From Eledone cirrhosa (taxonomy: Eukaryota): a DNA stretch of 48,554 nucleotides. The notes under the pieces are model-generated. The model saw only the letters and a program-made list of their open reading frames with translations, was not told the origin of the DNA and did not search any database. This document shows, one piece after another, positions 1-48,554 of the stretch; positions within the stretch are counted from its first letter, which is position 1, and every line of letters starts with the position of its first letter. The position numbers and the translations under genes are program-made. Location of the stretch: assembly GCA_964016885.1 (NCBI GenBank), contig CAXHJY010001210.1, positions 1 to 48,554 on the forward strand. Reading direction: 5' to 3'.

Positions 1-1042
1 GTTTCTATCTCAGCTCATCGGAAAGTTGTGACGCTTCTGCCAGGATTTTCGATTGATTAGGCAGTGGTCATCAATGGAAATACCAGTGGAAACATAGTTT
101 TCTCGCACCAATCTGAATATCGGCTCGTTTCCTTTCTTTCCTGTTTTGTCATTCTGACTAGGCAGACAAAAGCCTAGATTTACATAACGTGTAATATAAG
201 ACCATCAGAATGAATCTGTGTACAATATTGTTTTCGTTTTGTTTTTGTTGTCTTTAGCAGAAGAAACAAAAAAATTCAACCTTGCCCTTAGTTTCATTAC
301 CTTTCTCACCAATGATGGTGGATTGGAGGTCTCTAAATCTATTTAAATTATTGGAAACGTATTTAATTTAAAAATATCTACCTAATTAGTTGTTCAAGAA
401 TTCTGTCTGAAACGATAGATAATGTTTCTTGTCATATATATTTCTCCCTCTCTCTCTCTTTTTTTTTTGTCTGTTTTGTTTTGTTGTTGTTGTTTAACTC
501 ATATAAATATTTATCGTCCAGAAGGTGATGAAAAATCTACGTTCAGTAGAAAGACTATATTGATAATCTACATAACAGTTAACGAGGTGATATTTATTGT
601 GGTTCATGTTTTGGTTATGTTGCTGTTGTTACTGTTGTTGTTGTTGTTATTTTAGTTGTGGTTGCTGTAGCGCTGCTTGTGAGAGCCCAAGGCGCATTCA
701 GTTCCCAGTAATAATATTCTATCTTTCAATACGAGTAGCGAAAGTGAAGAAAAAAGAGGAAAAGGGTGAAAAATAAAACAAGGATCAAGACTAGCAGGCA
801 AGAAGAAGAAGTAGAAGAAGGAAATAAAAGCTAGGAGGCTGAAGGTTGAAGACGAGTCAAAGAAAGATGAAGAAGTTCAAAAGTAAAGAACGAAAGGCCG
901 AAAATAAATGGCAAATAGAAAAAGAAAATATAACAATACGATGATGTAAGACTATCAAGAATATAAAACATACACAAAAATATAATGTAAAAACGAACGA
1001 ACGCCATTAAAACTAAAGATATCGAATACACACACATACACA

Positions 1043-1164
<122 letters not shown>

Positions 1165-1319
1165 TATATAGATATATATATACGCGTGTTTGTGTATGTT
1201 TGTAGACTGGGAATGAGAACGAGAGGAGAGGGAAGAAAAGAAATTAGGTAAGAATGAAAGACATCAATTACAAAGCAAAGACAAGTAAATTAAGAAAGAC
1301 TAGTATATATATATATATA

Positions 1320-1376
<57 letters not shown>

Positions 1377-1483
1377 AGTATATAGATATATATGAGAGTG
1401 AGAGAGAGAGAGAAAACGAGGAAGAGAGGGGACTAAAGAAGAAAGAATATGCCTCTAATATACCTACTCAAATACGTTAGCAC

Positions 1484-1582
<99 letters not shown>

Positions 1583-1716
1583 CATATATATGTGTGTGCA
1601 TGTATGTATGTATGTATGTATGTATGTATGTATGTATGTATGTATGTATGTATGTATGTATGTATGTATATACAATAGATACATATACAGACAGATAGAT
1701 AGATAGATAGACAGAC

Positions 1717-1769
<53 letters not shown>

Positions 1770-1775
1770 AGGAGC

Positions 1776-1837
<62 letters not shown>

Positions 1838-2194
1838 GAGAGAGAGAATGAGTGAGAAAGAGAAAGCTAGATAGATAGAAAGCTAGATAGAGAGATAGAT
1901 AAAAAAATAGAAAGCTAGCTAGAGAGATAGAATAGATAGATATATAGACAGACATAGATATATATATAAAAGAGAAACCCGTATGAATACCAACAGGCGC
2001 TACTTCATTAAAAAGCAACAATGTGAAGTTTCTTTTTGTTCTATTTTTAAGTGAAACGTCTAAAAATGTTGATAGATACTTCTATTTCATAGTGTTATTT
2101 AGTTTAGAATTGGAGTGGCGGTGAGTGGCGGTGTGGGAGGGGGAGTGTCTTATTGAAACGTCTGTTGGCACATTGTAAACACTGGGAGCAATAG

Positions 2195-2288
2195 AAACAA
2201 CAACAACAACAACAACAACAATAACTACAACAATGAAGACGATGACTAGAAGCAGCAACAGCAACAAGAACGGTGACACCAAAACAAC

Positions 2289-2322
<34 letters not shown>

Positions 2323-3200
2323 ACAACAACAGCAACAATAACTACAACAACAACAACAACAGCAACAATAACTACAACAACAACAACAACAACAACAGCA
2401 ACAATAACTACAACAACAACAACAACAGCAACAATAACTACAACAACAACAACAACAACAACAGCAACAATAACTACAACAACAACAACAACAGCAACAA
2501 TAACTACAACAATGGTGAGGAAGTCGAGGAGCAGTAGCAGCAGCAACAGCAGCAACAACGGCGACAGCAAAAGCAACGAAAAACAACAACAATAACGACG
2601 ACGACAACGACAGAAGCAACAATAACAGCAACGACAACAACAATGACAACGACAGGAGTGTAACGACAACAACAACAACGACAACGACAACGATGACAAC
2701 GACAGGAGTGTAACGACAACAACAACAACGACAACGACAACGATGACAACGACAGGAGTGTAACGACAACAACAACAACGACAACGACGACAACAACAAC
2801 AAAAACAAAAACAACGACACCGACAACACCGACAACAACAACAACAACGACGACAACAACAACGATGACAAGGACAACGACAACGACAACAACAATAACA
2901 ACGACAACACGCGTAGCAGCAAAACAACAACAACAAGAACTACAACATTAACAACAACAACAACAAAAATCAACGACAGCAACAGCAATAACAACAACAA
3001 TAACATTAATAGCAACAAAATCTACAAAACAAGAAAAACAACAACAAGAATAACGAAATCATCAATGACAGTAACAACCATAACAACAACAACATCTACA
3101 AGAAGAAGAAGAAGAAGAAGAAGAAGAAGAAGAAGAACAACAACAACAACAACAACAACAACAGCAACAGTAGCAACTGCAACAAAAACAACTGCTACAG
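2195..3200. repeat. (CAA)n-based low-complexity array with higher-order units and a (GAA)n tract
   Basis: gcaacaataactac unit x6 (~2330-2510); ~51-bp gacaggagtgtaac unit x3 (~2642-2790). Confidence 0.95.
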
Positions 3201-3393
3201 AAACTGAAGCAAACGTAATATGGTAAAAAGTAGACAGATATTCTTGTCTATTCTACTTTAAAAATTAAGAAATATCGAAGACATACAGCTTTGTAGTTGT
3301 ATAGGTTAAACAGCGCCATCTTGCGACACTGCCAGTTGGTAAATATTGAACTTTGACAAATATTGATTTCTTATTTTACTTATAATTATTATC

Positions 3394-3470
<77 letters not shown>

Positions 3471-3471
<1 letters not shown>

Positions 3472-3613
3472 GATTCAGTCCAGAATTAGCCGTCGAAACG
3501 GCTTGAGCTCAGCCGTCGGGGTCTTACTCGTTCCTATTACCCACTCTACTACCGTAAGTATTGAGTACTTTGGTGCGTTATGGTCCACCTGGTTCCTTAC
3601 CACATTTCCTTCG

Positions 3614-3615
<2 letters not shown>
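3471..3615 (+). mobile_element. Solo pseudo-LTR fragment of the PLE 2 family (family A) in (TA)n
   Basis: Reverse complement of ~14114-14260; near-identical to 47833-48026. Confidence 0.8.
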
Positions 3616-3677
<62 letters not shown>

Positions 3678-4087
3678 CAAATAATTGATCGGAACGCTAG
3701 ATTTTTTTTTTCCGTAGTGCAATCAGTTGTATTAGATATATTAATAATCGAACTATCTGTCATGATATTATTGGTGATTCTTGTGACAACCTTAGATTGC
3801 ATGAAAGATGGCGTCGATACTGAAGTATTGTCGTTTTCAATTGAGAGGCAAAAAAATATACGTAAGCTGCAATATACAAATACATACAGATATGTAAAAA
3901 CCCGACCGCGCCGCCAAGCGGTTTCGGCTTGTGTATTCATCTTGCATTGAGTACTCCTATGATTGGTGCTCTCCCCGGCCTCAGCACCGCAGACTCTTTC
4001 TCTCTCCCCATCTCTCTCTCTCTCTCTCTCTCTGTTTCTCGTTCTCTCTCTGTTTCTCGTTCTCTCTCTGTCTCGCGCTCTCTCTCT

Positions 4088-4150
<63 letters not shown>

Positions 4151-4154
<4 letters not shown>

Positions 4155-4892
4155 ATTTAGTATATCTACTAACATATGCGTACAGATGTACACTAATGCT
4201 AGCAAATACATAAGTTATGTCATAGTACCTAGGTGGTTCAATGCAGGAGGATGCAGAACAATAATATGAAAGACGTAAAATAAGAAAATTTAAAAAAAAG
4301 TTAAAAAAATTAACTTACTTACTAAAATTTTCACTCCAACTAATTAGTTTCTGTAATGGGATAAAGACAGTTACGTAATATAACCGTCGAGAATTCATTA
4401 CGTCATCAGGGAGTCTATTCTCAGCTAAGTCTCCAGGCAATGCGCGGACACTGGGGACTCATATAAAAATAATAATAATTCGGTAGATGGAACAGCTAGC
4501 GGGGACTGGATTCCATGCACTGAAAAGCTCGCTGTCTCTGGTCAAATGGCAGATTCTAAAGAATCAATCACGTGACACTGAGGCTAGTCGGAAGGAGTGG
4601 GATGGTAAGATGACAGAAGCCTACTACCACACCAGTGAATTAGTAGTGGTTTTGGCAGGTTTGCTCAACAAATAAATAATTTGGAGATAAATATAGAGAA
4701 TTTAGTATAACTACTAACATATGCGTACAGATGTACACTAATGCTAGCAAATACATAAGTTATGTAATTGTACCTAGGTGGTTCAATGCAGGAGGATGCA
4801 GAACAATAATATGAAAGACGTAAAATAAGAAAATTTTAGTAAGTAAGTTAATTTTTTTAATTTTTAAAAAATTTTCTTATTTTACGTCTTTC

Positions 4893-4898
<6 letters not shown>
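4151..4898. mobile_element. Non-coding PLE pseudo-LTR-like element (family B): 545-bp period direct repeat plus inverted tail
   Basis: 4151-4290 repeated at 4696-4835; 4838-4898 is the reverse complement of ~4262-4324; homologous to 40008-40702. Confidence 0.75.
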
Positions 4899-4929
<31 letters not shown>

Positions 4930-5151
4930 ATATTTGGGGAGGGTCATATTTGCGTAATATTGCCAGAATTAATAACAGAACACACTCACTGTTTGGTTGG
5001 TTTTCGCTTCTCGCTGTCTTTTATATATATATATCTGCGATCTAACTTACTCGGTCCTCAATGTTGCCATTGACTGACCGGCGGTCAAAAATAATACAGA
5101 TACAATATAGACACAAACACATATATATAGTTTACATAATTTACATAAATC

Positions 5152-5179
5152 TTTCGTTGCACATCTGCAACATCGTCAG
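5152..5179 (-). ncRNA. Partial hammerhead motif in the PLE 1 pseudo-LTR (sense strand)
   Basis: CTGACGA t gttgca gatg tgcaac GAAA; stems I and III not evident; homologue at ~21765-21788. Confidence 0.5.
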
Positions 5180-5457
5180 TGGTGTTATATTCATTGTTCC
5201 TCCTGTTGTGTTGTATGTCTACGCCATTTTTTTTTTTTTTTTTCGTTCAGTCTGTCTATATATTTATTTATTTATTTGCTTGTTTGTTTATCTTATTTTA
5301 TTTTGTCTTCTTTGCGCATGCGTTTGCGTGTGTGTATAGTGTTATGTGTGATGTGTGACTAGTGTGTATAGTGTTGTGTCTGCTGGGTGACTAGTGTGTG
5401 TTTATGTGCTTGTGTATGTATTTATTTATCTTATTTTATTTAATTTTATTTACTTAT

Positions 5458-7872
5458 TTATACTTCTCTTAGGTCAGTGTTGTTTGTTTGGGTGTTGTTG
5501 TTGTTCCACTCATTCTTTCTGTTTAGCTTTGGTTTTCTAATTTCTATTTCACTGGCCTCTCTGATTTGCCTATCTGCTGGGTCATTCCTATGTTTAGATA
5601 TTATTCTAATTTCTATGTTGTCTATGTTACCGTCATGTTGTTGTCTAGCATGTTCGTATAGTACTGACCCGTTTTTTCGTCCTTTTAGTTCCCCCCAGTG
5701 TTGGTCTATCCTTTCACCTATGCTACGAACTGTCTCACCTATGTATGTTGTTGTCATGTTTCTGCAAGTACCCTCTGTACATCTTATGCTATAGACTACG
5801 TTTCTAGTTGTACAGTTTATCCGGGGGTTCACCTTACAAATGATACATTTCCTATTGGTACAGTGGGTTTTCTTAAAAGGGTAGGTTTTGCTGATCAGGG
5901 ATTTTATGGTGGTTCCTGGCTTTTCTACCACCTTTATTTTTAAGTGGGTCTTTCTCAGGGCCTTTCTACACTGGTTAGCTAATTTCCCTCCAGGGGTGGC
6001 GTCCACAAACATGACACTCTGATATCTCTGGTTGTCGTACCATGATGTGGCCTTCCCTATCTTATGTCTAGCCCTATCTAAGCTATTCCATGATTTGCTC
6101 CTGTATAGTGGGCAAATTCCTTTCATGTCCAGTTCTATGAGGGTCTTATACTTTTCCATGGCTCCTTCGTATACTCTGACTCTGTCTCTTTGGTTGTAGC
6201 CAGAGAACTGCATGCGGTTGATGAAGTGTTGGATGTGTCCTTCCATTTCTGTTGGGTCGCACATGCTGGACACATTCTTCATCATTCGTACCAAATCTGC
6301 GATCAGAATATTAAACTTAGCACTACTGGACATTGCTGAGTTTTTGAGTATCAGGTATTTGGAGGCCATGGGTTTAGCATAGTGTGAGTGGAGAATGTGG
6401 GCTCTCTCGTCTATAGTGTTAATCCAGAGTTCTGTGTCTAATACAGGTAGTCTATTGTTAGGGTGTTTGGAAGGGAAGTCTATAGTTACAGTTATACTCT
6501 GGTGTATGGAATTAGCTATCTGCTGGATGCTTTCCATCGTGCTACGTTCTAAATCAAACTTGTTAGTGCTCTCTAGTGGGGGTGTTCTTATAACTATATT
6601 GATATCGTCTACATAACGAGAGTACATGATGAGGTCTATGGAGCTTTCATTAAGGAGATCTTTAAGTCTCCTTTCCCACCATACCATGAAAAGGTTGGCA
6701 ATATCACCAGCTATGCTGACGCCGATGGCTGCTCCCTCATTTTGGGTGTAGATTTTCTCATTGAACTTAAATATGTGGCCCTTTAGGGTAGTTTTGATAC
6801 TAGCCCCTATTGCATGTGCGACCATTTTTCTTACCTGATCAGTGTTTTGGGGGGTCCGTATAGCTTTGGTCCACCCAATCCACCTTCCTATGGGAGTCTT
6901 TTTAGCCATTGAGGTTATGGTGGGGGGTCTACCTCTTATAGGTCTACTAGGGCAGAAACATCTAAGGTCATGGCTGTCTAGGTAGTCAGTGTCGTAGGTA
7001 AGTCTAAGTAGGAGGCCCAGTTCGTCTGTGTCGACGTCGCAGAACTCCACCTCACTCTCAATGATCATCTCCACACATCTTTTCACAGCAAAATCAATGT
7101 TAATGGATGGGTACAGTGACACCACATCCATGCTGCCTATTATGCAGTTGGATAGGCTCCTGTTTTTGTTGCACTCACTGATTCTGCTGAGGAGGTCCTC
7201 TGTACTTTCACATACATCTGGGGACATCTTGATTATGGGGCGTATAACCATTGAGAGGAAGTAGGAGATCCTGTAGTTGCTAGCTATATTAGCTCCGCAT
7301 ACGGGTCTTGTTGGTGGTCCTGTTGTCGGGTCGTCGACTGTCTTGTGGTCTTTGCGGAGCCCATACAAGGGTGGTATGCCATTGTTAGACGCCTGGAAGT
7401 TGTTGGCAGTGCGTCTGCTTGGCTTTAGGATGTCAGTCCACATCATCATGTGAGCGTTGAGGATTTTTTCTCTCCCATCGTGTGTTAGTTGTGCAACTTC
7501 GCTCGTGTTGGTGATGTGGGGTTGCATTGCCTCGATGTAGTTCGGCATGCTATCTATTGACATCCTACCAGACTTATCTGTGGGTAGACACACTACCTCA
7601 CCATCCCTTGTGCGCTGCTTGAGGCTAACCAAGCCTTCTACAGGTTTTATCCCAAGTTGTTGGGCCTCTGGTCTGCTCTGTCTCATAGTGTACCTGTCTA
7701 CTACTTGTCTAATGTTATTTCTAGCTATGGTGAACTGTGCCTCCGTCTCGTCATCTATTTGCTGTGGTATGCAAACTCTTTTATTAAAGGGTAACCTCGT
7801 AGGATAGATATTACCCATCTTATATGTTTTGTCCCCAAATATAACAATATCTGTTTCGACACACGATTTCAT
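5458..7872 (-). CDS. Penelope-like retroelement ORF: reverse transcriptase + C-terminal GIY-YIG endonuclease (804 aa, open; probably 5'-truncated; tentatively Naiad-like)
   Basis: RT motifs PTRPVCG, GSMDVVSLYPSI, QNEGAAIG, SRYVDD, LPVLD; Cys linker CTNRKCIIC; GIY-YIG VVYSIRC...TYIGETVRSIGERIDQH; C-terminal REASEI...PKLN. Confidence 0.95.
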   Translation of the reverse strand: MKSCVETDIVIFGDKTYKMGNIYPTRLPFNKRVCIPQQIDDETEAQFTIARNNIRQVVDRYTMRQSRPEAQQLGIKPVEGLVSLKQRTRDGEVVCLPTDKSGRMSIDSMPNYIEAMQPHITNTSEVAQLTHDGREKILNAHMMMWTDILKPSRRTANNFQASNNGIPPLYGLRKDHKTVDDPTTGPPTRPVCGANIASNYRISYFLSMVIRPIIKMSPDVCESTEDLLSRISECNKNRSLSNCIIGSMDVVSLYPSINIDFAVKRCVEMIIESEVEFCDVDTDELGLLLRLTYDTDYLDSHDLRCFCPSRPIRGRPPTITSMAKKTPIGRWIGWTKAIRTPQNTDQVRKMVAHAIGASIKTTLKGHIFKFNEKIYTQNEGAAIGVSIAGDIANLFMVWWERRLKDLLNESSIDLIMYSRYVDDINIVIRTPPLESTNKFDLERSTMESIQQIANSIHQSITVTIDFPSKHPNNRLPVLDTELWINTIDERAHILHSHYAKPMASKYLILKNSAMSSSAKFNILIADLVRMMKNVSSMCDPTEMEGHIQHFINRMQFSGYNQRDRVRVYEGAMEKYKTLIELDMKGICPLYRSKSWNSLDRARHKIGKATSWYDNQRYQSVMFVDATPGGKLANQCRKALRKTHLKIKVVEKPGTTIKSLISKTYPFKKTHCTNRKCIICKVNPRINCTTRNVVYSIRCTEGTCRNMTTTYIGETVRSIGERIDQHWGELKGRKNGSVLYEHARQQHDGNIDNIEIRIISKHRNDPADRQIREASEIEIRKPKLNRKNEWNNNNTQTNNTDLREV

Positions 7873-7904
7873 ATAAAAAACCTCGCAAAACTAATTCATC
7901 GCCG

Positions 7905-7978
<74 letters not shown>

Positions 7979-8235
7979 ACCAATGATCAAAGGAAAAATT
8001 GTTTCACGTCACACCACACAGAATGATGGAAAGACACTACCACAAAAAAAAAATTATATGTTTTCTGAAGATGTGTGATAAATATTTAAGTATTGCATAT
8101 GATTGAACAATATATATTGTAGTCAGCATATGTAGACTAATATAATAGACATAGAAACATGTGTAAAAGCCATTGAATTCTTACTCTCTCTTCTCACTGA
8201 AGTCTATATTTTTCTTGATGCAATACTTGCTTATA

Positions 8236-8296
<61 letters not shown>

Positions 8297-8739
8297 GTGT
8301 GTGTGTGTATGTGTGTGTGTGTGTGTGTGCGTGTAAATTAGTATTGGTGCTCCATCATAACGTTATGCATATATATATATATATATGTACATTTAACAAC
8401 TTTTCCCTATGAATTTTTTTAAGTTTGCGACCACCGTCACAAATCTTTAGTATCAGCAGTATCTCACTATTTTGCTTAATGAAATGTTTCTTTAGCCAAT
8501 GATTTCTGTTTCATTGATTTCATTTCTTGGTTTAACGATATTCTTTGTTCCAAGAATGATAGTTTTAAAGATGCAAGTTTGGTCTAAAAGTCCTGATCAA
8601 TCCAGTAACGTTACTTAACCATTGATTTCAGTTGAACAGAGGCTGGTACTTGATTGAAAACAGGTTATGTGACCCGATAATGTTAGTTGGTAAAAGTCTG
8701 AGGTTAGTCAAAAGCTGGGGATGGATACAATAAAGCTAC

Positions 8740-9290
8740 TTGATCCACGATGTTTGTTGATTAGACACTTATTCTTGATACAAAAACATTAGTTCGTCCT
8801 GGAAAGTTTGCTGGTACAATGTTGAGCAGAGATTAATTAACACAGTAACGTAGGCGAGTCACATGCTGGAGGCTGATGCAGTAAAATTTCCTTGATCCAC
8901 GATTTTAGTTTATCAGACTATGATCGTTGATACACAAACATTAGTTCATCCTGGAAAGTTTGCTGGTACAATGTTGAGCAGAGATTAATTAACACAGTAA
9001 CGTAGGCGAGTCACATGCTGGAGGCTGATGCAGTAAAATTTCCTTGATCCACGATTTTAGTTTATCAGACTATGATCGTTGATACAAAAACATTAGTTCA
9101 TCCTGGAAAGTTTGCTGGTACAATGTTGAGCAGAGATTAATTAACACCGTAACGTAGGCGAGTCACTTGCTGGAGGCTGATGCAGTAAAATTTCCTTGAT
9201 CCACGATTTTAGTTGATCAGACAATGATCCTTGATATGAATGCATAAATTGATCCTAAAACGTTAGGTGGTATAACATTGGCCTGATATT
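8740..9290. repeat. 152-bp tandem repeat, ~3.5 copies plus a degenerate upstream unit
   Basis: tgatccacga at 8741, 8893, 9045, 9197. Confidence 0.95.
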
Positions 9291-9745
9291 AATTAATTCA
9301 GTAAGGTTATTTCGATTAATGCTGATATCTGAACCGGTAGTGCTTCTTTAAAAGAAAGCTCACCAGAAACAAAATAATCAGTAAAAAATACAACAATAAC
9401 AACAACAATACTGCATATATGAAGCAACAAATAAAAAATAACACTAAGCGTTGCAGTTAAAACTACATCAATAACAGCAACAACAGCTGCACAAGGAGAG
9501 TGAATATAATTTATTGTGAGATATTTGAATATATAATAACAATACATATGATATAAGGAGAAAATATAAGCAGATATAAAATATTCACTAGTAAGAGAAA
9601 GTGAGAGAGGAGATGTGGAGAGAGAGAGAGAGAGGCGGGAGAGAGAGAGGGGGGAGAAAGTAGATAGATGGATAAGGAAGGACAGAGACAAACTTTCAAC
9701 GGCATGACTAAAAGTTATCTAAAGTTATGTGATCATATAAACGTA

Positions 9746-9783
<38 letters not shown>

Positions 9784-9896
9784 GAATGTGTATGTGTATG
9801 TACGAACATGTATATATGTTTATGCGTGCGTAGATGTAACATATATGTATACCTGGTATATATATGTACATATATATATACACACACACACACACT

Positions 9897-10176
<280 letters not shown>

Positions 10177-10216
10177 CTGTGTGTGTATATATATATGTGT
10201 GTGTAGATACATATAC

Positions 10217-10273
<57 letters not shown>

Positions 10274-10307
10274 TATATGTATCTACACACACATACACTC
10301 ACACATT

Positions 10308-10356
<49 letters not shown>

Positions 10357-10624
10357 CACGCATATTTATGCTTGTTTTCGTTTTCTAATGAATATGTATA
10401 TTTGTTTCTGGGCGTATGTATGCATGCATCTTAGAGACGGCGTTGTTGTACGTGTGTCAACAACAGACCATATATCTTCAATATTTTGCTTACCATTTCT
10501 CATGTAAATGTTTATAGGCTATAGTATAAACATTACATAATAACAGAAGGAAATTGATGACAAAAGTCAAACGTAGCTGTTAAAATTAGGAGGAGGTCTT
10601 TAATAGTTTACAGAAAGTCCTATA

Positions 10625-11038
10625 AAAGTAATTGTTTCTACGTTTGGCACAAGGCTAGCAATTAATCCAGTGTATTACTGGTACTTTATTTTATCTACCG
10701 CGTAAGAATGAAAGGCAAAGTTAACCTCAACGCGATTTGAACTCAGAATGGCAAGGGCCGTAACTCTCTGCGTCTAAACATGGCGTCGTCCCTCTACCGA
10801 TACTGAAAATCCACCGAATACAAGTCCTTTAAAAGTAATACAAGTCCTTTAAAAGTAATTGTTTCTACTTTAGGCACAAGGCCAGCCATTACCCAGTGCA
10901 TTACTGGTACTTTATTTTATCGACCCCGTAAGGATGAAAGGCAAAGTTAACCTCGGCGGGATTTGAACTCAGATCGTAAAGGGACGTAACTCTGCTGGAA
11001 AGCATGGCGTCCGACCCTCTGCCGATACTGCCAATCCA
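10625..11038 (-). mobile_element. Two tandem tRNA-derived SINEs with a Nin/Deu-like central domain
   Basis: Reverse complement of B box gagttcaaatc and tttgcctttcatccttacggggtcgataaaataaagtaccag; copies at 10625-10813 and 10852-11038. Confidence 0.85.
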
Positions 11039-11139
11039 AAAGTAATACAAGAATGAATATAACAGAATTATCATTAACGATTTCATTTACCTACCATTTA
11101 CCTACCAACCTACCCCAGTGTCATCCATGGGATCTTAAT

Positions 11140-11314
11140 TATATGAAGTGGTTGTAGGCAGTTGTCGTGATACACGGCATGTCTTGGCCATTTTTACGCA
11201 TGTCTTGAAATGTCTGAACAGCCGATTTATTCAAAAAGGAAGAAGCAGGGATCCAGAGAGAGAAAGAGAGAGAGAGAGTGTGTGTGTGTGTGTCTGTGCG
11301 TGTGTGTGTGTGAG

Positions 11315-11349
<35 letters not shown>

Positions 11350-11370
11350 ATGTGTGTGTGTGTGCGGCGT

Positions 11371-11410
<40 letters not shown>

Positions 11411-11700
11411 GAGAGAGAGAAGTGAAAGGCATCCAGTTGTTGTCACAACACCTTTCTAGGAGAAGGGAACTCTAAAAAAAAAAAAACCTGCGGCTTCAAA
11501 AGCATCCGATTATGTTGACGAGTTCTCCTTTTCGGGTAGTGTTTTCAATGCTCAGAGAGTGGGATTGGTCGAGTGCAAGGCCTTTCCCCACTTAAAAAAC
11601 CTTCCAAGCACAGGCATTGCTTATTCAGGATATGTTACAGGTTTATGGTTGGCCGTAGCCTAAAAGTGCACCGAACATTATAATCTGACAAGCGATTGCA
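11140..11700. repeat. Unclassified interspersed repeat with an internal compound microsatellite; partial second copy at 13555-13824
   Basis: ggcatgtcttggccatttttacgcatg...gggatcca then (GA)n(GT)n(TA)n(GA)n(GT)n(GA)n at both sites; outer boundaries approximate. Confidence 0.7.
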
Positions 11701-11956
11701 ATACTCTTAGCAGAGTTTGCAGCCATCATTTGCGTATGTATAAATGTGAGAGTGTGTGCCTACGTATTTGCATGTATATATGTCTGTGTGAGCGTGTAAG
11801 TCATAAGTGCACCCATCTGTGTATACTATTACACTGAACGTACCAGTGATCAGCAGAGGCTGCCTTGCTCTATCTCAATACTTTGTTATATTATCAACAT
11901 CGTTACCAACATTATCATTTTTATTTTTAAAATTTCATTTACATACTTACAATCAC

Positions 11957-12128
11957 TATCGGTAGAGGATCGGACGCCATGCTTTGACACATAGAGTTAC
12001 GGCCCTTACCATTCTGAGTTCAAATCCCGCCGAGGTTAACTTTGCCTTTCTTCCTTACGGGGTCGATAAAATAAAGTACCAGTAATACACTGGGTAATTT
12101 GCTGGCCCTGTGCCAATAGTAGAAACAA
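11957..12128 (+). mobile_element. tRNA-derived SINE (same family)
   Basis: tcggtagaggatcggacgccatgc...gagttcaaatcccgccgaggttaactttgcctttc...gtcgataaaataaagtaccag. Confidence 0.85.
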
Positions 12129-12998
12129 CTATTACTAGTATTGTTATTATTACTACTACTTTTATATCCACTATAATTACTGGTATAACCAATGTTTTTG
12201 TTATATTTTCCTCTACAGTGGTCCTACTGTATTTTCAGCATTAATCTTTCATTCATATTTTAATTTTAATCACTGACAGGATTACTACGGAATTCAATTA
12301 ATTTTCTTGCCAATGTTTCTTAAAAATAAATTCTATAAATTTTTTTCCTAAAATCTTAACCCTATCATTTCATAATACTTTAATTATTTATCTCTTAATT
12401 TTATACCGTCTCACCTAATTGAACTCAGTACATCTCATTAGTCCTTCCCTTAGCAGTGGATACTTCTGGTGTCCTTGGCCCTAGGTCTACCTCCCTACAT
12501 ACCACCATAGGCACTGAGCTGGCTAGCCGCATATATTGATGTATGTGTGCGTGTATATGTGTATATATATACTTTATGTCTCTTTTGTTTTTAGTTCTTA
12601 ATTTATTTTACTTTCTTCTTTACAATTAATTCTCGTTTTAACTCTTACCCTTTTAATATCCATTATATTTCCACCACTACATCATTATCTATCTATACCG
12701 TACCATCATTACCAACATGACAACCATTTTTATTACCATTATTGGTATTTGCGGTAGTATTATTATTGATATTACTAGTATTATTAATGTTTTTCTAATT
12801 ACTGGAAAAATCATTGTCGAATAATCATATAGTTTACCAAGAGTAATAGTACATTTAATATAACTGTTATTACATTTAATATATTATATATATATATAAT
12901 ATATTAAATGTAATAACAGTTATATTTAAATGTACTATTACTCCTAATTATTACGTCCTAATTATTGTAAATGGTTTAATTATTGGTGTTGTTGTTAA

Positions 12999-13210
12999 GG
13001 GCGCAGGATTGGCAGAATCGGTAGAGGGTCGGACGCCATGCTTAGCAGCATAGAATTATGACTTTTTATGTTCTGAGTTCAAATCCCACCGAGGTTAGCT
13101 TTGCCTTTCATCCTTACGGGCTCGATAAAATAAAGCACCAGTAATGTACTGAGGTTGATTTAATCGACTTTCCTCTCTCCGAAATTGCTGGCCTATAGTA
13201 GAAACAATTA
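12999..13210 (+). mobile_element. tRNA-derived SINE with intact head
   Basis: A box tggcagaatcgg, B box gagttcaaatc, same central domain. Confidence 0.85.
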
Positions 13211-13641
13211 TTGGTGTTATTGACAATAACAACGGTGCTATCGCCATCATCAAAGCTAGTCGCAAATTCTTGGCTCCCCTGTCCGCTTCGCTAGATTTAC
13301 TGGTCTCAGTGTTTGGTGGCATGAACACAGCGTTGCGCTAACCAATGGCAAAGGAGATGTGATGATAGCGAGACTACAGAATAAATGATAGACTACAAGC
13401 TGAGATTTAACAATAAATTTATCAACAATTATGTGTAGGAACTTTCCCCTGAGACTACAAACTCAACCAATCAGAAAGCGGATATATCTATTACTAGAAC
13501 TTAATAAGAAAAGATATGCAGAGACGTAAATGTCAGCTGGCATCACAACTGGTTGGCATGTCTTGGCCATTTTTACGCATGTCTTGAAATGTCTGAACAG
13601 CCGATTTATTCAAAAAGGAAGAAGAAGGGATCCAGAGAGAG

Positions 13642-13677
<36 letters not shown>

Positions 13678-13719
13678 TGTGTGTATGTGTGTGTCTGTGT
13701 GTGTGTGTGTGTGTGTGTG

Positions 13720-13820
<101 letters not shown>

Positions 13821-14113
13821 AGTGCGACATATCCCTGTGAATGCATAACTACACCTATGATTCTATAAGCATCTGATGAAACCACATGCCTAATCATGTA
13901 ACAAAAATATATATCATGCAATAAAGAAATTATGCTAAAGTAACTACTGTTAATTTGATAAATGAATACTTCGTCACCCATAATCACCGACTTTTAGCTG
14001 GGATAAAGTATTGACGTGAGGTGTTTTTGGATCGCTCGAAGCGGCTTATCCTCAAGATGTTATAACGTAATAACCACGTATAAGCAACTACTTATCGACT
14101 GCAATATATATAT

Positions 14114-15511
14114 ATAACGAAGGAAGTGTTGAAAGGAACCAGGTGGACCATAACGCACCAGAGTACTCAATACTTAGGGTAGTAGAGTGGGTAATAGGAA
14201 AATGTTCAAGACCCTGACGGCAGAGCTCAAGCCGTTTCGACGGTTATTTCAGGACTAAAGTAGATTTTAGCGTGGTAATAAATAGCCGAACTTTTCCATA
14301 TATAGGAAGATTGTAGTTTTCAAAAGGGTTGGTCAAAATTTCTTGTAAACGCAATTAAATCATTCATGTCAATGGGTGGGGGCGGGGTTGTGGTGGCTGA
14401 ACTTGCCTGTAGAACAATGAGGATGTGGGTGGAGCCAATCAAGCGTTGAAAGTGAATTCTATAGACCAAATGCTAAGGAGTGTGGATGAAATTAGGCTAG
14501 CTAGAAAGCAGGCCAAAAAAGAATTCTGGAGAGATCTGAGAGTGAGAAGTTATAAAATTAAAAAATTAAAAAGTTAAGAAATTGGAATAAAAAAATTAAA
14601 AGATAATAAAAAAAAAAATGATATTATTAGCTGGTATTGCGTTTTCAGCCAATGCTATATAGAATTTACTGGGGTGGGGTACTGAAGCTACAAAATCCTG
14701 ATGAGAGTGGAAGGAAGTGAGAAGAAGAGATAAAGGGAGAAAAGAAAAGAAGTACATCTACCTATGTATGCTGGGGTTTCCCCTATCTTGTTCGGCAAGT
14801 GGGGAAAAGAAGGATGTTGCAGCCATTGTCTACCCACCTGGATCATGAGAGGGTTTGAGGGTGAGGTAAGTCATACGCAATCGGTGTTTACATGCGGTTA
14901 CAAGTTCGTCTTTTTTGTTTAGGAGTTGGTCCTTCGTAAACAGCATTTGTATTGTTTCCTCCGAGCATAAGTTACGGCGTCCTCCCGTGTAGAAGTTAGC
15001 ACTGGAAAGTAAGCTCCAAGTAAGATGGTATGTGATGTTATTATCTTGGAAGTCCCAGATGTGGCCCGAAAGTGTAGTGACATGTCGCCGGGCCGGGTTT
15101 CTGAACGTATGTCGGTGTTGGTAGAGCCGGGTCTTAAAGTCACAAGCGGTTAATCCGATATAGGCTTTGTTGGAGTTTTCTGTCCTCACGTTGCATAAGT
15201 AGATCACGTTACGTTCTCGGCATCTGGTGTTGAAGGGGCACGTAGATCTAACAGTGCAGTTACACCACCTGGTCGGCTCTCCACTGATGTCCAGGTTGTT
15301 CCTTCCATAGGAGTTGAGTTTCCCACCGCCATGAAAGACTTAATTGTGTTTACAAGAAATGTTGACCAATCCTTTTGACAACTACAATCTTCCCATATAT
15401 GAAATTACCCCTTGAAACGTTCGGGTATTTATTACCACGCTAAAAATCTAATTTAGTCCAGTAATATCCGTCGAATCGCTTCAGCTCTGCCGTCGGGGTC
15501 TTGAACATTTT

Positions 15512-15515
<4 letters not shown>
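14114..15515 (-). mobile_element. Penelope-like element 2, 5'-truncated, with an inverted pseudo-LTR piece at its 5' end
   Basis: GIY-YIG fragment 14830-~15300; 15346-15515 is the diverged reverse complement of ~14194-14352; (TA)n on both flanks. Confidence 0.85.
14830..15300 (-). pseudogene. PLE GIY-YIG endonuclease domain fragment
   Basis: Translates CNCTVRSTCPFNTRCRERNVIYLCNV...AYIGLTACDFKTRLYQHRHTF...TTLSGHIW...LCSEE...LLNKKDEL; no RT present. Confidence 0.88.
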
Positions 15516-15582
<67 letters not shown>

Positions 15583-15909
15583 AGAGAGAGAGAGAGATGT
15601 GAGACAAACCACAGACCGTCCATCTCAACTGTACTTTTGAAAAGCAGAAGAACTGCGAAACCTGTAAAGGAACCAAATAAATATATATATATTTAAAAAA
15701 AAACTCCTGTTGCATTTTCAATTTCATCTTTTTTCCTAATACATTCACTCGTGTAGGACACCTCGGTTATCTTTCATTTTGTAAAAAAAACCTCAGTTTC
15801 TAATATATATATATATATATAGGAAAAGTAAATAACAGCAACAACGAGTACAGTTACGAAAGGTGTTAGGTATTAGGTTCACGCTTGAGAGTGGGGGCGG
15901 GGTTTCGAT

Positions 15910-15937
15910 GACGTTTCGGGCACAATCCCTTCATCAG
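15910..15937 (-). ncRNA. Hammerhead core without an evident stem I
   Basis: Reverse complement: CTGATGA agggattgtgccc GAAAC GTC; stem II ggg/ccc; stem III ACGT. Confidence 0.55.
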
Positions 15938-16005
15938 GAGACAGGTAAGGAAATGGGAACGAAGTCAAGAGGTTGGTCACGGCGAATGGGATCGGGGTTA
16001 TATAC

Positions 16006-16408
<403 letters not shown>

Positions 16409-16871
16409 TAATAATAATAATAATAATAAATGTGAAGACTAAAATCTAAAGAGCGCTCGATAAGGATAAATTTATATCAAATATATAAGAACCGTAGAGC
16501 AAATATTTATTAAAATAACAGTTTCATAATATCCCGATAAGGGCGAAAGCAACGATTCGCTGCTTAAACTTGAATCTGTTAGAAAGAAGATACATATGAT
16601 CAAATTAGTCCCTCGTCAGTGATTTGCCAACCATAATAAATATTTAATCGCATTAAAAATCATATACCTCAGGTTGGTGCGAGCAATAACTAAAAAAAAG
16701 GTATTGGGACAAGTAAATCGCGTAAAGCGAGACAAGTAAATAACATAGAAGGATAAAAGCAAACCGAAGATAGGAAAAAAAAACAAGCAACATGGTTATC
16801 CGGTCAGCATAAGCTGGGTGGATTTCATGAGCGATCAAGATACAGACCGTCCGAGGTGAGTGAGATGTGAG

Positions 16872-16982
<111 letters not shown>

Positions 16983-16988
16983 TGTGTG

Positions 16989-17141
<153 letters not shown>

Positions 17142-17691
17142 ATACATATATGTATTGTTTCTACACTCATAATCCCACCACGCATTTAGAAACGAATACG
17201 AGGAGGAGTGAAATGTGAAATGATACAAGTCTTATAGATACGTACGCCATTCGAAATTATTATGTGTTGACAATTTCAAGAGCAGCTGGTTAATCATTGA
17301 GCACATAATAACTTCGATAAAATGAAACAAGATAATGCCAATTGTGCAATGCAGATAAATATCATATAATCAAGACGGAAGCCGATACTTGAAGCGAAAT
17401 GATGGAGATAATAAGATGGAAACAATCCACCTGGTCAAGGAAATATAAACTAATTGTTCTACAGGATATAAGAAAAGAACGAAAGAGTAGGTTACAATAT
17501 TCATACATAAATACATAAATATATACGTACTGACATACATTCACACACAGATATATATGCCTATGTATGTCTGCGTATGTTGGCGTATGTAAATATCTAT
17601 GTCTTAGATCTTAACGATTCACACACACGTTAATTTTCATAGCGATCAAAACAAATTATCTAATGTATCGATATATATACATATATATACA

Positions 17692-17746
<55 letters not shown>

Positions 17747-17769
17747 TGTATATATATATATGTATCTAA

Positions 17770-17812
<43 letters not shown>

Positions 17813-17851
17813 CTGTATATATATATATGTATCTAAATATATATATATATG

Positions 17852-17925
<74 letters not shown>

Positions 17926-17932
17926 AATATAT

Positions 17933-18027
<95 letters not shown>

Positions 18028-18714
18028 TATCGGTGCACTATAAATAGCGATGTATGTATGAATGTATGTATAGTATATTATCTAATATACTATACATATA
18101 TATTGTATTAGTATATTATCTAATATACATATATATATTATATAGTATATTATCTAATATACTATTCATATATATATGTATATATATATATAAAAACATA
18201 TGTATATATTTCTAAATAGAGTGTTTGTATATATAAATATGTATTATAGTCTGCGTGTGTGTTTGTGCCTGCGTGTGTGTTTGTGTGTGTGTGTGCGTGT
18301 GTGTGTGGGGGGGGTGCGTGCGTGTGTGTGTGTGTGCGTGTGTGTGAGTGCATATAAATCTATGTATGTATGCAACTATGTAGCAGAGCAGAAGACAGTG
18401 TGATCGTCTGGTCGAGTGTAGATAAATTTTAGTCTATTGTCATTACATGTGTAGCGTGATTAGCACGCGACTTTACATAGCCAATGGAAGTGGAGCCAAA
18501 TATTGCTGACATAAATATCATTATTCTATCCACATTACTATATACATGTATTAGTTAGTTAATACCACTCGTATAGTAGATTACTATATACATGTATTAG
18601 TTAGTTAAACTAATACCACACGTATAAGTAGAAACTACTTAGGACGAAATATGAGAAGTTAAAATATAACTTTTAAGAATAAGTATGAATTAATATGTAT
18701 GCACAAACACACAC

Positions 18715-18766
<52 letters not shown>

Positions 18767-18776
18767 ATATGCACAT

Positions 18777-18868
<92 letters not shown>

Positions 18869-18902
18869 GTGGTTACACAACAGTTAGTTCACTTGTTCCT
18901 AT

Positions 18903-18962
18903 AACCATACACATCCCGAGCTGAAGATCCGAGAAGGTGAACCAATTGTTCTCGGTATGGTG
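18903..18962 (+). ncRNA. Minimal type I hammerhead-like motif (A15.1>C variant)
   Basis: ccgag CTGAAGA tccgagaaggt GAAC caattg TT ctcgg; stem I ccgag/ctcgg, outer pairing aaccatac/gtatggtt. Confidence 0.65.
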
Positions 18963-19055
18963 AACTATCTGTTGTGTAACCACTTCTAGCTAACTCGTCC
19001 TTTGGACTGAGTGCTCTACCACTACGGATATTACCTTCCAGTGTTCCACCACCTA

Positions 19056-19125
<70 letters not shown>

Positions 19126-19179
19126 TATTGGTAAACGGTACACCTATATATATAAATATATTGGTAAACGGTACACCTA

Positions 19180-19220
<41 letters not shown>

Positions 19221-19225
<5 letters not shown>

Positions 19226-19648
19226 TAAACGGAATAGAAAATGCTGACAAATTGTTCACAGTTGAAAAATGGTTTAATTAGGAATAAAAGAGTATTAGTG
19301 ATTGTATGGTTTAGTATTCAGTTGTGGTTTTAAGTTTTTAAGTTTTTACCGGTTGCGCATTTCTAAATGCTTTTCAAAAATAATTTTGAGATAGAGTGTC
19401 CGTGCTGTTTGCTCAGATCAAAGCAAACAACACGGACACTCTATCTCAAAATTATTTTTGAAAAGCATTTAGAAATGCGCAACCGGTACAAACTTAAAAA
19501 CTTAAAACCACAACTGAATACTAACCCATACAGTTACTAATACTCTTTTATTCCTAATTAAACCATTTTTCAACTGTGAACAATTTGTCAGCATTTTCTA
19601 TTCCGTTTACCAATATATAATAACTTGTGTGTTACACCTCTATTCTTT

Positions 19649-19730
<82 letters not shown>

Positions 19731-19925
19731 TAAACGGAATAGAAAATGCTGACAAATTTTTCACAGTTGAAAAATGGTTTAATTAGGAATAAAAGAGTAT
19801 TAGTGATTGTATGGGTTAGTATTCAGTTGTGGTTTTAAGTTTTTATGTTTTTACCGGTTGCGCATTTCTAAATGCTTTTCAAAAATAATTTTGAGATAGA
19901 GTGTCCGTGCTGTTTGCTCTGATCT
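19221..19925. repeat. ~400-bp palindrome plus a third direct arm copy
   Basis: 19221-19412 inverted at 19422-19616; third copy at 19726-19925; copies abut (TA)n. Confidence 0.92.
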
Positions 19926-20206
19926 GATTAGTTTTGGGAATTCTACCTGTTTTTATGTTTAAAAAATGGCTCCAGCGTTATTTTTGTGTTGCAAAAATGC
20001 TTGTGGTCAAAACAATTTTGATTGGTCGGTAGAGGTCATGTGAATGTAAAAAGTTGATTTTGCGCCAAGACTGTTTTTATGTTAAAATGTTAGAAAAGTG
20101 GCTCCAGCAAAAATTATGGTCAAAACAATTTTGATTGGTCGGTAGAGGTCATGTGGATAAAAAATTGGTTTTGCGCCAAGATTGAGAGATGACTCTTTCA
20201 CAACAA

Positions 20207-20266
<60 letters not shown>

Positions 20267-20335
20267 TAGTAGTAGTAAGGTGTTCGATGCTGCGACAATA
20301 GCCACCAGCGATGTGTGTCAAATGGCTATTAAGAT

Positions 20336-20373
<38 letters not shown>

Positions 20374-20666
20374 ACATACACACAGCAGAGTCATTCGAAG
20401 GTCAAAAGATATTTTTCAGCTTTTGTCTTATACGGAGAAGTGCGTGTGTGTGTGTGTGTGTGTATAAGTCTCTTTGTATGTTGATGTACGCGTGTGTATG
20501 TGTTTGTGCATACATGTGTGTGCGTGTGTGTGTGCGTGTGTGGGTGGACCAGTATTTTTTTCCCCCCTGGTAAAATGGTGTACATTATTCGATTTTTTCA
20601 GTAAAATCGGTTCTCTTAATAGAACATCAACAATCTTAACAATAAAAGGTGTGAAATGATATTCAC

Positions 20667-20711
<45 letters not shown>

Positions 20712-20889
20712 TTTCACTACATATATACATATATATATATACATATACACATACACACACATGCACATATATTTTTTTGTATTGCACCATAGAGCATGTG
20801 TGTTTACGTGTGTCATTGTGTTTATATGTGGGTAGAGATGTGTGCTGATGTAGGTATGTATGTTGACGTGTGTATGTTGTGGGTTCGTC

Positions 20890-21563
20890 TTAGGGAGAAG
20901 TGTTTAGACGGGGTCCGTATTTGTTAATGAAGTAAGATTCCTTGCTGATGCGCTGGGTGTGGGTGGCATTATCTTTAAATTTGTAGAGGGGAAAGATTCT
21001 GAAGTTGGGATGATTTTGGGCGGCGCAGGTATCAATGTGTTCACTCAGTTGTATTTTCCTGTATTCCCGTATTTTAATTTGGGATCTATGGACAGTCATG
21101 CGTTGGCGGAGGCTGTTTTTGGTCTGGCCTATGTATTGTTCTCGACAACCTGAACAAGTTAATACATATATTAAATTTTCCGATGCACATGTGAAATTGT
21201 GTTTTACTATAAAACGTTGTCCATCTTTGAAATAGAATTCCGAACCCTCTATTAGGTTGATGCAAATGCCACAGTTGGGTCTATCGCATTTTTTTACTGT
21301 GGGTTTCGTTGTTGTGGTTGGCAGTACTTTGGCATGTGTTAAGATGTTTTTCATTGACTTGGATTGTCTTTTGCTCTTTATGATATCGTGTGTTCGTAGA
21401 ATTTGGTTCATTCTATGGTCCTTTTTCAATACAGGGATGTTCTGGAGGATGGTGTCAAAGGCCTCGTTGTTGAGGGGGTTGTGTGTGGAGATGTATGGAA
21501 GAGCTTTTAGTTTTGGTTGATTTACTTTAGGGTGTCTAAGGTCCTGGGCACTGAGTTTTAGGG
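20890..21563 (-). pseudogene. PLE linker + GIY-YIG endonuclease fragment (Neptune-like), 5'-truncated at a (TA)n
   Basis: CDRPNCGIC linker; FTCASENLIYVLTCSGCREQYIGQT...LRQRMTVHR...SEH...ESYFINKY.P.LN. The listed ORF's N-terminus (21564-21714) reads through (TA)n into pseudo-LTR sequence and is probably spurious. Confidence 0.88.
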
Positions 21564-21576
21564 CATATATATATAT

Positions 21577-21830
21577 ATTGTTATACTTGGGGAGGGTCAT
21601 ATTGTTGTTATAATATTGCCAGAAGTAATAACAGAACACATTCACTGTTTGGTTTGGGTTGGTTCTCGCTTCTGTATGTTTTATATCTCCATAGTTAATT
21701 TTTTTGATAAACATTGATACAGATTTAAATATATATATATATATAGTCTATCAAAGTCCATTCGTCACGCATCTGCGACATCATCAGTGGTACTATTATG
21801 TTTCTTCCCATTGTATTTTAATGTCTACGC
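21577..21830 (-). mobile_element. Solo pseudo-LTR related to the 3' end of PLE 1
   Basis: attgttata.ttggggagggtcatatt...aataacagaacac and catctgc.acatc.tcagtgg...atgtctacgcca match 4924-5226. Confidence 0.8.
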
Positions 21831-21833
21831 CAA

Positions 21834-21971
<138 letters not shown>

Positions 21972-22089
21972 TGTGTCCTTAAAAATGCATACACACTTCA
22001 ATAGCATTCTAATAAATATTGGTTGTACAGATAATCGAAATTTGCATGCATTTTTGGAGACACCTTGTATATGTATATATATATACACC

Positions 22090-22373
<284 letters not shown>

Positions 22374-23515
22374 GGGTGGTGTGTGTACCTAGTATTAGTT
22401 TATTTGAATTTTCCTGCATAAACTCGAAATGCTCATACATGTTATCGATACAGGTCTTCATCATAATATTGGGTTCTTTTTCATCCCAATATCACAAAAA
22501 CTGTATAGTTCTGTCCGGTGAAATAAAATGGTTATTTGTTACACACCTCAGGTCTATATATTCCGTTTTCTTCCTATTGCAATGTTTCATATTTTATCAC
22601 ATTATCCCCTTTAATACGAAATCACATGAATCTACTGTTGGTGTTATGCTACAAAGTTCTTTGCTTTTAAATGTTTATATTCATCTGAAAATCTACTATT
22701 ACTAGTATGTATAAGTTCCTTTAAGTTATGTTCTAAATACCCGCTGCATAATGAGAAAATTAGTTATATTACCAAACTTTAAATTAATACACCAAACACG
22801 AGTGCAACAAGAATACGCCAAACATATTATATCGGTTCAGAAGATGAACGGTGGAAAACGAATCAGATTTCGAAGGGATTTGAAACCGGGACCACGAAGT
22901 AATGAACTAGATATTCCTTAGCATTTTAGTCTGGAATTCAACATGGCTGACAACCTGCTCCACAATTGTTCCTCCTGTTTAGACTTAATTCTCAGTTGAT
23001 ATGATAAGTTTTAACTGAATAATAGCATTTGATAAGGTGTAAGGTTTCCTGAGACACATCTGCCATTCGTTGTCGTCTGTCACAGAACGTGTTGCTTCTT
23101 TCTTAATACCCTTCAGGTTACAGACAAGCAGAAACACACTTTTTTTCTATATTTTCGATCTATTAGGAAGAAGTATTTCAACATTTTCAAAAATAAGTAT
23201 TTCAACAAACAAAACTATCCAAAACCTTTAGCATAGAATCATTTGTTTATCTTTATTTCTTTTTATTCCTTGATAGCTTCCATGTATATTGTCAAAGGCC
23301 ATTTTGATATATTATCTTGTATAAACGTCTGGCACTGGCATTTGGTCTGAATTAGTTGTGATTATTTTGGGAATGGACGTTGGCGGATAATCACGTGGTT
23401 TTCAAGCTTATCGTAAGTTATTTTTTTTACTATATTTGTTTCAATGTTTGTTATGCAACCCAAGTCAGCTTCCATTTCTTTTCTCAGCTTTGATATGCTA
23501 CAATGTGATTTTGCA

Positions 23516-23665
23516 TTTTTATTTTTATTTTTATTTTTATTTTTATTTTTATTTTTATTTTTATTTTTATTTTTATTTTTATTTTTATTTTTATTTTTAT
23601 TTTTATTTTTATTTTTATTTTTATTTTTATTTTTATTTTTATTTTTATTTTTATTTCTATTTTAT
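23516..23665. repeat. (TTTTTA)n hexanucleotide microsatellite
   Basis: Directly visible. Confidence 0.97.
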
Positions 23666-23829
23666 TCTATTTTAAATCACGTCTTCTCTCTAGTTAATGG
23701 CTGAATCATTTGTTTGTTTTATGTCATCGGGGCTGTGAGGTATTCATGGTCATAAGAAAATCCTGGCATAATGATCCTTTAGATGTAAATAAAGATCCTT
23801 TTAGATGTGTCTATACAGTCGATGGATCT

Positions 23830-23990
23830 GGTGGTGAATTGAGCAGGGTCGTTAGAACATCGAATAGAATGCTTTGTGGTATTCGTTCTGATTCTCTGCG
23901 AACCGAGTTCAAATACCGCCAAAGTCAACTTTACCTTTCAGCCACTCGAGGTCGACAAAAAAAATACCAGTCTAATACTGGAGTCGATTC
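23830..23990 (+). mobile_element. Older, diverged SINE copy
   Basis: gagttcaaataccgccaaagtcaactttacctttca...gtcgac...taccag. Confidence 0.65.
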
Positions 23991-24662
23991 TTCTTCTATA
24001 TCTCTTTCTCACTTCCATTTCCTCACTCGTCATACTTCTCTGGAAGAAATTTGCTGTATTTAGACCAAGTTTAAAAAAAGCCTAGAAAAACCGTATGTCC
24101 ATACAGCGCCCCAAAGATTCACTAAGGAGTTACGGGACTAGGCATGTATGAATATAGTCGATCAATCGGCTAACAATAGCAGCCAAATACCTCTCAAAAA
24201 TTCGTGTCTGTAAATATCCTGCAGACGGCGTGGTATAATATATATATCGTGTAGACAAAAGTATATAGCATATATATCCTGGTAGACTGTAGTATTATAA
24301 TGTAAAATATTGCAGTAGACTGTACAATACATTACCAAGCATTATAATGTAGATATCTCAAACTATTGTGTAAATTGTAAACCACACACTATAAGATATG
24401 TGTCCCGGTAAACTACAATCATATATACAGGGAAAGGGTGAAGTTTTCAAGGGCATTATCTTTGTCCGTTCCCTTGTCATTTCAATTTGGATTGCCTCGG
24501 GAACGTAACCTTATTATGTAAGAAGCTGTCTGATGAGAACACCGTACTGCGTACGCGGAATCACGTGGCCACTGTCATCATTGAAATATGAATCACATCC
24601 ATATCAATAAAGAACTTTAACATCTGAAACTACTTCGCATTTTCTTATTATATATTTATATA

Positions 24663-24702
<40 letters not shown>

Positions 24703-24887
24703 TATATATGTATACGTACAGTAATATGTATATATATACATACATGCACACATATATATATATGTACGTATGGGTTTACCGAACATTTATTATAATGTTC
24801 GGTTTGTTTGTAAACAAACAGCCCGAATTACGCCGCACAGTGTTCAGGCAACTATCGTCGCCTTTTTGTTCAACACTGACACATGAA

Positions 24888-24928
24888 CGATGTACTAGTT
24901 TCAAGCTTATTAGCTATCGTCAGCATTG
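24888..24928 (-). ncRNA. Minimal type I hammerhead ribozyme (PLE type)
   Basis: Reverse complement: caatg CTGACGA tagctaataagctt GAAA ctag TA catcg; stem II agct/agct; palindromic stem III ACTAGT; stem I atg/cat. Confidence 0.75.
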
Positions 24929-25218
24929 TATACCTTCCTGTCAGATGATTGAACGTCTGAAAGTATATACTTTCCTTATGCATATTAACGGCTGAGCAGC
25001 CTAATTTGCATATCGAGTGAGTTAGTCGGCCGGGCGCACTGAAAACGATAAATGGAAAAGAATGAAACGAAATTTCATTTCTCACTCTTAGTACGGCTGA
25101 TACCTAAATATAAGTATGTATGTATACGTACATACATATATGTATACATACATACTTACATTTATGTATCAGCCGTACTAAGAGTGAGAAATGAAATTTC
25201 GTTTCATTCCTTTCTATT

Positions 25219-25249
<31 letters not shown>

Positions 25250-25252
25250 ATA

Positions 25253-25369
<117 letters not shown>

Positions 25370-25729
25370 CCCGGTAAGCCACACACTATTGAGTAAATTT
25401 TAAAACACATGCTGTAGTGTATACATCCTGTTAAACCACATTCTACAGTGTATACTACAAAATAATGTGTATATATCCCGATAAATTACACGCTATGGTG
25501 TAAATGGTAAAGCCCATACTATAGTGTATATTGTATATGACACGCTATAGTATATATCCCCTGGTAAATTGCACACTATAGTGTAAATAGTAATTCATAT
25601 ACGATAGTGTAAATTGTATACCACACGCTATAGTGTATATCTCCCGATAGATTACACGTTATAGTGTATCTCTTCCAACAAACCACACGTTTTAGTGTAT
25701 ATCTTCCGTTAGACCACAGACAATAGTAT

Positions 25730-27812
25730 GTCCTACAATAGTGATAGCTGCGATAGTATATATGTCCTACAATAGTGATAGCTGCAATAGCATGTCTTAC
25801 AATAATGATAGCTGCAATAGTATATATGTCCTACAATAGTGATAGCTGCAATAGCATGTCTTACAATAGTGATAGCTGCAATAGTATGTCCTACAATAGT
25901 GATAGCTGCAATAGTATGTCCTACAATAGTGATAGCTGCAATAGTATGTCCTACAATAGTGATAGCTGCAATAGTATGTCCTACAATAATGATAGCTGCA
26001 ATAATATGTCCTACAATAGTGATAGCTGCAATAGTGTGTCCTACAATAGTGATAGCTGCAATAGTATGTCCCACTATAGTGATAGCTGCAATAGTGTGTC
26101 CTACAATAGTGATAGCTGCAATAGTATGTCCTACAATAATGATAGCTGCAATAATATGTCCTACAATAGTGATAGCTGCAATAGTATGTCCTACAATAGT
26201 GATAGCTGCAATAGTATATGTCCCACTATAGTGATAGCTGCAATAGTATGTCCTACAATAGTGATAGCTGCAATAGTATGTCCTACAATAGTGATAGCTG
26301 CAATAGTATGTCCTACAATAGTGATAGCTGCAATAGTATGTCCTACAATAGTGATAGCTGCAATAGTATGTCCCACTATAGTGATAGCTGCAATAGTATG
26401 TCCTACAATAGTGATAGCTGCAATAGTATGTCCTACAATAGTGATAGCTGCAATAGTATGTCCTACAATAGTGATAGCTGCAATAGTATATGTCCCACTA
26501 TAGTGATAGCTGCAATAGTATGTCCTACAATAGTGATAGCTGCAATAGTATATGTCCCACTATAGTGATAGCTGCAATAGTGTGTCCTACAATAGTGATA
26601 GCTGCAATAGTATATGTCCCACTATAGTGATAGCTGCAATAGTATGTCCTACAATAGTGATAGCTGCAATAGTATATATGTCCTACAATAGTGATAGCTG
26701 CAATAGTATATGTCCCACTATAGTGATAGCTGCAATAGTATGTCCCACAATAATGATAGCTGCAATAGTATATATGTCCTACAATAGTGATAGCTGCAAT
26801 AGTATGTCCTACAATAATGATAGCTGCAATAGTATATATGTCCTACAATAGTGATAGCTGCAATAGTATGTCCCACAATAATGATAGCTGCAATAGTATA
26901 TATGTCCTACAATAGTGATAGCTGCAATAGTATGTCCTACAATAGTGATAGCTGCAATAGTATATATGTCCTACAATAGTGATAGCTGCAATAGTATGTC
27001 CTACAATAGTGATAGCTGCAATAGTATGTCCTACAATAGTGATAGCTGCAATAGTATGTCCTACAATAGTGATAGCTGCAATAGTATGTCCTACAATAGT
27101 GATAGCTGCAATAGTATGTCCTACAATAGTGATAGCTGCAATAATATGTCCTACAATAGTGATAGCTGCAATAGTATGTCCTACAATAGTGATAGCTGCA
27201 ATAGTATGTCCCACTATAGTGATAGCTGCAATAGTATATGTCCCACTATAGTGATAGCTGCAATAGTGTGTCCCACAATAATGATAGCTGCAATAGTATA
27301 TATGTCCTACAATAGTGATAGCTGCAATAATATGTCCTACAATAGTGATAGCTGCAATAGTATGTCCTACAATAGTGATAGCTGCAATAGTATGTCCCAC
27401 TATAGTGATAGCTGCAATAGTATATGTCCCACTATAGTGATAGCTGCAATAGTATGTCCCACAATAATGATAGCTGCAATAGTATATATGTCCTACAATA
27501 GTGATAGCTGCAATAGTATGTCCTACAATAGTGATAGCTGCAATAGTATGTCCTACAATAGTGATAGCTGCAATAGTATGTCCTACAATAGTGATAGCTG
27601 CAATAATATGTCCTACAATAGTGATAGCTGCAATAATATGTCCTACAATAGTGATAGCTGCAATAGTGTGTCCTACAATAGTGATAGCTGCAATAGTATA
27701 TGTCCCACAATAGTGATAGCTGCATTAGTATGTCCCACAATAGTGATAGCTGCAATAGTATGTCCTACAATAGTGATAGCTGCAATAGTATGTCCCACTA
27801 TAGTGATAGCTG
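25730..27812. repeat. 30-bp minisatellite (~68 units), consensus tcctacaatagtgatagctgcaatagtatg
   Basis: Directly visible; 32/34-bp variants add TA; variant start tcccactatagtg. Confidence 0.98.
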
Positions 27813-27895
27813 GGAACAAATTAGTTTGTGACGGGAAAAAAAGATGTGATTTGATTAATAAACAACTAATAAAATATATAAATAAATAAAAAAAA

Positions 27896-28170
27896 GTATA
27901 GTATAGTATAGTATAGTATAGTATAGTATGATATAGTATAGTATAGCATAATATAGTATAGTATAGTATAGTATAGTATAGTATAGTATAGTATAGTATA
28001 GTATAGTATAGTATAGTATAGTATAGTATAGTATAGTATAGTATAGTATAGTATAGTATATTATAGTATAATATAGTATAGTTTAGTATAGTATAGTATT
28101 GTATAATATAGTATAGTACAGTATAGTATAGTGCAGTATAGTATAGTGTAGTGTAGTACAGTATAGTATA
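27896..28170. repeat. (TATAG)n pentanucleotide microsatellite
   Basis: Directly visible. Confidence 0.97.
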
Positions 28171-28396
28171 TATTCTATAGAAAAGAATACCCTTCAAAAT
28201 AATATACGACAACATATGTAAACGGTTAAATATCAAGTTGCTGATTATAGACCATATCAATATACTTGATAATGAAAATTGGAAATTGAAGAGGTCTTTG
28301 TTCTAGAATATATATTTATAAGTAGAGCGAGAGGGAGAGAGATAGATATAAAGGAAGGAGAGGAAAGATGGGGAGCTAGAGAGAGACAGAGACGGT

Positions 28397-28491
<95 letters not shown>

Positions 28492-28920
28492 GGGGTTTAA
28501 ACGCTGAATGATATCGTTTTTCCATGTTTCTAAGTAATATAATAGTTGACTCTATTATGATGTAACACATCAGATACTGCTGGATGGTCTCGTATGTTCG
28601 GTGTGTGTTTTATCATCGTTTTACCGACTGTCTGTCTGTGTATCTGTCTGTCAGTCTGTCAGTCTGTCAGACTGTCTGTATGTCTGTCTGTCAGTCTGTC
28701 TGCCTGTCAGTCTGTCTGTCTGTCTGTCGTTGATAGTAGAAGTCTTACACATCGGCTCTTCGATTTTGAATCTTTACTTGGTTATTTGTGAGTGTATTAT
28801 TTAAATTGTTTTACTGTTGTTGACTCTAACCCCTCGTCTGGGACTGTAGACGTAGGGTAAATATATTTTCGCTCCTTTTGGGGTGAAAAAATATTTAATT
28901 CAAAATGTTTATCTATATCG

Positions 28921-30720
28921 TTGAAAACGAGGAAGCCATATTGTAAGCTAACGCCACGCCCACCAAAAAAAAAAAGCGAGAAAGAGGGAACAACAATTCA
29001 AACTGTTGAACAACCCCTCCTCTCGAATGGAAAAAACACTATTAATTCGAGTGAAAACCTAAATTTTGAAGAAAAAAATAACAAGGAAATAAACACCACA
29101 AAAGATGAAACCAACAACATTGCAACAACAAGCAACAATAAACGAGGCGAAAGCAACAAAGACAAAAAAGTTTATTTTGCCCAAACGGTCAGGAAAGCTA
29201 TCGAGTACAAGCCCATAGACATTACAAACGCTAAGCAGAACTTGCTAAATGCCAGAAAATACGTATCTTTTGGGGAGGATGGTTCTTTTACGATCAACTC
29301 CCCAGAAGAAGTTCGTCAACAGGTATATAGGAATACCATAACCTTCAGGACTATATCCAACGCAACAAGAAAGCCAGCTCAATTGACAGAAAGTCAAATT
29401 GAGCTGGTGCTGAAAGACATAAAAAAAGACATACTCTTTATTGAAAGAGGAAAGTTGTATGTCAACATTATGGTCCGAATGAAGGACGAAATGCTGGCTT
29501 AAAAATGCTCGGTGGCACCTATAGTGTCACCACAATACACCTTCTTCCCCACGTATAAAGGAAGAAGGACACAAAGACTAAGAATGTGGAGCTCAACGCC
29601 AGAAGTAAACATCTGGTCCGTCCTGACAGGATTTACGGACCTAGAAAAGGACATCCTAATATCAGCAGGGGAGTCCACCAGTGGACTGTTCGGGGGGAAA
29701 AGTCTGGAGGTTCTCTTACAGATGACACCTGAGAGAATCGCCGGAATACCCGACCGAGTCCTACTAGATGGTCGAACCTTTATTAATATTACGGTGGAAG
29801 GCAGGAGGCCCTCATGTTACCACTGCGCTGGCAGAGGTCACCTGAAGACTGCCTGCCCTCTACTAACAGCAAAAAAACCACTGCTACAAACACCACAACA
29901 ACAAAAACAACCAGCACCACCACCACAAAAACAACAAAATACACTACCATCACAACCACAACGACAACAAAAACCAACAACACCACCTCCAGCACCACCA
30001 CCACCACAACAACAGCTCAAGAAAACAACCCAAAACACGGTCCCACCCAGTCCCTCCCCACAGAACACAAATACAAAAACACACGCAGTGCATACACAAC
30101 CTGGAAATATACCCCTCCCCTCCAATACGGAAGAGGAGCTCATATCCTCGGACGACGAGGGGGCTCCCTTCCAAAAAGTCAAAAGGAAAAAACGTACACG
30201 CACCACACAAACAAAAATAACCCCACCTGACAACACAACACAGACAACAAAACGCAAGCTCACGCAAGAACAACAAGCAAAAACAAACACAACAACACAA
30301 AAACTCTACACATACATAAACAAAAACAATAAAAACTTAACAAAAAAAATAGACAACAACCCTTCGGTACAAACCGAAGGGCCGAATTTTGCAATGGCAA
30401 TGGGACTCCCTAACCTGAAAATGGTGAAAGTCCCAATTGACATTTTCAAAACATTGAAAAACATTTACCCTGAGGACGTGGGGCCACCCTGCACCAGGCC
30501 ACTCAACAGCGTCCTCCTGAAAGGTTTTCCCCTCCTCTCCTCAAACACCCACACAATTCCAAACCCCCCAACCCCTCCACACACTAATACCCCCCCCCCC
30601 CCCTCCCACAACCCCCCACCCAACAACCCCTCCACCACCCCCATGGAAACTGAGCAGCCCGGACCCCGGAACGAGAGAGGTAAGTGCCTCTTTCTTTTAC
30701 CACCAACATGGCTGTGTTAA
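28921..30720 (+). pseudogene. LINE ORF1 (nucleic-acid binding, zinc knuckle) with one in-frame stop
   Basis: 28921-29502 and 29512-30720 are in the same frame, split by TAA at 29500; VEGRRPSCYHCAGRGHLKTACP knuckle; Pro/Gln/Thr-rich tail; basic KVKRKKR. Confidence 0.85.
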
Positions 30721-33700
30721 GGGTAGGTTGTCTAAATGCGCGTGGCCTGGGCTCACCTTGGAAGCAAGCTAAACTTCTAAATGATCTCAGGTCACAATGT
30801 TTAAATGTGATGGTTATTTGCGAGGCCCGGATCAGCAGCGTGCGGCAACTAGCCCCCACCTTTGATGACTTTGAGATGCACGCATCTCTCTGTCAGCCCG
30901 GGGGTGGGGGTGGGGTTGTCGTTCTGCTGCAAAAACATCTAGGTCTCGCTACACAGACAGTACACTTGGACCCGGAGGGTCGACTCGTGGTTCTGGACCT
31001 TGGCAGTGGTGAAGGCGAAGCTTTTATGCTTGTCGCCGTATACGCTCCTTTTGGGGCAATGCGGTCGGACTTCTTCCATCGTCTGGAGACTTTTCTAGGG
31101 ACGTCCAGCTCCTTGCTTTTAGTGGGGGACTGGAATGGTATCCTAGATGCACGTTGGGACTATGTAGGGGCATGTCCCGATAGAGGGGGGTGTAACAGCC
31201 TCAAGGGGTTAATCGGCCGATTTGACCTGGCCGATAGATATCGACTAGATTTTCCGACTGTGCCAACCTGGACTTGGTCAAATAACAGTGGTCAATCTAG
31301 ATCGTACCTAGATAAGTTCTTAGTTACAATTAAGGATAGGAACTTTTTAAGTTGTCCAGAAATGCTCATGGTGGGCTATTCAGACCACAAGTTAGTGACC
31401 TGCGTAGTCCACCTTGATAGAACGCATAGGCAGGGACCCGGTTACTGGAAGCTCAACTTGTCCTTACCGGCAAGTAGAGCTTACAGGGACCGGATTAGAA
31501 CCTTAGTTAAGGAGCGGTTGACGGGCGCCATCGTCAACAGCAGGTGGCGGGGCTCTCTAAAAAGAGAGATTAGAGTAGTTTCAATAGGAGTTAGTAATGA
31601 GTTAGCCTCAGATACAAATAGGAAGGAAAGGGAGTTGGTAGTTAATGTTGAAGAGGCAATGAGAAGCGGTAACGTGGCCAGAGTGCAAGCGTCGAAAACG
31701 GCCTTGAACCAGTTCTTCGACGCGAAACACGAAGGCTGCGTTGTCCGAAGCAAAATACGTGCTCTGGGAAACGAGGGGACCAAAGCTGTTAGCTGGGCCC
31801 GCGTGACAGAAGCGAAAAGTGGGATTAGATCCACTATCCGGTCTTTGCGAGACCAGGATGGACGGGTGATCCTTGAACCTAAGCAAATGTGCGAGGCCTT
31901 TCAAAGACACATTGCCCGATTGTTCAGGAGGGGCGGGGGGCCGGTTGGAGATGTGGATTTCGGTCCATACCTCAACGGCCAGCCGCGTCTTTCGGACAAG
32001 GAGGCGATCTCAGCTGCGACGGGCCGATCTCAGCTGCTGAAATAGGGGACGTGCTGAGCCTATGCGGCAAACGCAAATCTCCAGGGCTCGATGGTCTGCC
32101 CTATGAACTATATATTAATATGCCGGACTTGTTCCCCGATCTCCTCGAGGCGGTCTACTACAACTGGCAACAGAACGGGAGAATTCCCTGTTCTGTGGCC
32201 AAGGGCGTAGTCTCGCTAGTGAGGAAGAACGAGAACAAGGGGGATGACATTAGTAATTTTAGGCCCATAACTCTGCTAAATGCAGAGTTAAAGATTTTGG
32301 CCAAGGTGTTAGCGAAGAGGTTGGCGCTTGTCGTGGTGGGCCTGGTGGGAGATGCGCAGACATGCGCTATCCCGTCCAGGTCCATCCACGACAACCTCCA
32401 CCTCATGCGATACATCATAGAGAGGGTTGGGAATGAACCCGGCTTTGGTGGGGCCCTGATAAATTTAGATCAGTCTAAAGCGTTCGATGGTTACCTGGAT
32501 GCGGTGCTAGCGGCGGCTGGTTTCGGACCCGTTTTCAGGGGCTGGATCACTGCCATGCACAGCAGCCGCATCTGCTCTAGAGTCAAGGTGAACGGCTACC
32601 TCTCGGAGCCGTTCGAAATCACCCGCTCCATCCGACAGGGGTGCCCTCTCTCCTCCCTTCTGTATGTATTGGCTCTCGAGCCACTACTGCGGAAGTTGGA
32701 GTTGTTGCAGGGCATCCCTTTGGAACCGGGATTGCGCAAAGTGGTGTCGGCCTACGCCGATGACGTAACAGTAATGGTGTCGACCACCGCGGAAATAGAG
32801 GCAATGGGCATCTTACTGGAGGAGTACGAAAGGTTGACAGGGGCTAAGCTGAACCGGGACAAGTCAGTCGCTTTGCAACTCGGCGACTGGAGGGGCAAAG
32901 CGATGTTGTCCAACGGTATCGTCGGACGGTGGACGGAGAGCCCGGTGAAGTTGCTTGGGGTCTGGTTCGGACCGGACCTCCAGGTGGAGAAAAACTGGGG
33001 TGAGGTAACGAATAGGGTGTTTGCACTGACCCAGAAGTGGGCCGAGTGCAAACTATCCCTGAAAGGTCGGGCGGAGTTGGCGAACTCTTACATAGCGTCC
33101 GTCATCTATTACCGCTTGACTGTCGTGCCTTGCCCGGGTGAGATCCTCGCCAAAATGGAGCGCGCCCTCTTTTATTTCCTTTGGAAGAAGAGGTCTCCTC
33201 TGGTGAGGAGATCTATCTGCTGTCAGCACCGATTGAAAGGAGGGCTGGGGATGCCGTGGCTAAAAATGCGTAAACACGCATTGAGGCTAAGGCACCTCCA
33301 GGTATTCCTCACCAGTCAACCGGTGTGGGCCCCGTTTGTGAGGCGAGCCTTGCCGAGGCTCGTCTCGCTCACCGAGCTGCAGTCCTGGGTGAAGCAAAGA
33401 CCGAGAAAACTGGGCGACTGGCACACCGAGTGTGCCCAGGCGCTCACGGCTCTCTGGCAGGCGGACCCGGCTATCGATGGAGACTCCACCTCGTCATTCT
33501 ATAGAGGGCTGGTGGTTAGCAGGTGCGACGACGCCCTCGGAGAAACCCTAGGCATGGAGGAGGACGAACTGGCTATTCGGTAGGACTTTCGGGCCGGGAC
33601 CTATGGACAACTTCCAGAAGTCCTTGGCCTGGCAGTGCTACCGAGGGGCTCTGCCCGTTCGGGATAAGCTCTACAGACACGGGCGCCCGGGTAGGGAGCC

Positions 33701-34130
33701 CTCGAAAAAGATCTGTCCGAAATGCGTGCGCGACGAGGAAACCGTTGTGCACGCATTGGTGCACTGCCCGGGCGTTGCCGATCTGTGGGGCTATGTCGAA
33801 CAACTGCTGTCACGGGTGGGACCAATTAGGTTGACCACCGAGTCCATTGTAACGATCAAGCCGCCTCCTCCCTTCAAAAATGAAGGAGAGGCGGTCTTCC
33901 TCTGTGTAATAGCCTTGGTAAAATAGGTTATATGGTGGACGCGTCTGAAAGGGCTGAGGTCGGACACCTTTCTTTCCGGCCAACAACTGGTCCTTTTCTT
34001 CCGATACCATTTCGGAAGAAGGATCAGGATGGAGAGAGAGGTGCTCCACTCCAGCCAGTTTTATGAAAGGTGGGTGAAAGTTGCGAGAATGGCCCGTGTG
34101 AATGGGCCTTCTCTCTACCTCAGCCTGTAG
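30708..34130 (+). pseudogene. LINE ORF2 (AP endonuclease + reverse transcriptase + Cys-rich C-terminus), disrupted
   Basis: ATG at 30708; APE motifs LNARGL, VYAP, GDWN, SYLD, SDH; RT motifs KSPGLDG, FRPITLLN, DQSKAFD, RQGCPLS, YADD; C-terminal CPKC..ETVVHALVHC. Frameshifts at ~32010 and ~33580, stop at 33924, frame continues to TAG 34128-34130. Confidence 0.93.
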
Positions 34131-35439
34131 GTGGAAAAGGAAGAAGGGAGCAACCACTCTTTGTGCTCCCGTGGAGAAGGGTCGCACATTTTTTGGGGGG
34201 GGTGTGTGTGACCCCAAAACGATCCCTCCCTATTGAGGACCTTCTTGTTACAATTTTATTTATTACATTTTTCTTACTCGATTTTTATGTAAACTCCCCC
34301 CCCCCATGTACATGCCCCTTTCTTTTGTGCCCTAGTGGCAAATAAACAGAAATTAGTCTCTCTGTCTGCCTGTCTGCCTGTCTGTCTGTCTGTCTGGCTG
34401 GCTGTTTGTCTGCTTGGGTTTCTTGAGCAGACTGTAATAAACATTTGAGTTAGATTCTCAGTCTGAGGGCACCTTACTCTCCTGATTCGCCACAGCCGCC
34501 CCAACTTTGAACTCCTTGTAAAGAATTATAAGCAGTGGCTTTCTCTCTTTGATTAAAAAGTTCAAGTCATCTAACTTCACTTCTACGAGTATAGAATGGG
34601 AAGAAACATAGATTAAACCCACAATATTTTTTACGCTGACTAAGACACCATCAACGTGATGTTGGAATCAACGTTAGAAACCACCTAATATAAAAGCTTT
34701 AAATACATAATAATAAAAACAAAAATATTTATGTAAGATCCCAGCAAGTTAAGTTAAATATTACGAAAATTACATTAGCCAGTTAATCTCACCACACTGA
34801 TAAAATAAAATGAAATAAAATAAGATAAAATAAATGCTCTTAAATATCGATAAGGAAGTAATTTTATTCTCATCTGTGAACGACGACAGTGTTATATCAA
34901 TGATATTCTAATGACATTGAATAAGAGATACATTAAAGGCGGGAATGAATTCAATTATTACAGTGAAAATTACTTACGTAACCTATATGTTATCTGTAAA
35001 GTGTTAACCGCATAGCTAGCATAACCGGATAAAACCAGATATCACTAGATATCACCTGATATTACTTCATATCAATAGACCGAATTTTGTTCTGTTTGAA
35101 AAGATATTTGAATTAATTATGACATAATCTAAATAGCGCTAATGAATTATTCTTGTTGAGTTGCTGGCGATGGAAGCAGACAGTGATGGTTTAATATTCC
35201 TAAAAATAATAAATATGTGATAAAGAGATTTGTGAAAAAAAATAATAATAATAATGATAAAATTGACAAACAGAAATAAATTTAAGATTTTTTTGGTGAT
35301 TTTTTTTTGTTTAAACTTGGGTTTCTTTTAACGTGTTGAACATGTTCTAAATTATTTAATAGAAAAAGATAGGAAAAACTTACGTAACTCATCAGTGACG
35401 TAATGAAAATTATTTGGTGTTGTCGATTAGCTATATCTA

Positions 35440-35441
<2 letters not shown>

Positions 35442-35515
<74 letters not shown>

Positions 35516-35563
35516 TGTATATATATATATATATATTATATGTATATATATATATATTATATG

Positions 35564-35646
<83 letters not shown>

Positions 35647-35712
35647 TGTATATATATATATATCATATGTATATATATATATATATATATTATATGTATA
35701 TATATATATATA

Positions 35713-35756
<44 letters not shown>

Positions 35757-35841
35757 TATATATATATATATATTATATGTATATATATATATATATGTAT
35801 ATATATATGTATATATATGTATATATATATGTATATATATG

Positions 35842-35904
<63 letters not shown>

Positions 35905-35923
35905 ATATATATGTATATATATG

Positions 35924-35956
<33 letters not shown>

Positions 35957-35969
35957 GTATATATATATG

Positions 35970-36020
<51 letters not shown>

Positions 36021-36042
36021 TATATAAATATGTATATATATA

Positions 36043-36111
<69 letters not shown>

Positions 36112-36234
36112 ATATATGTATATATATATGTATATATTTATATATATGCATATATATATATATATATGTATATATATATGTATATATATATATATATGTA
36201 TATATAGATGTATATATATATGTATATATATATG

Positions 36235-36314
<80 letters not shown>

Positions 36315-36324
36315 TATATATATA
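35442..36324. repeat. ~880-bp interrupted (TA)n tract, the largest of dozens of TA/CA/GA microsatellites in the window
   Basis: Directly visible. Confidence 0.98.
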
Positions 36325-36534
36325 CTACCCATAAGATCGCATTCCCTGTGGTGTAACGTAACGGTTCAGAATTCCTAACAGTTATACCAGAGCTCCCAGC
36401 AAGTTAATATTTCACATTAACAGGTGAAAAGTAAGGTTACAATTATCGTACTTTCGAAATATGTTGAATCATCTCAATTTATAAATGCGAAGTATATTTT
36501 AACTTATTTCTTTGATATATTATTTATGAAAAAG

Positions 36535-36930
36535 TGCAGTATCAGCAGAGTGTCGGACACCATGCTTTGCAACATAGAGTTACGGCTCTTTACGTTCTGA
36601 TTTCAAATCCTGCTGAGGTTACCTTTGTTTTTCATCCTTACGGGGTCCATAAAATAAATTACCATTAAGCATTGTGGTCGATTTAATCGACTGCCCCCCC
36701 CCCTTTCAAATTGCTAGCCTTCCTTGTGCCTAAATCAGAAACCATTGATTTGCAGTATCGGTAGAGGGTCGGACGCCATGCTTTCCAGCATAGTTACGTC
36801 CCTTTACGATCTGAGTTCAAACCCCGCCGAGGTTGACTTTGCCTTTCATCCTTACGGGGTCGATAAAATAAAGTACCAGTAATGCACTGGGTAATTGCTG
36901 GCCTTGTGCCTAAATCAGAAACCATTATTT
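36535..36930 (+). mobile_element. Two tandem SINEs (same family)
   Basis: Copies at ~36535-36745 and ~36752-36930, both ending ccttgtgcctaaatcagaaaccatt. Confidence 0.85.
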
Positions 36931-38133
36931 ATGAAAAAGGAATTGCAGTATGGATTGCTCTATGAGAGGTTAACATATATGAATTATATATTCTTAAAAC
37001 TCACAACATGAGATCAATATTTTCCATTTTATTATTTTCCCATGCAGTTATTTGTGTTCTAGTGCTGTTGGATTCCCTCTTTAAAGGATTTATGTTGTGG
37101 CTTAATATTTTTGAAAAGAAACCCATTGGCCATTCACACAGGTTAAGATACATCATCTTCTAGTACGGGATGACGTATTGAGAACGTCAATACCAATATA
37201 TTTCCTCAGTACCAAAACTTCACAGCATCAGACGAAAACCAAAATATGTTTAGCAGGTGAACTATATTTAAATTTCAATACAAGTTTCTGTCCCGTAACA
37301 TGCTTATCAACATAAGCTTTCTGTAAACAAAGCCCTACCTTGTTAATGTGATGGAAGCTAAATCCCCTAAAAACTCGTTGTGAAAATAAGAAAATAACAG
37401 CGATATATACCTAGACGTTTCTACGCACGAAAGCTGCACCTGGAGTTGAAACAGACATATTTATTCTTTAACCAAATGCTGGTTGCATTAATCCTCCAAG
37501 AACACAATATTTAATTCTCCTAATCTCACGAAAATATGTCAGTCCCATAGAAAACTTTCCACATAAATACTTTTAACTGATAAATCCGCCTGTAAGAACT
37601 TACATAAAACAAATCTTTCCAGTATTTAATATGGTGGAATTCACATATTTTGAGGACAAAACAAAGTAACGAAGGAAAAGATGGATGGAAGATTCTTGAT
37701 CACCCGTTGCTTCGGTGACTATATCTTATACCAAACAAATAATTTGATGTGTTTCCAGGTGCTAGAAACATCAAGATCACTGGGTGTATATCTGAAAATG
37801 ACATAGGAGGAAGCCAAAGTAGAAAGTTATAGAGGAAAAAATAAAAGAATCTTTCATGGGAGTCCCTGCGGCATGATTCCCAGGTCATACTAATGCCATA
37901 TCTAAAATATATACACGATAAGTTCATGTTAGAACTAAATTATAGCTAGGATATACCTCCAAGTAATTCATAAGGTTTTACATTCATAAATATATGTTAT
38001 AAGTTTTTCTCGTAGGAAGGACAAGTTTAAATTAAATAGTTTACCACTGGGTAGAATTGATCGTTCTGCCAAGTTAATCATAATGTAATAAGAGAAAAGC
38101 ACTCGATGTTATGCAACTCATCCTTCTTCAATG

Positions 38134-38300
<167 letters not shown>

Positions 38301-38535
38301 TATATAAATATATATATATATTATATATATACATGTATTTATAGGTGCAAATATATATTTATATATATACCTATCTATGCACTCTCTCACACACACACAC
38401 ATGCATATATACAAATATACATATATATTCAGCCATATTTATGTATATATATATAAATATGGCTGAATATATATGTATATTTGTATATATGCATCTGTGT
38501 GTGTGTGTGAGAGAGTGCATAGATAGGTATATAGT

Positions 38536-38608
<73 letters not shown>

Positions 38609-38848
38609 GTGCGCATATTAGTGTTTTTGAGTGCGTTGGATGGACAGAATACACAACAGCAACGAAGCAAGATCCAAATATATTATATTTTCTTTATATA
38701 TATATATATATGTTGTATACAAGAACTGCTGCACAAATAAATATCACTGTCCGGTATTAGAGCATTATTCTTGGAAAATAAGAAATGGTATTTTCTGGGT
38801 CACATCGCTCCCCGCACGTCATAATTCCAGCAACAAACTTCACTCACT

Positions 38849-38929
<81 letters not shown>

Positions 38930-38930
38930 G

Positions 38931-38983
<53 letters not shown>

Positions 38984-39144
38984 GCAGAGAGAGAGACAGC
39001 AATGGCGTTTTATATAATCCCGTTGAATAATCGCATTAGAGCGAGAGAAAGAGAGGCTTAACCTATGGGATTGTGGTGAATATGTGCTACTAGATCGTAC
39101 AGTGTGATTCTTAATACATTTATCTCTCTCTCTCTCTCTCTCTC

Positions 39145-39206
<62 letters not shown>

Positions 39207-39280
39207 TGTGTATACGTGTGTATACATGTTTATATATATATATCTGTATATATATATACATGTTTATATATATATATCTG

Positions 39281-39311
<31 letters not shown>

Positions 39312-39312
39312 T

Positions 39313-39378
<66 letters not shown>

Positions 39379-39484
39379 TAGATGGATAGACAGATAAATA
39401 GATATAGGTACATAGGTACATATGTGATTCTTAATACATTTATATATATATCTGTATATATATATATATATATCTGTATATATA

Positions 39485-39530
<46 letters not shown>

Positions 39531-39540
39531 TATATATATA

Positions 39541-39615
<75 letters not shown>

Positions 39616-39951
39616 ATAGATAGATAGATAGACAGAGAAATAGATATAGATACATAGGTACATATATGTTTGTATATATGTATATATAAGAGAAACTCGA
39701 ATTTGCGAGTGCTTTTCACTCTACTTGCTAATTCCGTGGAAATGTTTCTGTTCCTATTAAACAGCGCTCTAATCGATTGTTATATATCAAGAAAAAGGAG
39801 ACCTATGGTAAATTTGAAATAGATGTGCATACACACACACATATACATTCATATATGTATATCGCGCACGGTAAAATGAAGTAATTTGCTCTCCCTACCC
39901 AAGTGCGTATATATATATATATATACATATATATATGTGTGTATATATATA

Positions 39952-40007
<56 letters not shown>

Positions 40008-40011
<4 letters not shown>

Positions 40012-40696
40012 AACGTAAAATAAGAGAATTATAATAATTAGCTTACTTACTTAAATTTCACTCCAACTAATTAGTTTCTGAAAGGGAATATACATAGTTT
40101 CCAAATAGAGACCATGGAGAAACCTTTTCTTCATCAGGGAGTCTCAGCTAAGATATACCTTGCATAGGTATACATCTGTATATATATGTTGGTAGATATA
40201 CTCATTCTTTATAATTATCTCCAAATTATTTTGTTGAGCAAAAATTTGCCAAAATTACTACTATAGTTCATAGTAACAGCTTGGCTACTGTCTTTTTAGC
40301 ACCCCACTCCTCACTGAATAACCTCGATGTCACGTAATTGATTCTTTTGAATTTGCCACCGAACAAGAAGGCAGTGATTTTTTCAGTGTCTTGGAATTTA
40401 GTCCCCGCTTGCTCTTTTCCATCCACTGAATTATTTTTGTATAAGTTCCCTGTGTCCGCGCATCGCTAGGTATCTTAGCTGAGAATGACTCCCTGATGAA
40501 GAAAAGGTTTCTCCATCGTCCCCATTTGTTGGAGGGAAATTTAAGTAAGTAAGCTAATTACTATAATTTTCTTATTTTACGTTTTTCATGTAATTGTTCT
40601 GCATCCCCTTGCATTGAACCACAAAGTTACTAAGACAAAACCTATATATTTGCTTGCATAGGTATACATCTGTATATATATGTTGGTAGATATACT

Positions 40697-40702
<6 letters not shown>
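40008..40702. mobile_element. Second family B copy with an internal inversion
   Basis: 40008-40152 is inverted relative to ~40474-40588; 40157-40208 repeated at 40653-40702; sequence matches 4151-4835. Confidence 0.75.
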
Positions 40703-40745
<43 letters not shown>

Positions 40746-40763
40746 ACTCTCTCTCTCTCTCAC

Positions 40764-40803
<40 letters not shown>

Positions 40804-40870
40804 TGTATATTTATATATATATATATATATATATATTTTGTATTATATATATATATATATATATATTTTG

Positions 40871-40929
<59 letters not shown>

Positions 40930-41507
40930 CACACACGTTATGCACTTGGTTAAAGAGAACAACTACATTAGACAGTGTACGATTTACTATATTGTACAAA
41001 ATGTATATAAATACATGCAGATTTTAATTGCATGTATAAATTAACACACACACGCACACACACACTCTCACACACACACACATGTATGTATGTTTGTATG
41101 TGTGAATGTAATTGTGAATGTATGTATATATATGTGAAGATGAATACATGTGTGTATGCAAATGTGTGTACGCGCGCATATTTATGTGTGTGTTTGTGTG
41201 TGTTGTTGGGTGGCTGCATGGTACCCCATGTTCCGTGTTTCTATTTGCGAATATAAACAGAAATTAGGACTGACACATACCTGGCATTTAACAAGGTCCG
41301 TATTACATACAAACATAGATGTATATACACGCATATCTATATAAATAAAAGTCGAATCGTGTCCATCCCTGTATCAGTCCGCTCATACATATATAGATAC
41401 ATACAGACACATATGTATAAATACTCACATACAGAAATATATATATATATAAACGTAAATACAAATGTATGTGTGTATGTATGGATGTATGTGCATATCT
41501 ATGTATG

Positions 41508-41554
<47 letters not shown>

Positions 41555-41936
41555 CCGAGTTGTTTTCTCTTTCTTCATAAATACATGCTAAACACACATG
41601 GGAACTGAGAATGTTCGAGGTCCATTGAAATACACGTGATTTCAACAAACAAGTTAACTCCTATCCACAGGAGACTTTTGGTAAGAACACCCCACCACAT
41701 GCCAATACATCCCACGCCCACAGACATACACACACTAACATACATACTCACATACGCACACATACATACACACACACACATATATATATCTATATATATT
41801 CACACAGAAGCACACACATATATGCGCACATACTTATGTATATACATACCTATATATATATATATATGTGTGTGTATATATATGTGTGTATATATATATA
41901 TGTGTATATATGTATATGCGTATATATATATATATT

Positions 41937-41975
<39 letters not shown>

Positions 41976-42095
41976 ATACACACTTGCACGCACACACATG
42001 CTGCCATACCTATGAATATTATACATATATCTGCGCGCACGCGCACACACACACATACGTACATATATATATATATATGTGTGTGTGTGTATATG

Positions 42096-42153
<58 letters not shown>

Positions 42154-42365
42154 TGTTTGTGTGTGAGCATATGTATAGGCTGAGACCCAGATAGTTTTCT
42201 TTGAAGTAGAACTTATAAATGGTAAAATTACTCTATGGGGATATGGAGCCGCAAACGTGTATATAAACACACTTACCTACCTTTATACATATATATATGT
42301 TTGTACATATAAGTGTATATGTATGTATACGTATCTATATATGTACGTATCTATATATACGTATA

Positions 42366-42404
<39 letters not shown>

Positions 42405-42483
42405 GAGAAGAACAGAACAAACAAATATTAAACAATTCCTTAAAAAAATTAAAAAATGATTTAAATATCTACCTGTTCATAAT

Positions 42484-42563
42484 GCTATTACCGTCGGTTT
42501 CGCTTTACAAAAGATTAGAAATTCAGAGAATTTCTAACGGAAAAGTAAAGTTCATCAGATAGC
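42484..42563 (-). ncRNA. Type I hammerhead ribozyme (mirror copy in the other palindrome arm)
   Basis: Reverse complement reads gctatCTGATGAactttac...gtaaagcGAAAccgacggTAatagc. Confidence 0.8.
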
Positions 42564-42923
42564 TATTTCCACTCTATAAGATAAAGTCCCACAGTCTGCA
42601 AATATACTGCAACTACCAGCTCGTATGAGTTATGGCCGTTAAAGAGTCCCACACATGAACTGGCCACTAATAAAAGCGGGAATATTACAGACGCGCTGCT
42701 GGCTTTGGTGTTATAAAAAAAAGCAGTAATCTATGTAGAGAAAAAAATTCGTTGTTGTTTACTGCTATTTTTTTAGCACCAAAGCCAGCAGCGCGTCTGT
42801 AATATTCCCGCTTTTATTAGTGGTCAGTTCACGTGTGGGTCTCTTTAACGACCATAACTCATACGAGCTGGTAGTTGCACTATATTTGCAGACTGTGGGA
42901 CTTTATCCTAGAGAGTGGAAATA

Positions 42924-43003
42924 GCTATCTGATGAACTTTACTTTTCCGTTAGAAATTCTCTGAATTTCTAATCTTTTGTAAAAGGAAACCGACGGTAAT
43001 AGC
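42924..43003 (+). ncRNA. Type I hammerhead ribozyme
   Basis: gctat CTGATGA [long stem II with ttagaaattc/gaatttctaa hairpin] GAAA ccgacgg TA atagc; stem I gctat/atagc; predicted cut after GUA at 42998. Confidence 0.8.
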
Positions 43004-43234
43004 ATTATGAACAGGTAGATATTTAAATCATTTTTTAATTTTTTTAAGGAATTGTTTAATATTTGTTTGTTCTGCTCATCTCAATTTTTATAGTTCTGGT
43101 ATCTCAAATTAGTACCATCGAACAACAATTACATTATAGACACCCTATATATCTCTATGCGTACTTAGTACCTAGAGAGATATTTACCTTATTTTATATA
43201 TATATATATATGTATATATATGTATATATATATG

Positions 43235-43406
<172 letters not shown>

Positions 43407-43585
43407 AAGGTTAAACAAGGTTCAATGAATAAATCAAAGAATGAGTTTTACAATAGATTGTATTATATGTAATTTTTTCATGTCTCAATCTTAAGGTATA
43501 TAAATATTGAGTTTTGTCATATCTTATTGACTACCATGACTGAATATTAACCATCTACTATGTCAGGGTATGTCATGCATCATCT

Positions 43586-43652
43586 TATTTTATCTGATGA
43601 GGACTTACTGTTAAAGATAGCTCAGTACCTCTGAAGTATGTATAATAAAATA
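43586..43652 (+). ncRNA. Type I hammerhead-like motif (A15.1>G variant)
   Basis: tattttat CTGATGA gg..tactg...cagtacctct GAAG tatgta TA ataaaata; 8-bp stem I. Confidence 0.6.
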
Positions 43653-44039
43653 TACTTGATCACAGGAATGTCTATTTTTGTCAATATTTTGAATTAATAT
43701 TATATATATATATATATATATGCGTACGTACATACATGTATAAGGCAATCCATCTTCGACGAAGCACCTTTATATTAACTTCAACAAGAGGAAATAACAA
43801 TAAAATACCTGATGAACAAAATGGAATAATGATGCAGGTAAAACACCTGCTGACTATGTGGAATTAATGCCGATAGTAATCCCTACGTTATAAGGAGTAC
43901 ACCGAGAATGTCTTCATAGATCTGATGATAAAAACATCAGAAGTTAGAATGATGTTGAGGCTGTTAACCCCTACATTAGAAGCTGATTTCTGTGACTGTG
44001 CTCGCAGATCTGATAATAAAAATCATAAGAAGCTACAGT

Positions 44040-44530
44040 GATTATAGATGCAATTACTTATAATATGAAAGAATTTTCGTGGAATGTTCCAGTGAAAACC
44101 CCAATAAATCATCGACATAACAGAGCAGACATTATGGCAAGGGACAGGGAAATGAAGACATGCACAATAGTAAAAATCAGCTGCCCAGCAGATGTTAATA
44201 TAATGTTAAAGATTAGCGAAGAGGAGAACGTATATGCGAAACTAATGAGGAAATTGCAGATACTCCACCCTGACTTATAGCTTAATTTGTTTTGTACCAT
44301 GATCACTGGGGCACTCGTATATATTACAAACTGCCTCAGCACAAATCCTGAGAATCTTGGTTTCACAGAACCAGAATGGGTAGGAGATTGGGAGAGTAAA
44401 ATTACTGATATGAAAGGTTACTGGTGGAATGTCTTTGAGAAGTCATCAGTAAAATGCAAGCCTAACGGACCAGACATAATGATCTGAGACATAAGAAGAA
44501 ACTTGTGCACACTAATTAGTTGCCTAACAG
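44040..44530 (+). pseudogene. Decayed restriction-like endonuclease domain of an R4-type non-LTR element, partly duplicated
   Basis: WNVPVKT...HNRADIMARDREMKTCTIVKISCPAD.N...Y..L, then MITGAL; a second WWN...KPNGPDIMI copy at ~44420-44530. Confidence 0.65.
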
Positions 44531-44594
44531 ATGTAGTTGTATGAAAAATGTAGGTGCTGCTTAAAACTGCATCCTCTTGAATTAAATAAGTTTG

Positions 44595-44925
44595 CAGTAA
44601 ACACTGGAACTATGATATAGATGGAATGGATCTCCGTTGGTATCGACGATGATTATTCCAGTTGTTCGGCCAAAAGAATATCCTAGTCATGAAATTAACG
44701 CACAAGTGGCTGAGCATTACACAAATATGTGTACCGGTAACGTAGTTCTCGGGGAGATTCAGCTTGGCACAGTGTGTGACAAGACAGATTCTTTGAATTA
44801 CAGGTATAACTGAATGAACTCGGGTAATGTGAAATAAAGTCTCTTGCTTAAGGATACAAGTGCTGCTGGATATTGAAACCATGACTTTAGAATCGATAGA
44901 CGATCTCACTAACCATTTAGAAACG
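44595..44925 (-). mobile_element. Second SINE family, decayed
   Basis: tRNA-like head at the right end; body is the diverged reverse complement of 45300-45475. Confidence 0.6.
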
Positions 44926-45139
44926 TGACTTCACATGAAAATTTTAGTTGATTAAAACTGGAACCCTTTGGATTACATATCTTAGCAGGGTGGGGAGGAG
45001 TCAATATACATATTTTTCATAAATTCTCACGTGTAATGTATCTAAAAACTAAAACCAGTCATGATCACCTAGTCATTAGATAGATATGTCTAATGCTGAA
45101 CTAATGATCAATCTGTAATTTGCAGGCCCTACTCCAGGA

Positions 45140-45475
45140 CCCAGCATAGCCGTGTGGTTAAGCAGTTCGTTTCACAATAATTAGGTTCAGGGTTCGATTT
45201 TACTGTGTGGCATTTCGGGCATTTTATTTACCACAGCCTCAAGTCAACACATGCCTTATGAATGAAACTGAAAAAAACAAACAGAAACTGTTTGGAGTGT
45301 ACCTGTAATCCCAAAGTCCAGCTTTATTACACGATGTGTCATGGTGAATCTCTTACGTTGAGAGGTACACATGTTTATAGAATGCTCAGAAACTTACACA
45401 CTACTTTTATGAGCAGGCTGATCCTTTGATTGAATAACTGGAACACTCATCGTCGCAACAGACGGAGTACTATTC
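45140..45475 (+). mobile_element. Second SINE family, decayed
   Basis: A box tagccgtgtggt, B box gggttcgatt; 3' body shared with 44595-44800. Confidence 0.6.
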
Positions 45476-45689
45476 CATTTCCGGAATTGAGTCGTAGCAT
45501 TGGTTGGTTATAGTCGTAATTACTCAGACATCTGGTTATGTAGCAAACTGACTCACAATCGATCTTGTAAAACTGGGCCTTCACAAAACCAGACGGGTCA
45601 CCATCTGTTATTTTTTAGATGTAACCCAGGGACGGAATGTGGGCTTGTATTTCATTCTTCATTTTCCTCTTTACATCCCCTACTCTCCT

Positions 45690-45865
<176 letters not shown>

Positions 45866-45961
45866 CCTCATTTGTCTCTTGCTCCACCTACTTGTTCTGT
45901 TTCACCGCCACAGGTGTTCTTGATCACAGAGGGATGCCAATTAAATGCACACATACACATG

Positions 45962-46035
<74 letters not shown>

Positions 46036-46084
46036 CACGTAATATGTATGTGTGTATATATATGTTTGTTTATTTGCAGATGTA

Positions 46085-46117
<33 letters not shown>

Positions 46118-46994
46118 TTAAACATATATAAATGCATATACATATATATATATAAACATATATAAATGCATATATATATATATACATACATACATGCATA
46201 CATGCATCCATACATGCACACATACTTACATACCTACACACATACATACGCACACATACATCTAAATACTAAATGTATGTGTGTATATATGCAAGCCAAC
46301 CACATGCAAACTCGTTAGTTTAAACGATGTCATTCTTCATTCTTCATTGTTATTTTCTTTTTTGTTTCTTCTCCTTCTTTTCTTCCTTTCCTTTCTTTCC
46401 TTTTTTCTTCTTTCCTTTTTTTTCTTTTCTTTCTTTTCTTCCTTTCCTTTCTTTCCTTTATTCATCTTTGCTTTTTTTTTTTTTCTTTGGTTTTGTTTCA
46501 TGCTACTCTTCTGTGGTTTATATGTGTGTAGCTGCAACAAAATACGTGCAGTCTATGTCTGCAACGGCCTTCTTGGTAAGAAAATGCAGGCGTTGCCCCG
46601 ATATAGGAAGTTATACGTAATTGTTTATTCTGACAACATGTAGGCTGAAGGAGACAGACTTTGGCCCAAGAGCAGGTTTTTAGTTTCCTTAAGGAATTCT
46701 CTTTCTTATTCTGATTTCTACAGATTATATTCCAACAGTCAGATAGATGTATTGTTTATATAAACATCCGCTGCTCAACGAAACGGATTGGATTTTCTTT
46801 CACTTTTATTTCGTTATTTATTTATTTGGGGGAGGGGGGGGTCTTGGGGAGGGGATCTTAGGGAGTCTTGGGAGGGGGTGCTTTTGTTCTGCTTTTTGTA
46901 TATGTTTTTTTTTTATTTTTTTTATCACCAGCTTTAGTCTAACGATATCTTCTCAGCTCACATGACACACTGACACAACAATCACATATGTGTG

Positions 46995-47058
<64 letters not shown>

Positions 47059-47140
47059 TATATACATATATTCATGTATATATATATATATACATAAATA
47101 TATATATATATAAATATATATATATTTATATATACATATG

Positions 47141-47190
<50 letters not shown>

Positions 47191-47360
47191 TGTATGTATG
47201 TATGTATATATGTATGTGTGTGTATCCTCAATATTAAATTATCTCAGAATTAACAACTTCAACGCAGGTTTTTCACAGTCAATAACGTGAATTGATGTTT
47301 TTAACTCTTGGTTAACTTAACATTCAAAATCCGAGACACCTTCAGCGGTACTAAAAATAG

Positions 47361-47462
<102 letters not shown>

Positions 47463-47558
47463 TACTCAAAAGGCATCATACACTCTTAACAGACTCTTAA
47501 AGTTACACAAGAAACTGAATTTATGCATATTTTTAGCATTTACAAAGGGGTCATTGCA

Positions 47559-47703
<145 letters not shown>

Positions 47704-47706
47704 TAA

Positions 47707-48026
<320 letters not shown>

Positions 48027-48031
48027 TATAT

Positions 48032-48111
<80 letters not shown>

Positions 48112-48554
48112 AAAAATGGAACCGGAACAAAACAGAGAGGCAGTACAAACAAAGTTTTATTAGTTTCACGCTCATGAAAGTGTGTATGGGGGGGGGGGGG
48201 GGGCGTGACGTTTCGGGCATATATATATATATATTAGGTAAAGTACCCTTGAAGATGGAAAAAGGACGGTGAGCAATAGCGCCTAACAGGCCAGCTTCAA
48301 TTTGACCTTATGCTTCAACCCCCATTCAACGTTAAAATTAAACATAAATAAAAAAGAAAAACCAAACACTTTCTATTAAATAGCAATTGTGGAAGAATGT
48401 TCCCAAAAAACAGTTTTGAATGTGTCTCACCTCTGCCAGAAAATGGTAGAAGAACACTTGGGAATATTAAATTCTTTTTATTCATTTTATTTTATAAGAA
48501 AAGCAGAATTCAATGACGGTTTTGTTTCTTATAGGAATTTTATGAGAATGTTTT

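Follow-up and report, generated by a model that had tools for sequence, protein, structure and literature searches.

What kind of element carries a hammerhead ribozyme motif into a short, non-coding stretch of Eledone cirrhosa DNA between two TA microsatellites, and by which machinery did it arrive there? We addressed this question for a locus on contig CAXHJY010001210.1, using the whole stretch of 48,554 nt (in the following called the window), which consists of microsatellite-rich animal DNA with several retroelement remains. From our analysis, the locus is probably a solitary, partly decayed copy of a non-coding 412-bp repeat that occurs in high copy number and carries a canonical type I hammerhead motif. 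The repeat is likely akin to the non-LTR retrozymes, and this copy was likely put into a (TA)n tract by the reverse transcriptase (RT) and GIY-YIG nuclease of a Penelope-like element (PLE).

Layout of the insertion and its boundaries

The preliminary description of this DNA had placed a TA-flanked insert of ~450 bp at 24765-25219. The (TA)n microsatellite is present at both ends, but the left boundary lies at 24697, giving an insertion of 525 bp (Table 1). The ~170-bp palindrome previously placed at 25050-25219 is real and extends slightly further, to 174 bp at 25048-25221, with 7 of its 87 pairs mismatched, three of them central. The lack of an ORF was also borne out, the longest ATG frames on the circularised 412-bp unit being 37 and 95 aa, and translation of the unit yielded no frame for RT and GIY-YIG nuclease in the insertion, as an autonomous PLE would have. 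Inverted repeats at both termini of 24765-25219 were not found.

Table 1 Features of the insertion and its flanks, in window coordinates.
Feature	Position	Strand	Remarks
Left (TA)n flank, presumed target	24649..24696		
Whole insertion, 525 bp	24697..25221	-	1.06 direct units and an inverted copy of 87 nt; putative boundaries, set by the direct repeat and the palindrome end
24-nt direct repeat	24697..24720	-	Begins the next terminal segment; putative proximal 3′ end, without the 61-nt tail
One 412-bp unit period, 37% GC, non-coding	24721..25132	-	
TA/TG/TAC microsatellite linker within the unit	24721..24764	-	
Two neighbouring stem-loops, 6 and 10 bp, the first AC-rich	24772..24824	-	Downstream of the hammerhead; predicted
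Extended helix I with internal loop (loop 1) around the hammerhead	24868..24954	-	Predicted; U at position 1.7 is 24886
Type I hammerhead	24887..24929	-	Helix I 6 bp, core, helix II 4 bp with AAUA loop over U·U, palindromic stem III
Hairpin with octamer ATGCAAAT (25011-25004)	24977..25012	-	Predicted
Left palindrome arm	25048..25134	-	Final 87 nt of an upstream 5′-truncated unit, pLTR-like
61-nt tail	25048-25108	-	25048 is the putative distal 3′ end
Right palindrome arm	25135..25221	+	Inverted 5′-truncated copy finishing at the distal 3′ end
Right (TA)n flank, presumed target	25222..25313		

The period of the unit follows from the segment 24697-24720, which is identical to 25109-25132 at 23 of 24 positions. 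This repeated segment is low-complexity sequence; its next-best match in the window outside the palindrome has 4 mismatches, a value that none of 38 microsatellite control tiles surpassed. Read along the hammerhead strand, the insertion starts after (TA)n with the inverted 87-nt copy (25221-25135), followed by the last 87 nt of an upstream unit (25134-25048). Then come the unit itself, with the hammerhead, the two stem-loops and the microsatellite linker, the repeated 24-nt start of the terminal segment, and again (TA)n. Both outer ends are therefore 3′ ends, and their lengths differ by 61 nt.

PLE insertions are described as 5′-truncated partial tandems, often with an adjoining inverted truncated copy, with a tail of 30-40 bp at one end and with a preference for microsatellite, (TA)n targets (PMC8557442, Craig et al.; PMC8969392, Goubert et al.). 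The copy studied here combines a partial tandem with an adjoining inverted 5′-truncated copy in just this way, while its one-sided extension of 61 nt, with a proximal end known from this copy alone, exceeds the published 30-40 bp. Because it is arranged as PLE insertions are, the copy was likely spread by Penelope-like enzymes. It had been suggested that the insert ends in a hairpin. However, relative to the hammerhead strand the palindrome sits on the 5′ side, and an inverted truncated copy is the reading that suits it best; as the layout corresponds to the published PLE footprint, the hairpin is probably an integration scar and not an RNA terminus.

Folded as a circle, the 412-nt unit reached -118.9, compared with -86.7 ± 5.3 for 60 shuffles (z = -6.1), with predicted long-range helices that span both junctions, one of which is strengthened by the family letters at 24836 and 24831. 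The stability of this predicted circular fold speaks for structure, not for circularity. Upstream of the hammerhead, one predicted hairpin displays an octamer that is linked with snRNA-type promoters. As an enriched signal the octamer was dropped, with 5 occurrences in the window against 4.1 expected by chance, and a promoter role of the octamer hairpin may be taken as a lead only. At 24997-24947 on the minus strand, also upstream of the hammerhead, lie two stretches ~40 nt apart that we take to be loosely A-box-like and B-box-like. No tRNA gene was called.

Copies of the repeat in sequencing runs

A search with 24765-25110 as query listed 22 sequencing runs, of which 19 contained part of it, under 16 organism labels in 15 studies; half or more of the query words occurred in three runs. 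None of the runs listed is on record as RNA. For four of the 22 runs, from four organisms, contigs were aligned to 24745-25134 at 80% likeness, yielding 10,249 contigs on the repeat in run X1, which may be the source sample, 54 in X5, 4,449 in X6 and 9 in X7. A further 12 rows, with a share below 0.2, were excluded from the evidence. When the summed depth, which is itself no copy number, was divided by the depth of long unique pieces and by 31 for the overlap of words, a rough minimum of about 5,000 copies resulted for X1 and of about 180 for X6. X6 has its own majority letters at many places, so that the family is carried by at least two organisms. The clear carriers are X1 and X6, and X5 and X7 could be low-copy carriers or mixed samples. 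The locus is thus not the single-copy sequence without core conservation that the preliminary description had named as grounds for abandoning its reading; the family is abundant and, as expected of a non-LTR retrozyme, present in multiple genomic copies.

These contigs also bear on the ends of the unit. In 63 X1 contigs (TA)n stands directly before 25048, and pieces that bridge the junction 25047/25048 with 31 or more letters per side were found in 1 of 8 listed pieces of X1, 2 of 8 of X5, 5 of 8 of X6 and 0 of 8 of X7. Position 25048 is hence an end in some copies and a head-to-tail junction in others. The segment 25109-25134 is family sequence and not a flank specific to this copy. Among the listed joints, beyond which there are another 34 joints and 513 loose ends, those between opposite strands at 25116-25133 in X6 point to inverted arrangements in other copies as well. 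In these alignments the stretch 24745-24776 was skipped as repeat, which makes the linker junction unreadable in other copies. The full footprint comes from one copy. An array with two hammerheads was seen neither at this locus nor in the short contigs, in which the linker is skipped. Pattern scans for the motif returned 0 matches in metagenome contigs, on two occasions, and 0 in viral contigs.

The hammerhead motif and its class

On the minus strand, the core reads CUGACGA at 24923-24917, GAAA at 24902-24899 and U16.1/A17 at 24894/24893, in agreement with the CUGANGA, GAAA and UH boxes of canonical metazoan type I hammerheads, and the cut is predicted between 24893 and 24892. Stem III (24899-24894) is the self-complementary ACUAGU, with a duplex energy of -4.8 kcal/mol. 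A perfect core and this stem III had been noted before; both are confirmed, with "perfect" holding for the core only. The motif (24923-24893) is the sole match of the type I descriptor, which found no second hammerhead nearby or elsewhere in the window. Among 100 locally shuffled windows, any descriptor match occurred in 4 and one with a palindromic stem III in 1. Rfam gave no hammerhead match, neither at the gathering score nor at E ≤ 10, and its matches to miRNA families, all below gathering scores, were discarded as a mere reflection of the long hairpin.

In the canonical animal type I hammerhead, helix I has 6 bp, helix II has 4 bp, and helix III is short and palindromic and requires a tandem partner, whereas in the minimal form of PLEs (min-HHR) helix II is longer (7-8 bp), helix I shorter (4-5 bp) and loop 1 poorly defined, as in the S. 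mansoni families, with the pair G10.1-C11.1 (PMC4209133, Cervera and de la Peña 2014). The preliminary description had called the motif a minimal PLE hammerhead. With a helix II of 4 bp and a helix I of 6 bp with a looped extension, it instead corresponds to the canonical retrozyme type as defined there; the long helix II and short helix I of a min-HHR are absent, and helix III comprises 1-2 bp with a palindromic loop. The 6 bp of helix I apply with the majority letter at 24927, as this copy forms 5 of the 6 pairs and has an A·C mismatch at 24927/24889. At the base of helix II, U·U (or an extra U and A-U with a bulge) takes the place of G10.1-C11.1. A U·U at this position is also found in the axolotl retrozyme hammerhead HHR_Amex2, reported with 22% cleavage as a monomer and better cleavage as a dimer (PMC7229834). 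Judged by its sequence, the motif fits the canonical animal type I hammerhead apart from this precedented U·U. The line between canonical and PLE hammerheads is not sharp, because some PLE variants carry a 6-nt palindromic helix III: short palindromic helices III are given for the PLE hammerheads of shrimp, fly and Oikopleura, of 6 nt in shrimp and Oikopleura, and some listed PLE variants have a 4-bp helix II (PMC4209133).

The contact between loops 1 and 2 of hammerheads is described as one of U1.7 with the terminal A of loop 2 (PMC11875169). Both U1.7 and the tetraloop-terminal A are present here, and U1.7 is also able to pair in the predicted fold. For this copy, a fold other than the catalytic one is predicted to dominate (pair probability of helix I 0.01-0.04). 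Since the window holds no partner hammerhead, this copy is unable to form a hammerhead dimer in cis. An unconstrained cofold of two copies gave no dimer-hammerhead fold, which is evidence neither way because folding programs do not score the core. With one hammerhead and two helix-I lesions, this copy is predicted to be inactive or weak. The previous reading of a dimer-type type I hammerhead tied to Penelope-like elements is supported, with the proviso that this copy has no partner in the window.

Variation among copies was assessed from 40 listed variant rows, with a further 75 beyond these; all row counts refer to the 40. None of them falls within 24885-24918, and the sole row in the core affects the free position 7 of CUGANGA (24919), which differs in 82% of the X6 depth. 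For the absence of rows we obtained P = 0.23 with the core alone, which is not significant, and P = 0.024 with the core and helices II and III, and the blocks 24777-24820, 24984-25024 and 25061-25094 are equally invariant among the listed rows. With the majority letter at 24927 (98.6% in X1, 100% in X5 and X7, 61% in X6), helix I is complete at 6 bp, and with that at 24884 (94-100% in all four runs) the next stem closes, so that together they turn the two helix-I mismatches of this copy into G-C. At 24926 the commonest X1 letter (56%) produces a U·U mismatch in helix I.

Placed on the predicted fold, 17 of the 40 rows fall at unpaired positions and 9 leave a pair intact. Wobbles become Watson-Crick pairs in 3 rows and mismatches become pairs in 2, and pairs are broken in the remaining 9, compared with 14.8 breaks expected (P = 0.015). 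This P is optimistic, because two registers of helix I were set by hand after the table had been viewed and the rows are linked. The deficit of pair breaks therefore gives modest support to the predicted fold, and no two-sided compensatory change occurred among the listed rows.

Origin of the insertion and relation to known elements

Experimental work on the anole PLE protein shows it to cut AT-rich DNA on both strands and to extend both, starting at two internal sites of the RNA, which define the tail; the anole PLE hammerhead is protein-assisted and dispensable for insertion in vitro (PMC11167929, Frangieh et al.). A comparable route is the simplest account of the present locus. A circular or more than unit-length RNA of the hammerhead strand would be bound by a PLE protein, whose nuclease would cut both strands of a TA tract, and both cut ends would prime reverse transcription, at two preferred RNA sites separated by 61 nt. 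Of the resulting cDNAs, the proximal one would span one unit and ~87 nt and the distal one would halt after 87 nt. Both would halt in the self-complementary microsatellite linker and join head to head, leaving the palindrome. The hammerhead would act in copies of at least two units, where ACUAGU segments may pair between units and cleavage after GUA would release 412-nt monomers, possibly then circularised. Regarding such cleavage, 8 of 9 predicted Xenopus retrozyme dimers are reported not to have cleaved (bioRxiv 10.64898/2026.07.22.740005). We infer the enzyme, the form of the template and the joining step from an arrangement that can be read directly in the DNA.

The closest likeness is with the non-LTR retrozymes of coral, mussel and axolotl (PMC7229834; Li, Clavereau & Pollet 2026 preprint). 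These have a non-coding unit of 150-450 bp with a GC content below 50% (here 412 bp and 37%), a canonical type I hammerhead with a weak palindromic helix III, strong self-pairing and very many copies; PLEs occur in the same genomes, and the U·U under helix II is that of HHR_Amex2. In contrast to them, the locus is a solo copy of 1.06 units with one hammerhead and not a tandem array, and it combines a tail on one side and (TA)n at its ends with an inverted truncated copy, features that we did not find described for retrozymes in the accessible text of these sources. We file the unit as retrozyme-like and not as a proven member, because the tandem arrangement with two hammerheads is missing at this locus and a circular RNA is putative. 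As it stands, the locus resembles a monomer copy of a non-LTR retrozyme.

PLEs with a C-terminal GIY-YIG domain, of the Neptune/Nematis type (PMC8557442), and with pLTR hammerheads (PMC4209133) share with it the partial tandem, the adjoining inverted 5′-truncated copy, the tail at one end, the TA microsatellite targets and a hammerhead upstream of the 3′ end. They differ in encoding RT and endonuclease, in a tail of 30-40 instead of 61 nt and in a min-HHR instead of a canonical hammerhead. Non-autonomous PLEs of the Chlamys group such as MRC1 (PMC8557442) are likewise described with pLTRs and head-to-tail insertions made by the PLE machinery, but belong to green algae, mostly lack hammerheads and have 3′ sequence in common with their autonomous partners. 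Short repeats with type I hammerheads are also known as newt satellite 2 and schistosome Sm-alpha (PMC2220036, PMC6155905), the former with an internal snRNA-type promoter, compared with an octamer of putative promoter role here.

A PLE frame also exists in the window. At 5458-7890 on the minus strand, a frame of 810 aa has a weak RVT_1 match and, by reading of its translation, a CX4CX2C linker and a GIY-YIG-type C-terminus; its 5′ side is cut by (TA)n. Its best relative is a protein of Octopus vulgaris with 70% identity, the next among the 120 listed reaching at most 55%. On this one named relative an octopod host is probable, whereas a second protein search named no mollusc. In its 3′ UTR (5035-5190, minus strand) lies a second hammerhead core at 5179, about 110 nt from a (TA)n end; its helix II has 6 bp, an extra U is present and helix I is weak. 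The corresponding distances from the cut site to the two 3′ ends of our insertion are 196 and 257 nt. This neighbouring PLE with its own hammerhead shows that such machinery has acted in this genome. A search for a parent PLE had been proposed earlier. Within the window, no partner or parent sharing pLTR sequence with the unit was found, and the unit has no similarity to the 3′ UTR of the neighbouring PLE (score 28, with shuffles reaching up to 33).

An autonomous PLE might nevertheless have left the stretch as its 5′-truncated 3′ end (pLTR), in which case there would be no non-autonomous unit. Such remains are common, as most PLE hammerheads are single motifs from truncated elements, and the PLEs of shrimp, fly and Oikopleura mentioned above share the short palindromic helix III (PMC4209133). 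The PLE 3′ UTRs in the window are microsatellite-rich, and a parent joined via the microsatellite linker would escape short contigs. We regard this origin as unlikely, since the unit closes on itself in 412 bp without an ORF, its helix sizes are canonical and not those of a min-HHR, depth shows no drop in the direction of the 5′ part up to 25108, and 0% of the X1 contigs run into unlike sequence. The possibility that the hammerhead is a non-functional relic passed on by descent, or a match that a structured repeat yields by chance, appears more remote still, and we consider it very improbable. It would agree with the missing Rfam match, the U·U at 10.1/11.1, the disfavoured catalytic fold of this copy and a conservation that is not confined to the motif; yet such a motif appeared in only 1 of 100 shuffled windows, the one core position that differs in X6 is the free position 7, and the majority letters complete helix I.

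The palindrome could also be a fixed terminal hairpin of an element of ~450 bp, or an independent fold-back element to which a hammerhead SINE became fused; a LINE or a DNA transposase would have moved it, and the 24-nt repeat would be due to chance or to an ordinary target-site duplication. Long target-site duplications are possible in animal retrozymes (PMC7229834). The 24-nt repeat exceeds the microsatellite background and 25109-25134 is family sequence, which argues against this view. The (TA)n junction at 25048 in the 63 contigs would suit a fixed hairpin end equally well, the opposite-strand joints in X6 would be compatible with one, and a Tx1-like LINE is present in the window. However, the depth of the arms is ~1.0-1.2 times that of the hammerhead in X1 and X6 and not twice as high (a weak argument, as depth is not linear), two minority letters (25058, 25100) are common to both arms, as if one had been copied from the other in this lineage, and there is neither a tRNA head nor a pair of inverted repeats at the termini of 24765-25219. 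In sum of these points, a fixed hairpin seems improbable to us. Helitron/HINE and MITE readings were set aside, as a CTRR end is lacking and the ends share no inverted repeats, whether terminal or subterminal, features by which these families are recognised.

Taking the locus as a retrozyme-like copy inserted by PLE enzymes, it adds to a connection that has been proposed before. Mobilisation of animal retrozymes by PLEs was suggested from shared hammerheads, co-occurrence and pLTR relatedness, with the means of movement called open (bioRxiv 10.64898/2026.07.22.740005; PMC7229834). Li et al. regard retrozymes as non-autonomous derivatives of PLEs, on the grounds of co-occurrence and related pLTRs, and describe many monomer copies (bioRxiv 10.64898/2026.07.22.740005). 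An ORF-less, canonical retrozyme-like unit with a PLE integration footprint would tie retrozymes to PLEs by mechanism, and this link can be checked over thousands of copies in one assembly. The class itself is known, and this copy is probably dead. We found no octopus or other cephalopod retrozyme in the literature searched. In the accessible text of the O. vulgaris repeat annotation, the recently active families include 31 Penelope-like ones and 893 of the "unclassified SINE" kind, and ribozymes are left unmentioned (PMC13282606). The present unit also suggests that, among the many short repeats still unclassified in octopus genomes, some may depend on PLEs and bear ribozymes. Repbase, Dfam or the TE library of O. 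vulgaris may already contain the repeat, entered as a Penelope derivative or an unclassified SINE.

A more far-reaching view, which we put forward tentatively as possible without favouring it, is that of a new cephalopod retrozyme family with thousands of copies in several species. Its dispersed copies would routinely bear the complete PLE integration signature, consisting of two RT start sites 61 nt apart, copying of more than one unit and an inverted second cDNA joined at the microsatellite. If true, the structure of such copies would give direct evidence that PLE proteins mobilise the hammerhead retrozymes of animals in trans, starting from circular or multimeric RNA, and the unit would offer a minimal 412-nt substrate for testing how inverted and tailed PLE insertions form.

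Several other elements lie in the window. A second palindrome at 42401-43086 has arms of 319 nt with 96% identity; its left arm begins at (TA)n, its right arm runs ~110 nt further to (TA)n (~43195), likewise a one-sided-tail pattern, and the arms contain CUGAUGA and GAAA boxes without helices I and II. Of two PLE-like fragments on the minus strand, that at 20890-21747 has a GIY-YIG match and that at 14830-15339 has none, and downstream of neither was a hammerhead found. A short frame at 15836-16264 on the plus strand, after an (AAT)n tract and without a Pfam match, presumably resembles the C-terminal end of a restriction-type LINE nuclease. The Tx1-like LINE (28861-33926, plus strand) is broken and encodes endonuclease, RT and zf-RVT, with 50-55% identity to assembly proteins. 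Upstream of the PLE, a 152-bp tandem repeat (8739-9304, 3.3 copies, 95%) shows on its minus strand near-core boxes with a G8-type change, which do not match the descriptor. A 30-bp minisatellite of 68 copies (25721-27812), apparently unrelated, starts 500 bp from the insertion.

What the first reader, a model, noticed from the sequence alone, without database searches (positions are those of the whole stretch)
42402..43085. 680-bp palindrome with a complete hammerhead in each arm, one per strand
Each arm holds an intact type I hammerhead: 5-bp stem I, full core, GUA site and an unusually long ~50-nt stem II with a 10-bp perfect hairpin. Transcription from either direction would give an RNA containing a ribozyme and its own antisense. 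Self-cleavage would therefore compete with forming a ~325-bp dsRNA, which would be a plausible ADAR/Dicer substrate (inference). The arms differ at scattered positions.
Basis: partly seen in the sequence, partly recalled or inferred. Interest (0 to 1): 0.8.

Follow-up and report, generated by a model that had tools for sequence, protein, structure and literature searches.

The report
Two-armed ribozyme-carrying mini-retroelement insertion
The hairpin is real, but it is one of many head-to-head insertions of a dispersed 478-base, protein-less repeat that carries a hammerhead-ribozyme motif and was likely pasted into TA microsatellites by a Penelope-type enzyme, so it is likely a by-product of copying rather than a purpose-built RNA switch.

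Summary
The palindrome (arms 42401-42729 and 42759-43086, 96% complementary) and both type I hammerhead motifs are real, and the predicted cut at 42998/42999 is right. The feature is not unique, and it extends to 43198. It is one insertion of a dispersed family (303 exact hits of a 26-nt tag) built on a ~478-nt, ORF-less unit whose end runs back into its start. Of 110 loci read, 64 are head-to-head; 20 of those have an intact core in both arms. Arms end in (TA)n at two sites 106 nt apart, and two-armed loci nearly always use one of each (52 A+B, 1 A+A, 0 B+B). That is the Penelope-like 'inverted copy plus one-sided tail' signature, here on a retrozyme-type unit. Three compensatory changes in stem II suggest selection on the fold in the source lineage. 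At this locus a read-through RNA makes the antisense arm first (-545 vs about -15 kcal/mol), stem III is weak, and the right arm has a broken stem II pair, so cleavage would be suppressed rather than in competition. No expression data and no autonomous partner were found. Known kind; useful mechanistic detail.

The parts
42370..42400 (.). Left (TA)n target microsatellite (no target-site duplication can be read)
   Evidence: Sequence; tandem repeats 42284-42402
42401..42729 (-). Left arm: 329-nt 5'-truncated copy of the unit, sense on the minus strand, 3' end at site A, merging into (TA)n
   Evidence: blastn to a natural family copy
42484..42563 (-). Type I hammerhead motif of the left arm; all named stem pairs form; predicted cut 42489/42488
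42728..42729 (.). 2-nt microhomology shared by the two 5' ends (head-to-head junction)
   Evidence: arm coordinates overlap by 2 nt; sequence
42728..43198 (+). Right arm: ~471-nt, almost one whole unit, 3' end at site B, merging into (TA)n; 42730-42758 is the unpaired loop of the hairpin
42924..43003 (+). Type I hammerhead motif of the right arm: stem I 42924-28/42999-43003, core 42929-35 and 42986-89, stem II domain 42937-42984 (basal pair broken), stem III 42989-97; predicted cut 42998/42999
43093..43198 (+).
43199..43403 (.). Right (TA)n/(CA)n target microsatellite

Best explanation
This is one head-to-head, two-armed insertion of a dispersed, protein-less ~478-nt repeat with a type I hammerhead motif, likely copied from its RNA into a (TA)n tract by a Penelope-like reverse transcriptase-endonuclease acting in trans. 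Shown: the family, the closed unit, the two fixed end sites A and B 106 nt apart, the TA target, the one-A-one-B rule, the shared subfamily letters of the two arms and the microhomology junction. Inferred: source copies are transcribed as multimers, which the ribozyme (probably as a dimer or with protein help) trims to monomers or circles. The enzyme nicks both strands of the microsatellite and primes reverse transcription at A from one strand and at B from the other, probably on the same RNA. Both cDNAs grow inward, stop at variable points and join at a short microhomology. When both run past the ribozyme (A arm over about 170 nt, B arm over about 280 nt), each arm carries one. The palindrome is therefore a by-product; a read-through RNA would be a long duplex with a silenced ribozyme.
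For: Family: 303 exact tag hits, control 0; 40 of 1798 candidates scored, the full-length matches other than the window itself at 89-94% identity. Architecture in 110 distinct loci: 64 head-to-head (52 A+B, 1 A+A, 0 B+B, 11 with an eroded end), 44 single-armed, 2 other. In the 74 loci picked only by the tag: 31 A+B, 1 A+A, 0 B+B (P about 8e-9 against independent choice). No tail-to-tail pair among the first 100 tag hits. 154 of 161 A/B ends are followed by TA repeats. Closed unit: same-strand spacing 476-481 nt in 6 of 8 intervals, 59 of 178 arms cross from B back into the unit start, and 45 of 161 arms exceed one unit. Same template: arms disagree at 7.6% of subfamily-diagnostic sites against 39.6% between loci. 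Independent priming: in L109 and L145 the two arms share no sequence, which fold-back copying cannot give. Ribozyme: core intact in 115 of 134 segments; three stem II pairs changed on both sides in 26, 21 and 25 of 83 distinct sequences; 5 of 100 unbiased tag hits start exactly at the cut site, 0.3 expected. A young autonomous Penelope-like family in the same genome (1216-aa ORF, 131 scored copies at 99-100%) shows the same TA target and two-end logic. Literature: one-sided tail and inverted 5'-truncated copy (PMC8557442, PMC3846280, passages); two internal RT start sites, both strands extended, predicted dimer (PMC11167929, main text).
Against: No autonomous partner was found: the unit has no significant match to the autonomous family checked (best E 0.078 over 31 loci). 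The tail is 106 nt, against the 30-40 nt in print. No cleavage was shown. 147 of 178 arms read through a cut site, and two other 5'-end hotspots (unit positions 374 and 465) have similar rates. Four of the five cut-site starts abut TA repeats that could anneal there. The count of covarying pairs did not beat the shuffle (436 of 500 reached it), and the three changes may each be one event. [quoted passage not shown] Rfam does not call the motif. The G10.1-C11.1 pair is absent.
Confidence: 0.8

Rival explanations
1. The unit is only the pseudo-LTR end of an autonomous Penelope-like element not yet found, and all copies are its 5'-truncated ends.
For: Same insertion grammar as autonomous elements. 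Retrozymes match pLTRs in Xenopus (bioRxiv 10.64898/2026.07.22.740005, results read). I read 110 loci of a family with at least 303 tag hits.
Against: Going upstream, arms close back on their own tail (59 of 178) instead of entering an ORF. tblastn with three Penelope-like proteins from the window found no ORF joined to an arm's 5' end; the nearest case, L042, points the other way beyond ~220 nt of TA repeat. Among 44 single-arm loci only the duplicated pair L138/L139 shares the abutting flank.
Confidence: 0.07
2. The second arm was made by fold-back self-priming of the first cDNA (or by later gene conversion), not by a second priming on RNA.
For: The arms share subfamily letters. Junctions have short overlaps (42 of 64 overlap by 1-22 nt). 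L026 pivots on a self-complementary 10-mer. Self-priming was proposed in PMC3846280 (passage).
Against: Arms with no shared sequence (L109, L145) or about 10 nt shared (L113) cannot be copies of each other. It does not by itself explain why the ends alternate A/B.
Confidence: 0.06
3. One reading: this locus works as a switch between self-cleavage and a dsRNA for ADAR or Dicer.
For: A ~328-bp duplex would form; both cores are intact.
Against: The same shape occurs at 20 of 64 head-to-head loci. Arm divergence (4.3%) equals the family mean for arms (3.9%). The antisense arm is transcribed first. The + arm has a broken stem II pair. I saw no host gene: the window's long ORFs are retroelements or simple repeats, though exons were not searched for.
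Confidence: 0.05
4. Assembly artefact (fold-back read).
For: The window is a small 48.5-kb contig; no public record spans the locus.
Against: The arms differ at 14 sites and one indel and end at different family-defined sites. The same design occurs at 63 other loci, most on chromosome-scale contigs.
Confidence: 0.02

Closest known systems
Insertion units of endonuclease-bearing Penelope-like elements (Craig et al. 2021, PMC8557442; Arkhipova et al. 2013, PMC3846280; Frangieh et al. 2024, PMC11167929)
   Same: 5' truncation, partial tandems, adjacent inverted 5'-truncated copy, head-to-head geometry, tail on one end only, microsatellite target, type I hammerhead upstream of the two end sites.
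   Different: No ORF; the unit closes on itself at ~478 nt; the tail is 106 nt rather than 30-40; the one-A-one-B rule is near-absolute here (52:1:0).
Non-LTR retrozymes of animals (Cervera and de la Pena 2020, PMC7229834; Li et al. 2026, bioRxiv 10.64898/2026.07.22.740005)
   Same: Non-coding, AT-rich repeat unit with one type I hammerhead per unit; co-occurs with autonomous Penelope-like elements; unit length inside the 51-972 bp range of Li et al.
   Different: Dispersed 0.1-1.8-unit insertions, more than half of them two-armed, rather than tandem arrays; longer than the 170-400 nt of Cervera; linear or circular RNA not shown; 'inverted' does not occur in the main text of PMC7229834.
PLE-type hammerheads (Cervera and de la Pena 2014, PMC4209133)
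   Same: Short helix I (5 bp), enlarged helix II, extra unpaired base after A9, short palindromic helix III suited to dimers.
   Different: Helix II domain of 48-50 nt with an inner 10-11 bp hairpin; no G10.1-C11.1 pair.
L1 twin priming (recalled, not read here)
   Same: Two target ends prime on one RNA and the cDNAs join at a microhomology, giving an inversion.
   Different: Here the arms usually overlap in sequence and can exceed one unit, and priming is at two fixed internal sites, not in a poly(A) tail.

Membership tests
Type I hammerhead ribozyme | Core CUGANGA...GAAA...UH with three helices, helix I open | tested here: met
   Both arms; 115 of 134 family segments
Type I hammerhead ribozyme | G10.1-C11.1 pair at the base of helix II | tested here: not met
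   A opposite C, G or U, then a covarying C-G/A-U/G-U pair; that pair is broken in the + arm
Type I hammerhead ribozyme | Covariation supporting the fold | tested here: inconclusive
   Three pairs with two-sided change; cells and score beat 500 of 500 shuffles, the pair count did not (436 of 500); relatedness inflates the first two
Type I hammerhead ribozyme | Match to an Rfam hammerhead model | tested here: not met
Type I hammerhead ribozyme | Self-cleavage | not testable with these tools
   Indirect only: 5 of 100 arms start at the cut site, with other hotspots of similar rate
Autonomous Penelope-like element | RT plus GIY-YIG ORF within the unit | tested here: not met
   Unit closes at ~478 nt; no joined ORF
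Penelope-type insertion product | Inverted 5'-truncated copy, head-to-head | tested here: met
   64 of 110 loci; 0 tail-to-tail in 74 clusters
Penelope-type insertion product | Tail on one end only (30-40 bp in print) | tested here: met
   52 of 53 loci with two clean ends; length 106 nt, outside the printed range
Penelope-type insertion product | Microsatellite or AT-rich target | tested here: met
   154 of 161 ends; 29 of 44 single-arm 5' flanks
Penelope-type insertion product | Homology to the pLTR of an autonomous partner | tested here: inconclusive
   None to the one autonomous family checked; other families not surveyed
Non-LTR retrozyme | Non-coding repeat unit with one type I hammerhead per unit | tested here: met
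Non-LTR retrozyme | Tandem arrays with two or more consecutive complete motifs | tested here: inconclusive
   Partial tandems only (14 of 178 arms pass two cut sites); no long array among 110 loci or the first 100 tag hits
Non-LTR retrozyme | Expressed as linear and circular monomer RNAs | not testable with these tools
   No RNA data could be laid on the unit
DNA fold-back transposon or MITE | Fixed terminal inverted repeats, fixed inner boundaries, target duplication | tested here: not met
   Inner ends vary freely, outer ends are unequal (A vs B), 44 of 110 copies are single-armed

The most novel reading that the evidence does not exclude
The family is a genomic record of a Penelope-type enzyme dimer copying one ribozyme-made circular RNA from two fixed start sites at once, one per target strand, with strand displacement carrying arms past one full turn. 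That would link animal retrozyme circles directly to Penelope-type integration and give a strict, testable rule (one A end, one B end, same template) for how Penelope inverted repeats and one-sided tails arise.
Probability: 0.4. Interest if true: 0.65.

Novelty: new variant of a known kind. Interest (0 to 1): 0.35.

Why it matters
The locus itself is ordinary. The family matters because the papers read propose, but do not show, that Penelope-like enzymes mobilise animal retrozymes, and call the origin of Penelope inverted structures unresolved. A protein-less unit that carries the full Penelope insertion signature, with a 52:1:0 end rule and arms from one template, supports that link and yields a sharp in vitro prediction. 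It also seeds the genome with long inverted repeats (more than half of the loci read), which would be duplex RNA wherever they are transcribed.

Tried and rejected
Rfam scans gave no hammerhead call. Sequencing-run search: no RNA holder listed. Reads and contigs of four coded runs show the family's ends and closure, but no record spans the locus, and one run laid a single record. Search for an autonomous partner: tblastn of three window proteins on the loci, and blastn of the unit on 31 loci of the young autonomous family, found none; other Penelope-like families were not surveyed. The 'nearest other locus' distance was dropped as a comparator, because a minimum over ~100 loci is biased low (arms were closer than it in only 11 of 71 pairs). 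A circular fold of one natural unit was unremarkable (z -1.0), so there is no viroid-like rod. The first energy evaluation had an off-by-one structure string and was redone. Earlier-finding look-ups by sequence and by the long word list were empty. Rows left out: duplicate fetches of the same locus; L026 from the hazard count (it is the reference); L139 as a duplicate of L138 (single-arm list); 9 of 110 loci lacking a full motif from alignment A1. Six paper searches listed no paper describing this family or an A/B count; the library lacks most subscription journals, and no supplements were read.

Full report
OBSERVATION. The inverted repeat is there: 42401-42719 pairs with 42768-43086 (319 nt, 96%), and with one indel the stem reaches about 328 bp around a 29-nt loop. 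Each arm has a type I hammerhead motif: cores at +42929 and -42558, 5-bp stem I, a 48-50 nt stem II domain with a 10-bp perfect hairpin, 3-bp stem III, GUA site, and cuts predicted at 42998/42999 and 42489/42488. The hammerhead fold scores -16.2 (left) and -13.5 kcal/mol (right), within 0.4 of each minimum-energy fold. Stem III pairs with probability only 0.12-0.26, and the right arm has the basal stem II pair broken. Rfam calls nothing.

IT IS A FAMILY. The window lies in a 3.0-Gb, microsatellite-rich genome. A search with the right arm gave 1798 candidates; of 40 scored, the full-length matches outside the window were 89-94% identical. A 26-nt tag just past the cut site has 303 exact hits (control 0), and a 19-nt core tag has 307. 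I read 110 distinct loci: those from three best-hit searches, plus all 74 clusters formed by the first 100 tag hits, which are not selected for likeness to the window beyond the tag. The unit is ~478 nt and closed: same-strand tag spacing is 476-481 in 6 of 8 intervals, 59 of 178 arms run from the unit's end back into its start, and 45 of 161 arms are longer than one unit. No RT or GIY-YIG ORF is joined to any arm's 5' end.

INSERTION GRAMMAR. Arms end at one of two sites, A and B, 106 nt apart, and 154 of 161 such ends run into TA repeats. Of 110 loci, 64 are head-to-head (3' ends outward), 44 single-armed and 2 other. Among the 64 there are 52 A+B, 1 A+A, 0 B+B and 11 with an eroded end. The unbiased 74 give 31, 1, 0 and 7 (P about 8e-9). 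The window is A (left) plus B (right), joined at a 2-nt microhomology at 42728-42729. Twenty of the 64 have an intact core in both arms, so the shape reported is routine. This matches the published Penelope-like pattern of an adjacent inverted 5'-truncated copy, a tail on one end only and a microsatellite bias (PMC8557442 and PMC3846280, passages read). It also matches the in vitro result that a Penelope-like protein nicks and extends both strands and starts at two internal RNA sites whose spacing is the tail (PMC11167929, abstract and main text read). A young autonomous family in this genome shows the same logic with a 58-nt spacing, but it has no homology to the unit, so the partner is unknown.

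ONE TEMPLATE, TWO PRIMINGS. Arms of one locus disagree at 7.6% of subfamily-diagnostic sites (93 of 1227) against 39.6% between loci, and at 3.0% of other sites against 4.4%. They came from the same or a near-identical template and then decayed. The window's 14 differences fit that and argue against an assembly fold-back. At L109 and L145 the two arms share no sequence, so there the second arm cannot be a fold-back copy of the first; both were primed on the RNA (inference). Overlapping arms and arms over one unit need a multimeric or circular template, or template jumps; I cannot separate these.

IS THE RIBOZYME REAL? At family level, probably. The core is intact in 115 of 134 segments. Subfamily changes in stem II are compensatory at three pairs (C-G/A-U, U-A/C-G, A-U/G-C; 26, 21 and 25 of 83 distinct sequences). 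The pair count does not beat the shuffle, though, and relatedness inflates the other measures. Five of 100 unbiased tag hits begin exactly at the cut site (0.3 expected; P 1.6e-5, 0.008 after 477 positions), and L006 and L088 add two more. Against this, positions 374 and 465 are hotspots of similar rate, four of the five abut TA repeats, and 147 of 178 arms read through a cut site. The short helix I, extra base after A9 and palindromic short helix III are those of PLE-type motifs that cleave poorly as monomers (PMC4209133, passages). In the preprint on animal retrozymes only 1 of 9 tested dimers cleaved (bioRxiv 10.64898/2026.07.22.740005, parts 1-3 of 5 read).

A read-through RNA would form the duplex (-545 kcal/mol for 42401-43200). 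Because the arms point outward, the antisense arm is always made before the ribozyme arm, so the ribozyme gets no head start, and opposite-strand motifs cannot dimerise in cis. Cleavage would be shut off rather than in competition (inference). Nothing marks this locus as selected: 4.3% arm divergence against a mean of 3.9%. Editing or dicing remains possible and untested.

COMPARISON AND VERDICT. It works like a Penelope-type insertion of a non-LTR-retrozyme-like unit (PMC7229834: abstract, passages and Discussion read; it names PLEs as candidate mobilisers). It is not an autonomous PLE (no ORF). Retrozyme membership is incomplete, since long arrays and RNA circles were not shown. What differs from print is the 106-nt tail, the long covarying stem II without G10.1-C11.1, the dispersed two-armed form and the near-absolute A+B rule. 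AI notes on other genomes reached the same reading for similar hairpins; these are unchecked leads, not support. Novelty: new variant of a known kind; interest 0.35.

Noticed in passing
window 4141-4900 (-) and 40004-40715: A second hammerhead-bearing, apparently ORF-less family with the same design: ~547-nt period, long stem II, palindromic stem III, short inverted arm plus long arm, ends in TA/CT repeats; the two window copies are ~73% alike, with relatives near L017, L113, L124, L130, L138/139. Only weak likeness to the main family (best E 0.002).
   Followed up: partly
window 4920-7905 (-); L193: 5'-truncated copy (810-aa open frame) of a very young autonomous Penelope-like family: 1216-aa ORF, ~4.12-kb tandem period, 19,688 candidates with 131 scored at 99-100%, hammerhead-like core in the spacer, two ends 58 nt apart in (TA)n, many head-to-head pairs. 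Likely still active.
   Followed up: partly
family alignment: Among variants shared by 10% or more of loci, sense-strand A>G (14 of 139 A) outnumbers T>C (6 of 176 T), while rare variants are symmetric (0.35 vs 0.35 per base). This is a weak, unrooted, post hoc hint that A-to-I editing of the element's RNA fed into subfamily evolution.
   Followed up: partly
window 14830-15339 (-), 15937 (-), 20890-21787 (-): Further Penelope-like remnants: a GIY-YIG fragment (Pfam PF01541, E 2.6e-6), a second endonuclease-like fragment without a Pfam hit, a minimal hammerhead-like core at 15937 and a decayed one at 21787.
   Followed up: no
window 28861-33926 (+): A broken LINE-like element (ORF1-like, endonuclease-like and RT-like frames by eye, in several pieces), GC-rich against its flanks; not scanned.
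   Followed up: no
window 25721-27812: Tandem array of 68 copies of a 30-nt unit, 91% matches.
   Followed up: no
L054:1282-1497; L123: The two loci that break the grammar: L054 has an extra tail-only hairpin before the main arm; L123 has two arms meeting at their 3' sides at unit position 250.
   Followed up: no
L088:1778-1825: At the junction a ~15-nt piece from elsewhere in the unit precedes an arm that starts exactly at the predicted cut site, as if the polymerase ran off a cleaved 5' end and jumped.
   Followed up: partly
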